This document shows, piece after piece, positions 1 to 32,000 of a stretch of 32,000 bases of DNA; the first letter of the stretch is position 1, and the number at the start of each line of letters is the position of its first letter. Source of the DNA: Acaryochloris marina MBIC11017 (GTDB lineage: Bacteria; Cyanobacteriota; Cyanobacteriia; Thermosynechococcales; Thermosynechococcaceae); contig NC_009925.1 in assembly GCF_000018105.1 (NCBI RefSeq), positions 4,830,001 through 4,862,000 of the forward strand. Reading direction: 5' to 3'. A program made the position numbers and the translations under genes. Under the pieces are notes generated by a model that made no database searches, had not been told where the DNA came from, and was given only the letters and a program-made list of their open reading frames with translations.

Positions 1-2496
1 GGCGTCCCATTCCTTTTGAATGGTGGCTGCTGCCGTCAGGCCATCCATCTCCGGCATATGTACGTCCATCAAAACAATGTCATAGGTTTGGCGCTTTAAG
101 GCTGCTAAGACTTCATGGCCATCATTGGCGACATCAGCGCTATACCCCAGTTGTTTCAGGATCAGTAAGGCGACTTTCTGGTTTACGGCCACATCTTCTG
201 CCAGCAAAATACGTAGGGATGCCGGGCTGACTCGCTCAGGCTCCGGCGGCTGTTCTTCTGGTTCGGCAGGCTCTCCAAAAATATTAGCCAGAACATCATG
301 GAGCCGTGACTGTTGAATCGGTTTGTTTAGGATAGCTGCGAAGTTGATATTCCCCTGCTGTTGAATCAACTCATCTTTGCCCAAAGAACTCAACATCACT
401 AAGGGAAAGTCTGCCAACTGTTCCCGAATCCGCTTGGCCAAGGTTAACCCATCCATTTCTGGCATTTGCATATCCAGAACGGCCAGATCAAACCCATGAT
501 CGGCGGTGAGTAATGCTAGGGCTGCGGCTCCTCCCGGAACGGCCTCGCTGGTCATGCCCCAAGCTTTTGCTTGCAGGGTTAGAATTTTACGGTTAGTGGG
601 ATTGTCGTCCACGATCAGCAGATGCTTGCCATCCAAATGGGCGGGAGAAATGATGGGTCGCTGAGCGGGATCAGCAATGGGGACGGAAATCGTGAAGCAG
701 AAAGAAGACCCTTTGCCCACGTCACTTTCGACCCACATGCGGCCACCCATTAGCTCGCACAGCCGATGACAAATGGCTAACCCTAATCCGGTGCCGCCAT
801 ATTTGCGGGTGGTGGAGGCGTCCACTTGGCTAAAGGATTTGAACAATCGATCCATTCGATCAGCAGGAATGCCGATTCCCGTGTCTTTGACTACAATCTG
901 GAGGATATGGTGACCCTTTCGGACTGGAGCGGCATGATCTGCTGTGACATCTTGAATATAGACCACCACTTCTCCCGTGTCTGTAAATTTGACACCGTTG
1001 GTGAGGAGGTTGACGATAATTTGTCGTAGCCGGGTCACATCCCCGATAATCCATTCGGGAGTATCAGGTTCAAATAGGTACGCCAATTCTAAGGATTTAT
1101 CTACTGCTCTGGGGGCGACGATACGGAGGGCCTGTTCGATACAAATTCGGAGGTCAAAGGGTTGGTTCTCAAATTCCAGTTTGCCTGCTTCTATTTTGGA
1201 GAAATCTAAAATATCGTTAATCAGGCTGAGTAATGCATCCCCACTGCTGCGAATGGTTTCTACAAAGTCAGCCTGTTGCAGATCTAAATCTGTATTCAGA
1301 AGTAGACCGGTCATGCCAATGACGGCATTCATGGGGGTCCGCAACTCATGGCTCATATTGGCTAGAAACTGAGATTTAGCGGTGTTGGCCGTATCAGCGT
1401 CCCGCTTGGCCTGCACGAGGGCCGTATTGTTGCTTTCTAAGGCCTGGCGCTGCTGTTGCTCTTGCTCTAAGAGTTGGGCTTGGGCAATGGCAATGCCCAC
1501 CTGACCCGCCACGGCTTCTAATAGTTCGATGTCTGCTTCGGACCAAGTGCGGTTGCGATCGCACTGATGTAGCACAATCACCCCATTGGCCTGACCCTGA
1601 TAGGAGGTGCGAGTCGCCAGTAGGGACTGGAGCTGTGCCTGCTCACAAAATTGGATTTCTCCCTCGGTCATCTGGTCCCGATCTAGTTCAGGTATGGCCC
1701 ATACGCGATCATGACCAAAGATTTCTGACAGCAGGGGATGATTGCCCATCTCCAGTTCCAGGCAAGAGGCGTAATCCATCTCCAAATACTCCGCCAGATC
1801 AGAGTCTGCTGAAATCTGGGCGGCATAGCTCTGAATAAAGCAGCGATTGGTTTCGAGGGTATAGCCCAACTGGTCAACGGTGGTTTGAAAAATATGCTGG
1901 GTATCAAGGCTGCGGCGAATGTCTTGGGTAATCTGCTCGATGAGTAAGACCCGCTGAATTTGCAGGTTTAAATTCTGGTTGGCGGCTTCTAAGGCGGCAG
2001 TCCGCTCTTGAATCACTTGTTCTTGTTCGGTGGTGAGTTGCTGCAGCTTTTGGTTCATTAACTGCAGTTCTTGGTTCTGCTCTGCGAGTTGCTGATCCGT
2101 CAGATAACTCTGAACCGCAGAGGCAATGGTTAACTTTAAATCGTCTGCCTGCCAGGGTTTGGCGATGTAGCGATAGAGATCGGCATGGGTAACGGCATTT
2201 GCGATCGCATCCACATCTGCTTGCCCCGTCAGCATCACTGTGATCGTCTCCGGGGACTTCTCATGAATGCGCTGGAGAACTTGATCCCCCTTCATGCCGG
2301 GCATGATGTAGTCAGAGATCACCACCGCCACTTCATATTCATCTTCTAGCAGTTCATCCACAATCTCTAGGGCTTCTTCGCCCCCCTGAGCCGTTTCGAT
2401 GGCGCAGTCCTGGCCAATGGATTTCCGTAATTCGATTTTGAGGGACTCTAGAACAGTAGATTCGTCATCTACACAGAGGATAAAAGGCTTACTCAT
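1..2496 (-). CDS. Hybrid sensor histidine kinase/response regulator, C-terminus cut by the window edge (REC - coiled coil - GAF-like - HisKA - HATPase_c - REC - REC)
   Basis: Missing from the ORF track because no stop codon lies in the window. My manual minus-strand translation from the ATG at 2496-2494 stays open for all 832 codons down to position 1. Motifs read directly: N-terminal receiver [12 protein letters not shown]...[13 protein letters not shown]...IAKPW; H-box [16 protein letters not shown] (about 1320-1370); [17 protein letters not shown] and GGTGLGLAI; two C-terminal receivers ([11 protein letters not shown]...[13 protein letters not shown] and [11 protein letters not shown]...[13 protein letters not shown]). 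The start overlaps the upstream receiver gene's stop (ATGA at 2493-2496). Confidence 0.88.
1555..1562. repeat. HIP1 octamer GCGATCGC
   Basis: Exact match read in sequence. Confidence 0.95.
2201..2208. repeat. HIP1 octamer GCGATCGC
   Basis: Exact match read in sequence. Confidence 0.95.
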
Positions 2497-2891
2497 AGCG
2501 CTTCCAGATTTGACTTCAGCAGTTCAATTAATTCGCTTTTGCGCCAGGGCTTATGGATAAACCGATGGAGATCGGCCTCTTCCTTGGCCCGTTCAATCGC
2601 TGAGTGATCCGCCTGCCCAGAGAGCATGATTTTGATGATATTGGGATGATCTTGATGAAGTTTGACGAAAAATTCGTCTCCCTTCATCCCTGGCATGAGC
2701 CAATCACACAGCACCAAAACTACCTCAACGCCATCTTCCTGCAGCTCCTCCACAATTTCTAATGCTTCGTTGGCATTGATGGCTGCTTCTACATTGCAGA
2801 GGTCACTCAGCTCTTTTTTAATCTGTATTTTGAGACTGTCTAAAATAACTTTTTCATCATCTACACATAAAACGACGGGCTTAACCATCAC
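2493..2891 (-). CDS. Single-domain CheY-like response regulator (receiver only)
   Basis: 132-aa ORF. Acidic pocket VLCVDDE, phospho-acceptor context [14 protein letters not shown], and MLSGQAD plus KPW near the C-terminus. The track start at 2891 is GTG; the ATG one codon downstream (2888) is the more likely start. The stop overlaps the next gene's ATG. Confidence 0.9.
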
Positions 2892-2930
2892 ATTGATCCA
2901 TTGCTAGTCGAGTTCAAATTGTCTCCTGCC

Positions 2931-4487
2931 CTAAGTCAGGGGGATAGACACGGTAAATTGGGTTTTCCCAGGTTCAGATACCACGGAAATATCGCCCTCA
3001 TGTTTCTTCACGATCTTATGGACAATATCGAGGCCCAAACCGCTGCCTTCTCCAGGGGGCTTGGTGGTGAAGAACGGTTGGAATATTTTGGGCATCACTT
3101 CTGCGGGGATTCCCTGACCGCTGTCGGCAATTTTGACCTGGACCTGATTCTCATGGTGCTGGACATCCAGGGTTAAGGTGCCTTGATAATCCATGGCCTG
3201 CAGGGCGTTATGAATCAGATTGGTCCAGACCTGGCTCAGCTCATCGTGGAAACAGGACACCGATGGAATGGGATCATAATTGCGAATGACCTCGACCCCA
3301 TTTTTAAGCTGACTCTGGTAAAGGGTTAAAACCGTTTCAATATCGTAGATAAGGTTGGTGGGGGACTTTTGGCCGGTATGGTCAAAGTGAGAATAGCTCT
3401 TCAGGGCAAAGACGACTTTGGCTGCTTTGTCCGTGGCAGTTTTGATGGTCTTAGTGCTGTTTAACAAGGTTGAAAACTGATAGGCCATATCCAAGGTCTG
3501 GCGTCCTTCTGCAGACTGCAGTCGGGGGACGATGGCCTCGATCTCTTCTAGATAATTCAGCTCCGCTAAGGTATCCGCCACGTCATCCGCCTGATCAATC
3601 CCTTCCGCTTCTAGCATGCGGATATTTCCCCGCTTCAGCTTGCGCTTTTCGCGACTGCTCAAGATCACCAGATCCTGGTTGGCGGAATCCAACAATTCTG
3701 AAAATAATTGTTGGCAATCTCCCGTTAGAGCCTGGAAAAAGGTGGGGAGTGCCCCTAAATTGCGTTCTAAAAAGTCAGAAATATTTTCTACTGAGGATCG
3801 GATTGCCCCCAGGGGAGTATTGATTTCATGGGCGATCCCGGCAATCAACTGACCTAAAGAGGCCATCTTCTCCGATTGAATCAGTTGCTCCTGGGTGGTC
3901 TCTAATTGCTTAAGAGTTGCCTGCAAATTGTGGTTCTTCTCCTGGACCATCTGCAAGGTTTGCTCTAATTCCACTTGCTTGGCTGCTAACTCTTCTGCCA
4001 TGTGGGTAGTGTCAGACAGGGCGGTGGACCGAGCCTGGAGCAGATAGAGAAAATCTGAAGTCGGTTCATGGGTAGCAAAATCCTTCAGTTTGACCCCATA
4101 GCCTTTGAGATCGGAGAGGTCTGTGACCCAGAGAGAGCCGATGAAAAATATCACATCTTCGGACTCAATGGGCATCAACTGGCCCTTCAACTGGAATCCC
4201 CGGTGAATCGATTCGATTAAAAACAGTTTTTTCGACTTTTTCAGCAGGGCATCAAACTCCAACGCTACTTTTGGACGCTGGATCTGAAAAAAATCATCTA
4301 CCTGTCCGCCCATCAGCCCCTCAGGAGCAATGCGTTGCAGCACCTTGCCCGCTTGCAAAATCTCTAAGTTGCGATTGAAGACAAAATGGAAGGGAAAAAC
4401 CTTGGCAAAACACTCGGGGGGTAAACTGCGCTCGATCCCATTAGTGGAAAGGACACTTGACTCTGTACTTAACTGAGAACTGATCAT
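2931..4487 (-). CDS. HNOBA-domain sensor histidine kinase (H-NOX-associated kinase)
   Basis: 518-aa ORF. The N-terminal ~190 aa contain FAKVFPFHFVFNRNLEILQAGKVLQRI, which resembles the HNOBA domain of soluble guanylate cyclases (PF07701). A coiled coil follows (ELEQTLQMVQEKNHNLQATLKQLETTQEQL). The H-box is SEKMASLGQLIAGIAHEINTPLGAI, and the ATPase boxes are LIHNALQAM, DSGQGIP and GEGSGLGL. The only in-frame ATG overlaps the H-NOX gene's 3' end by 47 nt. Confidence 0.88.
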   Translation of the reverse strand: MISSQLSTESSVLSTNGIERSLPPECFAKVFPFHFVFNRNLEILQAGKVLQRIAPEGLMGGQVDDFFQIQRPKVALEFDALLKKSKKLFLIESIHRGFQLKGQLMPIESEDVIFFIGSLWVTDLSDLKGYGVKLKDFATHEPTSDFLYLLQARSTALSDTTHMAEELAAKQVELEQTLQMVQEKNHNLQATLKQLETTQEQLIQSEKMASLGQLIAGIAHEINTPLGAIRSSVENISDFLERNLGALPTFFQALTGDCQQLFSELLDSANQDLVILSSREKRKLKRGNIRMLEAEGIDQADDVADTLAELNYLEEIEAIVPRLQSAEGRQTLDMAYQFSTLLNSTKTIKTATDKAAKVVFALKSYSHFDHTGQKSPTNLIYDIETVLTLYQSQLKNGVEVIRNYDPIPSVSCFHDELSQVWTNLIHNALQAMDYQGTLTLDVQHHENQVQVKIADSGQGIPAEVMPKIFQPFFTTKPPGEGSGLGLDIVHKIVKKHEGDISVVSEPGKTQFTVSIPLT

Positions 4488-5004
4488 GGTCGGCGCCCTC
4501 CTCGCGGCTGTGGGTCTGGTTGATATCTACCTCTGTTTCAAATCGTTCCCCCAGCCCTTCTACCAATCCCATGACCATGGGGGCTAGTCCATCTCGCTCC
4601 GAGTGATAATGCAGGGTTAATTCTTCCTCATCCGCTTCATCGCAGTCAAAGGATGGGGGCTTCAACTTGGGAAACATCACCCCGACTCGGGCATGAAGAT
4701 CATCCAGATTCTCCAGGAACTCAGGTAAATCTTCCCCATTCATTTCCATTAGCTCTCCATACCCTTCTTGGGCGGTGAACTGAACCCAATACTTACCGAA
4801 GGCATGCATAACGTCTGCAGGAGAGAGCTCCAATACTTCGCTAGCGGCTCCCACCAACCGGTAGGTCAACTCATCGGGGTAGCCTTCCATGCTGATAAAG
4901 GCTTCCGTTTTGATCTCAGCTTTTTGTTTGATCGCCTCCCAGGTTGCATCATTAAAATGGCTGCGCACCATCTTTTCGATGGCTTTATTGACTAGGCCAT
5001 ACAT
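4441..5004 (-). CDS. H-NOX (haem-nitric oxide/oxygen binding, HNOB) sensor protein
   Basis: 187-aa ORF starting MYGLVNKAIE. Candidate proximal haem ligand His104 in NLDDLHARV. Haem-propionate Y-x-S-x-R motif as YHSER (aa 133-137). Prolines in KLKPPSF. No Trp9 of the Trp9/Asn74/Tyr140 distal triad seen in O2-binding H-NOX. A GGGAGG Shine-Dalgarno-like sequence ends 4 nt upstream of the ATG on the minus strand. Confidence 0.92.
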   Translation of the reverse strand: MYGLVNKAIEKMVRSHFNDATWEAIKQKAEIKTEAFISMEGYPDELTYRLVGAASEVLELSPADVMHAFGKYWVQFTAQEGYGELMEMNGEDLPEFLENLDDLHARVGVMFPKLKPPSFDCDEADEEELTLHYHSERDGLAPMVMGLVEGLGERFETEVDINQTHSREEGADHDQFSVKYRVKCPFH

Positions 5005-5680
5005 GAGAGCCTCCCTAACGATCTAAATTTCAACAGTTCTAGGGTTCCCAATCCACAAAACATGTTCCACAGGGGGTTTGTTTTTGGATTTTTATCTTTG
5101 AAAGGACTAATAATGCCCTGATCCTGGCTAAAAAATAATCAAAAGTTGGGGTAATTTTTTAGGAATATTTGCTGAAGATAATAATTTCTAGGCCAGCAGA
5201 GCGCCTCTATCTCGAAAACTAGATTTATTTGAAGCAGAAAGAATATATGTCTAGGGCTATGAGTATTCAGAAATCAATAATTAGCCTTTCTTTATTTATT
5301 ATTAATAATGAATTAATGATAGAATTATAGTATTCATTTTTTAACAAAAACTAAATGATTTATTCTGAAAATAATCAAATTTAAGAACTTAAAGCATGCG
5401 TGTAATCACTCAAAAAAACCTTATCTATAGGTGTTTTCGTGCATTAAAGTTACGTGTTTACACTGATGCGACACCTAGATAGACCTAATATTCTCTGATT
5501 TATCGTTAAAGACTAATTCAGTTTTATCGATAAATTGACCCAGTCAAAATCACCTGAAAATTCTCCCAAAAAGATATTAATGAGTCGCTGATGATATTTT
5601 TTCGTCACAAGTAATTGGAGATAATTCCCCATATGCATTAATATCTATCTCTTTGGCGAAAGAGTATTTAAAAGTGATAT

Positions 5681-5707
5681 TTCTACATATAGTGTAACTA
5701 TGTAGAA
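5681..5707. promoter_or_regulatory. Perfect 9-bp inverted repeat within the long AT-rich spacer
   Basis: ttctacata (5681-5689) and tatgtagaa (5699-5707) are separated by 9 nt. It could be a protein-binding site or an RNA hairpin; the function is unknown. Confidence 0.3.
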
Positions 5708-5969
5708 AATATTTTCCATGTCAAAAATAGTGAAATATCTTTTTTTGAAATAATTCAGTCGAATAGTTAACAACGTCAGGCGGTTATTGGTTAATGGCTA
5801 ATGCTAAACAGGATCAAAAAAGTGGGGATAATTCCCTATTTACTCATGTCTTCTTATCTCTATCTGAAGTAAAAGCAGATTGCAGATTTATGCCAAATTT
5901 TCGCTAAAAAGAAGTGTTCTCTAACCTTTCGTTTATGTTGTTAATCCATTTAGAACCCAAGAGGAATTC

Positions 5970-6737
5970 ATGATTACGGCCAATAAACAAGTCACCCAAG
6001 CTCTGTACAACGATACAGCGGCTCGATGGGTTCGAGGTGGACCCAGCTCGCTGTCTGACTTCACAGCACGTCCCGCCATTTTGGAGATGTGTGCACCAGT
6101 TACAGAGCAAAAGATTCTGGATCTCGGATGTGGTGAAGGGTACTGTAGCCGTCAACTCCGACAGCTCGGTGCAGCATCCGTTTTAGGCGTCGACCTCTCC
6201 CAGAGGATGATTGAAGCCGCCCAGGCCCAAGAAGTACAAGAGTCTTTGGGGATTACCTATCAGGTGGGATGTGCCACGGACGTTCGGCATTACACCCAAG
6301 ACAAGTTTGATTTAGTGGTGGCTGTTTTCTTGTTTAACTACCTAACGGTTGCCCAAACTCAGGCTTGCATGGCAGAAATTTTTCAGGTGCTGGAACCTGG
6401 CGGGCGGTTTATCTTTAGCATCCCCCACCCTGCTTTTCCCTATATGCGCCAAGCTGAGTTTCCCTTTTATTTCGAAGTGGATGGCAATAACTACTTCAGT
6501 GGACGGGACCAACAATGTCCAGGGCGCATTTGGAAGCGCGATGGTTCCTGGTTAGACGTCCAGCTGATTCACAAAACGATTCAAGATTTCTTTGAAGCGC
6601 TGCAAATGGCTGGTTTTACAAGCATGCCGACTGTGCGTGAATTACGAGTCTTACCTGAACATGTCGAACTTGATCCAGATTTTTTCGGACCGTTAGTTGA
6701 TTACCCCTTACATATGGCGATTGAGGTGCACAAATGA
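5970..6737 (+). CDS. Class I SAM-dependent methyltransferase
   Basis: 255-aa ORF with glycine-rich SAM motif I (ILDLGCGEGYCS), acidic motif II (VLGVDLS), and DLVVAVFLFNYL with LEPGGRFIFS. AAGAGGA lies 7 nt upstream of the ATG. The stop overlaps the next gene's start (ATGA at 6734-6737). Confidence 0.88.
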   Translation: MITANKQVTQALYNDTAARWVRGGPSSLSDFTARPAILEMCAPVTEQKILDLGCGEGYCSRQLRQLGAASVLGVDLSQRMIEAAQAQEVQESLGITYQVGCATDVRHYTQDKFDLVVAVFLFNYLTVAQTQACMAEIFQVLEPGGRFIFSIPHPAFPYMRQAEFPFYFEVDGNNYFSGRDQQCPGRIWKRDGSWLDVQLIHKTIQDFFEALQMAGFTSMPTVRELRVLPEHVELDPDFFGPLVDYPLHMAIEVHK

Positions 6738-7444
6738 AAACGATTACTGCCTACTCTATGGATTCCTATCGCAGATTGACCATGCGGCACCCCTTGTGGA
6801 AGCACCCTTTCCTAGAGCAATGCCGGTCTGGAGAGCTGACTTTGGCCGAAGTGCGTGTTTTAGCGGTACAGATGTACAAGTTTTCCCAATCCTTTAATCG
6901 CATCCTGGCGGGCATTATGTCTTGTTGCCCCGATGAGAATGCCCAAATGGTGATTATGGAAAATCTCTTGGATGAAATGGGGCAGGGCGATTTGACTCAT
7001 GCTCATCCAGAATTATTTCGGCGGTTTACCCGGTCTTTAGGGATTGATGATGGGACATTACAAATGACTCCCCCGGAGCCGGAAACCCAGGCCATGATTG
7101 ATACGTACCTTGCTCTGCCCCATAAGTATGGTTATTTAGCAGCAGTGGGAGCCGTTTGCTTTGCATCAGAAGGAATTGTGAATTCCCTATATACCCAAAT
7201 TCGCCAAGGCATTGTCGGGGTATCTCCTTTCTCATCGGAAGCGTTGAGCTTTTTCGAAGTGCATATAGATCTCGATGATGACCATGCTGCTCATTTAGAA
7301 GCGCTGATCGAACCCCGATTAAAAACGGTGGAAGACTCCCTCTATTTGAATCGAGCGATCAAGAAAGCGATGGATTCGCGACTGAAATTCTTTAATGGTA
7401 TTCAGCGTGCTTCTGAAGCTGTGTCTTATGCTTGGGCGGCCTAA
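6734..7444 (+). CDS. Haem-oxygenase-like diiron enzyme (iron-containing redox enzyme family, CADD/PqqC-like fold)
   Basis: 236-aa ORF. Candidate carboxylate/His ligand pattern: NLLDEMGQGDLTHAHPELF (E81, H89/H91), CFASEGIV (E146) and FFEVHIDLDDDHAAH (H177-x3-D181-x2-H184). The spacing matches what I recall for CADD-type haem-oxygenase-like diiron oxidases. Translationally coupled to the methyltransferase. Confidence 0.8.
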   Translation: MKTITAYSMDSYRRLTMRHPLWKHPFLEQCRSGELTLAEVRVLAVQMYKFSQSFNRILAGIMSCCPDENAQMVIMENLLDEMGQGDLTHAHPELFRRFTRSLGIDDGTLQMTPPEPETQAMIDTYLALPHKYGYLAAVGAVCFASEGIVNSLYTQIRQGIVGVSPFSSEALSFFEVHIDLDDDHAAHLEALIEPRLKTVEDSLYLNRAIKKAMDSRLKFFNGIQRASEAVSYAWAA

Positions 7445-7481
7445 TGATGCTCTTGCCCTGAGCAAGGGTGTATGTTTTGCA

Positions 7482-7502
7482 GAGCCTCATCCCATGAGGC
7501 TC
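7482..7502 (+). other. Perfect 9-bp stem / 3-nt loop hairpin between the diiron-enzyme and TauD-like genes
   Basis: gagcctcat (7482-7490), loop ccc, atgaggctc (7494-7502). There is no U-tract after it, so it is not a classic terminator. It may be an RNA stability or processing element. Confidence 0.4.
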
Positions 7503-7541
7503 CAAATACCTAGCAAATGCTAGATACGACGAAGATAAGCG

Positions 7542-8660
7542 TTGCCATCGGCCTCAATTCTGTACCTGCCCCCTACGTTGCCTGTCGATTCGATCGTTAT
7601 TGTTATGTCACTCCTTACTCGTATGGGTCATATCGAAGACTTATCTTCGGTGATGATCAAGGCTAAGTCACAGCCAAGCTGGACTAGTGCAGGTTTAGAA
7701 ACCAATTCTCACTGGAGAATTACGCTCCCAGAGTCTATATTGTCCTCAACTTTAGTGTTGCATCACTGGTTGGAGGCGAGGGGATATACCTGGCAGTCGC
7801 CTGAAGCAAGGGGGATGAGAATTCAGAATCTTGATCTTCTGGCGAATGTGATGCGTTATCATCTCACCCAAACCACGGGCGTTGTCTTATTGTCTGGGTT
7901 TGATGTCGCTGAATACGGTGAGTCTGCAAGTCGACTGCTCCTGCTGCAGCTGGGCTATGTATTAGGGTCTGTGTTAGATAAACGTGGACTGTTGTATGAC
8001 GTCTGCGATCGCGGCCAGGATCACCGGCAAGCCAATGTTCTCTTTTCCAGTACCTGTACGTCGCCTGGGTACCACACAGACAGCACGGATGCAGACCTGA
8101 TGCCCGGTATTGTATCTTTGCTTTGTTTGCGAACGGCTCGCGAGGGAGGTGTCAACCGCCTAGCCAATACCCTGACTGCCTATCAGCGACTGCTTCGATC
8201 TCAACCCGAGGTGTTACGACGGCTTTGCGAGCCATTTATTCGCGACAAAATCATTGTCGGTGAGGTTGGCACCCGCTCCCACCTCGATCGATTACGAAAT
8301 GCGTTCCCAGTGTTTGAGTGGGGCCGCTGGTATCCAGGGCTGACCTGTCGGTATATGCGCTATTGGATAGAGGCGGGCCACGATAAGGCGGGATTACCTC
8401 TATCGGAGGAGGATCTATTTGTATTGGATCAATTTGAGGCGACCCTCAATCAAGAGGACATTACCTATCAACTTCAGCTCCAACCGGGTGACATGATTTT
8501 TCTGAATAATCACCTGATTGCTCACGACCGCACGGAGTATCTAGATTGGGAAGAGCCAGAAAAGAAGCGACATCTAGTTCGCATGTGGGTTGGGAATGAT
8601 GCGCTTCAGCGTCATGCTTCCAAACCAGATGATATGAAGCTGAACCATCTCTACGGCTAA
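7542..8660 (+). CDS. TauD/TfdA-family Fe(II)/2-oxoglutarate-dependent dioxygenase
   Basis: Facial-triad H-x-D in SPGYHTDSTD, distal His in NNHLIAHDRTEY, and a conserved Arg context in KRHLVRMWV. Overall layout fits PF02668. The track start at 7542 is TTG; the ATG at 7605 (MSLLTRMGH...) or 7623 is more plausible, so the 5' end is uncertain. Confidence 0.82.
   Translation: MPSASILYLPPTLPVDSIVIVMSLLTRMGHIEDLSSVMIKAKSQPSWTSAGLETNSHWRITLPESILSSTLVLHHWLEARGYTWQSPEARGMRIQNLDLLANVMRYHLTQTTGVVLLSGFDVAEYGESASRLLLLQLGYVLGSVLDKRGLLYDVCDRGQDHRQANVLFSSTCTSPGYHTDSTDADLMPGIVSLLCLRTAREGGVNRLANTLTAYQRLLRSQPEVLRRLCEPFIRDKIIVGEVGTRSHLDRLRNAFPVFEWGRWYPGLTCRYMRYWIEAGHDKAGLPLSEEDLFVLDQFEATLNQEDITYQLQLQPGDMIFLNNHLIAHDRTEYLDWEEPEKKRHLVRMWVGNDALQRHASKPDDMKLNHLYG
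8005..8012. repeat. HIP1 octamer GCGATCGC
   Basis: Exact match read in sequence. Confidence 0.95.
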
Positions 8661-8710
8661 ATATTGGGTGTAAGTTAAGTGGGGTTGAGAAGATTTTTAC
8701 AGCCCTACTG

Positions 8711-10402
8711 TTAATCATTCCATTGGGCAATCAACGTGTAAGCTTTTCGCAATTCCTCGGCGAGTGGCTCGGCAAAATCGCTAATCTTCTTATCGTTAGA
8801 CCAGGAGGATGTGATTCGCTGGGCGCGCGGCTTCTTGCGTAAGGATGATGGTGCAGCAGATAGACTCTCTGCATCGAGGTAGTTTTCGATAGTACTTATC
8901 TGTTCATCCTTCTCTGGATACCACAAACCAATGTTCTGTCCCTTTGCCTCCGCCTTCTCGAACTCTGTCTTGATAAAGGTCTTTGCAGCCTGAAACTTCG
9001 ATTTATCCTTCAATTTTCCGTCTGACCCGCGAACTGCATCACTGTCAATCACTACTAGAGCATTTCTAGAGAAGCGGAACATCGCGACAAGTTTCTCCAA
9101 CGCTGCTGTATCTGAAAGGCTGTCTTCTGAAAGAGAAATGCTATCTAGTAGGGAACCCCCATACATTTGAAAATCAAAGTGAATGCCAGGCACGAGCAGT
9201 GGGAGGTTCTTTTCAATTGCATACATCTTGAGCCATTTGCGGATGTAGATGCAATCAGAAGGTCCTTCTACCCAAATGACCCCATTAGTTTGAAGGAGAT
9301 CCGAGCCTTTAGCTCCTAATCCATCGAGGAGAGAACTGGGCATCCCAGTAGCTTCCCGAACTGTAGTGAAACAGGCAATGTACTGTTCAAGAGGCTTAAC
9401 AGGTCCATTTTCTGAAAATCGGTAACGAGTCACCTCTGTCTCATTAGATGAGAACTCAAAAATAGCAGCCGTTTCTTCAAGCTCAATCGCTAAATTAATT
9501 AGTACTGGTGAGTGAGACGCTACAAATATTTGGCTGAGCCAAGAAATGTGCTGCTGCGTAGGAGGGACTATCCTGAATTTGTCACCTTCACTGGGCCATT
9601 TGGTATCCAAGATTGACTGGACTTGGCAAAATGCTTCTTCTTCTTTTGTTGTCCTGTCTTGCTTTCCTCTGACCATAAGCCAAAATATAAAAGTAAAAAG
9701 GCGTCTTATCACACGAGGTTCAAGGTGAAGCTCTGGCTCATCGAATAAAAGGACTGGCTTTCCATTCCTACGAAGAATAGAGGTTATTAGCTTCGCGCAC
9801 TCGCGGACACCCGATGGCAGAGCTGATGGCTCGATCTCGTCAGGACCACTAGGATGCATCCGTCCTTGGGTAAATCGGCCGTTCTTATAGAAGGTGAAGT
9901 GTGCCCCGAAAATAAAAAAGAGCCCAAAATTTAAGAGTGGTAAAGCCGATTCAGCGCGATGAGTAATATCCGTGAGATCCTTCATAAATTGAAGGTCGTT
10001 TGGGATGTTAACAAGATGGGTTTTTAACGAAAACCCCTGCACATCTCCGTGGATGTAGCGCCACACTGGATTTTTCACGTCATACTCAAACAAGATCTCT
10101 TTGTCTAAGGTAGGACCGTCCAGTTCATCTACTTGGGAATACCCGATTCTGAGTATGCCAGAGATATTGGTATCTTGGGACCCAAGGTTATCTGCCAAAT
10201 TGAAGGGAATCTCTGGTTGGTATAGATCTATACTTTTAGCAATTTTACGATAGTTGAACTGCAGTCCGTCGATGATACGAAGCAGATTCGTCTTGCCAGT
10301 CCCATTTGGGCCGATGAGAATATTGAACTGCTTAAGTGGGCCGACTACCTGCCTGGGACCGAACGTAAACAGTCTTCCCAACTCGATTTGCTTGATTTTC
10401 AT
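8711..10402 (-). CDS. ABC/SMC-like ATPase fused to a Toprim-type nuclease domain (OLD-family or fused AriA-AriB/PARIS-like); candidate defence protein
   Basis: 563-aa ORF. N-terminus MKIKQIELGRLFTF plus Walker A GPNGTGKT (aa 31-38). About 180 aa are inserted before a signature-like LPSGVRE (aa 195-201). Walker B VLLFDEPELHLEP (D221/E222). H-loop VASHSP (H297). The C-terminal half has VIWVEGPSD (E379, D383), VVIDSD (D453/D455) and STIENYL (E506), consistent with a Toprim/DUF4435 metal site. Confidence 0.8.
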   Translation of the reverse strand: MKIKQIELGRLFTFGPRQVVGPLKQFNILIGPNGTGKTNLLRIIDGLQFNYRKIAKSIDLYQPEIPFNLADNLGSQDTNISGILRIGYSQVDELDGPTLDKEILFEYDVKNPVWRYIHGDVQGFSLKTHLVNIPNDLQFMKDLTDITHRAESALPLLNFGLFFIFGAHFTFYKNGRFTQGRMHPSGPDEIEPSALPSGVRECAKLITSILRRNGKPVLLFDEPELHLEPRVIRRLFTFIFWLMVRGKQDRTTKEEEAFCQVQSILDTKWPSEGDKFRIVPPTQQHISWLSQIFVASHSPVLINLAIELEETAAIFEFSSNETEVTRYRFSENGPVKPLEQYIACFTTVREATGMPSSLLDGLGAKGSDLLQTNGVIWVEGPSDCIYIRKWLKMYAIEKNLPLLVPGIHFDFQMYGGSLLDSISLSEDSLSDTAALEKLVAMFRFSRNALVVIDSDAVRGSDGKLKDKSKFQAAKTFIKTEFEKAEAKGQNIGLWYPEKDEQISTIENYLDAESLSAAPSSLRKKPRAQRITSSWSNDKKISDFAEPLAEELRKAYTLIAQWND

Positions 10403-10619
10403 GGAACACCTTTTGACGAGTAAGGCCCCGTTCTAGTGCTGCTTGGGTTTTAAAGTAGTGTGGTCGAACATTAGCACTCTCAAAGAATAAAACATCAAGC
10501 TTGGTTGAAGACCGTGAAGATAATGAACATCTCTTCATTGGGCGTTAGGAACTGTAATAAGATTTGGATTAAGGCGTCACAAGTCCCCGCCTATCGTTCA
10601 TTGCAGAGTCTTACTGGTT

Positions 10620-11600
10620 ATGTTTCCCACCCATCGCCCGCGCCGTCTTCGCAGCCATCCCCAATTGCGCCGCATGGTGCAAGAAACCGTTGTCACCACC
10701 AACGATCTGATTTATCCGCTATTTGCCGTGCCGGGTGAAAGCGTGGCTCAAGAAGTCTCATCCATGCCAGGGGTCTACCAGCTTTCCATCGATAAGGTCG
10801 TAGAAGAAGCCAAAGAAGTCTACGACCTGGGCATCCCCGCCGTGATTTTGTTCGGGATTCCCACTGAAAAAGATACGGATGCCACTGGGGCTTGGCATGA
10901 TCATGGTATTGTCCAGAAAGCCTCTACTGCCGTCAAAGAAGCAGTGCCGGATCTAATCGTGATTGTGGATACTTGCCTGTGTGAATACACTCAGCATGGC
11001 CATTGTGGCTATTTAGAAACGGGGGATTTAACGGGCCGGGTTCTCAACGATCCGACCTTGGAGTTGCTGAAGAAAACCGCCGTCTCTCAAGCAAAAGCTG
11101 GGGCTGATATTATTGCGCCTTCTGGGATGATGGATGGATTTGTACAGGCGATACGGGCAGGACTGGATGAAGGAGGATTTGAAGACATTCCGATTATGTC
11201 CTACGCCGCTAAGTATTCCTCTGCCTACTATGGGCCGTTCCGCGATGCGGCTGAATCTGCGCCTCAATTTGGAGATCGCAGAACGTATCAAATGGACCCC
11301 GCCAATTCCCGCGAGGCCATCAAAGAAATTGAATTGGATATCGCCGAAGGGGCCGACATGCTGATGGTCAAGCCTGCTTTGGCATATATGGATATCATCT
11401 GGCAGGTGAAGCAAGCTTCTAACTTACCCGTTGCAGCTTATAACGTGTCTGGTGAATATTCCATGGTCAAAGCTGCGGCCCTCAACGGTTGGGTGGATGA
11501 AGAAAAAGTCGTGATGGAAACCCTAATGAGCTTTAAGCGTTCAGGAGCCGATATGATTCTCACCTATCATGCCAAGGATGCTGCCCGCTGGTTGGGATAG
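10620..11600 (+). CDS. hemB: Porphobilinogen synthase (delta-aminolevulinic acid dehydratase)
   Basis: 326-aa ORF with the canonical N-terminus [23 protein letters not shown]. Cys-rich metal site [14 protein letters not shown]. Active-site lysine contexts SYAAKY and LMVKPAL. Confidence 0.96.
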
Positions 11601-11620
11601 AATCAGACTTCGTTGAACTT

Positions 11621-11664
11621 AGAAAGCTGGCCTTTTCTTGTATAAAGGCCAGCTTTCTGCTTTT
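11621..11664 (+). terminator. Rho-independent terminator downstream of hemB, in the gap between convergent genes
   Basis: Perfect 15-bp stem: agaaagctggccttt (11621-11635) pairs with aaaggccagctttct (11644-11658). The loop is 8 nt and the stem is followed by gctttt. Confidence 0.85.
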
Positions 11665-11676
11665 AGCAAGGGGCTG

Positions 11677-12417
11677 CTACCAAGCCATCAACACCTGGCG
11701 TTGTTCCCACAGCATCATGATGCCGCTGACTGCAATAAAGATAAACGTGACTTGTTTAAAAAGGTCGTTACTCATTTTGCTGAGCACCCATTGACCTAAC
11801 CAATTGGCAGGAAATGCCGCCGCCCCAATCACCACGCCATAAATGACATATTCTCTGTTCAGGTTACCTAAGGATGCATAAGCGCACAGCTTAATCACAT
11901 GGGCCAAAATAATATTGGCCGCTTTCGTCGCCACCATTGCTTCCTTTAGCAGTCCGTAATTAATATAGGCCGGGTTCATAATCGGTCCCGTACTGCCAAT
12001 TAGGCCTGAAGCAAAGGAATTCCCAAATCCTAAAGGCAAAAATTGCCAGGTCTTGAGGGTAAAGGTACTTTCCTGATTGCCAAACCAATAGTTCGCCACC
12101 ATCAACAATAAAGAGATGCCGATGACGAACTGCAGCCATTCTAAATTGATGTAGTTCAGGGTAAAGGCCCCCAGAATTGAGCCAACAATCACCCCCGGTA
12201 GCTGCCATAGGGTGACTTCCCACTCAATATCTTCCCAAAAATAAAAGAGTCGCTGGATATTTCCTAACAGCATCCCCGTTGTAATCACGGGAGCAACTGC
12301 CTGGGCACCGTACATAAAACTGACCAGTGGAATCAGCATTAAGGGGCTGCCGCCACCCGCCACCATGCTGATAAACCAGGACAGGAAACTCACCACTCCC
12401 AAAACGACAAAGGGCAT
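11677..12417 (-). CDS. TSUP (TauE/SafE, DUF81) family anion-exporter-like membrane protein
   Basis: 246-aa polytopic hydrophobic ORF. The N-terminal helix contains VAGGGSPLMLIPL, and the two halves show the internal repeat architecture typical of TauE/SafE. Confidence 0.82.
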   Translation of the reverse strand: MPFVVLGVVSFLSWFISMVAGGGSPLMLIPLVSFMYGAQAVAPVITTGMLLGNIQRLFYFWEDIEWEVTLWQLPGVIVGSILGAFTLNYINLEWLQFVIGISLLLMVANYWFGNQESTFTLKTWQFLPLGFGNSFASGLIGSTGPIMNPAYINYGLLKEAMVATKAANIILAHVIKLCAYASLGNLNREYVIYGVVIGAAAFPANWLGQWVLSKMSNDLFKQVTFIFIAVSGIMMLWEQRQVLMAW

Positions 12418-12507
12418 GGAGTTGAAGCCTTAAATGAACCGCAACCTGATTTTAACCCTTTATTAACTTTTGTTGTTGCAATATCGGTGCTTCTCTTGCA
12501 GGTCAGT

Positions 12508-13764
12508 CTACTGGGGAGATTGCTGCTCTAAAAACTTAGCTACGGTTTGGACATCTTTATCGCCCCGACCCGAACAGGAAATAACAATCCGGGGACTGCC
12601 TTCTAGCTGGGGACAGAGGGTTTCCAGATATGCGATCGCATGACTCGTTTCCAGGGCCGGAATAATCCCTTCCAGTTCCGTTAGTCGCTGAAAGGCCGCA
12701 ACAGCCTCTGTATCCGTGACGCTGTAATATTCACAGCGGCCACTATCCTTAAGAAAACTATGCTCAGGGCCCACGCCAGGATAATCCAGTCCCGCACTAA
12801 TAGAATGGGCCTCTAACACCTGACCATCTTCATCTTGTAGCAGATAACTCATGGCCCCGTGCAGCACCCCAGCTTCCCCTTGGGTGAGCGTGGCTGCATG
12901 TTTATCAGTATTAACGCCAGCGCCAGCGGCCTCCACACCAATCATGCGGATTTGAGTATCAGGCACAAACTCATGAAATAAACCCATCGCATTTGACCCA
13001 CCCCCCACGCAGGCGAGCAAGATATCGGGGGTACCATTCCATTGCTCTTGGCATTGCTGGCGAGTCTCTTGGCCAATCACGGCATGGAAATCTCGCACCA
13101 TCATTGGATAGGGGTGGGGACCAGCCACAGAACCCAAAATATAGTGGGTGGTTTCTACGTTAGTCACCCAGTCGCGAATGGCTTCCGAGGTGGCATCCTT
13201 AAGGGTTCCTGTTCCCGCTTCCACCGGATGAACTTCTGCCCCTAATAGCCGCATCCGAAATACATTGAGGGCCTGACGTTCCATATCCTGGACCCCCATA
13301 TAAATCACACAGTCAAAGCCAAAGCGGGCACAGACAGTTGCTGTTGCCACCCCATGCTGTCCAGCGCCCGTTTCAGCAATAATTCGCTGTTTGCCCATCC
13401 GCTTAGCGAGCAAGGCTTGAGCGAGGGCATTGTTGATTTTATGGGCTCCTGTATGGTTAAGGTCTTCTCGCTTTAAATAGATCTGGGGACCACTGCCATC
13501 GGGACGGGCATAGTGGGTGGTTAGCCGCTCGGCAAAATACAGGGGGCTAGGCCGACCTACATAGTCTTTGAGCAGTTGGCTGAGTTCTGCCTGAAACTCT
13601 GGATCGTTTCGGTACTGGGCGAGGGCAGATTCCAGTTCTGCCAGGGCAGGCATCAGAGTTTCGGGGACATATTTCCCACCGTAGGGACCAAAGCGACCCA
13701 AGGCATCAGGATATTGTTGTGCGCCAGAGGATTGGTCAGCAGAGGATAGGGGAGTAACAGCCAC
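12508..13764 (-). CDS. trpB: Tryptophan synthase beta chain
   Basis: 418-aa ORF. PLP-lysine motif [30 protein letters not shown], and N-terminal [19 protein letters not shown]. The start is GTG at 13764-13762. Confidence 0.96.
12632..12639. repeat. HIP1 octamer GCGATCGC
   Basis: Exact match read in sequence. Confidence 0.95.
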
Positions 13765-14094
13765 GATGAATACCCAAACAGATGATCAGACACTCATTAT
13801 AGAAAAAGATGGTGTGTCGCTGGATGATTCTTCATGCGTAGTCGACCTATCGACTTGGAAGTTTAGCAAAGGGACCTATTATTCTTGGCTGCATCGCGAA
13901 CTGTGTGGTTGGAAATTATGTATGGTGAGCTGGGTATCAAGGTCCTAGGCCCTTTATCCTAATGGCAAGCTGGCAATATGTTCCGGCATCAAGCCTTGGA
14001 TTCTGTGATGCAGGCAGGCTGATAGATTTACGCTCTCAAGCAATTGTTTGAGCCCTTATGACTGGTATATTCGTTCGCTTTGTAATTAATACTG

Positions 14095-14649
14095 ATGCCC
14101 ATTGTTAATAAAGCAGCTCCATTAATTATTGAGATTCCCAATATTTTGACATTCAAAGAATGTGATGAATTAATGGGGAAGATCAATCAGCTTAACCCTA
14201 GTCTGGCAACGGTTCGTAATGATGGAGAGGCCGAGATTAATACCAATGTACGCAATAATGAGCGAGTTGTTTTCAGCGATTTCTCCCTTGCAGAGAAATT
14301 ATTTTTAAAGGCACAAGAGTACGTCCCGCCAACAATGCAGGGAAGAATCTTGTTGAGCGCTAATGAACGCTTTAGATGCTATCGATATAAAGTTGGCATG
14401 AAATTTAGCCCTCATTATGATGGCTCACTTGAACGGAATGGAAATGAAAAGAGTTATTACTCATTTCTGGTCTACTTAAACGATGATTTTGAAGGTGGAC
14501 AAACAAATTTCCTAACCGAGTCAATATGCTCAATTACGCCTCGAAAGGGTTTTGGTCTTTTGTTTCAGCATCTCATCCTTCATGAGGGGGTTGAGGTATC
14601 TAGAGGTGTGAAATATGTAGCAAGAACAGACTTAATGTATCAGAGGTAA
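14095..14649 (+). CDS. Small 2OG-Fe(II) oxygenase, prolyl 4-hydroxylase-like
   Basis: 184-aa ORF. H-x-D in FSPHYDGS, distal His in FQHLILHEG, basic 2OG-binding residue context in RGVKYVARTDL, and YLNDDFEGGQTNF typical of P4Hc-type enzymes. The gene looks clearly more AT-rich than the neighbouring trpB. Confidence 0.8.
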   Translation: MPIVNKAAPLIIEIPNILTFKECDELMGKINQLNPSLATVRNDGEAEINTNVRNNERVVFSDFSLAEKLFLKAQEYVPPTMQGRILLSANERFRCYRYKVGMKFSPHYDGSLERNGNEKSYYSFLVYLNDDFEGGQTNFLTESICSITPRKGFGLLFQHLILHEGVEVSRGVKYVARTDLMYQR

Positions 14650-14806
14650 ACAGCATGGGGAACGTGGGAAAAGCTCAAGACATCGCAGTGCTATCTGGGT
14701 AAAACTAGGGGCATCACTATCTCTTCTAGACGGTTGAGGACAAGTCATAGAACCTGACTACGCTTTAGAGTTACCCAGCCCTCTGATCTAAGAAGAATGC
14801 TAGATT

Positions 14807-14826
14807 TGTCATACAACCTTATGACA
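14807..14826 (+). promoter_or_regulatory. Operator-like inverted repeat just upstream of vapB
   Basis: Perfect 7-bp arms tgtcata (14807-14813) and tatgaca (14820-14826) with a 6-bp spacer. The repeat ends 8 nt before the antitoxin ATG, which is the usual position for RHH antitoxin autoregulation. Confidence 0.55.
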
Positions 14827-14834
14827 TCTATGCC

Positions 14835-15092
14835 ATGCGTATTAACGCCCGACTTGATGACGAATATGCCTTCAAACTGAATTACCTTCAGCGGCAGACC
14901 GAAAAAAGTGTCACAGAAATTATCAAATTGGCGCTAGATGCTTATTACCAAGAATATGCCCAGCAGCATCCTATCGATCTCCTAACTGAAAGTGGATTTA
15001 TTGGGTGTGGAGAGGCCGAAAGTAATCTATCGACCCATTACAAATTGGACTACGCCGATAGCCTAGAAGAGAAATATGGCCTAACTCAGTGA
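14835..15092 (+). CDS. Type II antitoxin, ribbon-helix-helix (VapB/CopG-like)
   Basis: 85-aa ORF. The N-terminus MRINARLDDEYAFKLNYLQRQTEKSVTEIIKLALDAYY fits a beta-strand plus two-helix RHH fold. The stop overlaps the PIN gene's start (GTGA at 15089-15092). Confidence 0.8.
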   Translation: MRINARLDDEYAFKLNYLQRQTEKSVTEIIKLALDAYYQEYAQQHPIDLLTESGFIGCGEAESNLSTHYKLDYADSLEEKYGLTQ

Positions 15093-15511
15093 TTATCGTC
15101 GATACAGGATTTTGGCTAGCTTTAGCCAACCGTCAGGATAGCTACCACTCCCAAGCCATTCAAGCGTTAACCCCAATTCAAGAACCCCTGATTACGACTT
15201 GGCCTGTCGTCACAGAAACTTGCCATTTTCTGCTGAAGCGTTTGGGGACCTCTGCTCAAGAACAGTTTATTCTCAACCTATCCCAAGAAGCATTTATCAT
15301 CTTTGAGCTGACCCTTGCTCATAGCGCCCGAATACACGAACTTACTAGTCAATATCGAGATCTACCCATGGACCTGGCTGATGCCTCTCTCGTGATTCTT
15401 GCAGAGCATCTTGGACATGGCCGAATTTTGTCCGTTGATGAGCGTGACTTCAACACCTATCGCTGGAAAAACACACATCCTTTTGAGAATCTAATGTTCA
15501 GGACGATCTGA
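15089..15511 (+). CDS. vapC: Type II toxin, PIN-domain ribonuclease (VapC family)
   Basis: 140-aa ORF. N-terminus IIVDTGFWLAL (first acidic residue D5), mid-protein VVTETCHFL (E) and MDLADASLV (D). Size and the 4-nt overlap with an RHH gene are typical of vapBC. The start is GTG. Confidence 0.82.
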   Translation: MIIVDTGFWLALANRQDSYHSQAIQALTPIQEPLITTWPVVTETCHFLLKRLGTSAQEQFILNLSQEAFIIFELTLAHSARIHELTSQYRDLPMDLADASLVILAEHLGHGRILSVDERDFNTYRWKNTHPFENLMFRTI

Positions 15512-15521
15512 AATATCAGCC

Positions 15522-15867
15522 CTACACAGTCTCGAACCAGCCGAATTGTACGAACTGCAGAATATTGAGCGGCCAGTGCTTAACACAATAAGGTGTATCC
15601 TCGGGCCATCGTGCATAGACTTGAGCAAGCCGTTGACTACTCAAGAATTCAATGCCAGCCATAGAGCGCACAAACCTAAGCATAATGCTCTTTCCCCACT
15701 TGACCGGATTGCATAGCACTTGGATCGACCACTTCACCAATCAAGAAACAAGGGCGTTCATACTGGATAAGTCGGATCGTGGGACATAGCGTATAGCCTA
15801 TCGTTGCCTTGTGCAGAAGAGCCTCAATGTAATGATGGGCTGTTGGGATTAACTCGACCTCTGACAA
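15522..15867 (-). pseudogene. Possible frameshifted remnant of an unidentified gene (two overlapping short ORFs in different frames)
   Basis: ORFs 15676-15867 and 15522-15740 lie on the same strand, overlap by 65 nt and are offset by one frame. Neither has a recognisable motif. They sit in a ~700-bp stretch with no intact gene, directly after vapC. Confidence 0.3.
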
Positions 15868-16219
15868 TATTTATTTCAGGATGTGCTGATGCTGGCTTCA
15901 GTCCCTTAAGCTGCCAAAGATAGCTCGTGTTTATAGATGATTAGCAATCAAGTTACATTGCCGAGAGGAGCGACGACGATTGTGATAGTGCTCAGACAGA
16001 AGTCTCGTGTGTGAAGACTAATGATGACTTAGTTTTTAATCTTCTCAAGTTTGAGTAGAGAAAGGACTATTCTCCCATTTCCAAATCTTATAACCCAAGA
16101 GTTCAGAACATTCGGTATGATTCTGAGAACAGAGTAGAGCGGCTGAACCGAAATAAGCCAGCTATACTCCTAATATATAGATCTTTACGATTGTCGTTTA
16201 TCATTCCACTTTTGAATTC

Positions 16220-16891
16220 ATGGTCTACGGAACATCCTCTGCTCGGGCTGAAATGAGTGAACTGCGGCGTCTGCGGACGCTCCTGCCACCTGAGCTGCAA
16301 AGCTGGGTCACCGTAGAAGCGACAACAGCCACCAACTCCTCCCTGATTACCTGTGAAGAATTGGGGCAAGATGAAGTCGAAATTCAGATTGATCTTCTCA
16401 AGTGGGAGCAGTTTGCCAAAGACCAACGCAACCTCCTGTTTTGGCACCAAGTCGCTCGGATTCAGAACGATACTATTCCCCGAGATGGCTGGGAAATGGC
16501 TGCTTTGGCTATTGGTTTAGGGGGTGCGGTCGGTGAGCTATGGGTCCAAGATGGACTCTTGCTGATGTTGGCCTTGGCCCTATGTGGTGTATCTGGTTGG
16601 CGGCTGTATCAACGCAATAACTCCCAGAAGAGTGTTGATGATCTAACGGCTGCGGATCAAAAAGCGATCGCACTCGCGACTCGCTTTGGCTATACTCTCC
16701 CCAATGCCTATAAAAGCTTAGGGAGTGCCTTAAAAATCTTGATTGACCAATCCCCTAGTCGTCGTAACCGCAAACGCTATGAAACCCGGCTCCAGTCCTT
16801 GAAAGATAGTGCTGCAGAAGCAAAAGCGAGAAGTCAATCTATGCGTGCAGAGCAGCGGAATCGGATGCCCGATATGAACTATCCTTCCTGA
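16220..16891 (+). CDS. Conserved hypothetical membrane protein (two predicted TM helices, basic coiled C-terminus)
   Basis: 223-aa ORF with an ATG start. Hydrophobic segments are WEMAALAIGLGGAVGELW and LLLMLALALCGVSGW. The C-terminal tail is charged (RRNRKRYETRLQSLKDSAAEAKARSQ). A HIP1 site lies within it, and its last 13 nt overlap the convergent RNase gene. Confidence 0.65.
   Translation: MVYGTSSARAEMSELRRLRTLLPPELQSWVTVEATTATNSSLITCEELGQDEVEIQIDLLKWEQFAKDQRNLLFWHQVARIQNDTIPRDGWEMAALAIGLGGAVGELWVQDGLLLMLALALCGVSGWRLYQRNNSQKSVDDLTAADQKAIALATRFGYTLPNAYKSLGSALKILIDQSPSRRNRKRYETRLQSLKDSAAEAKARSQSMRAEQRNRMPDMNYPS
16664..16671. repeat. HIP1 octamer GCGATCGC
   Basis: Exact match read in sequence. 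Confidence 0.95.
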
Positions 16892-18921
16892 GCATCATCA
16901 GGCGAAGCAGTAAAACATTCTTGCAGCTGAATCCGATCTAATCGGGGATTTACAGAGGCCACTTTGACATCCAGTCGGTCCCCCAAAACAACCGGGTGGT
17001 CCAGGCGCATCACCAGTTCCAGTCCTAAATCTTCTAGCAAAATTAGGGCTAAATTTTCATGTTCGCGCAACCACCGCAGCACCATTGCCGGCCAGACCGT
17101 CTGACCATGTTGTCGTAAATACTCCAAACTCCAGTAGCGATTGGTTTGCCGTTCCAAAAGGGTGGCCTCATAGGCGGCGGTAGTCACGCTGGGTATGAGG
17201 GTTGTTAAGTCCGTTTTACTAAAGGGCAATTCTTCGTCTCGAAGATGAGCCTTAATTTGAAAATGAGCAACTAAATCTGCATAGCGACGGATGGGGGACG
17301 TGACTTGGCAGTAACAATCCAGGCCCAAGCTGGCGTGACGAGCGGGACTAATGCTGACCTCACTGCGAGGCATACAGCTACGAATCGCGCAATAGCGAAC
17401 AAATCCTGGTGCAAGCTGTAATAGCTCTTCTTCCGGCGGCAGTTCAGGCTGAGGCTGGTGGCGAAAGGGCAATGGTAAATCATTATCTTGACCATAACGG
17501 GCGGCCACTTCCCCCGTTAAGATCATCATTTCAGCGACTAGGTTACGGGCAGAAGAATCGTACAGAACCTGAATGTCGACCTTCTCTCCCTCCACTTTGA
17601 TGGAGGATTCCGGCATCTGAATGCTGATAGCGCCTTGGGATTTACGCCAGGCTTGGCGTTGTTTGGCCCATTGGGCCAAAGCTAATAGTTCAGACTCTGC
17701 CTCTACTCCAAGCTCCAGCATTTCATCCACATCAGCATAGGTGAGGCGATAGGTAGGCTGGACCTGGCTACAGCGAATCTCATAGGATTCAATCGCCCCT
17801 TCTGCGGTGAGGATGACGCCAAAGCTGAGGGCACAACAGATTTGTCCCTGAACCAAACTCATGGGTCCCGTCGATAGTTCCGTTGGGAACATGGGAATCA
17901 TGCCCGTGGGTAAGTAAACCGTTGTCCCTCGGCGTTGAGCTTCTTGGTCTAATTCATCGCCTAGAGTGATCCAGCGACTGGGGTCAGCAATATGGACCCA
18001 GACCCGCTGTTTACCGTCTGGGAGAAATTCTAAGCTAAGACCATCATCGATCTCGGACGTGCTTTCATCATCAATGGTATAGACTTTCAAACTGGTCAAG
18101 TCGTGACGTTCAGCATGTAAGTCTGGTGGCGGCATTTTCAGCAATTGATCAACGGCAGCGAGAACAGACGACGAAAATTGAACTGGAGTTTTGCTGCGAT
18201 ACAGATGTAAATTTTGGTGAGGATCCCAGACCTTCACATCGACTAACAACTGAAAAGCCGCATCTGGCGAGGTGCCTCGCTTCAAGGTCGACAATACTTC
18301 AGTGGCAGTTGAACGAGTGGTGGCCTCATCTCCTAAAGCAGCAAACTTTTCCAATGCTTGGAGATAGGTGCGATCGCATCCTTGCCACTCTACGGTATCA
18401 CCCGCGATTGCTTGCTCTAGTTTTTGATAAAAAGCTTGTTGTTCTTGCTGACGTTTGGCTTGCTGCTCAAGCTGATGCTGGAGTTCTGCAACTTGGCTAG
18501 CAGAACGGGGCTCAAAGCAATCCCCTTTCTGCTTAAAGTAAATGCGGTCATCGCTTAATAGGCAGTGAGAGGCGTAGCAAAGAGGCGGGCTTTGGTCCGA
18601 AAACAATAGCTGGGCCAAATCGGCAGGCGCAACGGACTGGGAGTCTTCCAGTAGGATTTCCCAAGCGACTTCTAGGCTGCTTGGATCAATATAGGACTCA
18701 GCCTCTGACTGAAATTCAGCAATCTCAGAGGGCGTATAGGTTTTCCCCGAAACCACAAAGGTGAATTGTCGAGGATGAAGCGTGTGGGTTTGTCCCGTTT
18801 GATCAACAACAACCCAGTTCTTCTTTCCTTCAGGTCGATCTAATACGCCCAATTGAAAGGGACGCTGCCCTTCGGCACAATCGCCCCGTCTTTTGAATTC
18901 AATTAATGTTCCTTTCTCCAC
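16879..18921 (-). CDS. RNase II/R family 3'-5' exoribonuclease (RNB domain, C-terminal S1-like)
   Basis: 680-aa ORF. RNB catalytic region VYTIDDESTSEIDDGLSLE, with later TVYLPTGMIPMFP and TSPIRRYADLVAHFQ. GTG start at 18921. It lies directly downstream of rpmG-rpsR on the same strand. Confidence 0.9.
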   Translation of the reverse strand: MEKGTLIEFKRRGDCAEGQRPFQLGVLDRPEGKKNWVVVDQTGQTHTLHPRQFTFVVSGKTYTPSEIAEFQSEAESYIDPSSLEVAWEILLEDSQSVAPADLAQLLFSDQSPPLCYASHCLLSDDRIYFKQKGDCFEPRSASQVAELQHQLEQQAKRQQEQQAFYQKLEQAIAGDTVEWQGCDRTYLQALEKFAALGDEATTRSTATEVLSTLKRGTSPDAAFQLLVDVKVWDPHQNLHLYRSKTPVQFSSSVLAAVDQLLKMPPPDLHAERHDLTSLKVYTIDDESTSEIDDGLSLEFLPDGKQRVWVHIADPSRWITLGDELDQEAQRRGTTVYLPTGMIPMFPTELSTGPMSLVQGQICCALSFGVILTAEGAIESYEIRCSQVQPTYRLTYADVDEMLELGVEAESELLALAQWAKQRQAWRKSQGAISIQMPESSIKVEGEKVDIQVLYDSSARNLVAEMMILTGEVAARYGQDNDLPLPFRHQPQPELPPEEELLQLAPGFVRYCAIRSCMPRSEVSISPARHASLGLDCYCQVTSPIRRYADLVAHFQIKAHLRDEELPFSKTDLTTLIPSVTTAAYEATLLERQTNRYWSLEYLRQHGQTVWPAMVLRWLREHENLALILLEDLGLELVMRLDHPVVLGDRLDVKVASVNPRLDRIQLQECFTASPDDAQEG
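18370..18377. repeat. HIP1 octamer GCGATCGC
   Basis: Exact match read in sequence. Confidence 0.95.
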
Positions 18922-19006
18922 TCAATTGGCTCATCCAATTTCAGTAGTTATGGCAAGTACGAACTAGCCCACAGCAGGGGTAGTTCTATCAGTCGATACC
19001 TACCCT

Positions 19007-19222
19007 CTAACCTTCGCGGTTGATGAAAGGAAGGAGTGCCAGGACTCGAGCCTGCTTGATGGCCCGGGTCAAATCACGCTGCTGACGAGCGGTGAGGCCA
19101 GTAATCCGTCTAGGCAAGATCTTGCCGCGCTCAGTGATAAAACGACGGAGGAGATCAACATCCTTGTAATCAATCGGATCACCTGGCTTGATCGGAGAAA
19201 CACGGCGGCGATAGTAAGGCAT
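19007..19222 (-). CDS. rpsR: 30S ribosomal protein S18
   Basis: 71-aa [46 protein letters not shown] is the canonical S18 sequence. Confidence 0.97.
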
Positions 19223-19254
19223 AAGGTCTTGATAAACGTCTAATAGGTGGACAA

Positions 19255-19443
19255 CTACTTAATTTCTTTATGGTTTGTATGCTTATTGCAATGAGTGCAG
19301 AACTTCTTCAGTTCCAGCCGAGACGTAGTATTACGTCTATTTTTCGTGGTTGTGTACCGGGATACCCCTGGCGATCGCTTATTGGAGTTGGACCGACATT
19401 CGGTACATTCCAATGTGACGATGATCCGAACACCTTTTGCCAT
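19255..19443 (-). CDS. rpmG: 50S ribosomal protein L33
   Basis: 62-aa ORF starting [16 protein letters not shown] and ending [13 protein letters not shown] (zinc-ribbon CxxC...CxxC), with [10 protein letters not shown]. It lies 32 nt upstream of rpsR. Confidence 0.96.
19371..19378. repeat. HIP1 octamer GCGATCGC
   Basis: Exact match read in sequence. Confidence 0.95.
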
Positions 19444-19544
19444 GTGTTTTTACCGCATCAAAATTTCTAATTGGACACAAACGATAATTATCTCATGATT
19501 AGTCGAAAATCAGCTACTTTTTTTAACGATGAACTAAGGTCAAG

Positions 19545-20906
19545 TTACGATTTACCTCTTTCATCGGCTTGGGCAGACCGCCAAGACAAACATTCATAGA
19601 CCTTGACCAGATCTTCAGCTTGTCCGACATTCCCTGGGAACAAGACGACTGGTAGCTGAGAAAACCTATGGCCTGGTGCCGTTTGCACAATACAACATCC
19701 CGGTAGGATTTGGCCCAATAGTCGCACAGATGTCAGGGTGAGCCCTCGTGCCAAGATGGTATTCGAGGTCATTCCCCCCTTACTGACTAAGTACCCCAGA
19801 CGAGTAGGTAGCTGTTGGACAATATTTGCCAACAGATCAGACACCAAACTGTTAAAGTACAGCCGCTCCGACAAGTCCGTAAAACTGAGAGGTGGTCGAC
19901 TCGTATAAATGACCGGGGTATTGTGTCGGTGAAATATTGCATCCGCTTGTGCCAGAACTTGGCCTCTGATTTGGCTACTCTCAACTTCCCTATTTTGGAG
20001 AGGTGTTAGATCAATTTCGATGCCCTCAACTTGAGGCAAAGCCAGTAAATTCTTAAGCTGAACCGTCGTTTTCTGAACATAGGAGCCGACGATAAACACA
20101 CCTGGGTGCGCGCTTTGCACTGTTTCCCCCATTGCTGCTGCCGGAATGGGTTGTGGGGGCAAATCTCCAAAGGCGGTCAGCAAACTCGCCGCACTTCGAA
20201 ATAAGAAGCGTTTTCCCTGAGTAGAAGCCGACAAGGTGAGTTTTGCAAAACGATCCAGATCGGCTTGTTCAACTGCATCAACCACTACATATTGATTGTC
20301 TTGTAAGCTGAGTAACCACTGCAAATCCTGGGAAGTGGATGAAGAGAAATGTAGAACTTGTGAGGCAGGAATTCGCCCTTCTGTTTTCTCAGCTATGTAG
20401 TCTGGGAGAAAACTATGCCGATAACCAAAAACGGGATCCTGGGCAAATTCAGTCTCATGCACAGGGACAAGCTGATTTTGAGTTTGGATGTAGTGAATAC
20501 CGTTTTGGGTAATTCTGCCGCCTTCTAGGAACGCCGGAACCAGAAACTGAGCATCAAAAGGTCCCAGCTCTTCCGTGATCACATCTGTTTCTAAAGGATA
20601 ATGGCCCCGTAAGGTGGAATCTGAGCGACTGACAATCAAATAGGGTTGAAGGCAGGCTTTGGTCTTGATTGACTGAGCTTTTGCCATTGCCATCTTCAAG
20701 TTGCGGCATACCTCCCGTGTCACTTGAGCTGCTTCTGCAGCTGATCTGCCACGGGTATTGGTCAGAACAAATAAAAGCGGCGATGGGTCTAATAATCCCT
20801 GGCAAAGGGTTTCCACATCCCATTGCAACAACAATAAGCAACTATGAACGGTTTGCGATCCGGTTGGATCATCATCTAACACCACAATTTTGGGTGAGTC
20901 AGCCAT
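19545..20906 (-). CDS. Four-carbon acid sugar kinase family protein (DUF1537; OtnK/DtnK/4-hydroxythreonine kinase family)
   Basis: 453-aa ORF. The N-terminus KIVVLDDDPTGSQT is the family hallmark (xDDxTGS/A). It has a two-domain length and a C-terminal nucleotide-binding half (LVSKGGMTS). The start overlaps the upstream gene's stop by 1 nt. Confidence 0.82.
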   Translation of the reverse strand: MADSPKIVVLDDDPTGSQTVHSCLLLLQWDVETLCQGLLDPSPLLFVLTNTRGRSAAEAAQVTREVCRNLKMAMAKAQSIKTKACLQPYLIVSRSDSTLRGHYPLETDVITEELGPFDAQFLVPAFLEGGRITQNGIHYIQTQNQLVPVHETEFAQDPVFGYRHSFLPDYIAEKTEGRIPASQVLHFSSSTSQDLQWLLSLQDNQYVVVDAVEQADLDRFAKLTLSASTQGKRFLFRSAASLLTAFGDLPPQPIPAAAMGETVQSAHPGVFIVGSYVQKTTVQLKNLLALPQVEGIEIDLTPLQNREVESSQIRGQVLAQADAIFHRHNTPVIYTSRPPLSFTDLSERLYFNSLVSDLLANIVQQLPTRLGYLVSKGGMTSNTILARGLTLTSVRLLGQILPGCCIVQTAPGHRFSQLPVVLFPGNVGQAEDLVKVYECLSWRSAQADERGKS

Positions 20907-21454
20907 CAGCCCTCTGCCATCAATCCGGTTGGATAGCCATCAATGCTGACTTGATTTTTCTGGGCTTGATAGTCTCGCAGACCCTCCTCCCCTTTTTGGG
21001 TTGCCCATTGGATCAGCTGATCTCGATCGCCTTGGTAGTCGTAGAGAGGAACACCAAACCCACAGGATATTTGTACAGATTCAATATGCAGCGCGACAAT
21101 CTGTCGTGCTCCCGGCAGGGCATCGAAGGGTTTGAACCAGTCGGGCCAGGTGCGATCCCAGGGGCGAATCACCTCTCCTTGCCCGTACAATCGCAGAATT
21201 AATGGATCCCCTGCAAAGCTACAGAACATAATGGTTAACCGTCCGTTCTCAGCCACATGGGCACTCGTTTCATTGCCACTGCCTGTCAAGTCTAGATAAG
21301 CAACTTCATTTTTACCCAGACATCTGAAGGTATTCATGCCCTTAGGAGACAAATTGACACGGCCCTGACGTGGAGCCGATGCCGTAAAAAATATTTGTTG
21401 CTTTTGAATGAAGGCTTGTAACGCTGGGGTTAGCTCAGAATAAAACTTAGCCAT
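20906..21454 (-). CDS. Pyridoxamine 5'-phosphate oxidase-family (FMN-binding split-barrel) protein
   Basis: 182-aa ORF. FFTASAPRQGRVNLSPKG, AYLDLTGSGNETSAHV, GRLTIMFCSF and ILRLYGQGEV match the general PNPOx-like split-barrel pattern. Confidence 0.78.
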   Translation of the reverse strand: MAKFYSELTPALQAFIQKQQIFFTASAPRQGRVNLSPKGMNTFRCLGKNEVAYLDLTGSGNETSAHVAENGRLTIMFCSFAGDPLILRLYGQGEVIRPWDRTWPDWFKPFDALPGARQIVALHIESVQISCGFGVPLYDYQGDRDQLIQWATQKGEEGLRDYQAQKNQVSIDGYPTGLMAEG

Positions 21455-21711
21455 GACACAGTTGAGGGCAACCTCGAAGATTCCTGAACAAAAATAGCAA
21501 TATCAAATATAAAAAAAATCTAAAAATCAAGCGATATAGGTAAAGTTAAACGGCAATACGCTCTATTTGAGGCAGGGCATAGCTTAGATAGCTCAGAATC
21601 AGCTATTTCCTGGGTACCAATCTGATTAACTGTCCCAAATGGACTTGTGCAAATTTCCTATGTTCTCGATAATATTAGCTGGAAAGTATAAATGCTTAGA
21701 GAAACAATATT

Positions 21712-22206
21712 ATGCTCCGACTCAAATCCGCCTTAATCATAGGACTTTTAAGTGCCCTTTCTCTGACTGCTTGTAGCGAAGCAGGTGATGCGGTTAAGGA
21801 TACGGCTGACAAGGCCAAAGAAACCGCTGCTGAAACCACCGAGAAGGTAACCGATACCGCAACTGAAACCGCAGAAAAAGCTAAAGATACTGTTTCAGAT
21901 ACCGTTAACAAAGGTGCAGACCTCGTTGCCCTCAAAGATAACGTTTCCACCATGAAGGATGGCGTTACCTCAACCCTGGATGCTGCAAAATCTGGAGATT
22001 TTGACACTGCAAAAACAGAATTTGCCAAAGTACAGGATGCTTGGCCTGCGCTCAAGGACAGCATCAAGCCTGACTCTGCCCAATCCATTCAAGATGGTAT
22101 TGAGACCGTCAAAGCAAGCCTAGGTGAAGGTGAGCCCAACAAGGACAAAGTTGTTGGCGAATTGACCAACCTGCTGAAGTCTGTCACAGGCATCAAGCTA
22201 GGCTAG
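21712..22206 (+). CDS. Lipoprotein with four tandem LEA-like 11-residue repeats
   Basis: 164-aa ORF. Signal peptide plus lipobox LSLTAC (Cys21). aa 27-70 form four 11-mers: AVKDTADKAKE, TAAETTEKVTD, TATETAEKAKD and TVSDTVNKGAD. The C-terminal half is helical and charged. A strong terminator follows. Confidence 0.8.
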   Translation: MLRLKSALIIGLLSALSLTACSEAGDAVKDTADKAKETAAETTEKVTDTATETAEKAKDTVSDTVNKGADLVALKDNVSTMKDGVTSTLDAAKSGDFDTAKTEFAKVQDAWPALKDSIKPDSAQSIQDGIETVKASLGEGEPNKDKVVGELTNLLKSVTGIKLG

Positions 22207-22236
22207 CGTCTCATTAAACTTGTAATCAATGTTAAG

Positions 22237-22281
22237 GGCTAGAAATTGTAACTATTTTCTAGCCTTTCTTATCTCTTCTTC
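22237..22281 (+). terminator. Rho-independent terminator between convergent genes
   Basis: Perfect 9-bp stem: ggctagaaa (22237-22245) pairs with tttctagcc (22256-22264). The loop is 10 nt, followed by the T-rich tract tttcttatctcttcttc. Confidence 0.8.
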
Positions 22282-22332
22282 AGGGGCCATCGTTGCTAAT
22301 CTGCAGCCAGATTGGCAGTCCAAGCTTCCAAG

Positions 22333-22935
22333 CTATTTAAAATCAGGACTAACTTGAAAGGCTGGATCGAGCAATCGGACTTCATAAGCTTCGTCTGGAG
22401 CAATGGTCCACAAGGTATCGGCAAAGGTAACGGATTGACCTGGCCCAATGGTGCTGGGTTTGGGTTGAGCACTGCCGGTTTGCAACAGATTTCCCCGTCT
22501 ATCTAGAATTTCGTAGTTGACTGCAATGACGGTCACTGGCTGATCATTTTCATTGGTGAGAATTCCAGACAGATGAGATGATCCGTTGAGCTGAATGATG
22601 TAGTCCAAGTCAATATCTTCGACCTTAAGGTTACGAAGTATCTTCTGCAGCTTTAGGTCTCGATCGTCACGGGCAGCATATTTAGGCTGAACTGCCGATC
22701 TCGGTCTAGCACGTTCCGCTGCTTGGTTGAGATTGATTAACTGCTGCCAATAGGACTGAAATTGCTGTTTTTGCTCCGCTGTCTCACCAATAATGACAAT
22801 ATCCTGTTCAGCCTGAGCAACAGCGGGTAATGCGAGGGGAAACATCGTTAGCAAGCTCAACAGAGCTTTCAGCAGTGGAGTTGGAGAATTGCGGTTTATC
22901 ATTTCGCTCTTAGCCTTTTCATCGCGTGTATTCAA
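22333..22935 (-). CDS. Secreted hypothetical protein (possible FxLYD-type C-terminal beta domain)
   Basis: 200-aa ORF from a TTG; the ATG at 22902 (MINRNSPTPLL...) is the more likely start. Signal peptide LLKALLSLLTMFPLALPAVAQA. The C-terminus VTVIAVNYEILDRRGNLLQTG...GPGQSVTF resembles FxLYD-domain proteins, but I could not verify this. Confidence 0.6.
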   Translation of the reverse strand: MNTRDEKAKSEMINRNSPTPLLKALLSLLTMFPLALPAVAQAEQDIVIIGETAEQKQQFQSYWQQLINLNQAAERARPRSAVQPKYAARDDRDLKLQKILRNLKVEDIDLDYIIQLNGSSHLSGILTNENDQPVTVIAVNYEILDRRGNLLQTGSAQPKPSTIGPGQSVTFADTLWTIAPDEAYEVRLLDPAFQVSPDFK

Positions 22936-22987
22936 GTCCCCTTTTCAACCCTAACGAACGGAAACTAGAATGCGTGTGATCAGTCAT

Positions 22988-23008
22988 AAATCTTGCAATG
23001 CAGGATTT
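22988..23008. promoter_or_regulatory. 21-bp near-perfect palindrome in a divergent promoter region
   Basis: aaatcttgca-a-tgcaggattt: 9 of 10 arm positions are complementary. It lies between the minus-strand secreted-protein gene and the plus-strand alcohol dehydrogenase gene. Confidence 0.4.
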
Positions 23009-23100
23009 GAATTTCGCCAATTCTTAAAACAGTCCACAGGCCAAGTGTGGTGAGATTTTTTAGATTATTATCACCCCATCTGCTTCATGAGGATGAATGA

Positions 23101-24099
23101 ATGGTCAACGCCTATGCGGCCTTTGAACAGGGGGGAGTCCTTCAGCCCTTTGAGTATGATCCTGGACCGTTAGGTCGCCAACAGGTGGATATCCAAGTTG
23201 AGTATTGTGGTATCTGCCACAGCGACCTCAGCATGATTAAAAACGAATGGGGGATGACCCAGTATCCCTTTGTACCTGGCCATGAAATTGTCGGTATTGT
23301 GGCTGAGATCGGCTCTGAGGTGACGACCCTGCGGGTGGGCCAGCGCGTCGGATTGGGGTGGTATTCGTCCTCCTGTATGCATTGCGAGTGGTGCATGGGG
23401 GGCGATCACCATCTCTGTCTATCTGCTGAAGGCACTATTGTGGGCCGACCCGGTGGATTTGCCGATCAGGTTCGGGCCGATCAGAGTTGGATTGTACCCA
23501 TTCCAGAGTCCATTGATTCGGCGGTTGCAGGTCCCCTCTTCTGTGCCGGCATTACAGTATTTCAGCCAATCATTCAATGTGGCGTCCAACCCACGGATCG
23601 AGTGGCCGTGATTGGTATTGGTGGACTCGGCCATTTAGCCCTACAGTTTCTCAATGCCTGGGGATGTGAAGTGACGGCGTTATCCACCCAACCTGACAAG
23701 GAAGCTGAAGCCCGCAGATTAGGCGCTCACCATTTTGTCAATACTCGCGATCCAGCAGCATTGCAGGCAATCGCTAATTCCTGTGATTACATTATTTCCA
23801 CCGTCAATGTGTCTTTAGAGTGGTCCATCTATCTCAATGCGCTTCGGCCTAAAGGTCGACTGCATTTGGTTGGGGTGGCTCCTGATCTGTCTTTACCTGT
23901 CTTTCCCTTATTGGCGGGACAGCGATCCATCTCAGGCAGCCCTGTAGGGAGTCCAGCCACCATCACTAAAATGCTGAACTTTGTAGCTCGCCATGGGCTT
24001 GCACCTCAGACTGAGGTTTTTCCTCTCGCTCAAGTCAATGAAGCGTTAGAGAAGTTACGCAGTCAGCACCCTCCCTATCGTTTGGCCCTGAAATGCTAA
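23101..24099 (+). CDS. Zinc-dependent NAD(P)-alcohol dehydrogenase (cinnamyl-ADH/YahK-like)
   Basis: 332-aa ORF. Catalytic Zn motif CGICHSDL and GHEIVG, structural Zn cysteines CMHCEWCMGGDHHLC, and Rossmann motif IGIGGLGHLA. Confidence 0.9.
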   Translation: MVNAYAAFEQGGVLQPFEYDPGPLGRQQVDIQVEYCGICHSDLSMIKNEWGMTQYPFVPGHEIVGIVAEIGSEVTTLRVGQRVGLGWYSSSCMHCEWCMGGDHHLCLSAEGTIVGRPGGFADQVRADQSWIVPIPESIDSAVAGPLFCAGITVFQPIIQCGVQPTDRVAVIGIGGLGHLALQFLNAWGCEVTALSTQPDKEAEARRLGAHHFVNTRDPAALQAIANSCDYIISTVNVSLEWSIYLNALRPKGRLHLVGVAPDLSLPVFPLLAGQRSISGSPVGSPATITKMLNFVARHGLAPQTEVFPLAQVNEALEKLRSQHPPYRLALKC

Positions 24100-24992
24100 G
24101 TTCTAACGATTCCGCTCCAACCCCTAAGCTGTTAATAACGGGTGCCAGTGGCTTTTTGGGGTGGTATCTCTGCCAGGTTGCCCAATCCAGCTGGCAGGTC
24201 TTTGGCACCGCTTATTCCCATGCCGTCGAGATCCCTGGATGCTCGGTAGTGACGGTTGATTTACGGGATTTTGCTAGCCTCAAACAGGTTTTGCAAACGG
24301 TTCAGCCGGATGCGGTCATTCACGCTGCTGCCCAAGCACGTCCCCATGTCTGTCAAGCCGAGCCCCAATCGACCCATGCCATCAATGTAGAGGCGTCCTG
24401 GACCCTCGCTGACTTATGTGGGGAGTCTCAAATTCCATTGCTGTTTGTCTCAACCGATTTGGTTTTTGATGGGCAAGATCCTCCCTATCAGGAATCTGAT
24501 CTGGTTTCCCCCATCAATACCTATGGAGAACAGAAGGTAAAGGCAGAGCAAGGCATGGTGGAACGCTACCCTTCCACAGTGATTGCTCGTATGCCTTTGA
24601 TGTTTGGTGTGACGCCCCATGCAGCCAGTTTTATTCAACCGATGATCCAGAATTTAGAGGCAGGCATAGCGTTGCAGCTATTTGAGGATGAGTTTCGAAC
24701 CCCTGTGAGTGGATTGGATGCGGCGCGTGGCATTCTGCTGGCGCTCGCCAAGGGGGAAGGATATATTCATCTAGGTGGCAAAGAACGCCTCTCCAGATTT
24801 GAAATGGGACAACAGTTAGTAGATTGCTTAGGATATCCGCCTACTCTATTAACCGGCTGTTCTCAGACAGATGTATCCCTGTCTACACCTCGCCCTGCGG
24901 ATGTCTCTTTGGATAGTTCTCTCGCCTATTCTCTGGGCTATGCCCCCAATCTTTTTGGCCAGGCGCTTCGTCAGATGCTAGGTCAATCTTGA
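24093..24992 (+). CDS. SDR-family NAD(P)-dependent sugar-nucleotide reductase/epimerase (RmlD-like)
   Basis: 299-aa ORF. Rossmann motif LLITGASGFLG, catalytic YxxxK in NTYGEQKVKAE, and VSTDLVFDG typical of dTDP-4-dehydrorhamnose reductase-like proteins. The start overlaps the ADH stop by 7 nt. Confidence 0.8.
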   Translation: MLSSNDSAPTPKLLITGASGFLGWYLCQVAQSSWQVFGTAYSHAVEIPGCSVVTVDLRDFASLKQVLQTVQPDAVIHAAAQARPHVCQAEPQSTHAINVEASWTLADLCGESQIPLLFVSTDLVFDGQDPPYQESDLVSPINTYGEQKVKAEQGMVERYPSTVIARMPLMFGVTPHAASFIQPMIQNLEAGIALQLFEDEFRTPVSGLDAARGILLALAKGEGYIHLGGKERLSRFEMGQQLVDCLGYPPTLLTGCSQTDVSLSTPRPADVSLDSSLAYSLGYAPNLFGQALRQMLGQS

Positions 24993-25004
24993 ATTGGATT
25001 CAGG

Positions 25005-25355
25005 TTAACTACCCAACATAAAGGCAATCACAAATAAACCGTAAGTCAGTCCTAGTTTGAAGGTATTGAGAGCTTCTCCCCAGAGGGCTTTGCGAGCATT
25101 GCCGCGATTGCGATGAAAGATCCAGTTCACCACTTCTGTAAACAGGAGGACTAGGGCGGCGACGGTGATGTCGAGGTAGGCTAACTGACCTGCGATCGCA
25201 GCAAAGGATACGCCAATATAAATCCCAAACAGCAGCGCAATCACCAACACTGAAATCCGCCGCCAAGGGTTGCGCAACTCCTGCTTGAGTTGCTGACCTA
25301 GACCAGAGACTAAGGTATTGAGACGGGTATTCTGCATCAGAAATGCTCCCTGCAA
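25005..25355 (-). CDS. Ycf20-like (DUF565) small membrane protein
   Basis: The track start is TTG; the ATG at 25337 (MQNTRLNTLV...) is more likely. There are two to three TM helices and NPWRRISVLVIALLFG, as in cyanobacterial and plastid Ycf20. It starts 21 nt downstream of cutA. Confidence 0.75.
   Translation of the reverse strand: MQGAFLMQNTRLNTLVSGLGQQLKQELRNPWRRISVLVIALLFGIYIGVSFAAIAGQLAYLDITVAALVLLFTEVVNWIFHRNRGNARKALWGEALNTFKLGLTYGLFVIAFMLGS
25192..25199. repeat. HIP1 octamer GCGATCGC
   Basis: Exact match read in sequence. Confidence 0.95.
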
Positions 25356-25358
25356 CAG

Positions 25359-25679
25359 TTATGACTGAACCTGGGTGGAAATCCAGTTGAGATAGGGCAT
25401 CGAACCTGCCGTCACGGGCAAAGCAATGATCTCTGGTACATCATAGGTGTGTAATTCACGCACTTTCGTTTCTAAATCCGCAAATTTATCCTGTTGAGTC
25501 TTGATCATCAACTGCCATTCTGGCTCATTCTGCACCTTGTTATCCCAGGTATAGATAGATGATACGGGAAATAGACTGACACAGGCCGCCAGGTGATCCC
25601 GAACGAGAAGCGCTGCGATCGCAACCGCTTCATCTTCAGAAGAGGCAGTTACCATCACCACAATCGCGTCTGTTTCCAT
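25359..25679 (-). CDS. cutA: Divalent-cation tolerance protein CutA
   Basis: 106-aa ORF. VMVTASSEDEAVAIAALLVRDHLAACVSLFPVSSIYTWDNKVQNEPEWQLMIKT and HTYDVPEI are hallmark CutA1 sequences. Confidence 0.92.
   Translation of the reverse strand: METDAIVVMVTASSEDEAVAIAALLVRDHLAACVSLFPVSSIYTWDNKVQNEPEWQLMIKTQQDKFADLETKVRELHTYDVPEIIALPVTAGSMPYLNWISTQVQS
25615..25622. repeat. HIP1 octamer GCGATCGC
   Basis: Exact match read in sequence. Confidence 0.95.
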
Positions 25680-25963
25680 GCTCGAAAATCACTAGTTGGG
25701 TTCAACAATAGTGTATCGGCTATTGGGTCTAATCTGGCATGGCAAGCAGATCAATACCCAGGATTCGTAGGTGCGCCATCAACCTTAACTCTAAATATTT
25801 CTTATTTCGGGTTAATCCAGGTTTATACAGAAAATTCAAGGAATGAGAGCCAAAAATCTTATTTTTTACTCAAAACTGATAATTCACCACATTTAACGAT
25901 GCCAGGCAAGCTGTACATCCGGGGCACCTTAATGGATATGCAGCTTAGATTAAGACCACATCC

Positions 25964-28129
25964 TTGAATATGGTCAACGAGTCCTTACCGAAACGCTGGA
26001 AATTCAGAGCCCAAGTCATTCCTGCGCTCTTTGCATCCGAAGCAGACTGTGACCTTCTTTTGCAGTCGTATCGTGTGCGTGCTGATGGCATTATGGTGGC
26101 CATGAACGGCTTTTTATGCCTTGTTTGTTTTGCCCTTGCTCCCCTACGCAATACAGGAGCTGCAGCATTAGCGATTGGAGTTCCGACATTGCTCATCTCC
26201 CTTTGGCTAAAACATCGCCATTCGGGTGAGTTAGGGACGCGACTCTATATGGCCTGTGGCTTTATGATCTACACGGCTTTAATTATTCATCAGAACGGAG
26301 GTGTGACCGAAGCCCATTTTTCTGCCTTTGGACTGATTGGGGTTCTCCTCTATTATCGAGACTGGCGCACCATTCTTACTGCTACCGTATTTATCTACTT
26401 ACATCATTTCGTCTTGGGTTATGGCCAAACATTAGGTTGGCCCATTTATGTGTTTGCTGACTCCCATTTTTGGCGGATGTTTGTCAGTCATGTGCTCTAT
26501 TTCCTTCCCTTTGTGGGGATGATGTCTTATCTCTCTATTTGGCTGCGACGAGAAGGCTATGAAAACCAACAGGATCTAATTGCCCTTAGACAGGCAGAAC
26601 AGGAATTAACTCAATTTAATGAAGTCCTAGAAAAGCGGGTTGAAGAACGGACGTTTGAATTGCAAGCCGCAAAACTGGAAGCGGATCGTGCCAACCAGGC
26701 TAAAAGCGAATTTCTAGCCAACATGAGCCATGAACTTCGTACGCCTCTCAACGGCATCCTCGGTTACGCCCAAATTCTTAGCCGTTCCAAAACACTATCC
26801 GCTGAAGATAAAAATGGGGTAGGTGTCATATTAGATAGCGGTTCCCACCTATTGTCACTGATCAACGATGTCCTTGACTTAGCCAAAATCGAAGCCGGTA
26901 AACTGGAGCTTTTCCCGACCACCACCTCTTTGCCCAGCCTCTTACAAAGGGTCGTGGATATCTGCCAAATCAAGGCTACGCAGAAGGGACTTCAGTTTTT
27001 GTATAAACCTAGCCAGCTACCTGAAGGAATATTGGCTGACGAGAAATTGCTTTCTCAGGTACTGATCAATCTCATCGGCAACGCGATTAAGTTTACCGAT
27101 GCGGGGACAGTGACCTTCCAGATTGAAGTTCACAAGGGGAGTGATGGCCAGGTTTCTCTCATGTTCAAGGTAATCGATACAGGCAGGGGCATTGCTGAAG
27201 AAGATATAGACAAACTATTTGAGGCATTTGAACAAGTTGGAGATCATCACAAACAGTCTGAAGGAACTGGATTAGGTCTCGCCATTAGCCAACGCATTGT
27301 GCAATTGATGGGGGGGACGATTCATATCAACAGCAAGCCGGGGGATGGTAGTGAATTCTGGTTCATACTAGACTTCCCACTGGTCGAAAGTGGGGAAAAG
27401 CGACAGCCCTTCCGATTTAGTCAGCGGATCATCGGCTACCAAACTCCCCACAACCGACAGGGCGAGATTCCCCTTACCCTTCTGGTTGTAGATGACCGTT
27501 GGGAGAATCGAGCTGTTTTGCTCAATCTGCTTGAGCCCCTTGGATTTACTGTAATCGAAGCAGAAGACGGTCAAGTTGGGTTAGAGCAAATCCGCCGACA
27601 CCGCCCTGATTTAATCATCACCGATCTCGCCATGCCCATCATGGATGGTTTTGAGTTTCTGCAGCATATTCGTGAAGACGAGGACTTTAAAGCAACGAAA
27701 GTGATTGTCTCTTCCGCTTCAGTATCCCGGTCAGATCAGCAGATGGCCTTGGATCAAGGTGGAGATGCCTTTTTAGCCAAACCGATTGAGGCCAGCTTAC
27801 TCTTTCAAATGATCACTGAACAATTAAACATCAGCTGGCTCTATGAGGAGGGGGAACGACCTCTTGCATCTGAGACGGTCCCAACTGAGATCATCCTACC
27901 CTCGACTCAAGTCCTCGAAGAGCTATTCGCTTTATCCCAATACGGTGACGTATTTCGTCTAAAGGAAAAACTGAATGGGTTAGTGGAATCAGATCCGATT
28001 TATACTCCTTTCGCTCAACCCATTTTGGAATTGACCCAGTTATTTATGGTCGAAGAAATTGCAGAGATGCTAAGCACTCAGTTAGAAGAGAAACTGGCTC
28101 TATCGGGTGCGAGTAACCCAACAGATTAA
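25964..28129 (+). CDS. Membrane-bound hybrid sensor histidine kinase/response regulator
   Basis: The track start is TTG; the ATG at 25970 is likely. The N-terminal ~200 aa are polytopic membrane. A coiled coil follows, then H-box [19 protein letters not shown], then [16 protein letters not shown] and GTGLGLAI. The receiver is [11 protein letters not shown]...[13 protein letters not shown]...FLAKP, followed by a ~110-aa C-terminal extension of unknown function. Confidence 0.9.
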
Positions 28130-28377
28130 AAAAACAGGCGTTCTTCACTACACGTTCCTAGCCCTTTAGTAATGAAGCTGGCAAATCATGACGCGTGTAA
28201 GGATCAATCTCATATTTTTTGGCTAAGATAAATATTTCAAAATACCGGATAGTAAATCTTTCCCTAGGATCAGTATGATAAATCCCTCTCAAATTCCGTT
28301 TTCAATTTGATCGCGGACGCAGGGATTTTATGTTCATGCTTAAGCCTTAATTCCATCGCACTTCACAAAAGGCATCC

Positions 28378-30009
28378 ATGCAGATTATCTGGCTTCTGAT
28401 TAAAGCATCTTGGATCAGTGCGACCCTAGCGATTCTGACTGGGATTACCAGTGGGGTTTGCAGTGCCCGGCTGATTGCTTTGGTTAATTCTGCCATTAGC
28501 CAGAATGCGACCCAGTCACTGCTTATCTCCTTTGCCGGGTTGTCTATTTTGGCCTTTGTGACCGGGAGTCTGTCTCAGTTTCTACTGGTTGATCTGGCCC
28601 AAAATTCTGTCTATCAATTACGCCTGCGTTTGAGTCAGCGAATACTTGCATCTTCCCTACGACAGTTAGAACAGCTAGGTCCCAGCCGACTGTTTGCTGT
28701 CTTAACCCAAGACGTGCAGGCCATTTCTAATACCGTTTTTGTGATTCCATTCTTGTGTATTGACCTTGCGGTCGTGGGTGGATGCTTGATCTATCTGGGT
28801 TGGTTATCGATTTGGGTCTTTCTGATTGTGGTGGCCTTTATGGTCGTTGCGATTCCCTTGGTCCAGCTGTTGCTCAACTTTGCCTATCGCTATTTAAATC
28901 TGGCCCGCCAAGAAGATGACCAACTGTTCACCCATTTTCGCAGCATCACCGATGGTCTCAAAGAACTGAAGCTGCATTCTGTCCGCAGGCAGACTTTTTT
29001 TGCCGAAGATCTATCTGTCAGTGCGGCTAAATCCCGTCAATACCAAAAAAATGCCTTTAAGTTTGCGGCATTATCTAGTGGCGGTGGCCAGTTCCTATTC
29101 TTTCTACTGCTGGGGGTACTGCTGTTTGGTGTCCCCGAGGCTTTACCTTCCACTCAGGCCGTTTTACCTGCCTATATCCTCACTCTGTCTTACCTGATGG
29201 GACCTTTGGGAAATATTATCCAGCGCTTGCCCAATCTAGCCAGTGCCAATGTCTCCATTCAAAAAGTCAACCGTATGGGATTGAAGCTGGCTGAACATGC
29301 TGAGGTAGAAACGGTTGTAACCAAACCCACTCCCAAGGATTGGAACCAGTTGAAATTAGCAGGGGTTGTCCATACCTATCAAGATCCAGGGGCAGATCAT
29401 CAGTTTAGGGTGGGGCCGATTGACCTGACGATTAATTCAGGAGAGCTGGTCTTTATTGTCGGGGGCAATGGCAGTGGCAAATCTACTTTGGCAAAGTTGA
29501 TTACCGGTTTATACACCCCTGAGTCAGGAGAGATCCGTTTGGATGCTGAGCCAATTGTAGATACTAATCGTGAGTGGTATCGGCAGCTTTTTTCGACGGT
29601 TTTTGCGGACTATTATCTGTTTGAACGATTAATCAGCGAGGAGTTCTCTACCCTAGATGCCCAAGCTCGGGCCTATTTGCGCAAGTTAGAGCTGGAGCAA
29701 AAAGTCACTGTACAGGATGGACAGCTATCGACCACGGGACTCTCTCAAGGCCAGCGAAAACGGTTAGCCCTGTTGTCTGCCTATCTAGAAAATCGATCCA
29801 TCTACCTGTTTGATGAATGGGCTGCGGACCAAGATCCGATTTTTCGGGAGATCTTTTACACGCAGCTATTAGCTGAACTCAAGCAGCGAGGCAAGACCAT
29901 ACTCGTGATCAGCCATGATGACCATTTCTTCCACCTAGCAGACCGGATTATCAAGCTCGATTATGGTCGAATGGAATCTGATGAGTATTTGGCTGGTGAA
30001 CAGTGGTAA
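28378..30009 (+). CDS. Fused TMD-NBD ABC exporter, cyclic-peptide/siderophore-peptide exporter family (YojI/SyrD/PvdE-like)
   Basis: 543-aa ORF. The N-terminal transmembrane domain has six helices. Walker A GGNGSGKST, signature LSQGQRKRLALL, and Walker B region IYLFDEWAADQDP, which characterises the cyclic-peptide transporter subfamily. H-loop VISHDD. Confidence 0.85.
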   Translation: MQIIWLLIKASWISATLAILTGITSGVCSARLIALVNSAISQNATQSLLISFAGLSILAFVTGSLSQFLLVDLAQNSVYQLRLRLSQRILASSLRQLEQLGPSRLFAVLTQDVQAISNTVFVIPFLCIDLAVVGGCLIYLGWLSIWVFLIVVAFMVVAIPLVQLLLNFAYRYLNLARQEDDQLFTHFRSITDGLKELKLHSVRRQTFFAEDLSVSAAKSRQYQKNAFKFAALSSGGGQFLFFLLLGVLLFGVPEALPSTQAVLPAYILTLSYLMGPLGNIIQRLPNLASANVSIQKVNRMGLKLAEHAEVETVVTKPTPKDWNQLKLAGVVHTYQDPGADHQFRVGPIDLTINSGELVFIVGGNGSGKSTLAKLITGLYTPESGEIRLDAEPIVDTNREWYRQLFSTVFADYYLFERLISEEFSTLDAQARAYLRKLELEQKVTVQDGQLSTTGLSQGQRKRLALLSAYLENRSIYLFDEWAADQDPIFREIFYTQLLAELKQRGKTILVISHDDHFFHLADRIIKLDYGRMESDEYLAGEQW

Positions 30010-30045
30010 GGCAATCTCGACTAGCAGGGACTTAATGTCCGAAAA

Positions 30046-30975
30046 TTAGCCCACTAATGCAGGTTCCCCCATTCGACCAGAGAGCATTGGCGCTGTATCA
30101 AATAAGTCAGAGCACAGCACTTCGCAGGAATTATTCGGACTTTCAATCAGCTTGATGCGATGAAGTTCTGCCCCAATTTTGAGGATCGGCTCTCGCAGGA
30201 GTTTGGCGATATAGAATGCAATATTTTCAGCCGTAGGAACGACCTTTTCAAAGTAGGGAATGTCTTTATTCAAGAAGGTATGGTCAAGGGGGTCTAGGAC
30301 CACATCGTCGACCAGGCTTTGGAGAGCGACTAAATCCACAATCATGCCTGTCCGGGCATCCACCTCACCTTTAACGGTCACTTCTAGGTGGTAGTTATGG
30401 CCATGACCATGAGGTCGAGCGCATTTGCCATAGATTTCGCAGTTTTCTTCAAAACTCAGTTCGGGAAGTGCTAATCGATGCGCAGCACTAAAATGACTTC
30501 CAACAGTTAAATAGGCTTCCATGCCAGCTCCTTTGTAGTCGGCCCACAGTTTGGGATGTTCAAAAAGTTGAATGTTTACGATTGGCAAGTGGGGTTCTAA
30601 CCGCTGCCAGATCACCCGTGCCAGATGCTCCGTAGTGGGTAGGGTTTCCTTAAACTCAGGCCATACCTCATTCAGATAGGAAAAATTAAGGGGGGCAGTA
30701 ACCTCCCGCTTAATCACTTGCTTGACGTTTGAGAGATTTAAAACCATCCCATATTGATCGAGTTCGCCCCACATGGAGACAAACAATTCATAGTTATGGC
30801 CATGGCCCGGGGAACGTGTACATTGTCCAAATTTTTCCTGATTTTCTGATTTAGATAGCTCAGGTAACCAATACCGATGGCTGGCAGAAAACTCAGCGCG
30901 TCGGTGGATAAGACATTTCATAACAAGGCAAACCGTAGCAACAGCCGCTCTTCGTTGGAGACACGGCGATAACAT
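30046..30975 (-). CDS. Tandem-domain 6-pyruvoyl-tetrahydropterin / 6-carboxytetrahydropterin synthase (PTPS/QueD family)
   Basis: There are two PTPS repeats, each with the Cys...His-Gly-His motif: CTRSPGHGHNYELFV and CARPHGHGHNYHLEV. Each is preceded by FSASHRYW or FSAAHRL. The ATG at 30921 (MKCLIHRRAEFSASH) is the more likely start. Confidence 0.85.
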   Translation of the reverse strand: MLSPCLQRRAAVATVCLVMKCLIHRRAEFSASHRYWLPELSKSENQEKFGQCTRSPGHGHNYELFVSMWGELDQYGMVLNLSNVKQVIKREVTAPLNFSYLNEVWPEFKETLPTTEHLARVIWQRLEPHLPIVNIQLFEHPKLWADYKGAGMEAYLTVGSHFSAAHRLALPELSFEENCEIYGKCARPHGHGHNYHLEVTVKGEVDARTGMIVDLVALQSLVDDVVLDPLDHTFLNKDIPYFEKVVPTAENIAFYIAKLLREPILKIGAELHRIKLIESPNNSCEVLCSDLFDTAPMLSGRMGEPALVG

Positions 30976-31025
30976 TTCTTAAAATTTTAACCTATGGCTC
31001 AGGTTCTCTGGGTTAAGCCAGAAGC

Positions 31026-31967
31026 TTACAAGGATTTAAGCCAAGCCAGAGGTAAGGACATCAGCTTCCGTCGACTAGGAACGTAGGCCCGACGGGTAAA
31101 GACATCATATTGGTTCTGCTCAATCACATCCAGAATTTGGCGGTAGAGCACCAGAGCCGACCATACGGGCCAGCGAGCATCCTTTTGCAGGGTGCCAATT
31201 CCTGACTCCGCCTGAGCAAAATATTTGCGCGCCCGACGGATTTGGAACTTCATAAAGGCTCGCCAGCGATCGTCGATGACGCCATTGAATAAGTCTGCTT
31301 CGGTGTAGTCAAAGGCAGCTAAATCCTCTAGGGGGAGGTAGATCCGCCCTCGACGAGCATCTTCACCCACGTCCCGGAGAATATTAGTAAGCTGATTGGC
31401 AATGCCTAAATCAACGGCCTTGTTAATGGTATTGACGGGATTGTTAAGAACTCTAGGGGGACTCCAGGGAGCCTGTAAGCGATCGCAAAAGCGTTCCACT
31501 CCCATAATCTGGGCCGACATTAGACCCACCGTCCCGGCAACCCGGTAGCAGTAGAGGTGCAAGTCTTCAAAGGTTTCATAGCGATCGCGAACTAAATCCA
31601 TTCGCTGTCCGGCAATCATATCCCGGAACGGTTGGATATCGAGGCCAAAGCGTTCTACGGTGTCCACAAGGGCTACATCTGGGTCATCCACAGGATGGCC
31701 TGCGAACACAGATTCAAGCTGTTCTTCCCACTTATCTAGCGTCTCAGAGGTGGTAAACGCCGCTTGGGGACCATCTACTAATTCATCCGTCAGCCGACAC
31801 CAGACATAAATAGCCCAAACGCCTTGCCGCTTTTCGGGCGACATCAGCTGAGTGCCCAGATAAAAGGTCTTGGCATAATCGGCGGTTACTTGCCGACATT
31901 GCTCGTAGGAGTCTTCAAGAGACGCCAGTTTTTTTGTGGGTCTTGGAGTTTCAGGCAGTTGCAGCAT
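31026..31967 (-). CDS. crtB: Phytoene synthase
   Basis: 313-aa ORF. Asp-rich motifs CRLTDELVDG and ILRDVGEDARRGRIYLP, with YAKTFYLGT near the N-terminus. A TAA (minus strand) at 31998-32000 could be the stop of an upstream co-oriented gene, but this cannot be judged from the window. Confidence 0.95.
   Translation of the reverse strand: MLQLPETPRPTKKLASLEDSYEQCRQVTADYAKTFYLGTQLMSPEKRQGVWAIYVWCRLTDELVDGPQAAFTTSETLDKWEEQLESVFAGHPVDDPDVALVDTVERFGLDIQPFRDMIAGQRMDLVRDRYETFEDLHLYCYRVAGTVGLMSAQIMGVERFCDRLQAPWSPPRVLNNPVNTINKAVDLGIANQLTNILRDVGEDARRGRIYLPLEDLAAFDYTEADLFNGVIDDRWRAFMKFQIRRARKYFAQAESGIGTLQKDARWPVWSALVLYRQILDVIEQNQYDVFTRRAYVPSRRKLMSLPLAWLKSL
31479..31486. repeat. HIP1 octamer GCGATCGC
   Basis: Exact match read in sequence. 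Confidence 0.95.
31581..31588. repeat. HIP1 octamer GCGATCGC
   Basis: Exact match read in sequence. Confidence 0.95.
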
Positions 31968-32000
31968 TCGGGATTGACTGGGAAACTGGCTTGGACGTTA

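Follow-up and report, generated by a model that had tools for sequence, protein, structure and literature searches.

A sequence-only reading of a 32,000-nucleotide stretch of the Acaryochloris marina MBIC11017 genome (hereafter the window) proposed an orphan cassette comprising a methyltransferase (MT), a haem-oxygenase-like dimetal oxidase (HDO) and a TauD-like dioxygenase. This locus raises the question of whether the three enzymes form a joint pathway and, if so, with what other system it is associated. Three co-oriented open reading frames are indeed present, at positions 5970–6737, 6734–7444 and 7542–8660, and the family assigned to each (Methyltransf_25/11, Haem_oxygenas_2 PF14518 and TauD PF02668, respectively) holds.

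The first gene (5970–6737, plus strand) encodes a class I SAM-dependent methyltransferase of 255 aa, which matches the Pfam models Methyltransf_25/11 at 2.5e-22 and carries, within a Rossmann-type MT domain, the glycine-rich SAM motif LDLGCGEGY. MT is the best-conserved member of the module and its anchor, with identities of 61–68% in other cyanobacteria, 52–58% in a GC-rich clade, 53% in Indioceanicola and 46–48% in two further loci (L082 and L084). The family comprises 91 clusters at E ≤ 1e-30 in a library with 50% identity clustering. In the PDB, MT comes closest to 3bkw, a protein of unknown function, as well as to ToxA and phosphoethanolamine N-methyltransferase. MT reaches no NCBIfam equivalog cut-off, the top model being CpaM at 62 bits versus 180.

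The HDO gene (6734–7444, plus strand; 236 aa) is translationally coupled to the MT gene. As first noted, an ATGA overlap is present at 6734–6737 (CACAAATGAAAACG), where the MT stop codon TGA overlaps the HDO start codon ATG. The HDO protein matches PF14518 at 3.1e-27 (95.9 bits; gathering score 28.9), which places it in the superfamily, and its AF2 model, which is confident (pLDDT 86.6, pTM 0.85), adopts the helical haem-oxygenase-like fold. Residues E81, H91, E146, H177, D181 and H184 are invariant among 120 orthologues and align one-to-one with E81, H88, E142, H174, D178 and H181 of CADD; in 21 diverse relatives, five of the six are fully conserved and H184 is retained in 19. Five of these ligands had been correctly named from the sequence, together with a choice of H89 or H91; H89 is not conserved among the orthologues, and thus H91 is the ligand. 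By this full set of three histidines and three carboxylates, the protein is classed as a dimetal oxidase that is predicted to bind two metal ions and to activate O2, and its complete conservation answers the earlier concern that the protein might align without the metal ligands, for instance as a TenA-like thiaminase or a plain PqqC. Foldseek places CADD first among structural matches to the model (TM 0.78/0.86), followed by HrmI, PqqC, BesC, UndA and FlcD. CADD is also the best sequence match in the PDB, where BesC (1.6e-7) and HrmI (1.9e-7) are significant and SznF is not retrieved at E ≤ 1. Across cyanobacteria the family is widespread and vertically conserved, with about 60% identity.

The third gene encodes a TauD/TfdA-family Fe(II)/2-oxoglutarate (2OG) dioxygenase. 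Its open frame reaches up to a TTG codon at 7542 (372 aa, ending at 8660), but the start is most likely the ATG at 7605, which gives a protein of 351 aa (7605–8660, plus strand) like the 349–351-aa orthologues at NCBI. The match to PF02668 is 3.5e-29 (103 bits versus a cut-off of 27), and the protein has the HxD...H facial triad, 2OG-binding Arg and double-stranded beta-helix fold of its family. The HTD...H...R pattern recognized earlier corresponds to H178-T-D180, H328 and R343 (372-aa numbering), which recur in no fewer than 90% of the 28 diverse relatives compared; an RYMRxWxE motif is likewise conserved. The structures closest to the AF2 model, again a confident one (pLDDT 87.4), are TtnM, FrbJ, BBOX, AsnO, CmnC and TmpA (TM about 0.6), TtnM being PDB 7n7v according to its Foldseek description, and FrbJ is the top PDB sequence match. 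Assignment as TmpA, gamma-butyrobetaine (BBOX) or trimethyllysine (TMLH) dioxygenase was rejected on scores of 37, 35 and 33 bits versus equivalog cut-offs of 400, 415 and 268. The family is rare, with 19 homologues in a large database.

Starting at the ATG, the TauD-like gene lies 160 nt beyond the HDO gene, which bears out the upper end of the roughly 100–160 nt originally estimated. Folding reveals two plus-strand hairpins in this gap. One, at 7447–7471, is terminator-like with a T-rich tail and lies immediately 3′ of the HDO stop codon. The other, at 7482–7502, is the perfect hairpin described previously, with a 9-bp stem and a 3-nt loop (GAGCCTCAT-CCC-ATGAGGCTC). Folded together they yield −26 kcal/mol (z = −3.1), and a strong hairpin with differing stem sequences occupies the equivalent position in all six Acaryochloris-type loci. 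Because two hairpins part the genes, the TauD-like gene may be expressed separately, and the position-conserved hairpin makes the initial doubt about a single transcript reasonable. The slot 3′ of the TauD-like gene varies, holding an AriA-like ATPase here and a PemK toxin in another locus (L081).

Comparison across genomes distinguishes an obligatory core from lineage-specific additions. In 63 of 64 loci (51/52 dereplicated), HDO directly follows MT, and this pair is the core, with TauD-like or DapA-like enzymes as lineage-specific third members. TauD is found in 4 of 33 dereplicated loci and is absent from most H-NOX-linked and most MT-HDO loci, and a DapA-like aldolase takes its place in GC-rich soil bacteria. 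This aldolase is below all equivalog cut-offs, and its resemblance to the DHDPS/NanA family is generic. The complete trio is present in all Acaryochloris-type loci and also occurs in other lineages, in different gene orders and with TauD homologues at 35–39% identity; all three homologues form a tight operon on a metagenome contig, and operon orders include HDO-MT-TauD (L084) and MT-TauD (L082). One TauD homologue (P0135, 31% identity) was not counted as a co-occurrence, its context (SDR, GSP_synth) being unrelated. HDOs linked to TauD elsewhere are 22–31% identical to that of the window and carry an insertion of ~18 aa, and thus their chemistry may differ.

Moreover, the three domains are fused in single proteins of ~1000 aa with the order HDO-MT-TauD in Microseira, Brasilonema, the red alga Pyropia, the diatom Thalassiosira and a diplonemid. 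Of the 38 representatives of the MT family that reach 420 aa or more, 16 have the architecture HDO-MT-TauD, nine are HDO-MT and eight are MT-TauD. Within fusions, the TauD domains are 27–41% identical to the TauD-like protein of the window (E down to 3e-58), and the MT domains show 31–49% identity by BLASTP and up to 53% by phmmer. Active-site residues are conserved in every form of the module. Some versions have fused or adjacent EF-hand pairs, and others have a receiver domain fused to an MT of 57–58% identity; the receiver of one MT fusion (P0141) is 29% identical to the response regulator of the window, a generic similarity. MT, HDO and TauD-like enzymes are thus predicted to act together, as the gene fusions show, and co-occurrence across lineages, including these single-protein forms, upholds the proposal of a joint pathway.

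The designation of the cassette as an orphan, on the other hand, is wrong, because the MT-HDO core has a conserved partner in the neighboring H-NOX phosphorelay. The cassette is divergently adjacent to genes for a stand-alone H-NOX haem sensor (4441–5004, minus strand; PF07700 at 3.9e-56), an HNOBA-domain histidine kinase whose gene overlaps that of H-NOX (2931–4487, minus strand; HNOBA PF07701 at 8.3e-33, HisKA, HATPase_c) and, downstream of the kinase, a single-domain response regulator (2493–2891, minus strand; PF00072 at 8e-19). The sensor is an orthologue of Nostoc Alr2278, matching that PDB entry at 5.5e-69 and sGC beta-1 at 2.6e-37, and the adjoining HNOBA kinase identifies an H-NOX-associated two-component system. 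H-NOX lies within 5 kb of MT-HDO in 38 of 41 loci (30/33 dereplicated), a linkage kept in five or more gene orders and in two clades, with 35–53% and 63–73% GC. The HNOBA kinase is co-conserved with H-NOX beside MT-HDO. In Nostoc, MT, HDO, an Alr2278-type H-NOX and the kinase are in a co-directional row, and L081 has the kinase-response regulator arrangement of the window followed by a hybrid kinase. On one contig the order is HNOX-HDO-MT-FIST-SpoIIE-RR-TauD, with a FIST protein of the NosP type (FIST-FIST_C). H-NOX is absent at three loci (L003, L004 and L029), near the cyanobacterial fusion genes, and at an Indioceanicola HDO-MT locus set among flagellar and sugar-modification genes.

The H-NOX and MT genes of the window diverge from an AT-rich intergenic region (5005–5969; 965 bp, 31% GC) that presumably serves as a shared promoter and regulatory region. 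Its length and composition are kept among five Acaryochloris-type loci (955–1059 bp, 31–33% GC), which show no strongly conserved block in this region (identity 48–66%). No Rfam family matched anywhere in the window, and a DNA search for a plasmid origin likewise yielded no match.

Given the domain identities, conserved catalytic residues, gene linkage and fusions shown above, we put at roughly two in three the probability that the three genes constitute one uncharacterised, predicted catalytically competent small-molecule oxidation pathway that forms the enzymatic part of a sensory system. For this pathway we infer an order of steps, a substrate class and a direction of the H-NOX link. The class I MT would methylate a small polar metabolite, probably an amine-bearing, amino-acid-like compound, given that the nearest enzyme relatives act on Lys, Arg, trimethylammonium and phosphonate substrates. 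HDO would then oxidise the metabolite with its dimetal centre and O2, the reaction being an N-oxygenation, a C-C cleavage or a desaturation, and the TauD-like Fe/2OG enzyme, where present, would add a hydroxylation-type step. In the window, the pathway would be divergently coupled to the relay from H-NOX to HNOBA kinase to response regulator, with the haem sensor (NO or redox) most likely controlling metabolite production; in the fused versions elsewhere, EF-hands (Ca2+) or a receiver domain would likewise exert this control. Because the enzymes are fused elsewhere and usually lie beside a nitric-oxide-type haem sensor, the set probably makes or processes a signalling-related small molecule, and an NO-related product is possible.

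Other readings concern either single members of the trio or its purpose. Database names for the HDO family are PqqC or TenA, and the prominence of CADD in sequence and structure matches, together with a score of 93 bits for TIGR04305, might indicate a self-sacrificial p-aminobenzoate synthase of the folate pathway. CADD/CT610 of Chlamydia and NePabS do resemble HDO in seven-helix fold, size and ligand positions. However, CADD is 24% identical to HDO, which is always MT-paired, and the Tyr27 and Lys152 that CADD consumes in p-aminobenzoate formation (PMC9522330, PMC13108848) are replaced by Leu27, invariant among orthologues, and by Ile156, which is Leu in most of them. HDO is far below all NCBIfam equivalog cut-offs (TIGR04305, 93 versus 200 bits; BesC, 42 versus 500; PqqC, 17 versus 240), and the CADD, PqqC and BesC assignments were rejected on these scores. 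Since PqqC is cofactor-less, the full dimetal ligand set also speaks against it, and the neighbors are MT, H-NOX and kinase genes rather than folate or PQQ genes, so that we give a CADD-, PqqC- or TenA-type function almost no credence. A different simplification would keep MT-HDO as the real unit and treat the TauD-like gene as an independent, separately transcribed, lineage-specific insertion. The scarcity of TauD among loci, the 160-nt gap with its two hairpins and the variable slot that follows would fit such a chance neighbor. The closest relatives of this rare family outside Acaryochloris are nonetheless precisely those that share a protein or an operon with homologues of MT and HDO, and the fusions largely refute the idea, leaving it very improbable.

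On a narrower version of the original proposal, the trio would be a stand-alone cassette for natural-product tailoring, in which an HrmI/HrmJ- or BesC/BesD-like pair plus MT would make a modified amino acid, perhaps a nitro-amino acid of the HrmI/HrmJ type, for secretion as a secondary metabolite, and the sensor would be unrelated. HDO and Fe/2OG pairs operate in the hormaomycin, belactosin and beta-ethynylserine pathways (in part, PMC13108848), BesC and HrmI are among the top PDB matches of HDO, and amino-acid hydroxylases are the structural neighbors that Foldseek gives for the TauD-like enzyme. As in the module, an HDO stands beside an Fe/2OG oxygenase in HrmI/HrmJ and BesC/BesD/BesE, which act on lysine derivatives. 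Yet HrmI and BesC are 20–26% identical to HDO, their HrmJ/BesD-type partner is a halogenase or cyclopropanase rather than a TauD/FrbJ/TtnM-like enzyme, and in the module an MT is obligatory. The window lacks NRPS and PKS genes, as initially observed, and likewise any ligase or nearby exporter. This, the broad vertical conservation in cyanobacteria and the linkage to signalling parts (H-NOX, receiver, EF-hand or FIST) instead of biosynthetic genes such as an NRPS cluster render the tailoring proposal unlikely. A reversal of the H-NOX link is also conceivable, in which MT-HDO(-TauD) makes NO, another haem ligand or an NO-donor (N-hydroxy, N-nitroso or nitro) and the adjacent H-NOX senses the product. 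The consistent adjacency of HDO-MT to H-NOX, and its place on one contig, flanked by H-NOX and by a FIST protein of the NosP type, would suit a ligand source, and EF-hand fusions would give a Ca2+-gated enzyme. In streptozotocin biosynthesis, SznE is an N-methyltransferase and SznF an HDO-cupin N-oxygenase, and together they build an N-nitrosourea. The module parallels this combination of MT, HDO and mononuclear-iron beta-barrel, partly fused (PMC13133933 for SznF), although the barrel of SznF is a cupin and that of the module a 2OG-dependent TauD-type enzyme. Characterised HDOs include the N-oxygenases SznF, RohS and HrmI (PMC13133933, PMC13108848), the last being the second structural match to HDO. 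Against this, a seventh ligand, a Glu of auxiliary helix alpha-2, is reported solely for the N-oxygenases SznF and RohS (PMC13133933), and no counterpart is evident in HDO from the sequence alignment of orthologues, where none of the residues 37–63 is an invariant Asp or Glu. The cyanobacterial fusion genes, like the HDO-MT pair of Indioceanicola, have no H-NOX nearby, and an operon with a sensor is equally compatible with regulation; we therefore regard production of the sensor's ligand as unlikely.

Further known systems resemble the module in part. In TmpA/TmpB and PhnY*/PhnZ, an Fe/2OG hydroxylase is likewise paired with an O2-activating diiron enzyme and the two act in sequence. TmpA is the best NCBIfam match of the TauD-like protein, albeit far below its cut-off, and FrbJ is a phosphonate hydroxylase; however, the diiron partner TmpB or PhnZ is an HD-domain protein rather than an HDO, and no phosphonate genes lie nearby. 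In the NO-responsive H-NOX/HnoK-type systems of Shewanella and Vibrio, and for Nostoc Alr2278, H-NOX is likewise encoded with a kinase and response regulator. Known outputs of H-NOX systems are c-di-GMP enzymes or quorum-sensing kinases (PMC8846402), and, in contrast to the window, no metabolic MT-HDO partner was found described for them in the literature. Searches of the literature for the MT-HDO(-TauD) module, or for an HDO paired with H-NOX, returned nothing relevant, and the earlier view that the trio matches no characterised cluster stands, since no characterised pathway or publication was found.

HDOs are a young superfamily in which nearly every characterised member has yielded new chemistry, and a large, conserved, uncharacterised HDO/MT/Fe-2OG family is now defined. 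Ca2+-dependent "NOS-like" activity has been reported in diatoms and other organisms without NOS. It is an improbable proposition that HDO-MT(-TauD) is a hitherto unrecognised non-NOS system generating NO, an NO-donor or another haem-ligand metabolite under signal control, wired in bacteria to adjacent H-NOX/NosP sensors and forming an EF-hand-fused, Ca2+-activated producer in red algae, diatoms, diplonemids and some cyanobacteria. If true, it would offer a candidate for this unexplained activity. Whatever the product, a small-molecule synthase under Ca2+ control seems to be widespread among phototrophs, judging by the EF-hand fusions of algae and diatoms. Alr2278-type H-NOX is the most-used structural model for soluble guanylate cyclase, and the MT-HDO genes provide a concrete candidate for the output, or the ligand source, of this cyanobacterial sensor.

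The three enzymes that a sequence-only reading had grouped as an oxidative cassette at 5970-8660 are encoded by a class I SAM-dependent methyltransferase gene (MT; 5970-6737, 255 aa; Pfam Methyltransf_25, 2.5e-22), a haem-oxygenase-like dimetal oxidase gene (HDO; 6734-7444, 236 aa; PF14518, 3.1e-27) and a TauD/TfdA-type Fe(II)/2OG dioxygenase gene (TauD-like; 7542-8660, 372 aa from a TTG; PF02668, 3.5e-29). The ORF listing places all three on the plus strand, and the reported ATGA overlap between MT and HDO is present in the sequence. Judging from orthologue lengths, the TauD-like protein most likely begins at ATG 7605 rather than TTG 7542, since the resulting 351 aa fit the 349-351 aa of NCBI-annotated orthologues. 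Acaryochloris MAGs are the closest named relatives (82-89% identity), which marks the window as DNA of an Acaryochloris-like cyanobacterium. Each protein comes from a known superfamily, and none of the three reaches an NCBIfam equivalog cut-off.

The ligand pattern proposed for the HDO was largely borne out: E81, H91, E146, H177, D181 and H184 are invariant among 120 orthologues, whereas H89, offered alongside H91, is not conserved. In the alignment, each of these six positions pairs with one CADD ligand. CADD is also the best structural match of the confidently predicted HDO structure (pLDDT 86.6; TM 0.78/0.86, 24% identity), followed in order by HrmI, PqqC, BesC, UndA and FlcD. From sequence and model together, the HDO is a predicted dimetal enzyme distinct from the known ones. 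Synthesis of p-aminobenzoate by CADD uses up its own Tyr27 and Lys152 (PMC9522330, PMC13108848); in window-type HDOs, by contrast, the equivalent residues are an invariant Leu27 and Ile/Leu156. With these replacements and a TIGR04305 score of 93 bits (cut-off 200), assignment as a CADD-type protein was rejected, as was assignment as BesC (NCBIfam, 42 bits against 500) or PqqC (17 bits against 240). SznF and RohS, both N-oxygenases, are the sole proteins with a reported seventh glutamate ligand (PMC13133933); in the sequence alignment of orthologues, no acidic counterpart is invariant at HDO residues 37-63.

Gene neighbourhoods were compared for HDO relatives encoded at 8 loci from genomes and 69 from metagenomes, plus Nostoc loci. 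MT lies directly upstream of HDO in 63 of the 64 loci with sufficient flank, and a gene for the haem sensor H-NOX is found within 5 kb of the pair in 38 of 41. Dereplication at 95% HDO identity leaves 61 clusters, with MT present in 51/52, H-NOX in 30/33, TauD in 4/33 and a DapA-like gene in 10/33. Acaryochloris-type loci, including the window, carry leftward genes for H-NOX (in the window 4441-5004, minus strand) and then an HNOBA-domain histidine kinase (in the window 2931-4487, minus strand), divergent from rightward MT, HDO and TauD. Other cyanobacteria, whose HDO is ∼60% identical, have the co-directional order MT, HDO, H-NOX, kinase (for example Nostoc loci L078-L080). A GC-rich clade (63-73% GC) from soil and rhizosphere, with HDO ∼50% identical to that of the window, shows three distinct gene orders, all with H-NOX and kinase, and has a DHDPS/DapA-family gene immediately 3′ of HDO in 27 of 31 loci.

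The window H-NOX is an orthologue (5.5e-69) of Alr2278, the cyanobacterial H-NOX that serves as a structural model for the haem domain of soluble guanylate cyclase; H-NOX two-component systems are already known. A single-domain response regulator gene (2493-2891, minus strand) follows the kinase gene. From the window start to this regulator (1-2490) the ORF listing is empty on the minus strand, a stretch probably occupied by a long gene running past the window edge. At locus L081 a hybrid kinase of 897 aa (RR-GAF-HisKA-HATPase-RR) takes up the corresponding position, a hint at a multi-step phosphorelay.

H-NOX is missing at L003, L004 and L029. At the first two (Calothrix membranacea and Nostoc linckia; locus 6003-6890) MT-HDO comes after a DapA/DHDPS-like gene, an accessory shared with the GC-rich soil clade, and is followed on the other strand by the gene for a histidine kinase of an unrelated kind (29% identity). 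Indioceanicola profundi (L093; NZ_CP030127.1, record 87265-88820, locus 7174-8729) likewise has no H-NOX at its overlapping HDO (265 aa) and MT (252 aa) genes, the latter product being 53% identical to the window MT. This pair sits in a third context, possibly one of flagellin glycosylation: to one side are genes for FlgK, a flagellin-like protein and a glycosyltransferase, to the other those for a TylF-type O-methyltransferase and a DegT/EryC1 aminotransferase.

TauD-like homologues are rare, numbering 19 in a database of 5.8 billion proteins; ∼10 of them, from the Acaryochloris lineage, are close at 69-90% identity, after which the best match falls to 39%. The sequence-only reading had left its grouping to be judged by co-occurrence in other genomes, and the trio does recur beyond the window, as an operon, on a metagenome contig and as fusions. 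On the contig (JGI 3300047160), the 39% homologue P0131 ends the row H-NOX, HDO (310 aa), MT, FIST/FIST_C, SpoIIE, response regulator, TauD. Of two 35% homologues, P0133 belongs to a tight HDO-MT-TauD operon (L084) and P0134 to an MT-TauD pair whose genes are 2 nt apart (L082); the MTs of these two loci are 46-48% identical to the window MT over their full length. The context of a fourth homologue (P0135, 31%) is unrelated to MT-HDO. With the MT as query, an exhaustive phmmer search returned 91 representative clusters at E ≤ 1e-30, of which 38 have representatives 420 aa or longer; these include 16 HDO-MT-TauD, 9 HDO-MT and 8 MT-TauD fusions, and some of these long proteins bear N-terminal EF-hand pairs. 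TauD domains of the fusions are 27-41% identical to the window protein (E down to 3e-58). Where a source is named, the fusions come from two cyanobacteria (Microseira sp. BLCC-F43 and Brasilonema angustatum), a red alga (Pyropia yezoensis, KAK1865775.1), a diatom (Thalassiosira exigua, KAL7549535.1) and a diplonemid (Lacrimia lanifica); in every case the annotation is a hypothetical or generic protein. Because distant TauD homologues sit with the same partners, fusions occur, and the catalytic residues of HDO and TauD-like protein are kept across stand-alone, operonic and fused forms, sequence comparison argues that the three proteins are a real functional unit. The window HDO itself is of a short subfamily linked to H-NOX. 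Most HDOs linked to TauD differ by an insertion of ∼18 residues between E81 and H91 and share only 22-31% identity with the window HDO.

On the P0131 contig the HDO-MT pair is flanked by two different NO-sensor-type genes, H-NOX and a NosP-type FIST/FIST_C gene, the latter followed by a SpoIIE/PP2C phosphatase and then the response regulator and TauD-like genes. H-NOX was not found near the cyanobacterial fusion genes (Brasilonema and Microseira loci). In Brasilonema (L088/L089, locus 12873-13953) two tandem genes for tetrapyrrole-binding TspO/MBR proteins follow an EF-hand-HDO-MT-TauD fusion gene, and in Microseira (L090) the neighbours are HcyBio, AI-2E transporter and ion-channel genes.

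The overlapping MT and HDO genes of the window are translationally coupled. The perfect 9-bp stem at 7482-7502 that the sequence-only reading described is present, preceded by a terminator-like hairpin at 7447-7471; together they score -26 kcal/mol (z = -3.1). In each of the six Acaryochloris-type loci the HDO stop is followed by a strong hairpin, conserved in position with differing stem sequences. This suggests a terminator or attenuator, so that expression of the TauD-like gene may be separate or differ in level. The divergent H-NOX/MT spacer (5005-5969) is unusually long and AT-rich (965 bp, 31% GC versus ∼48% for the window) and has no Rfam match; its length and composition, but not its sequence, are conserved in relatives.

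Directly after the TauD-like gene lies a gene (8711-10402, minus strand) for a 563-aa AAA_21 ATPase matching the PADLOC AriA (PARIS) model at 1.4e-78 and also ATPase-Toprim models. It is missing from orthologous Acaryochloris-type loci, and at L081 a PemK toxin pair fills the slot, which looks like a variable insertion site for defence or toxin-antitoxin genes. Farther downstream, past hemB and ∼3 kb from the TauD-like gene, are TauE/SafE sulfite-exporter family and PLP-dependent (PALP) enzyme genes (11677-13764, minus strand). A second small 2OG-Fe(II) oxygenase (14095-14649, plus strand; PF13640, prolyl-hydroxylase-like, 184 aa), ∼5.5 kb downstream, appears unrelated to the cassette.

Pairs of HDO and Fe/2OG enzymes are known from natural-product pathways. 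The searchable literature contains no description of the MT-HDO(-TauD) family, its obligatory MT partner, the tri-domain fusions or the H-NOX link. Conserved residues and neighbourhoods establish a core MT-HDO pair, three enzymes predicted to be catalytically intact, and a consistent genetic linkage to sensory components. The latter comprise the H-NOX/HNOBA-kinase/response-regulator set, a FIST-FIST_C protein, whose architecture is of the NosP NO-sensor type (PMC8846402), fused EF-hands and the receiver domain of P0141, where it is joined to an MT 57-58% identical to that of the window.

Fusion of receiver and EF-hand domains straight to the enzyme implies that the enzyme is the regulated output; on that model, MT-HDO(-TauD) is most likely under the control of the H-NOX phosphorelay. 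The main rival is that the enzymes may produce the sensor's own ligand, NO or an NO donor; that they form NO or a related haem ligand by a route other than NOS, gated by a signal, strikes us as improbable. The closest HDOs (BesC and HrmI) act on lysine derivatives; the closest Fe/2OG structures (TM ∼0.6) are TtnM, FrbJ, BBOX, AsnO, CmnC/VioC, TmpA and lysine hydroxylases; and the closest MTs include ToxA and phosphoethanolamine N-methyltransferase. Since these relatives together point that way, we tentatively suggest, with low confidence, an amine-bearing, amino-acid-like substrate. Under control by the H-NOX phosphorelay, the sensor would gate conversion by MT-HDO(-TauD) of a small polar metabolite through methylation and two O2-dependent oxidations.

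Follow-up and report, generated by a model that had tools for sequence, protein, structure and literature searches.

Class 1 is the least understood of the OLD classes, and in the literature that we surveyed phage defence has been shown for P2 Old and Vc OLD only. The two-metal Toprim site of TsOLD and BpOLD has been validated by mutation (PMC7049728). GajA of Gabija belongs to class 2, the retron Eco8 effector to class 3, and PARIS (AriA plus AriB) to class 4. PARIS is defined by a DUF4435 (PF14491) Toprim effector that scores at least 27 bits and is either separate or fused (PMC9122126), and by an AAA_15 or AAA_21 ATPase. According to PMC12405507, the Toprim domain of retron Eco2 is fused to a reverse transcriptase and not to an ATPase. 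Here, we investigated a single gene within a 32-kb stretch of cyanobacterial (Acaryochloris-type) DNA, which we call the window. The gene encodes a 563-aa protein in which an ABC-type ATPase is joined to a Toprim-like domain with an acidic site. Its closest likeness is to the class 1 OLD anti-phage nucleases, and it would add a diverged example to this already known kind.

An initial annotation of the DNA had proposed this fusion and listed the motifs of both halves. We re-derived all of these motifs from the DNA translation of positions 8711–10402. The protein is laid out as follows.

8711..10402, minus strand: complete CDS of 563 aa with an ATG start, from the open reading frame list (stop codon 8711–8713)
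9470..10402, minus strand: N-terminal ABC/SMC-type ATPase domain of the AAA_21 type, aa 1–311 (Pfam, PADLOC, AF2, fold search)
9353..9469, minus strand: long beta-hairpin linker from the ATPase to the C-terminal domain, aa 312–350 (AF2 strands 312–330 and 333–350)
8873..9340, minus strand: Toprim-like alpha/beta core, a putative two-metal nuclease, aa 355–510 (secondary structure, fold search, relatives)
8714..8872, minus strand: C-terminal helical tail, aa 511–563 (helices 523–532 and 546–562, pLDDT ~95)

The AF2 model of the whole protein has a pLDDT of 87 and a pTM of 0.78. In the family alignment the linker is poorly conserved, and the C-terminal half is the best-conserved part of the protein. 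An identical 563-aa protein is annotated on 13 public contigs, in the same context each time, and there are about 90 full-length homologues of 540–610 aa. In 82 full-length homologues with 28–42% identity to the query, G31, N33, G36, K37, E222, and H297 are invariant in the ATPase half, as are E379, G380, S382, D383, D453, D455, and E506 in the C-terminal half. Since the motifs hold across proteins this distant, they are not chance strings. Promoter and terminator scans of the locus gave nothing above shuffled expectation.

The ATPase half was readily identified. Pfam AAA_21 (PF13304) matches aa 26–303 with an E value of 2.9e-28 and 100 bits, and the PADLOC “AriA” model PDLC02980 matches the same span with an E value of 1.4e-78 and 263 bits. 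AF2 pLDDT in this domain is mostly above 90, and a Foldseek search shows that the fold resembles Rad50/SMC heads, PtuA, GajA, and the Eco8 OLD protein. A phmmer search of PDB sequences with the whole protein returned SMC/ABC P-loop matches only, and matches to PHROGs and NCBIfam fall mainly in the P-loop region of the ATPase. The domain has the following parts.

10289..10312, minus strand: Walker A (P-loop) GPNGTGKT, aa 31–38, with K37 (translation; G31, N33, G36, and K37 invariant in the 82 homologues)
9833..10255, minus strand: variable beta-rich/helical insertion between Walker A and the signature, aa 50–190 (alignment, AF2)
9800..9820, minus strand: signature-like LPSGVRE, aa 195–201 (translation; G198 at least 90% conserved; family consensus LPSGVL)
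9713..9751, minus strand: Walker B and D-loop LLFDEPELHLEPR, aa 218–230, with the catalytic E222 (invariant)
9539..9670, minus strand: subfamily-specific helical insertion of ~40 aa between Walker B and the H-loop, aa 245–288 (spacing, AF2)
9506..9523, minus strand: H-loop VASHSP, aa 294–299 (H297 invariant; S298 at least 90% conserved)

Around Walker B, conservation is at least 90% at P223, E224, E228, P229, and R230, and the wider-family consensus reads IEEPExxLHP. The first insertion is the most gap-rich and most variable region of the alignment, with AF2 strands over aa 50–131 and helices over aa 136–165. By position it may be the counterpart of the OLD dimerisation insert, with a role suggested by TsOLD (PMC10568477). 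The second insertion bears out the suspicion in the initial annotation that the stretch between Walker B and the H-loop is overlong. The distance is 76 aa in the query, with a median of 76 (range 57–94) in the immediate family and 34 in the wider superfamily; therefore, the extra ~40 aa are a subfamily-specific insertion. AF2 places helices at 252–268 and 270–277 in it and a low-confidence stretch at 280–286.

The C-terminal half carries three motifs with the residues of a putative metal site.

9254..9280, minus strand: Toprim motif 1, VIWVEGPSD, aa 375–383 (E379 putative metal-A ligand, D383 putative metal-B ligand)
9038..9055, minus strand: Toprim motif 2, VVIDSD, aa 450–455, with the DxD pair D453/D455 (putative metal-A ligands; no exceptions in any of the three alignments)
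8876..8896, minus strand: motif 3, STIENYL, aa 503–509, with T504-x-E506 (putative metal-B ligands)

In the AF2 model the elements run b1 (375–378) with E379 to D383 and a1, b2 (409–413), b3 (447–451) with D453xD455, a helix, b4 (490–494), and T504xE506. This order of strands and helices fits Toprim. Within the narrow family, E379, G380, and D383 never vary. The same is true of E506, and T504 reaches at least 90% conservation. The acidic residues read by eye in the initial annotation remain after alignment as the sole invariant columns: among 72 diverse carriers of the domain these are the E, G, and D of WVEGPSD, the DxD pair, and the E of TIENY.

We compared these residues with the characterised OLD sites. 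E379/D453/D455 and D383/T504/E506 correspond to E377/D431/D433 and D381/S478/E480 of TsOLD and to E400/D455/D457 and E404/T506/E508 of BpOLD. In pattern and spacing motif 3 equals BpOLD T506-x-E508, with the glutamate at +51 from the second aspartate in both. P2 Old relatives have the same order of invariant residues, namely, E398/E402, D453/D455 (the counterparts of the query's DxD pair), W537/G540/E543, and K550. Judged from these alignments, the two triads of the query reproduce the OLD two-metal Toprim site in identity and order. K523 and W561 in the helical tail are also invariant, as is K474. By analogy with BpOLD K562 and TsOLD R487, K523 is a candidate catalytic basic residue, and K474 is an alternative.

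Direct profile tests fail on the C-terminal half, so the Toprim call draws on transitive profile matches, fold search, motif pattern, and spacing. The searches proposed in the initial annotation came back empty: at E ≤ 10 this half had zero matches in Pfam, PF20469 and DUF4435 included, and zero in PADLOC, including the AriB and Old models. Two C-terminal-only profiles (narrow A3 and diverse A5) had no real match among PDB sequences. The relatives were more informative. Pfam PF20469 OLD-like_TOPRIM is touched by 46 of 72 wider relatives (best E 6.8e-5), by whole-protein E values and, for those individually listed, below the Pfam gathering score; DUF4435 is touched by one of the 72 (E 1e-3). 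A wider-family profile run against the PDB found the Eco8 OLD nuclease at 4.8e-27, TsOLD at 1.5e-22, and GajA at ~1e-15. These three alignments reach the first Toprim motif, where IIWVEGP is set on IVFVEGA of Eco8 OLD; alignments to AriA and PtuA end with the ATPase.

Fold searches were run with the whole chain and with the isolated domain. The whole chain ranked the Eco8 OLD protein (E 4.9e-12) and GajA first, over ~600–700 alignment columns. For the isolated domain nothing in the PDB was found at E ≤ 1e-3, and the best TM-score was 0.43. Rank 1 was retron Eco2 chain 9lm3_E (probability 0.94, E 0.02, TMq 0.43) and rank 3 the OLD C-terminal region 6njv, the Toprim-bearing ranks 1 and 3 lying at E 0.02–0.04. 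Most of the top 50 were alpha/beta folds of unrelated proteins, among them ThsB, GH3 glucosidases, and lumazine synthase. In a viral fold library the isolated domain retrieved only uncharacterised giant-virus proteins, with nucleoside deoxyribosyltransferase-like folds in the list. Finally, hhalign against a 32-sequence P2 Old family profile gave E values of 0.02–0.06, which are not significant, with the DxD motifs out of register. Motif 1 was in register (E379 on E398 and D383 on E402), and at low stringency so was motif 3, with W494...E506 on W537...E543 of P2 Old. Alignment with the single P2 Old sequence was uninformative.

By these sequence and fold comparisons, the gene is OLD-type and not AriB/PARIS-type, because of the match to the two-metal site, the 46 against one of 72 relatives, and the whole-chain fold ranking. 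We consider it probable that the gene encodes a stand-alone enzyme of the OLD-family type in a class 1 layout, consisting of an ABC ATPase, a beta-hairpin linker, a strongly diverged Toprim domain, and a short helical tail.

The C-terminal domain is common to ~3,280 protein clusters at 50% identity, 2,166 of them at E ≤ 1e-10, and it lies almost always at the C-terminus of 500–650-aa proteins. It is conceivable, though in our view unlikely, that this superfamily of ~3,300 clusters is a distinct, unnamed OLD class whose Toprim domain has diverged past current profiles. Its hallmarks could be NG-x-IWVEGPSD, YGG, DSD, TIENY, invariant K and W residues, and the helical tail. If so, a different substrate (e.g., RNA or tRNA, as for AriB) or a different trigger than in P2 Old, TsOLD, and VcOLD would be possible, and defence-annotation tools would miss the class or mislabel it as merged PARIS. 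We also looked among short C-terminal-only proteins for a split, PARIS-like version of the family and rejected it, because most of these are truncated gene calls that still show H-loop/Walker B remnants, three excepted.

The locus itself was examined for partners and for signs of acquisition. The gene is solitary: a TauD-family gene converges on it from one side, and hemB (ALAD) diverges from it on the other, as the initial annotation had described. Among the genes of the 20-kb neighbourhood around the window copy (10 kb each side) there is no helicase, RVT-domain, or separate small Toprim gene. Likewise, no ORF family within ±4 kb is common to more than 2 of 15 family loci. The lack of a conserved partner gene therefore gives the class 1 OLD layout. 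A comparison with a sister strain outlined the following cassette.

8661..10510, no strand assigned: strain-specific cassette of the gene and ~107 bp of upstream DNA that belongs to it, running from the TauD-like stop to the conserved hemB promoter region

The sister-strain (Acaryochloris-type) contig L088 matches the window at ~90% identity as far as the TauD stop (8660) and from 10511 onward, and 8661–10510 cannot be aligned with it. In this slot L088 has a gene for a 277-aa uncharacterised protein and a DUF6745 gene, with no PADLOC match to this cargo. Because the flanks are shared with the sister strain and the cargo between them is different, the gene is accessory. It is horizontally acquired DNA, as first proposed. 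The compositional signs offered for that proposal are true as observations and not significant as evidence of foreign origin. No HIP1 site occurs in the gene, and 11 sites in 32 kb give an expectation of 0.58 and P(0) = 0.56. GC content is 45.2% against 51.4% for hemB, and relative to the window's 21 other ORFs of 150 aa or more the gene has z = −1.26 for GC and −0.66 for GC3. When we looked for direct or inverted repeats flanking a mobile cassette, we found short chance matches only. We also considered the TauD/hemB slot as a defence hotspot, which is unsupported, as the L088 cargo is not a known defence gene.

This history bears on a housekeeping role, in which an OLD/RecF-like ATPase-nuclease would act on host DNA in repair, chromosome maintenance, or the cell cycle. 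The ATPase does resemble SMC, Rad50, and RecF heads, and the archaeal OLD-family ATPase Cran1 is reported with a non-defence role (PMC12796447). No known defence gene adjoins the gene in the window. Four of seven sampled family loci are plain housekeeping neighbourhoods, one adjoining a UvrA-like gene, so the genomic association with defence is weak. However, the sister strain lacks the gene at the corresponding junction despite ~90% identical flanks, and the gene is not part of a syntenic core. It has no close orthologue among ~185,000 species representatives (best full-length match 39% identity), and the family is spread very patchily across phyla, unlike core repair factors. The other three sampled loci fall within islands rich in transposases, integrases, or toxin-antitoxin genes. 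Furthermore, class 1 OLD genes are described as single and away from other candidate defence genes (PMC10568477). We therefore regard a housekeeping or repair factor as rather improbable. On the other side, a tblastn search of 50,697 phage records gave no match, which counts against the OLD-type defence reading.

The initial annotation had left a choice between a class 1 OLD and a merged AriAB-type protein, with a lean toward DUF4435/AriB. The first of these stands on the layout and the absence of a partner; the second is unlikely, as the C-terminal half has no DUF4435 match at E ≤ 10. In a fused PARIS protein, the ATPase would sense a phage anti-restriction protein and free or activate a DUF4435-type Toprim domain, which would cleave host tRNA and arrest translation. 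Fused genes of this kind exist, the published AAA_21+DUF4435 fusion-profile threshold is only 20 bits (PMC9122126), and the query scores 42 bits on the fused “AriAB” model in addition to the strong “AriA” match. However, the “AriAB” match spans aa 217–311 only, which is the ATPase part. An AAA_21 ATPase does not discriminate, because it is common to all OLD/AAA_21 systems, and the E-x3-D of motif 1 is found in AriB (E26/D30) but does not separate OLD from AriB either, because TsOLD also has E377-x3-D381. What does differ is the rest of the site. DxD and TxE, with the glutamate at +51, link the query to OLD; the AriB counterparts are D88-x-E90 and E122, the latter at +32. The one DUF4435 relative in 72, the C-terminal profiles without a PDB match, the AriA alignment that stops at the ATPase end, and the lack of any PARIS entry among the top 50 fold matches point the same way. 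The substrate is not readable from sequence, which leaves PARIS some room, and we give this reading little credence. The least likely reading is that the C-terminal domain is no nuclease but a Rossmann-like alpha/beta domain with convergent Toprim likeness, its acidic pocket serving a regulatory ligand or metal or another hydrolase or transferase activity; the failure of direct sequence and fold searches to match any Toprim significantly, the unrelated folds in the top 50, and the deoxyribosyltransferase-like viral matches would allow it, but six positions that agree with the OLD two-metal site in residue, order, and spacing and are the sole invariant columns of a large superfamily, the near-constant fusion to an OLD/AAA_21-type ATPase, the transitive PF20469 signal, named Toprim-bearing nucleases at domain-fold ranks 1 and 3, and OLD proteins at the top of the whole-chain search make it very improbable.

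For the stand-alone OLD-type enzyme that we favour, a mechanism can be sketched from its relatives. The ATPase head, with K37, E222, the D-loop, H297, and the two insertions, would dimerise or oligomerise and serve as sensor and switch, presumably placing the nuclease under ATP control. The Toprim site would hold two divalent metals and cut nucleic acid, with metal A coordinated by E379, D453, and D455, metal B by D383, T504, and E506, and K523 (or K474) as the basic catalytic residue. The likeliest substrate would be DNA, nicked or degraded as by P2 Old, TsOLD, and VcOLD. The likeliest role would be anti-phage defence, through a block of phage replication or abortive infection.

The gene leaves the picture of existing kinds of system unchanged. 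It belongs to a large uncharacterised ATPase-Toprim clade, and the Pfam, PADLOC, and NCBIfam releases that we searched do not detect the nuclease half of these proteins, so genome surveys probably under-count or mis-assign this clade. There is a risk of mislabelling, as the ATPase alone scores 42 bits on the fused PARIS model, above the published 20-bit threshold for the fusion profile. A profile built from the present alignments would fill this gap in the libraries. The clade is also a compact single-gene candidate for the control of a Toprim nuclease by an ABC ATPase, in a cyanobacterial host where few defence systems have been tested.

Among the known systems, retron Eco2 (PDB 9lm3) is the best fold match to the isolated domain, at E = 0.02. 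PARIS shares an AAA_21-type ATPase and a Toprim-family effector with the query, but the C-terminal domain of the query is not DUF4435 in any test that was run, the AriB-type site (E26/D30, D88-x-E90, E122) was not found in it, and it has no separate AriB gene. Gabija GajA has the same ABC ATPase and Toprim architecture and is among the top whole-chain folds over 650–700 columns. Unlike Gabija, the query has no adjoining UvrD-like GajB, the PADLOC GajA models match mainly its N-terminal ~50 residues (E ~1e-5), and class 2 proteins have an extra helical insert in the Toprim domain. The retron Eco8 effector (PDB 9lpa, 9lp9, 23or) is the best PDB match by wider-family profile and by whole-chain fold, and retron_eff_Eco8 is the top NCBIfam match, but this match has 40 bits against a 250-bit cut-off and covers aa 1–56 only. 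Eco8 OLD is also longer, at ~750 aa, and the query has no reverse transcriptase gene among the genes within 10 kb.

Class 1 OLD (phage P2 Old; Thermus scotoductus OLD, PDB 6P74; Vibrio cholerae Vc OLD) is the closest in kind, with several differences. The Toprim half of the query is missed by PF20469 and by the PADLOC Old models, whereas PF20469 is present in every full-length P2 Old relative listed, and profile-profile comparison gives no significant similarity to the P2 Old family. The query has ~20 extra residues between motif 1 and DxD, a 50-aa helical tail, and, with its immediate subfamily, the ~40-aa insertion between Walker B and the H-loop. It has further invariants of its own, namely, NG before b1, W377, P381/S382, YGG at 414–416, K474, W494, and W561. 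Like the query, class 1 OLD is a single gene without a conserved partner, often alone among unrelated genes, rare, and taxonomically scattered. Both have the same acidic constellation of E-x3-[D/E], DxD, and [S/T/A]xE, followed by a downstream basic residue.

We examined an open reading frame that encodes a 563-aa protein on the minus strand. All of the motifs named in the initial annotation were re-derived by translating the DNA, at the residues listed here.

8711..10402, minus strand: ORF from the window ORF list, 563 aa, ATG start
aa 31-38: GPNGTGKT, Walker A (translation)
aa 195-201: LPSGVRE, signature-like (translation)
aa 218-230: LLFDEPELHLEPR, Walker B (translation)
aa 294-299: VASHSP, H-loop (translation)
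aa 375-383: VIWVEGPSD (translation)
aa 450-455: VVIDSD (translation)
aa 503-509: STIENYL (translation)

Thirteen public contigs encode exactly this protein, with identical neighbours on all of them. One flank carries a methyltransferase gene, a TENA/haem-oxygenase-like gene and a TauD-family gene, and the other carries hemB, TauE and trpB. Within 10 kb of the window copy there is neither a helicase or reverse transcriptase gene nor a small Toprim gene. NCBI assigns orthologues of the flanking TauD-like gene to Acaryochloris sp.

The N-terminal half is matched by Pfam AAA_21 (PF13304) at aa 26-303 (E 2.9e-28, 100 bits); AAA_15 and SMC_N match the P-loop more weakly. The top PADLOC match, over the AAA_21 residues, is the "AriA" model PDLC02980 (E 1.4e-78, 263 bits). 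The two models have 304 positions each and align the residues alike, yet they score 263 versus 100 bits. The PADLOC models ATPase-Toprim_I-B, AriAB, Old and GajA cover the ATPase only in part. Residues G31, N33, G36, K37, E222 and H297 are invariant in 82 full-length homologues (28-42% identity to the query). The long spacer between Walker B and the H-loop, remarked on previously, was confirmed at 76 residues; the median is likewise 76 (57-94) in the immediate family and 34 in the wider superfamily. In the AF2 model, the additional ~40 aa form helices 252-268 and 270-277. This extra segment is a subfamily-specific insertion, not a peculiarity of the query gene.

Direct searches with the C-terminal half were empty. 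Residues 316-563 scanned alone gave no Pfam and no PADLOC match, even at E ≤ 10. We also built profiles from 30 family C-termini (A3) and from 29 more diverse sequences (A5), and neither found a real match among 177,635 distinct PDB sequences, OLD, GajA and AriA chains included. The Pfam and PADLOC tests by which the initial annotation had hoped to verify a Toprim domain therefore gave no direct confirmation on this half.

In the family alignment, the C-terminal half is the best-conserved region of the protein. When 1.84 billion cluster representatives were searched exhaustively, the domain was found in 3,280 clusters at E ≤ 1e-3 and 2,166 at E ≤ 1e-10, and in the superfamily it nearly always lies at the C-terminus of 500-650-aa proteins. 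Exactly six columns are invariant in 72 diverse members (22-31% identity to the first sequence), corresponding by motif to query E379, G380, D383, D453, D455 and E506, while T504 is conserved in at least 90% of the narrower family. The OLD nucleases have a two-metal site validated by mutation (PMC7049728). In Thermus scotoductus OLD (TsOLD), metal A is held by E377/D431/D433 and metal B by D381/S478/E480, plus R487; in a further OLD nuclease, BpOLD, the residues are E400/D455/D457 and E404/T506/E508, plus K562 (PMC7049728). Judged by sequence, query E379-x3-D383, D453-x-D455 and T504-x-E506 form the same pattern, and the final Glu of BpOLD falls at +51 from the second Asp, equal to the query. 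The invariant K523 (or K474) could be the basic residue of the site. In a 32-sequence alignment, relatives of the phage P2 nuclease Old have invariant E398/E402, D453/D455, W537/G540/E543 and K550, in the same order as the query. Comparison by hhalign with the P2 Old family was not significant (E 0.02-0.06). The top local alignment sets VEGPSD on VEGKTE, and W494...E506 is placed over W537...E543 of P2 Old at low stringency, with the DxD motifs out of register.

The AF2 model of the whole chain has a pLDDT of 87 and a pTM of 0.78. E379 lies directly after strand 375-378 and D453xD455 directly after strand 447-451, a predicted placement of acids after strands that is the Toprim arrangement; the definition of Toprim reportedly goes back to Aravind et al. 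1998. A whole-chain fold search ranked the retron Eco8 OLD protein (E 4.9e-12) and GajA (~1e-9, 650-700 columns) above Rad50/SMC heads. Searching with the domain only (model pLDDT 84) gave no match at E ≤ 1e-3. Rank 1 was a retron Eco2 chain (prob 0.94, E 0.02), rank 3 was the Xanthomonas OLD C-terminal region (6njv), and the rest were generic alpha/beta folds. Eco2 is an RT-Toprim fusion (PMC12405507). In BFVD, the folds that best match the C-terminal domain (prob 0.90, E ~3e-3) belong to two uncharacterised giant-virus proteins, A0A6N1NTR1 of Tupanvirus and H2EBR9 of Megavirus (372 aa); the former, at 662 aa, is as long as an ATPase-Toprim fusion would be.

Profile comparisons point in the same direction. 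Among the 72 wider relatives, 46 touch PF20469 (OLD-like_TOPRIM; best 6.8e-5) and one touches DUF4435, counted at a whole-protein E ≤ 0.1. Among the matches listed, those to PF20469 start at profile position 1-3, the place expected for the VEG strand, and score under Pfam's gathering threshold. Against the PDB, a full-length profile of the wider family retrieved the Eco8 OLD nuclease (4.8e-27), TsOLD (6P74; 1.5e-22) and GajA (~1e-15). These alignments run on to cover the first Toprim motif (IIWVEGP over Eco8 IVFVEGA), whereas those to AriA and PtuA stop at the end of the ATPase. On all of these lines of evidence together, the C-terminal domain is very probably a Toprim-like two-metal nuclease domain, and we regard it as a putative OLD-type Toprim that has diverged strongly.

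A fused PARIS (AriAB) protein fares less well. The initial annotation had leaned towards AriB on the strength of VEGxxD, a cue that does not discriminate because TsOLD likewise has E377-x3-D381. The AriB site comprises E26, D30, D88, E90 and E122 (PMC11464382). Its middle motif is DxE and its last Glu lies at +32, whereas the query motifs are DxD and TxE, the Glu lying at +51, as in OLD. In the original detection rules, DUF4435 defines PARIS at 27 bits or more (PMC9122126), and DUF4435 is absent from the query C-terminal half in Pfam and PADLOC at E ≤ 10. The fused "AriAB" PADLOC model does score 42 bits on the query, through aa 217-311 of the ATPase alone. For the AAA_21+DUF4435 fusion profile, a cut-off of 20 bits has been published (PMC9122126), so a "merged PARIS" label could be given for the wrong reason, and over-calling driven by the ATPase part of such proteins seems likely. 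Three homologues of 210-288 aa (P0206, P0201 and P0158) carry the C-terminal domain with no ATPase remnant and could be genuine stand-alone versions, split as in PARIS. The remaining short C-terminal matches, in which traces of the H-loop or of Walker B persist, are truncated gene calls.

The query family is rare and patchy. Relatives are encoded by 296 of ~185,000 species-representative genomes, among which the closest full-length match is a Maribacter MAG (39% identity) and cyanobacteria yielded no close orthologue. In three cyanobacterial MAGs (two Cyanobacteria and one Nodosilinea; contigs L023-L025) the match is confined to the C-terminal part, at 43-47% identity from query residue ~292-357 onward. 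The cyanobacterial homologues P0086-P0090, up to 669 aa long, score higher with AAA_15 than with AAA_21. This suggests an exchange of ATPase and nuclease modules within the superfamily.

The sister-strain contig L088 keeps two syntenic blocks, from the H-NOX/kinase genes through TauD (the TauD-like protein is 90% identical to that of the window) and hemB-TauE-trpB. Between them it carries different cargo.

L088 7527-9468, minus strand: 277-aa protein and 339-aa DUF6745 protein, replacing the query gene

The 277-aa protein has no Pfam or PADLOC match, and PADLOC found no known defence gene in this alternative cargo. Nucleotide homology with the window extends to 8660, the TauD stop codon, and restarts at 10511, ~110 bp upstream of hemB, which therefore delimits a cassette of ~8661-10510 that includes the gene's own ~107-bp upstream region. 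Neither flanking repeats nor mobility genes were found at the cassette. With the slot differing between conserved flanks and no recurring neighbour, the accessory, stand-alone status proposed earlier is borne out. The compositional reasoning offered for it fails: GC is 45.2% in the gene and 48.9 ± 3.0% in the other genes (z = -1.26), and the probability that the gene has no HIP1 site is 0.56. HIP1 (GCGATCGC), with 11 copies in the window versus 0.38 expected, marks the genome as cyanobacterial.

Within ±4 kb, no ORF family recurs in more than 2 of 15 loci carrying full-length family members. Of seven annotated neighbourhoods, four (the window included) are housekeeping and three are mobile or toxin-antitoxin-rich islands.

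Tritonibacter: PIN_12 protein and transposase
Photobacterium: integrase, transposases and VspR
Metagenomic contig: group II intron RT, HigB, RelE, PIN and IS3 elements

Other features of the window were also recorded.

2931-5004, minus strand: H-NOX (HNOB) sensor gene overlapping an HNOBA histidine kinase gene
5005-5969: ~1-kb AT-rich intergenic stretch between the H-NOX and methyltransferase genes, with a single 41-aa gene call
5970-8660, plus strand: tight three-gene unit of methyltransferase, TENA/haem-oxygenase-like protein and TauD-family dioxygenase
14095-14649: 2OG-Fe(II) oxygenase, the window's lowest-GC gene (38.9%), adjoining the RHH/PIN pair
14835-15511, plus strand: toxin-antitoxin pair of RHH antitoxin (85 aa) and PIN toxin (140 aa), ~4.5 kb from the gene

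The H-NOX/HNOBA genes look like an NO/O2-sensing two-component module; they are kept in sister strains, and in the public contig the genes past the kinase encode a response regulator and a hybrid GAF kinase. GC of 5001-6000 is 31.5%. The first two genes of the three-gene unit overlap by 4 bp. The relatives examined at contig level keep the unit, which may represent a small biosynthetic operon specific to the lineage; among 5.8 billion proteins, just 14 are homologues of its TauD-like protein at E ≤ 1e-30. In L088 the oxygenase is followed by an unknown ORF of 163 aa, so the RHH/PIN site may be a second variable spot.

By analogy with characterised OLD nucleases, the ABC head and its variable inserted domain would probably serve dimerisation or oligomerisation and sensing of an infection cue, with ATP binding or hydrolysis (K37, E222, H297) likely needed in vivo. 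The Toprim site would then cleave nucleic acid by a two-metal mechanism. The substrate is most likely DNA, whose nicking or degradation would block phage replication or kill the infected cell; RNA or tRNA, as for AriB, is a possible alternative on which sequence alone is indecisive. The query gene is a plausible candidate defence gene. In outline, the initial annotation's stand-alone ATPase-Toprim accessory gene stands, shorn of the AriB lean and the compositional reasoning. The main value of the gene is practical: it belongs to a large clade whose nuclease half escapes current profile libraries. A class 1 OLD gene is operationally one with no conserved partner (PMC10568477), and the query family, having no recurring neighbour, falls under that definition; the query is probably a strongly diverged member of the known class 1-type OLD nucleases.
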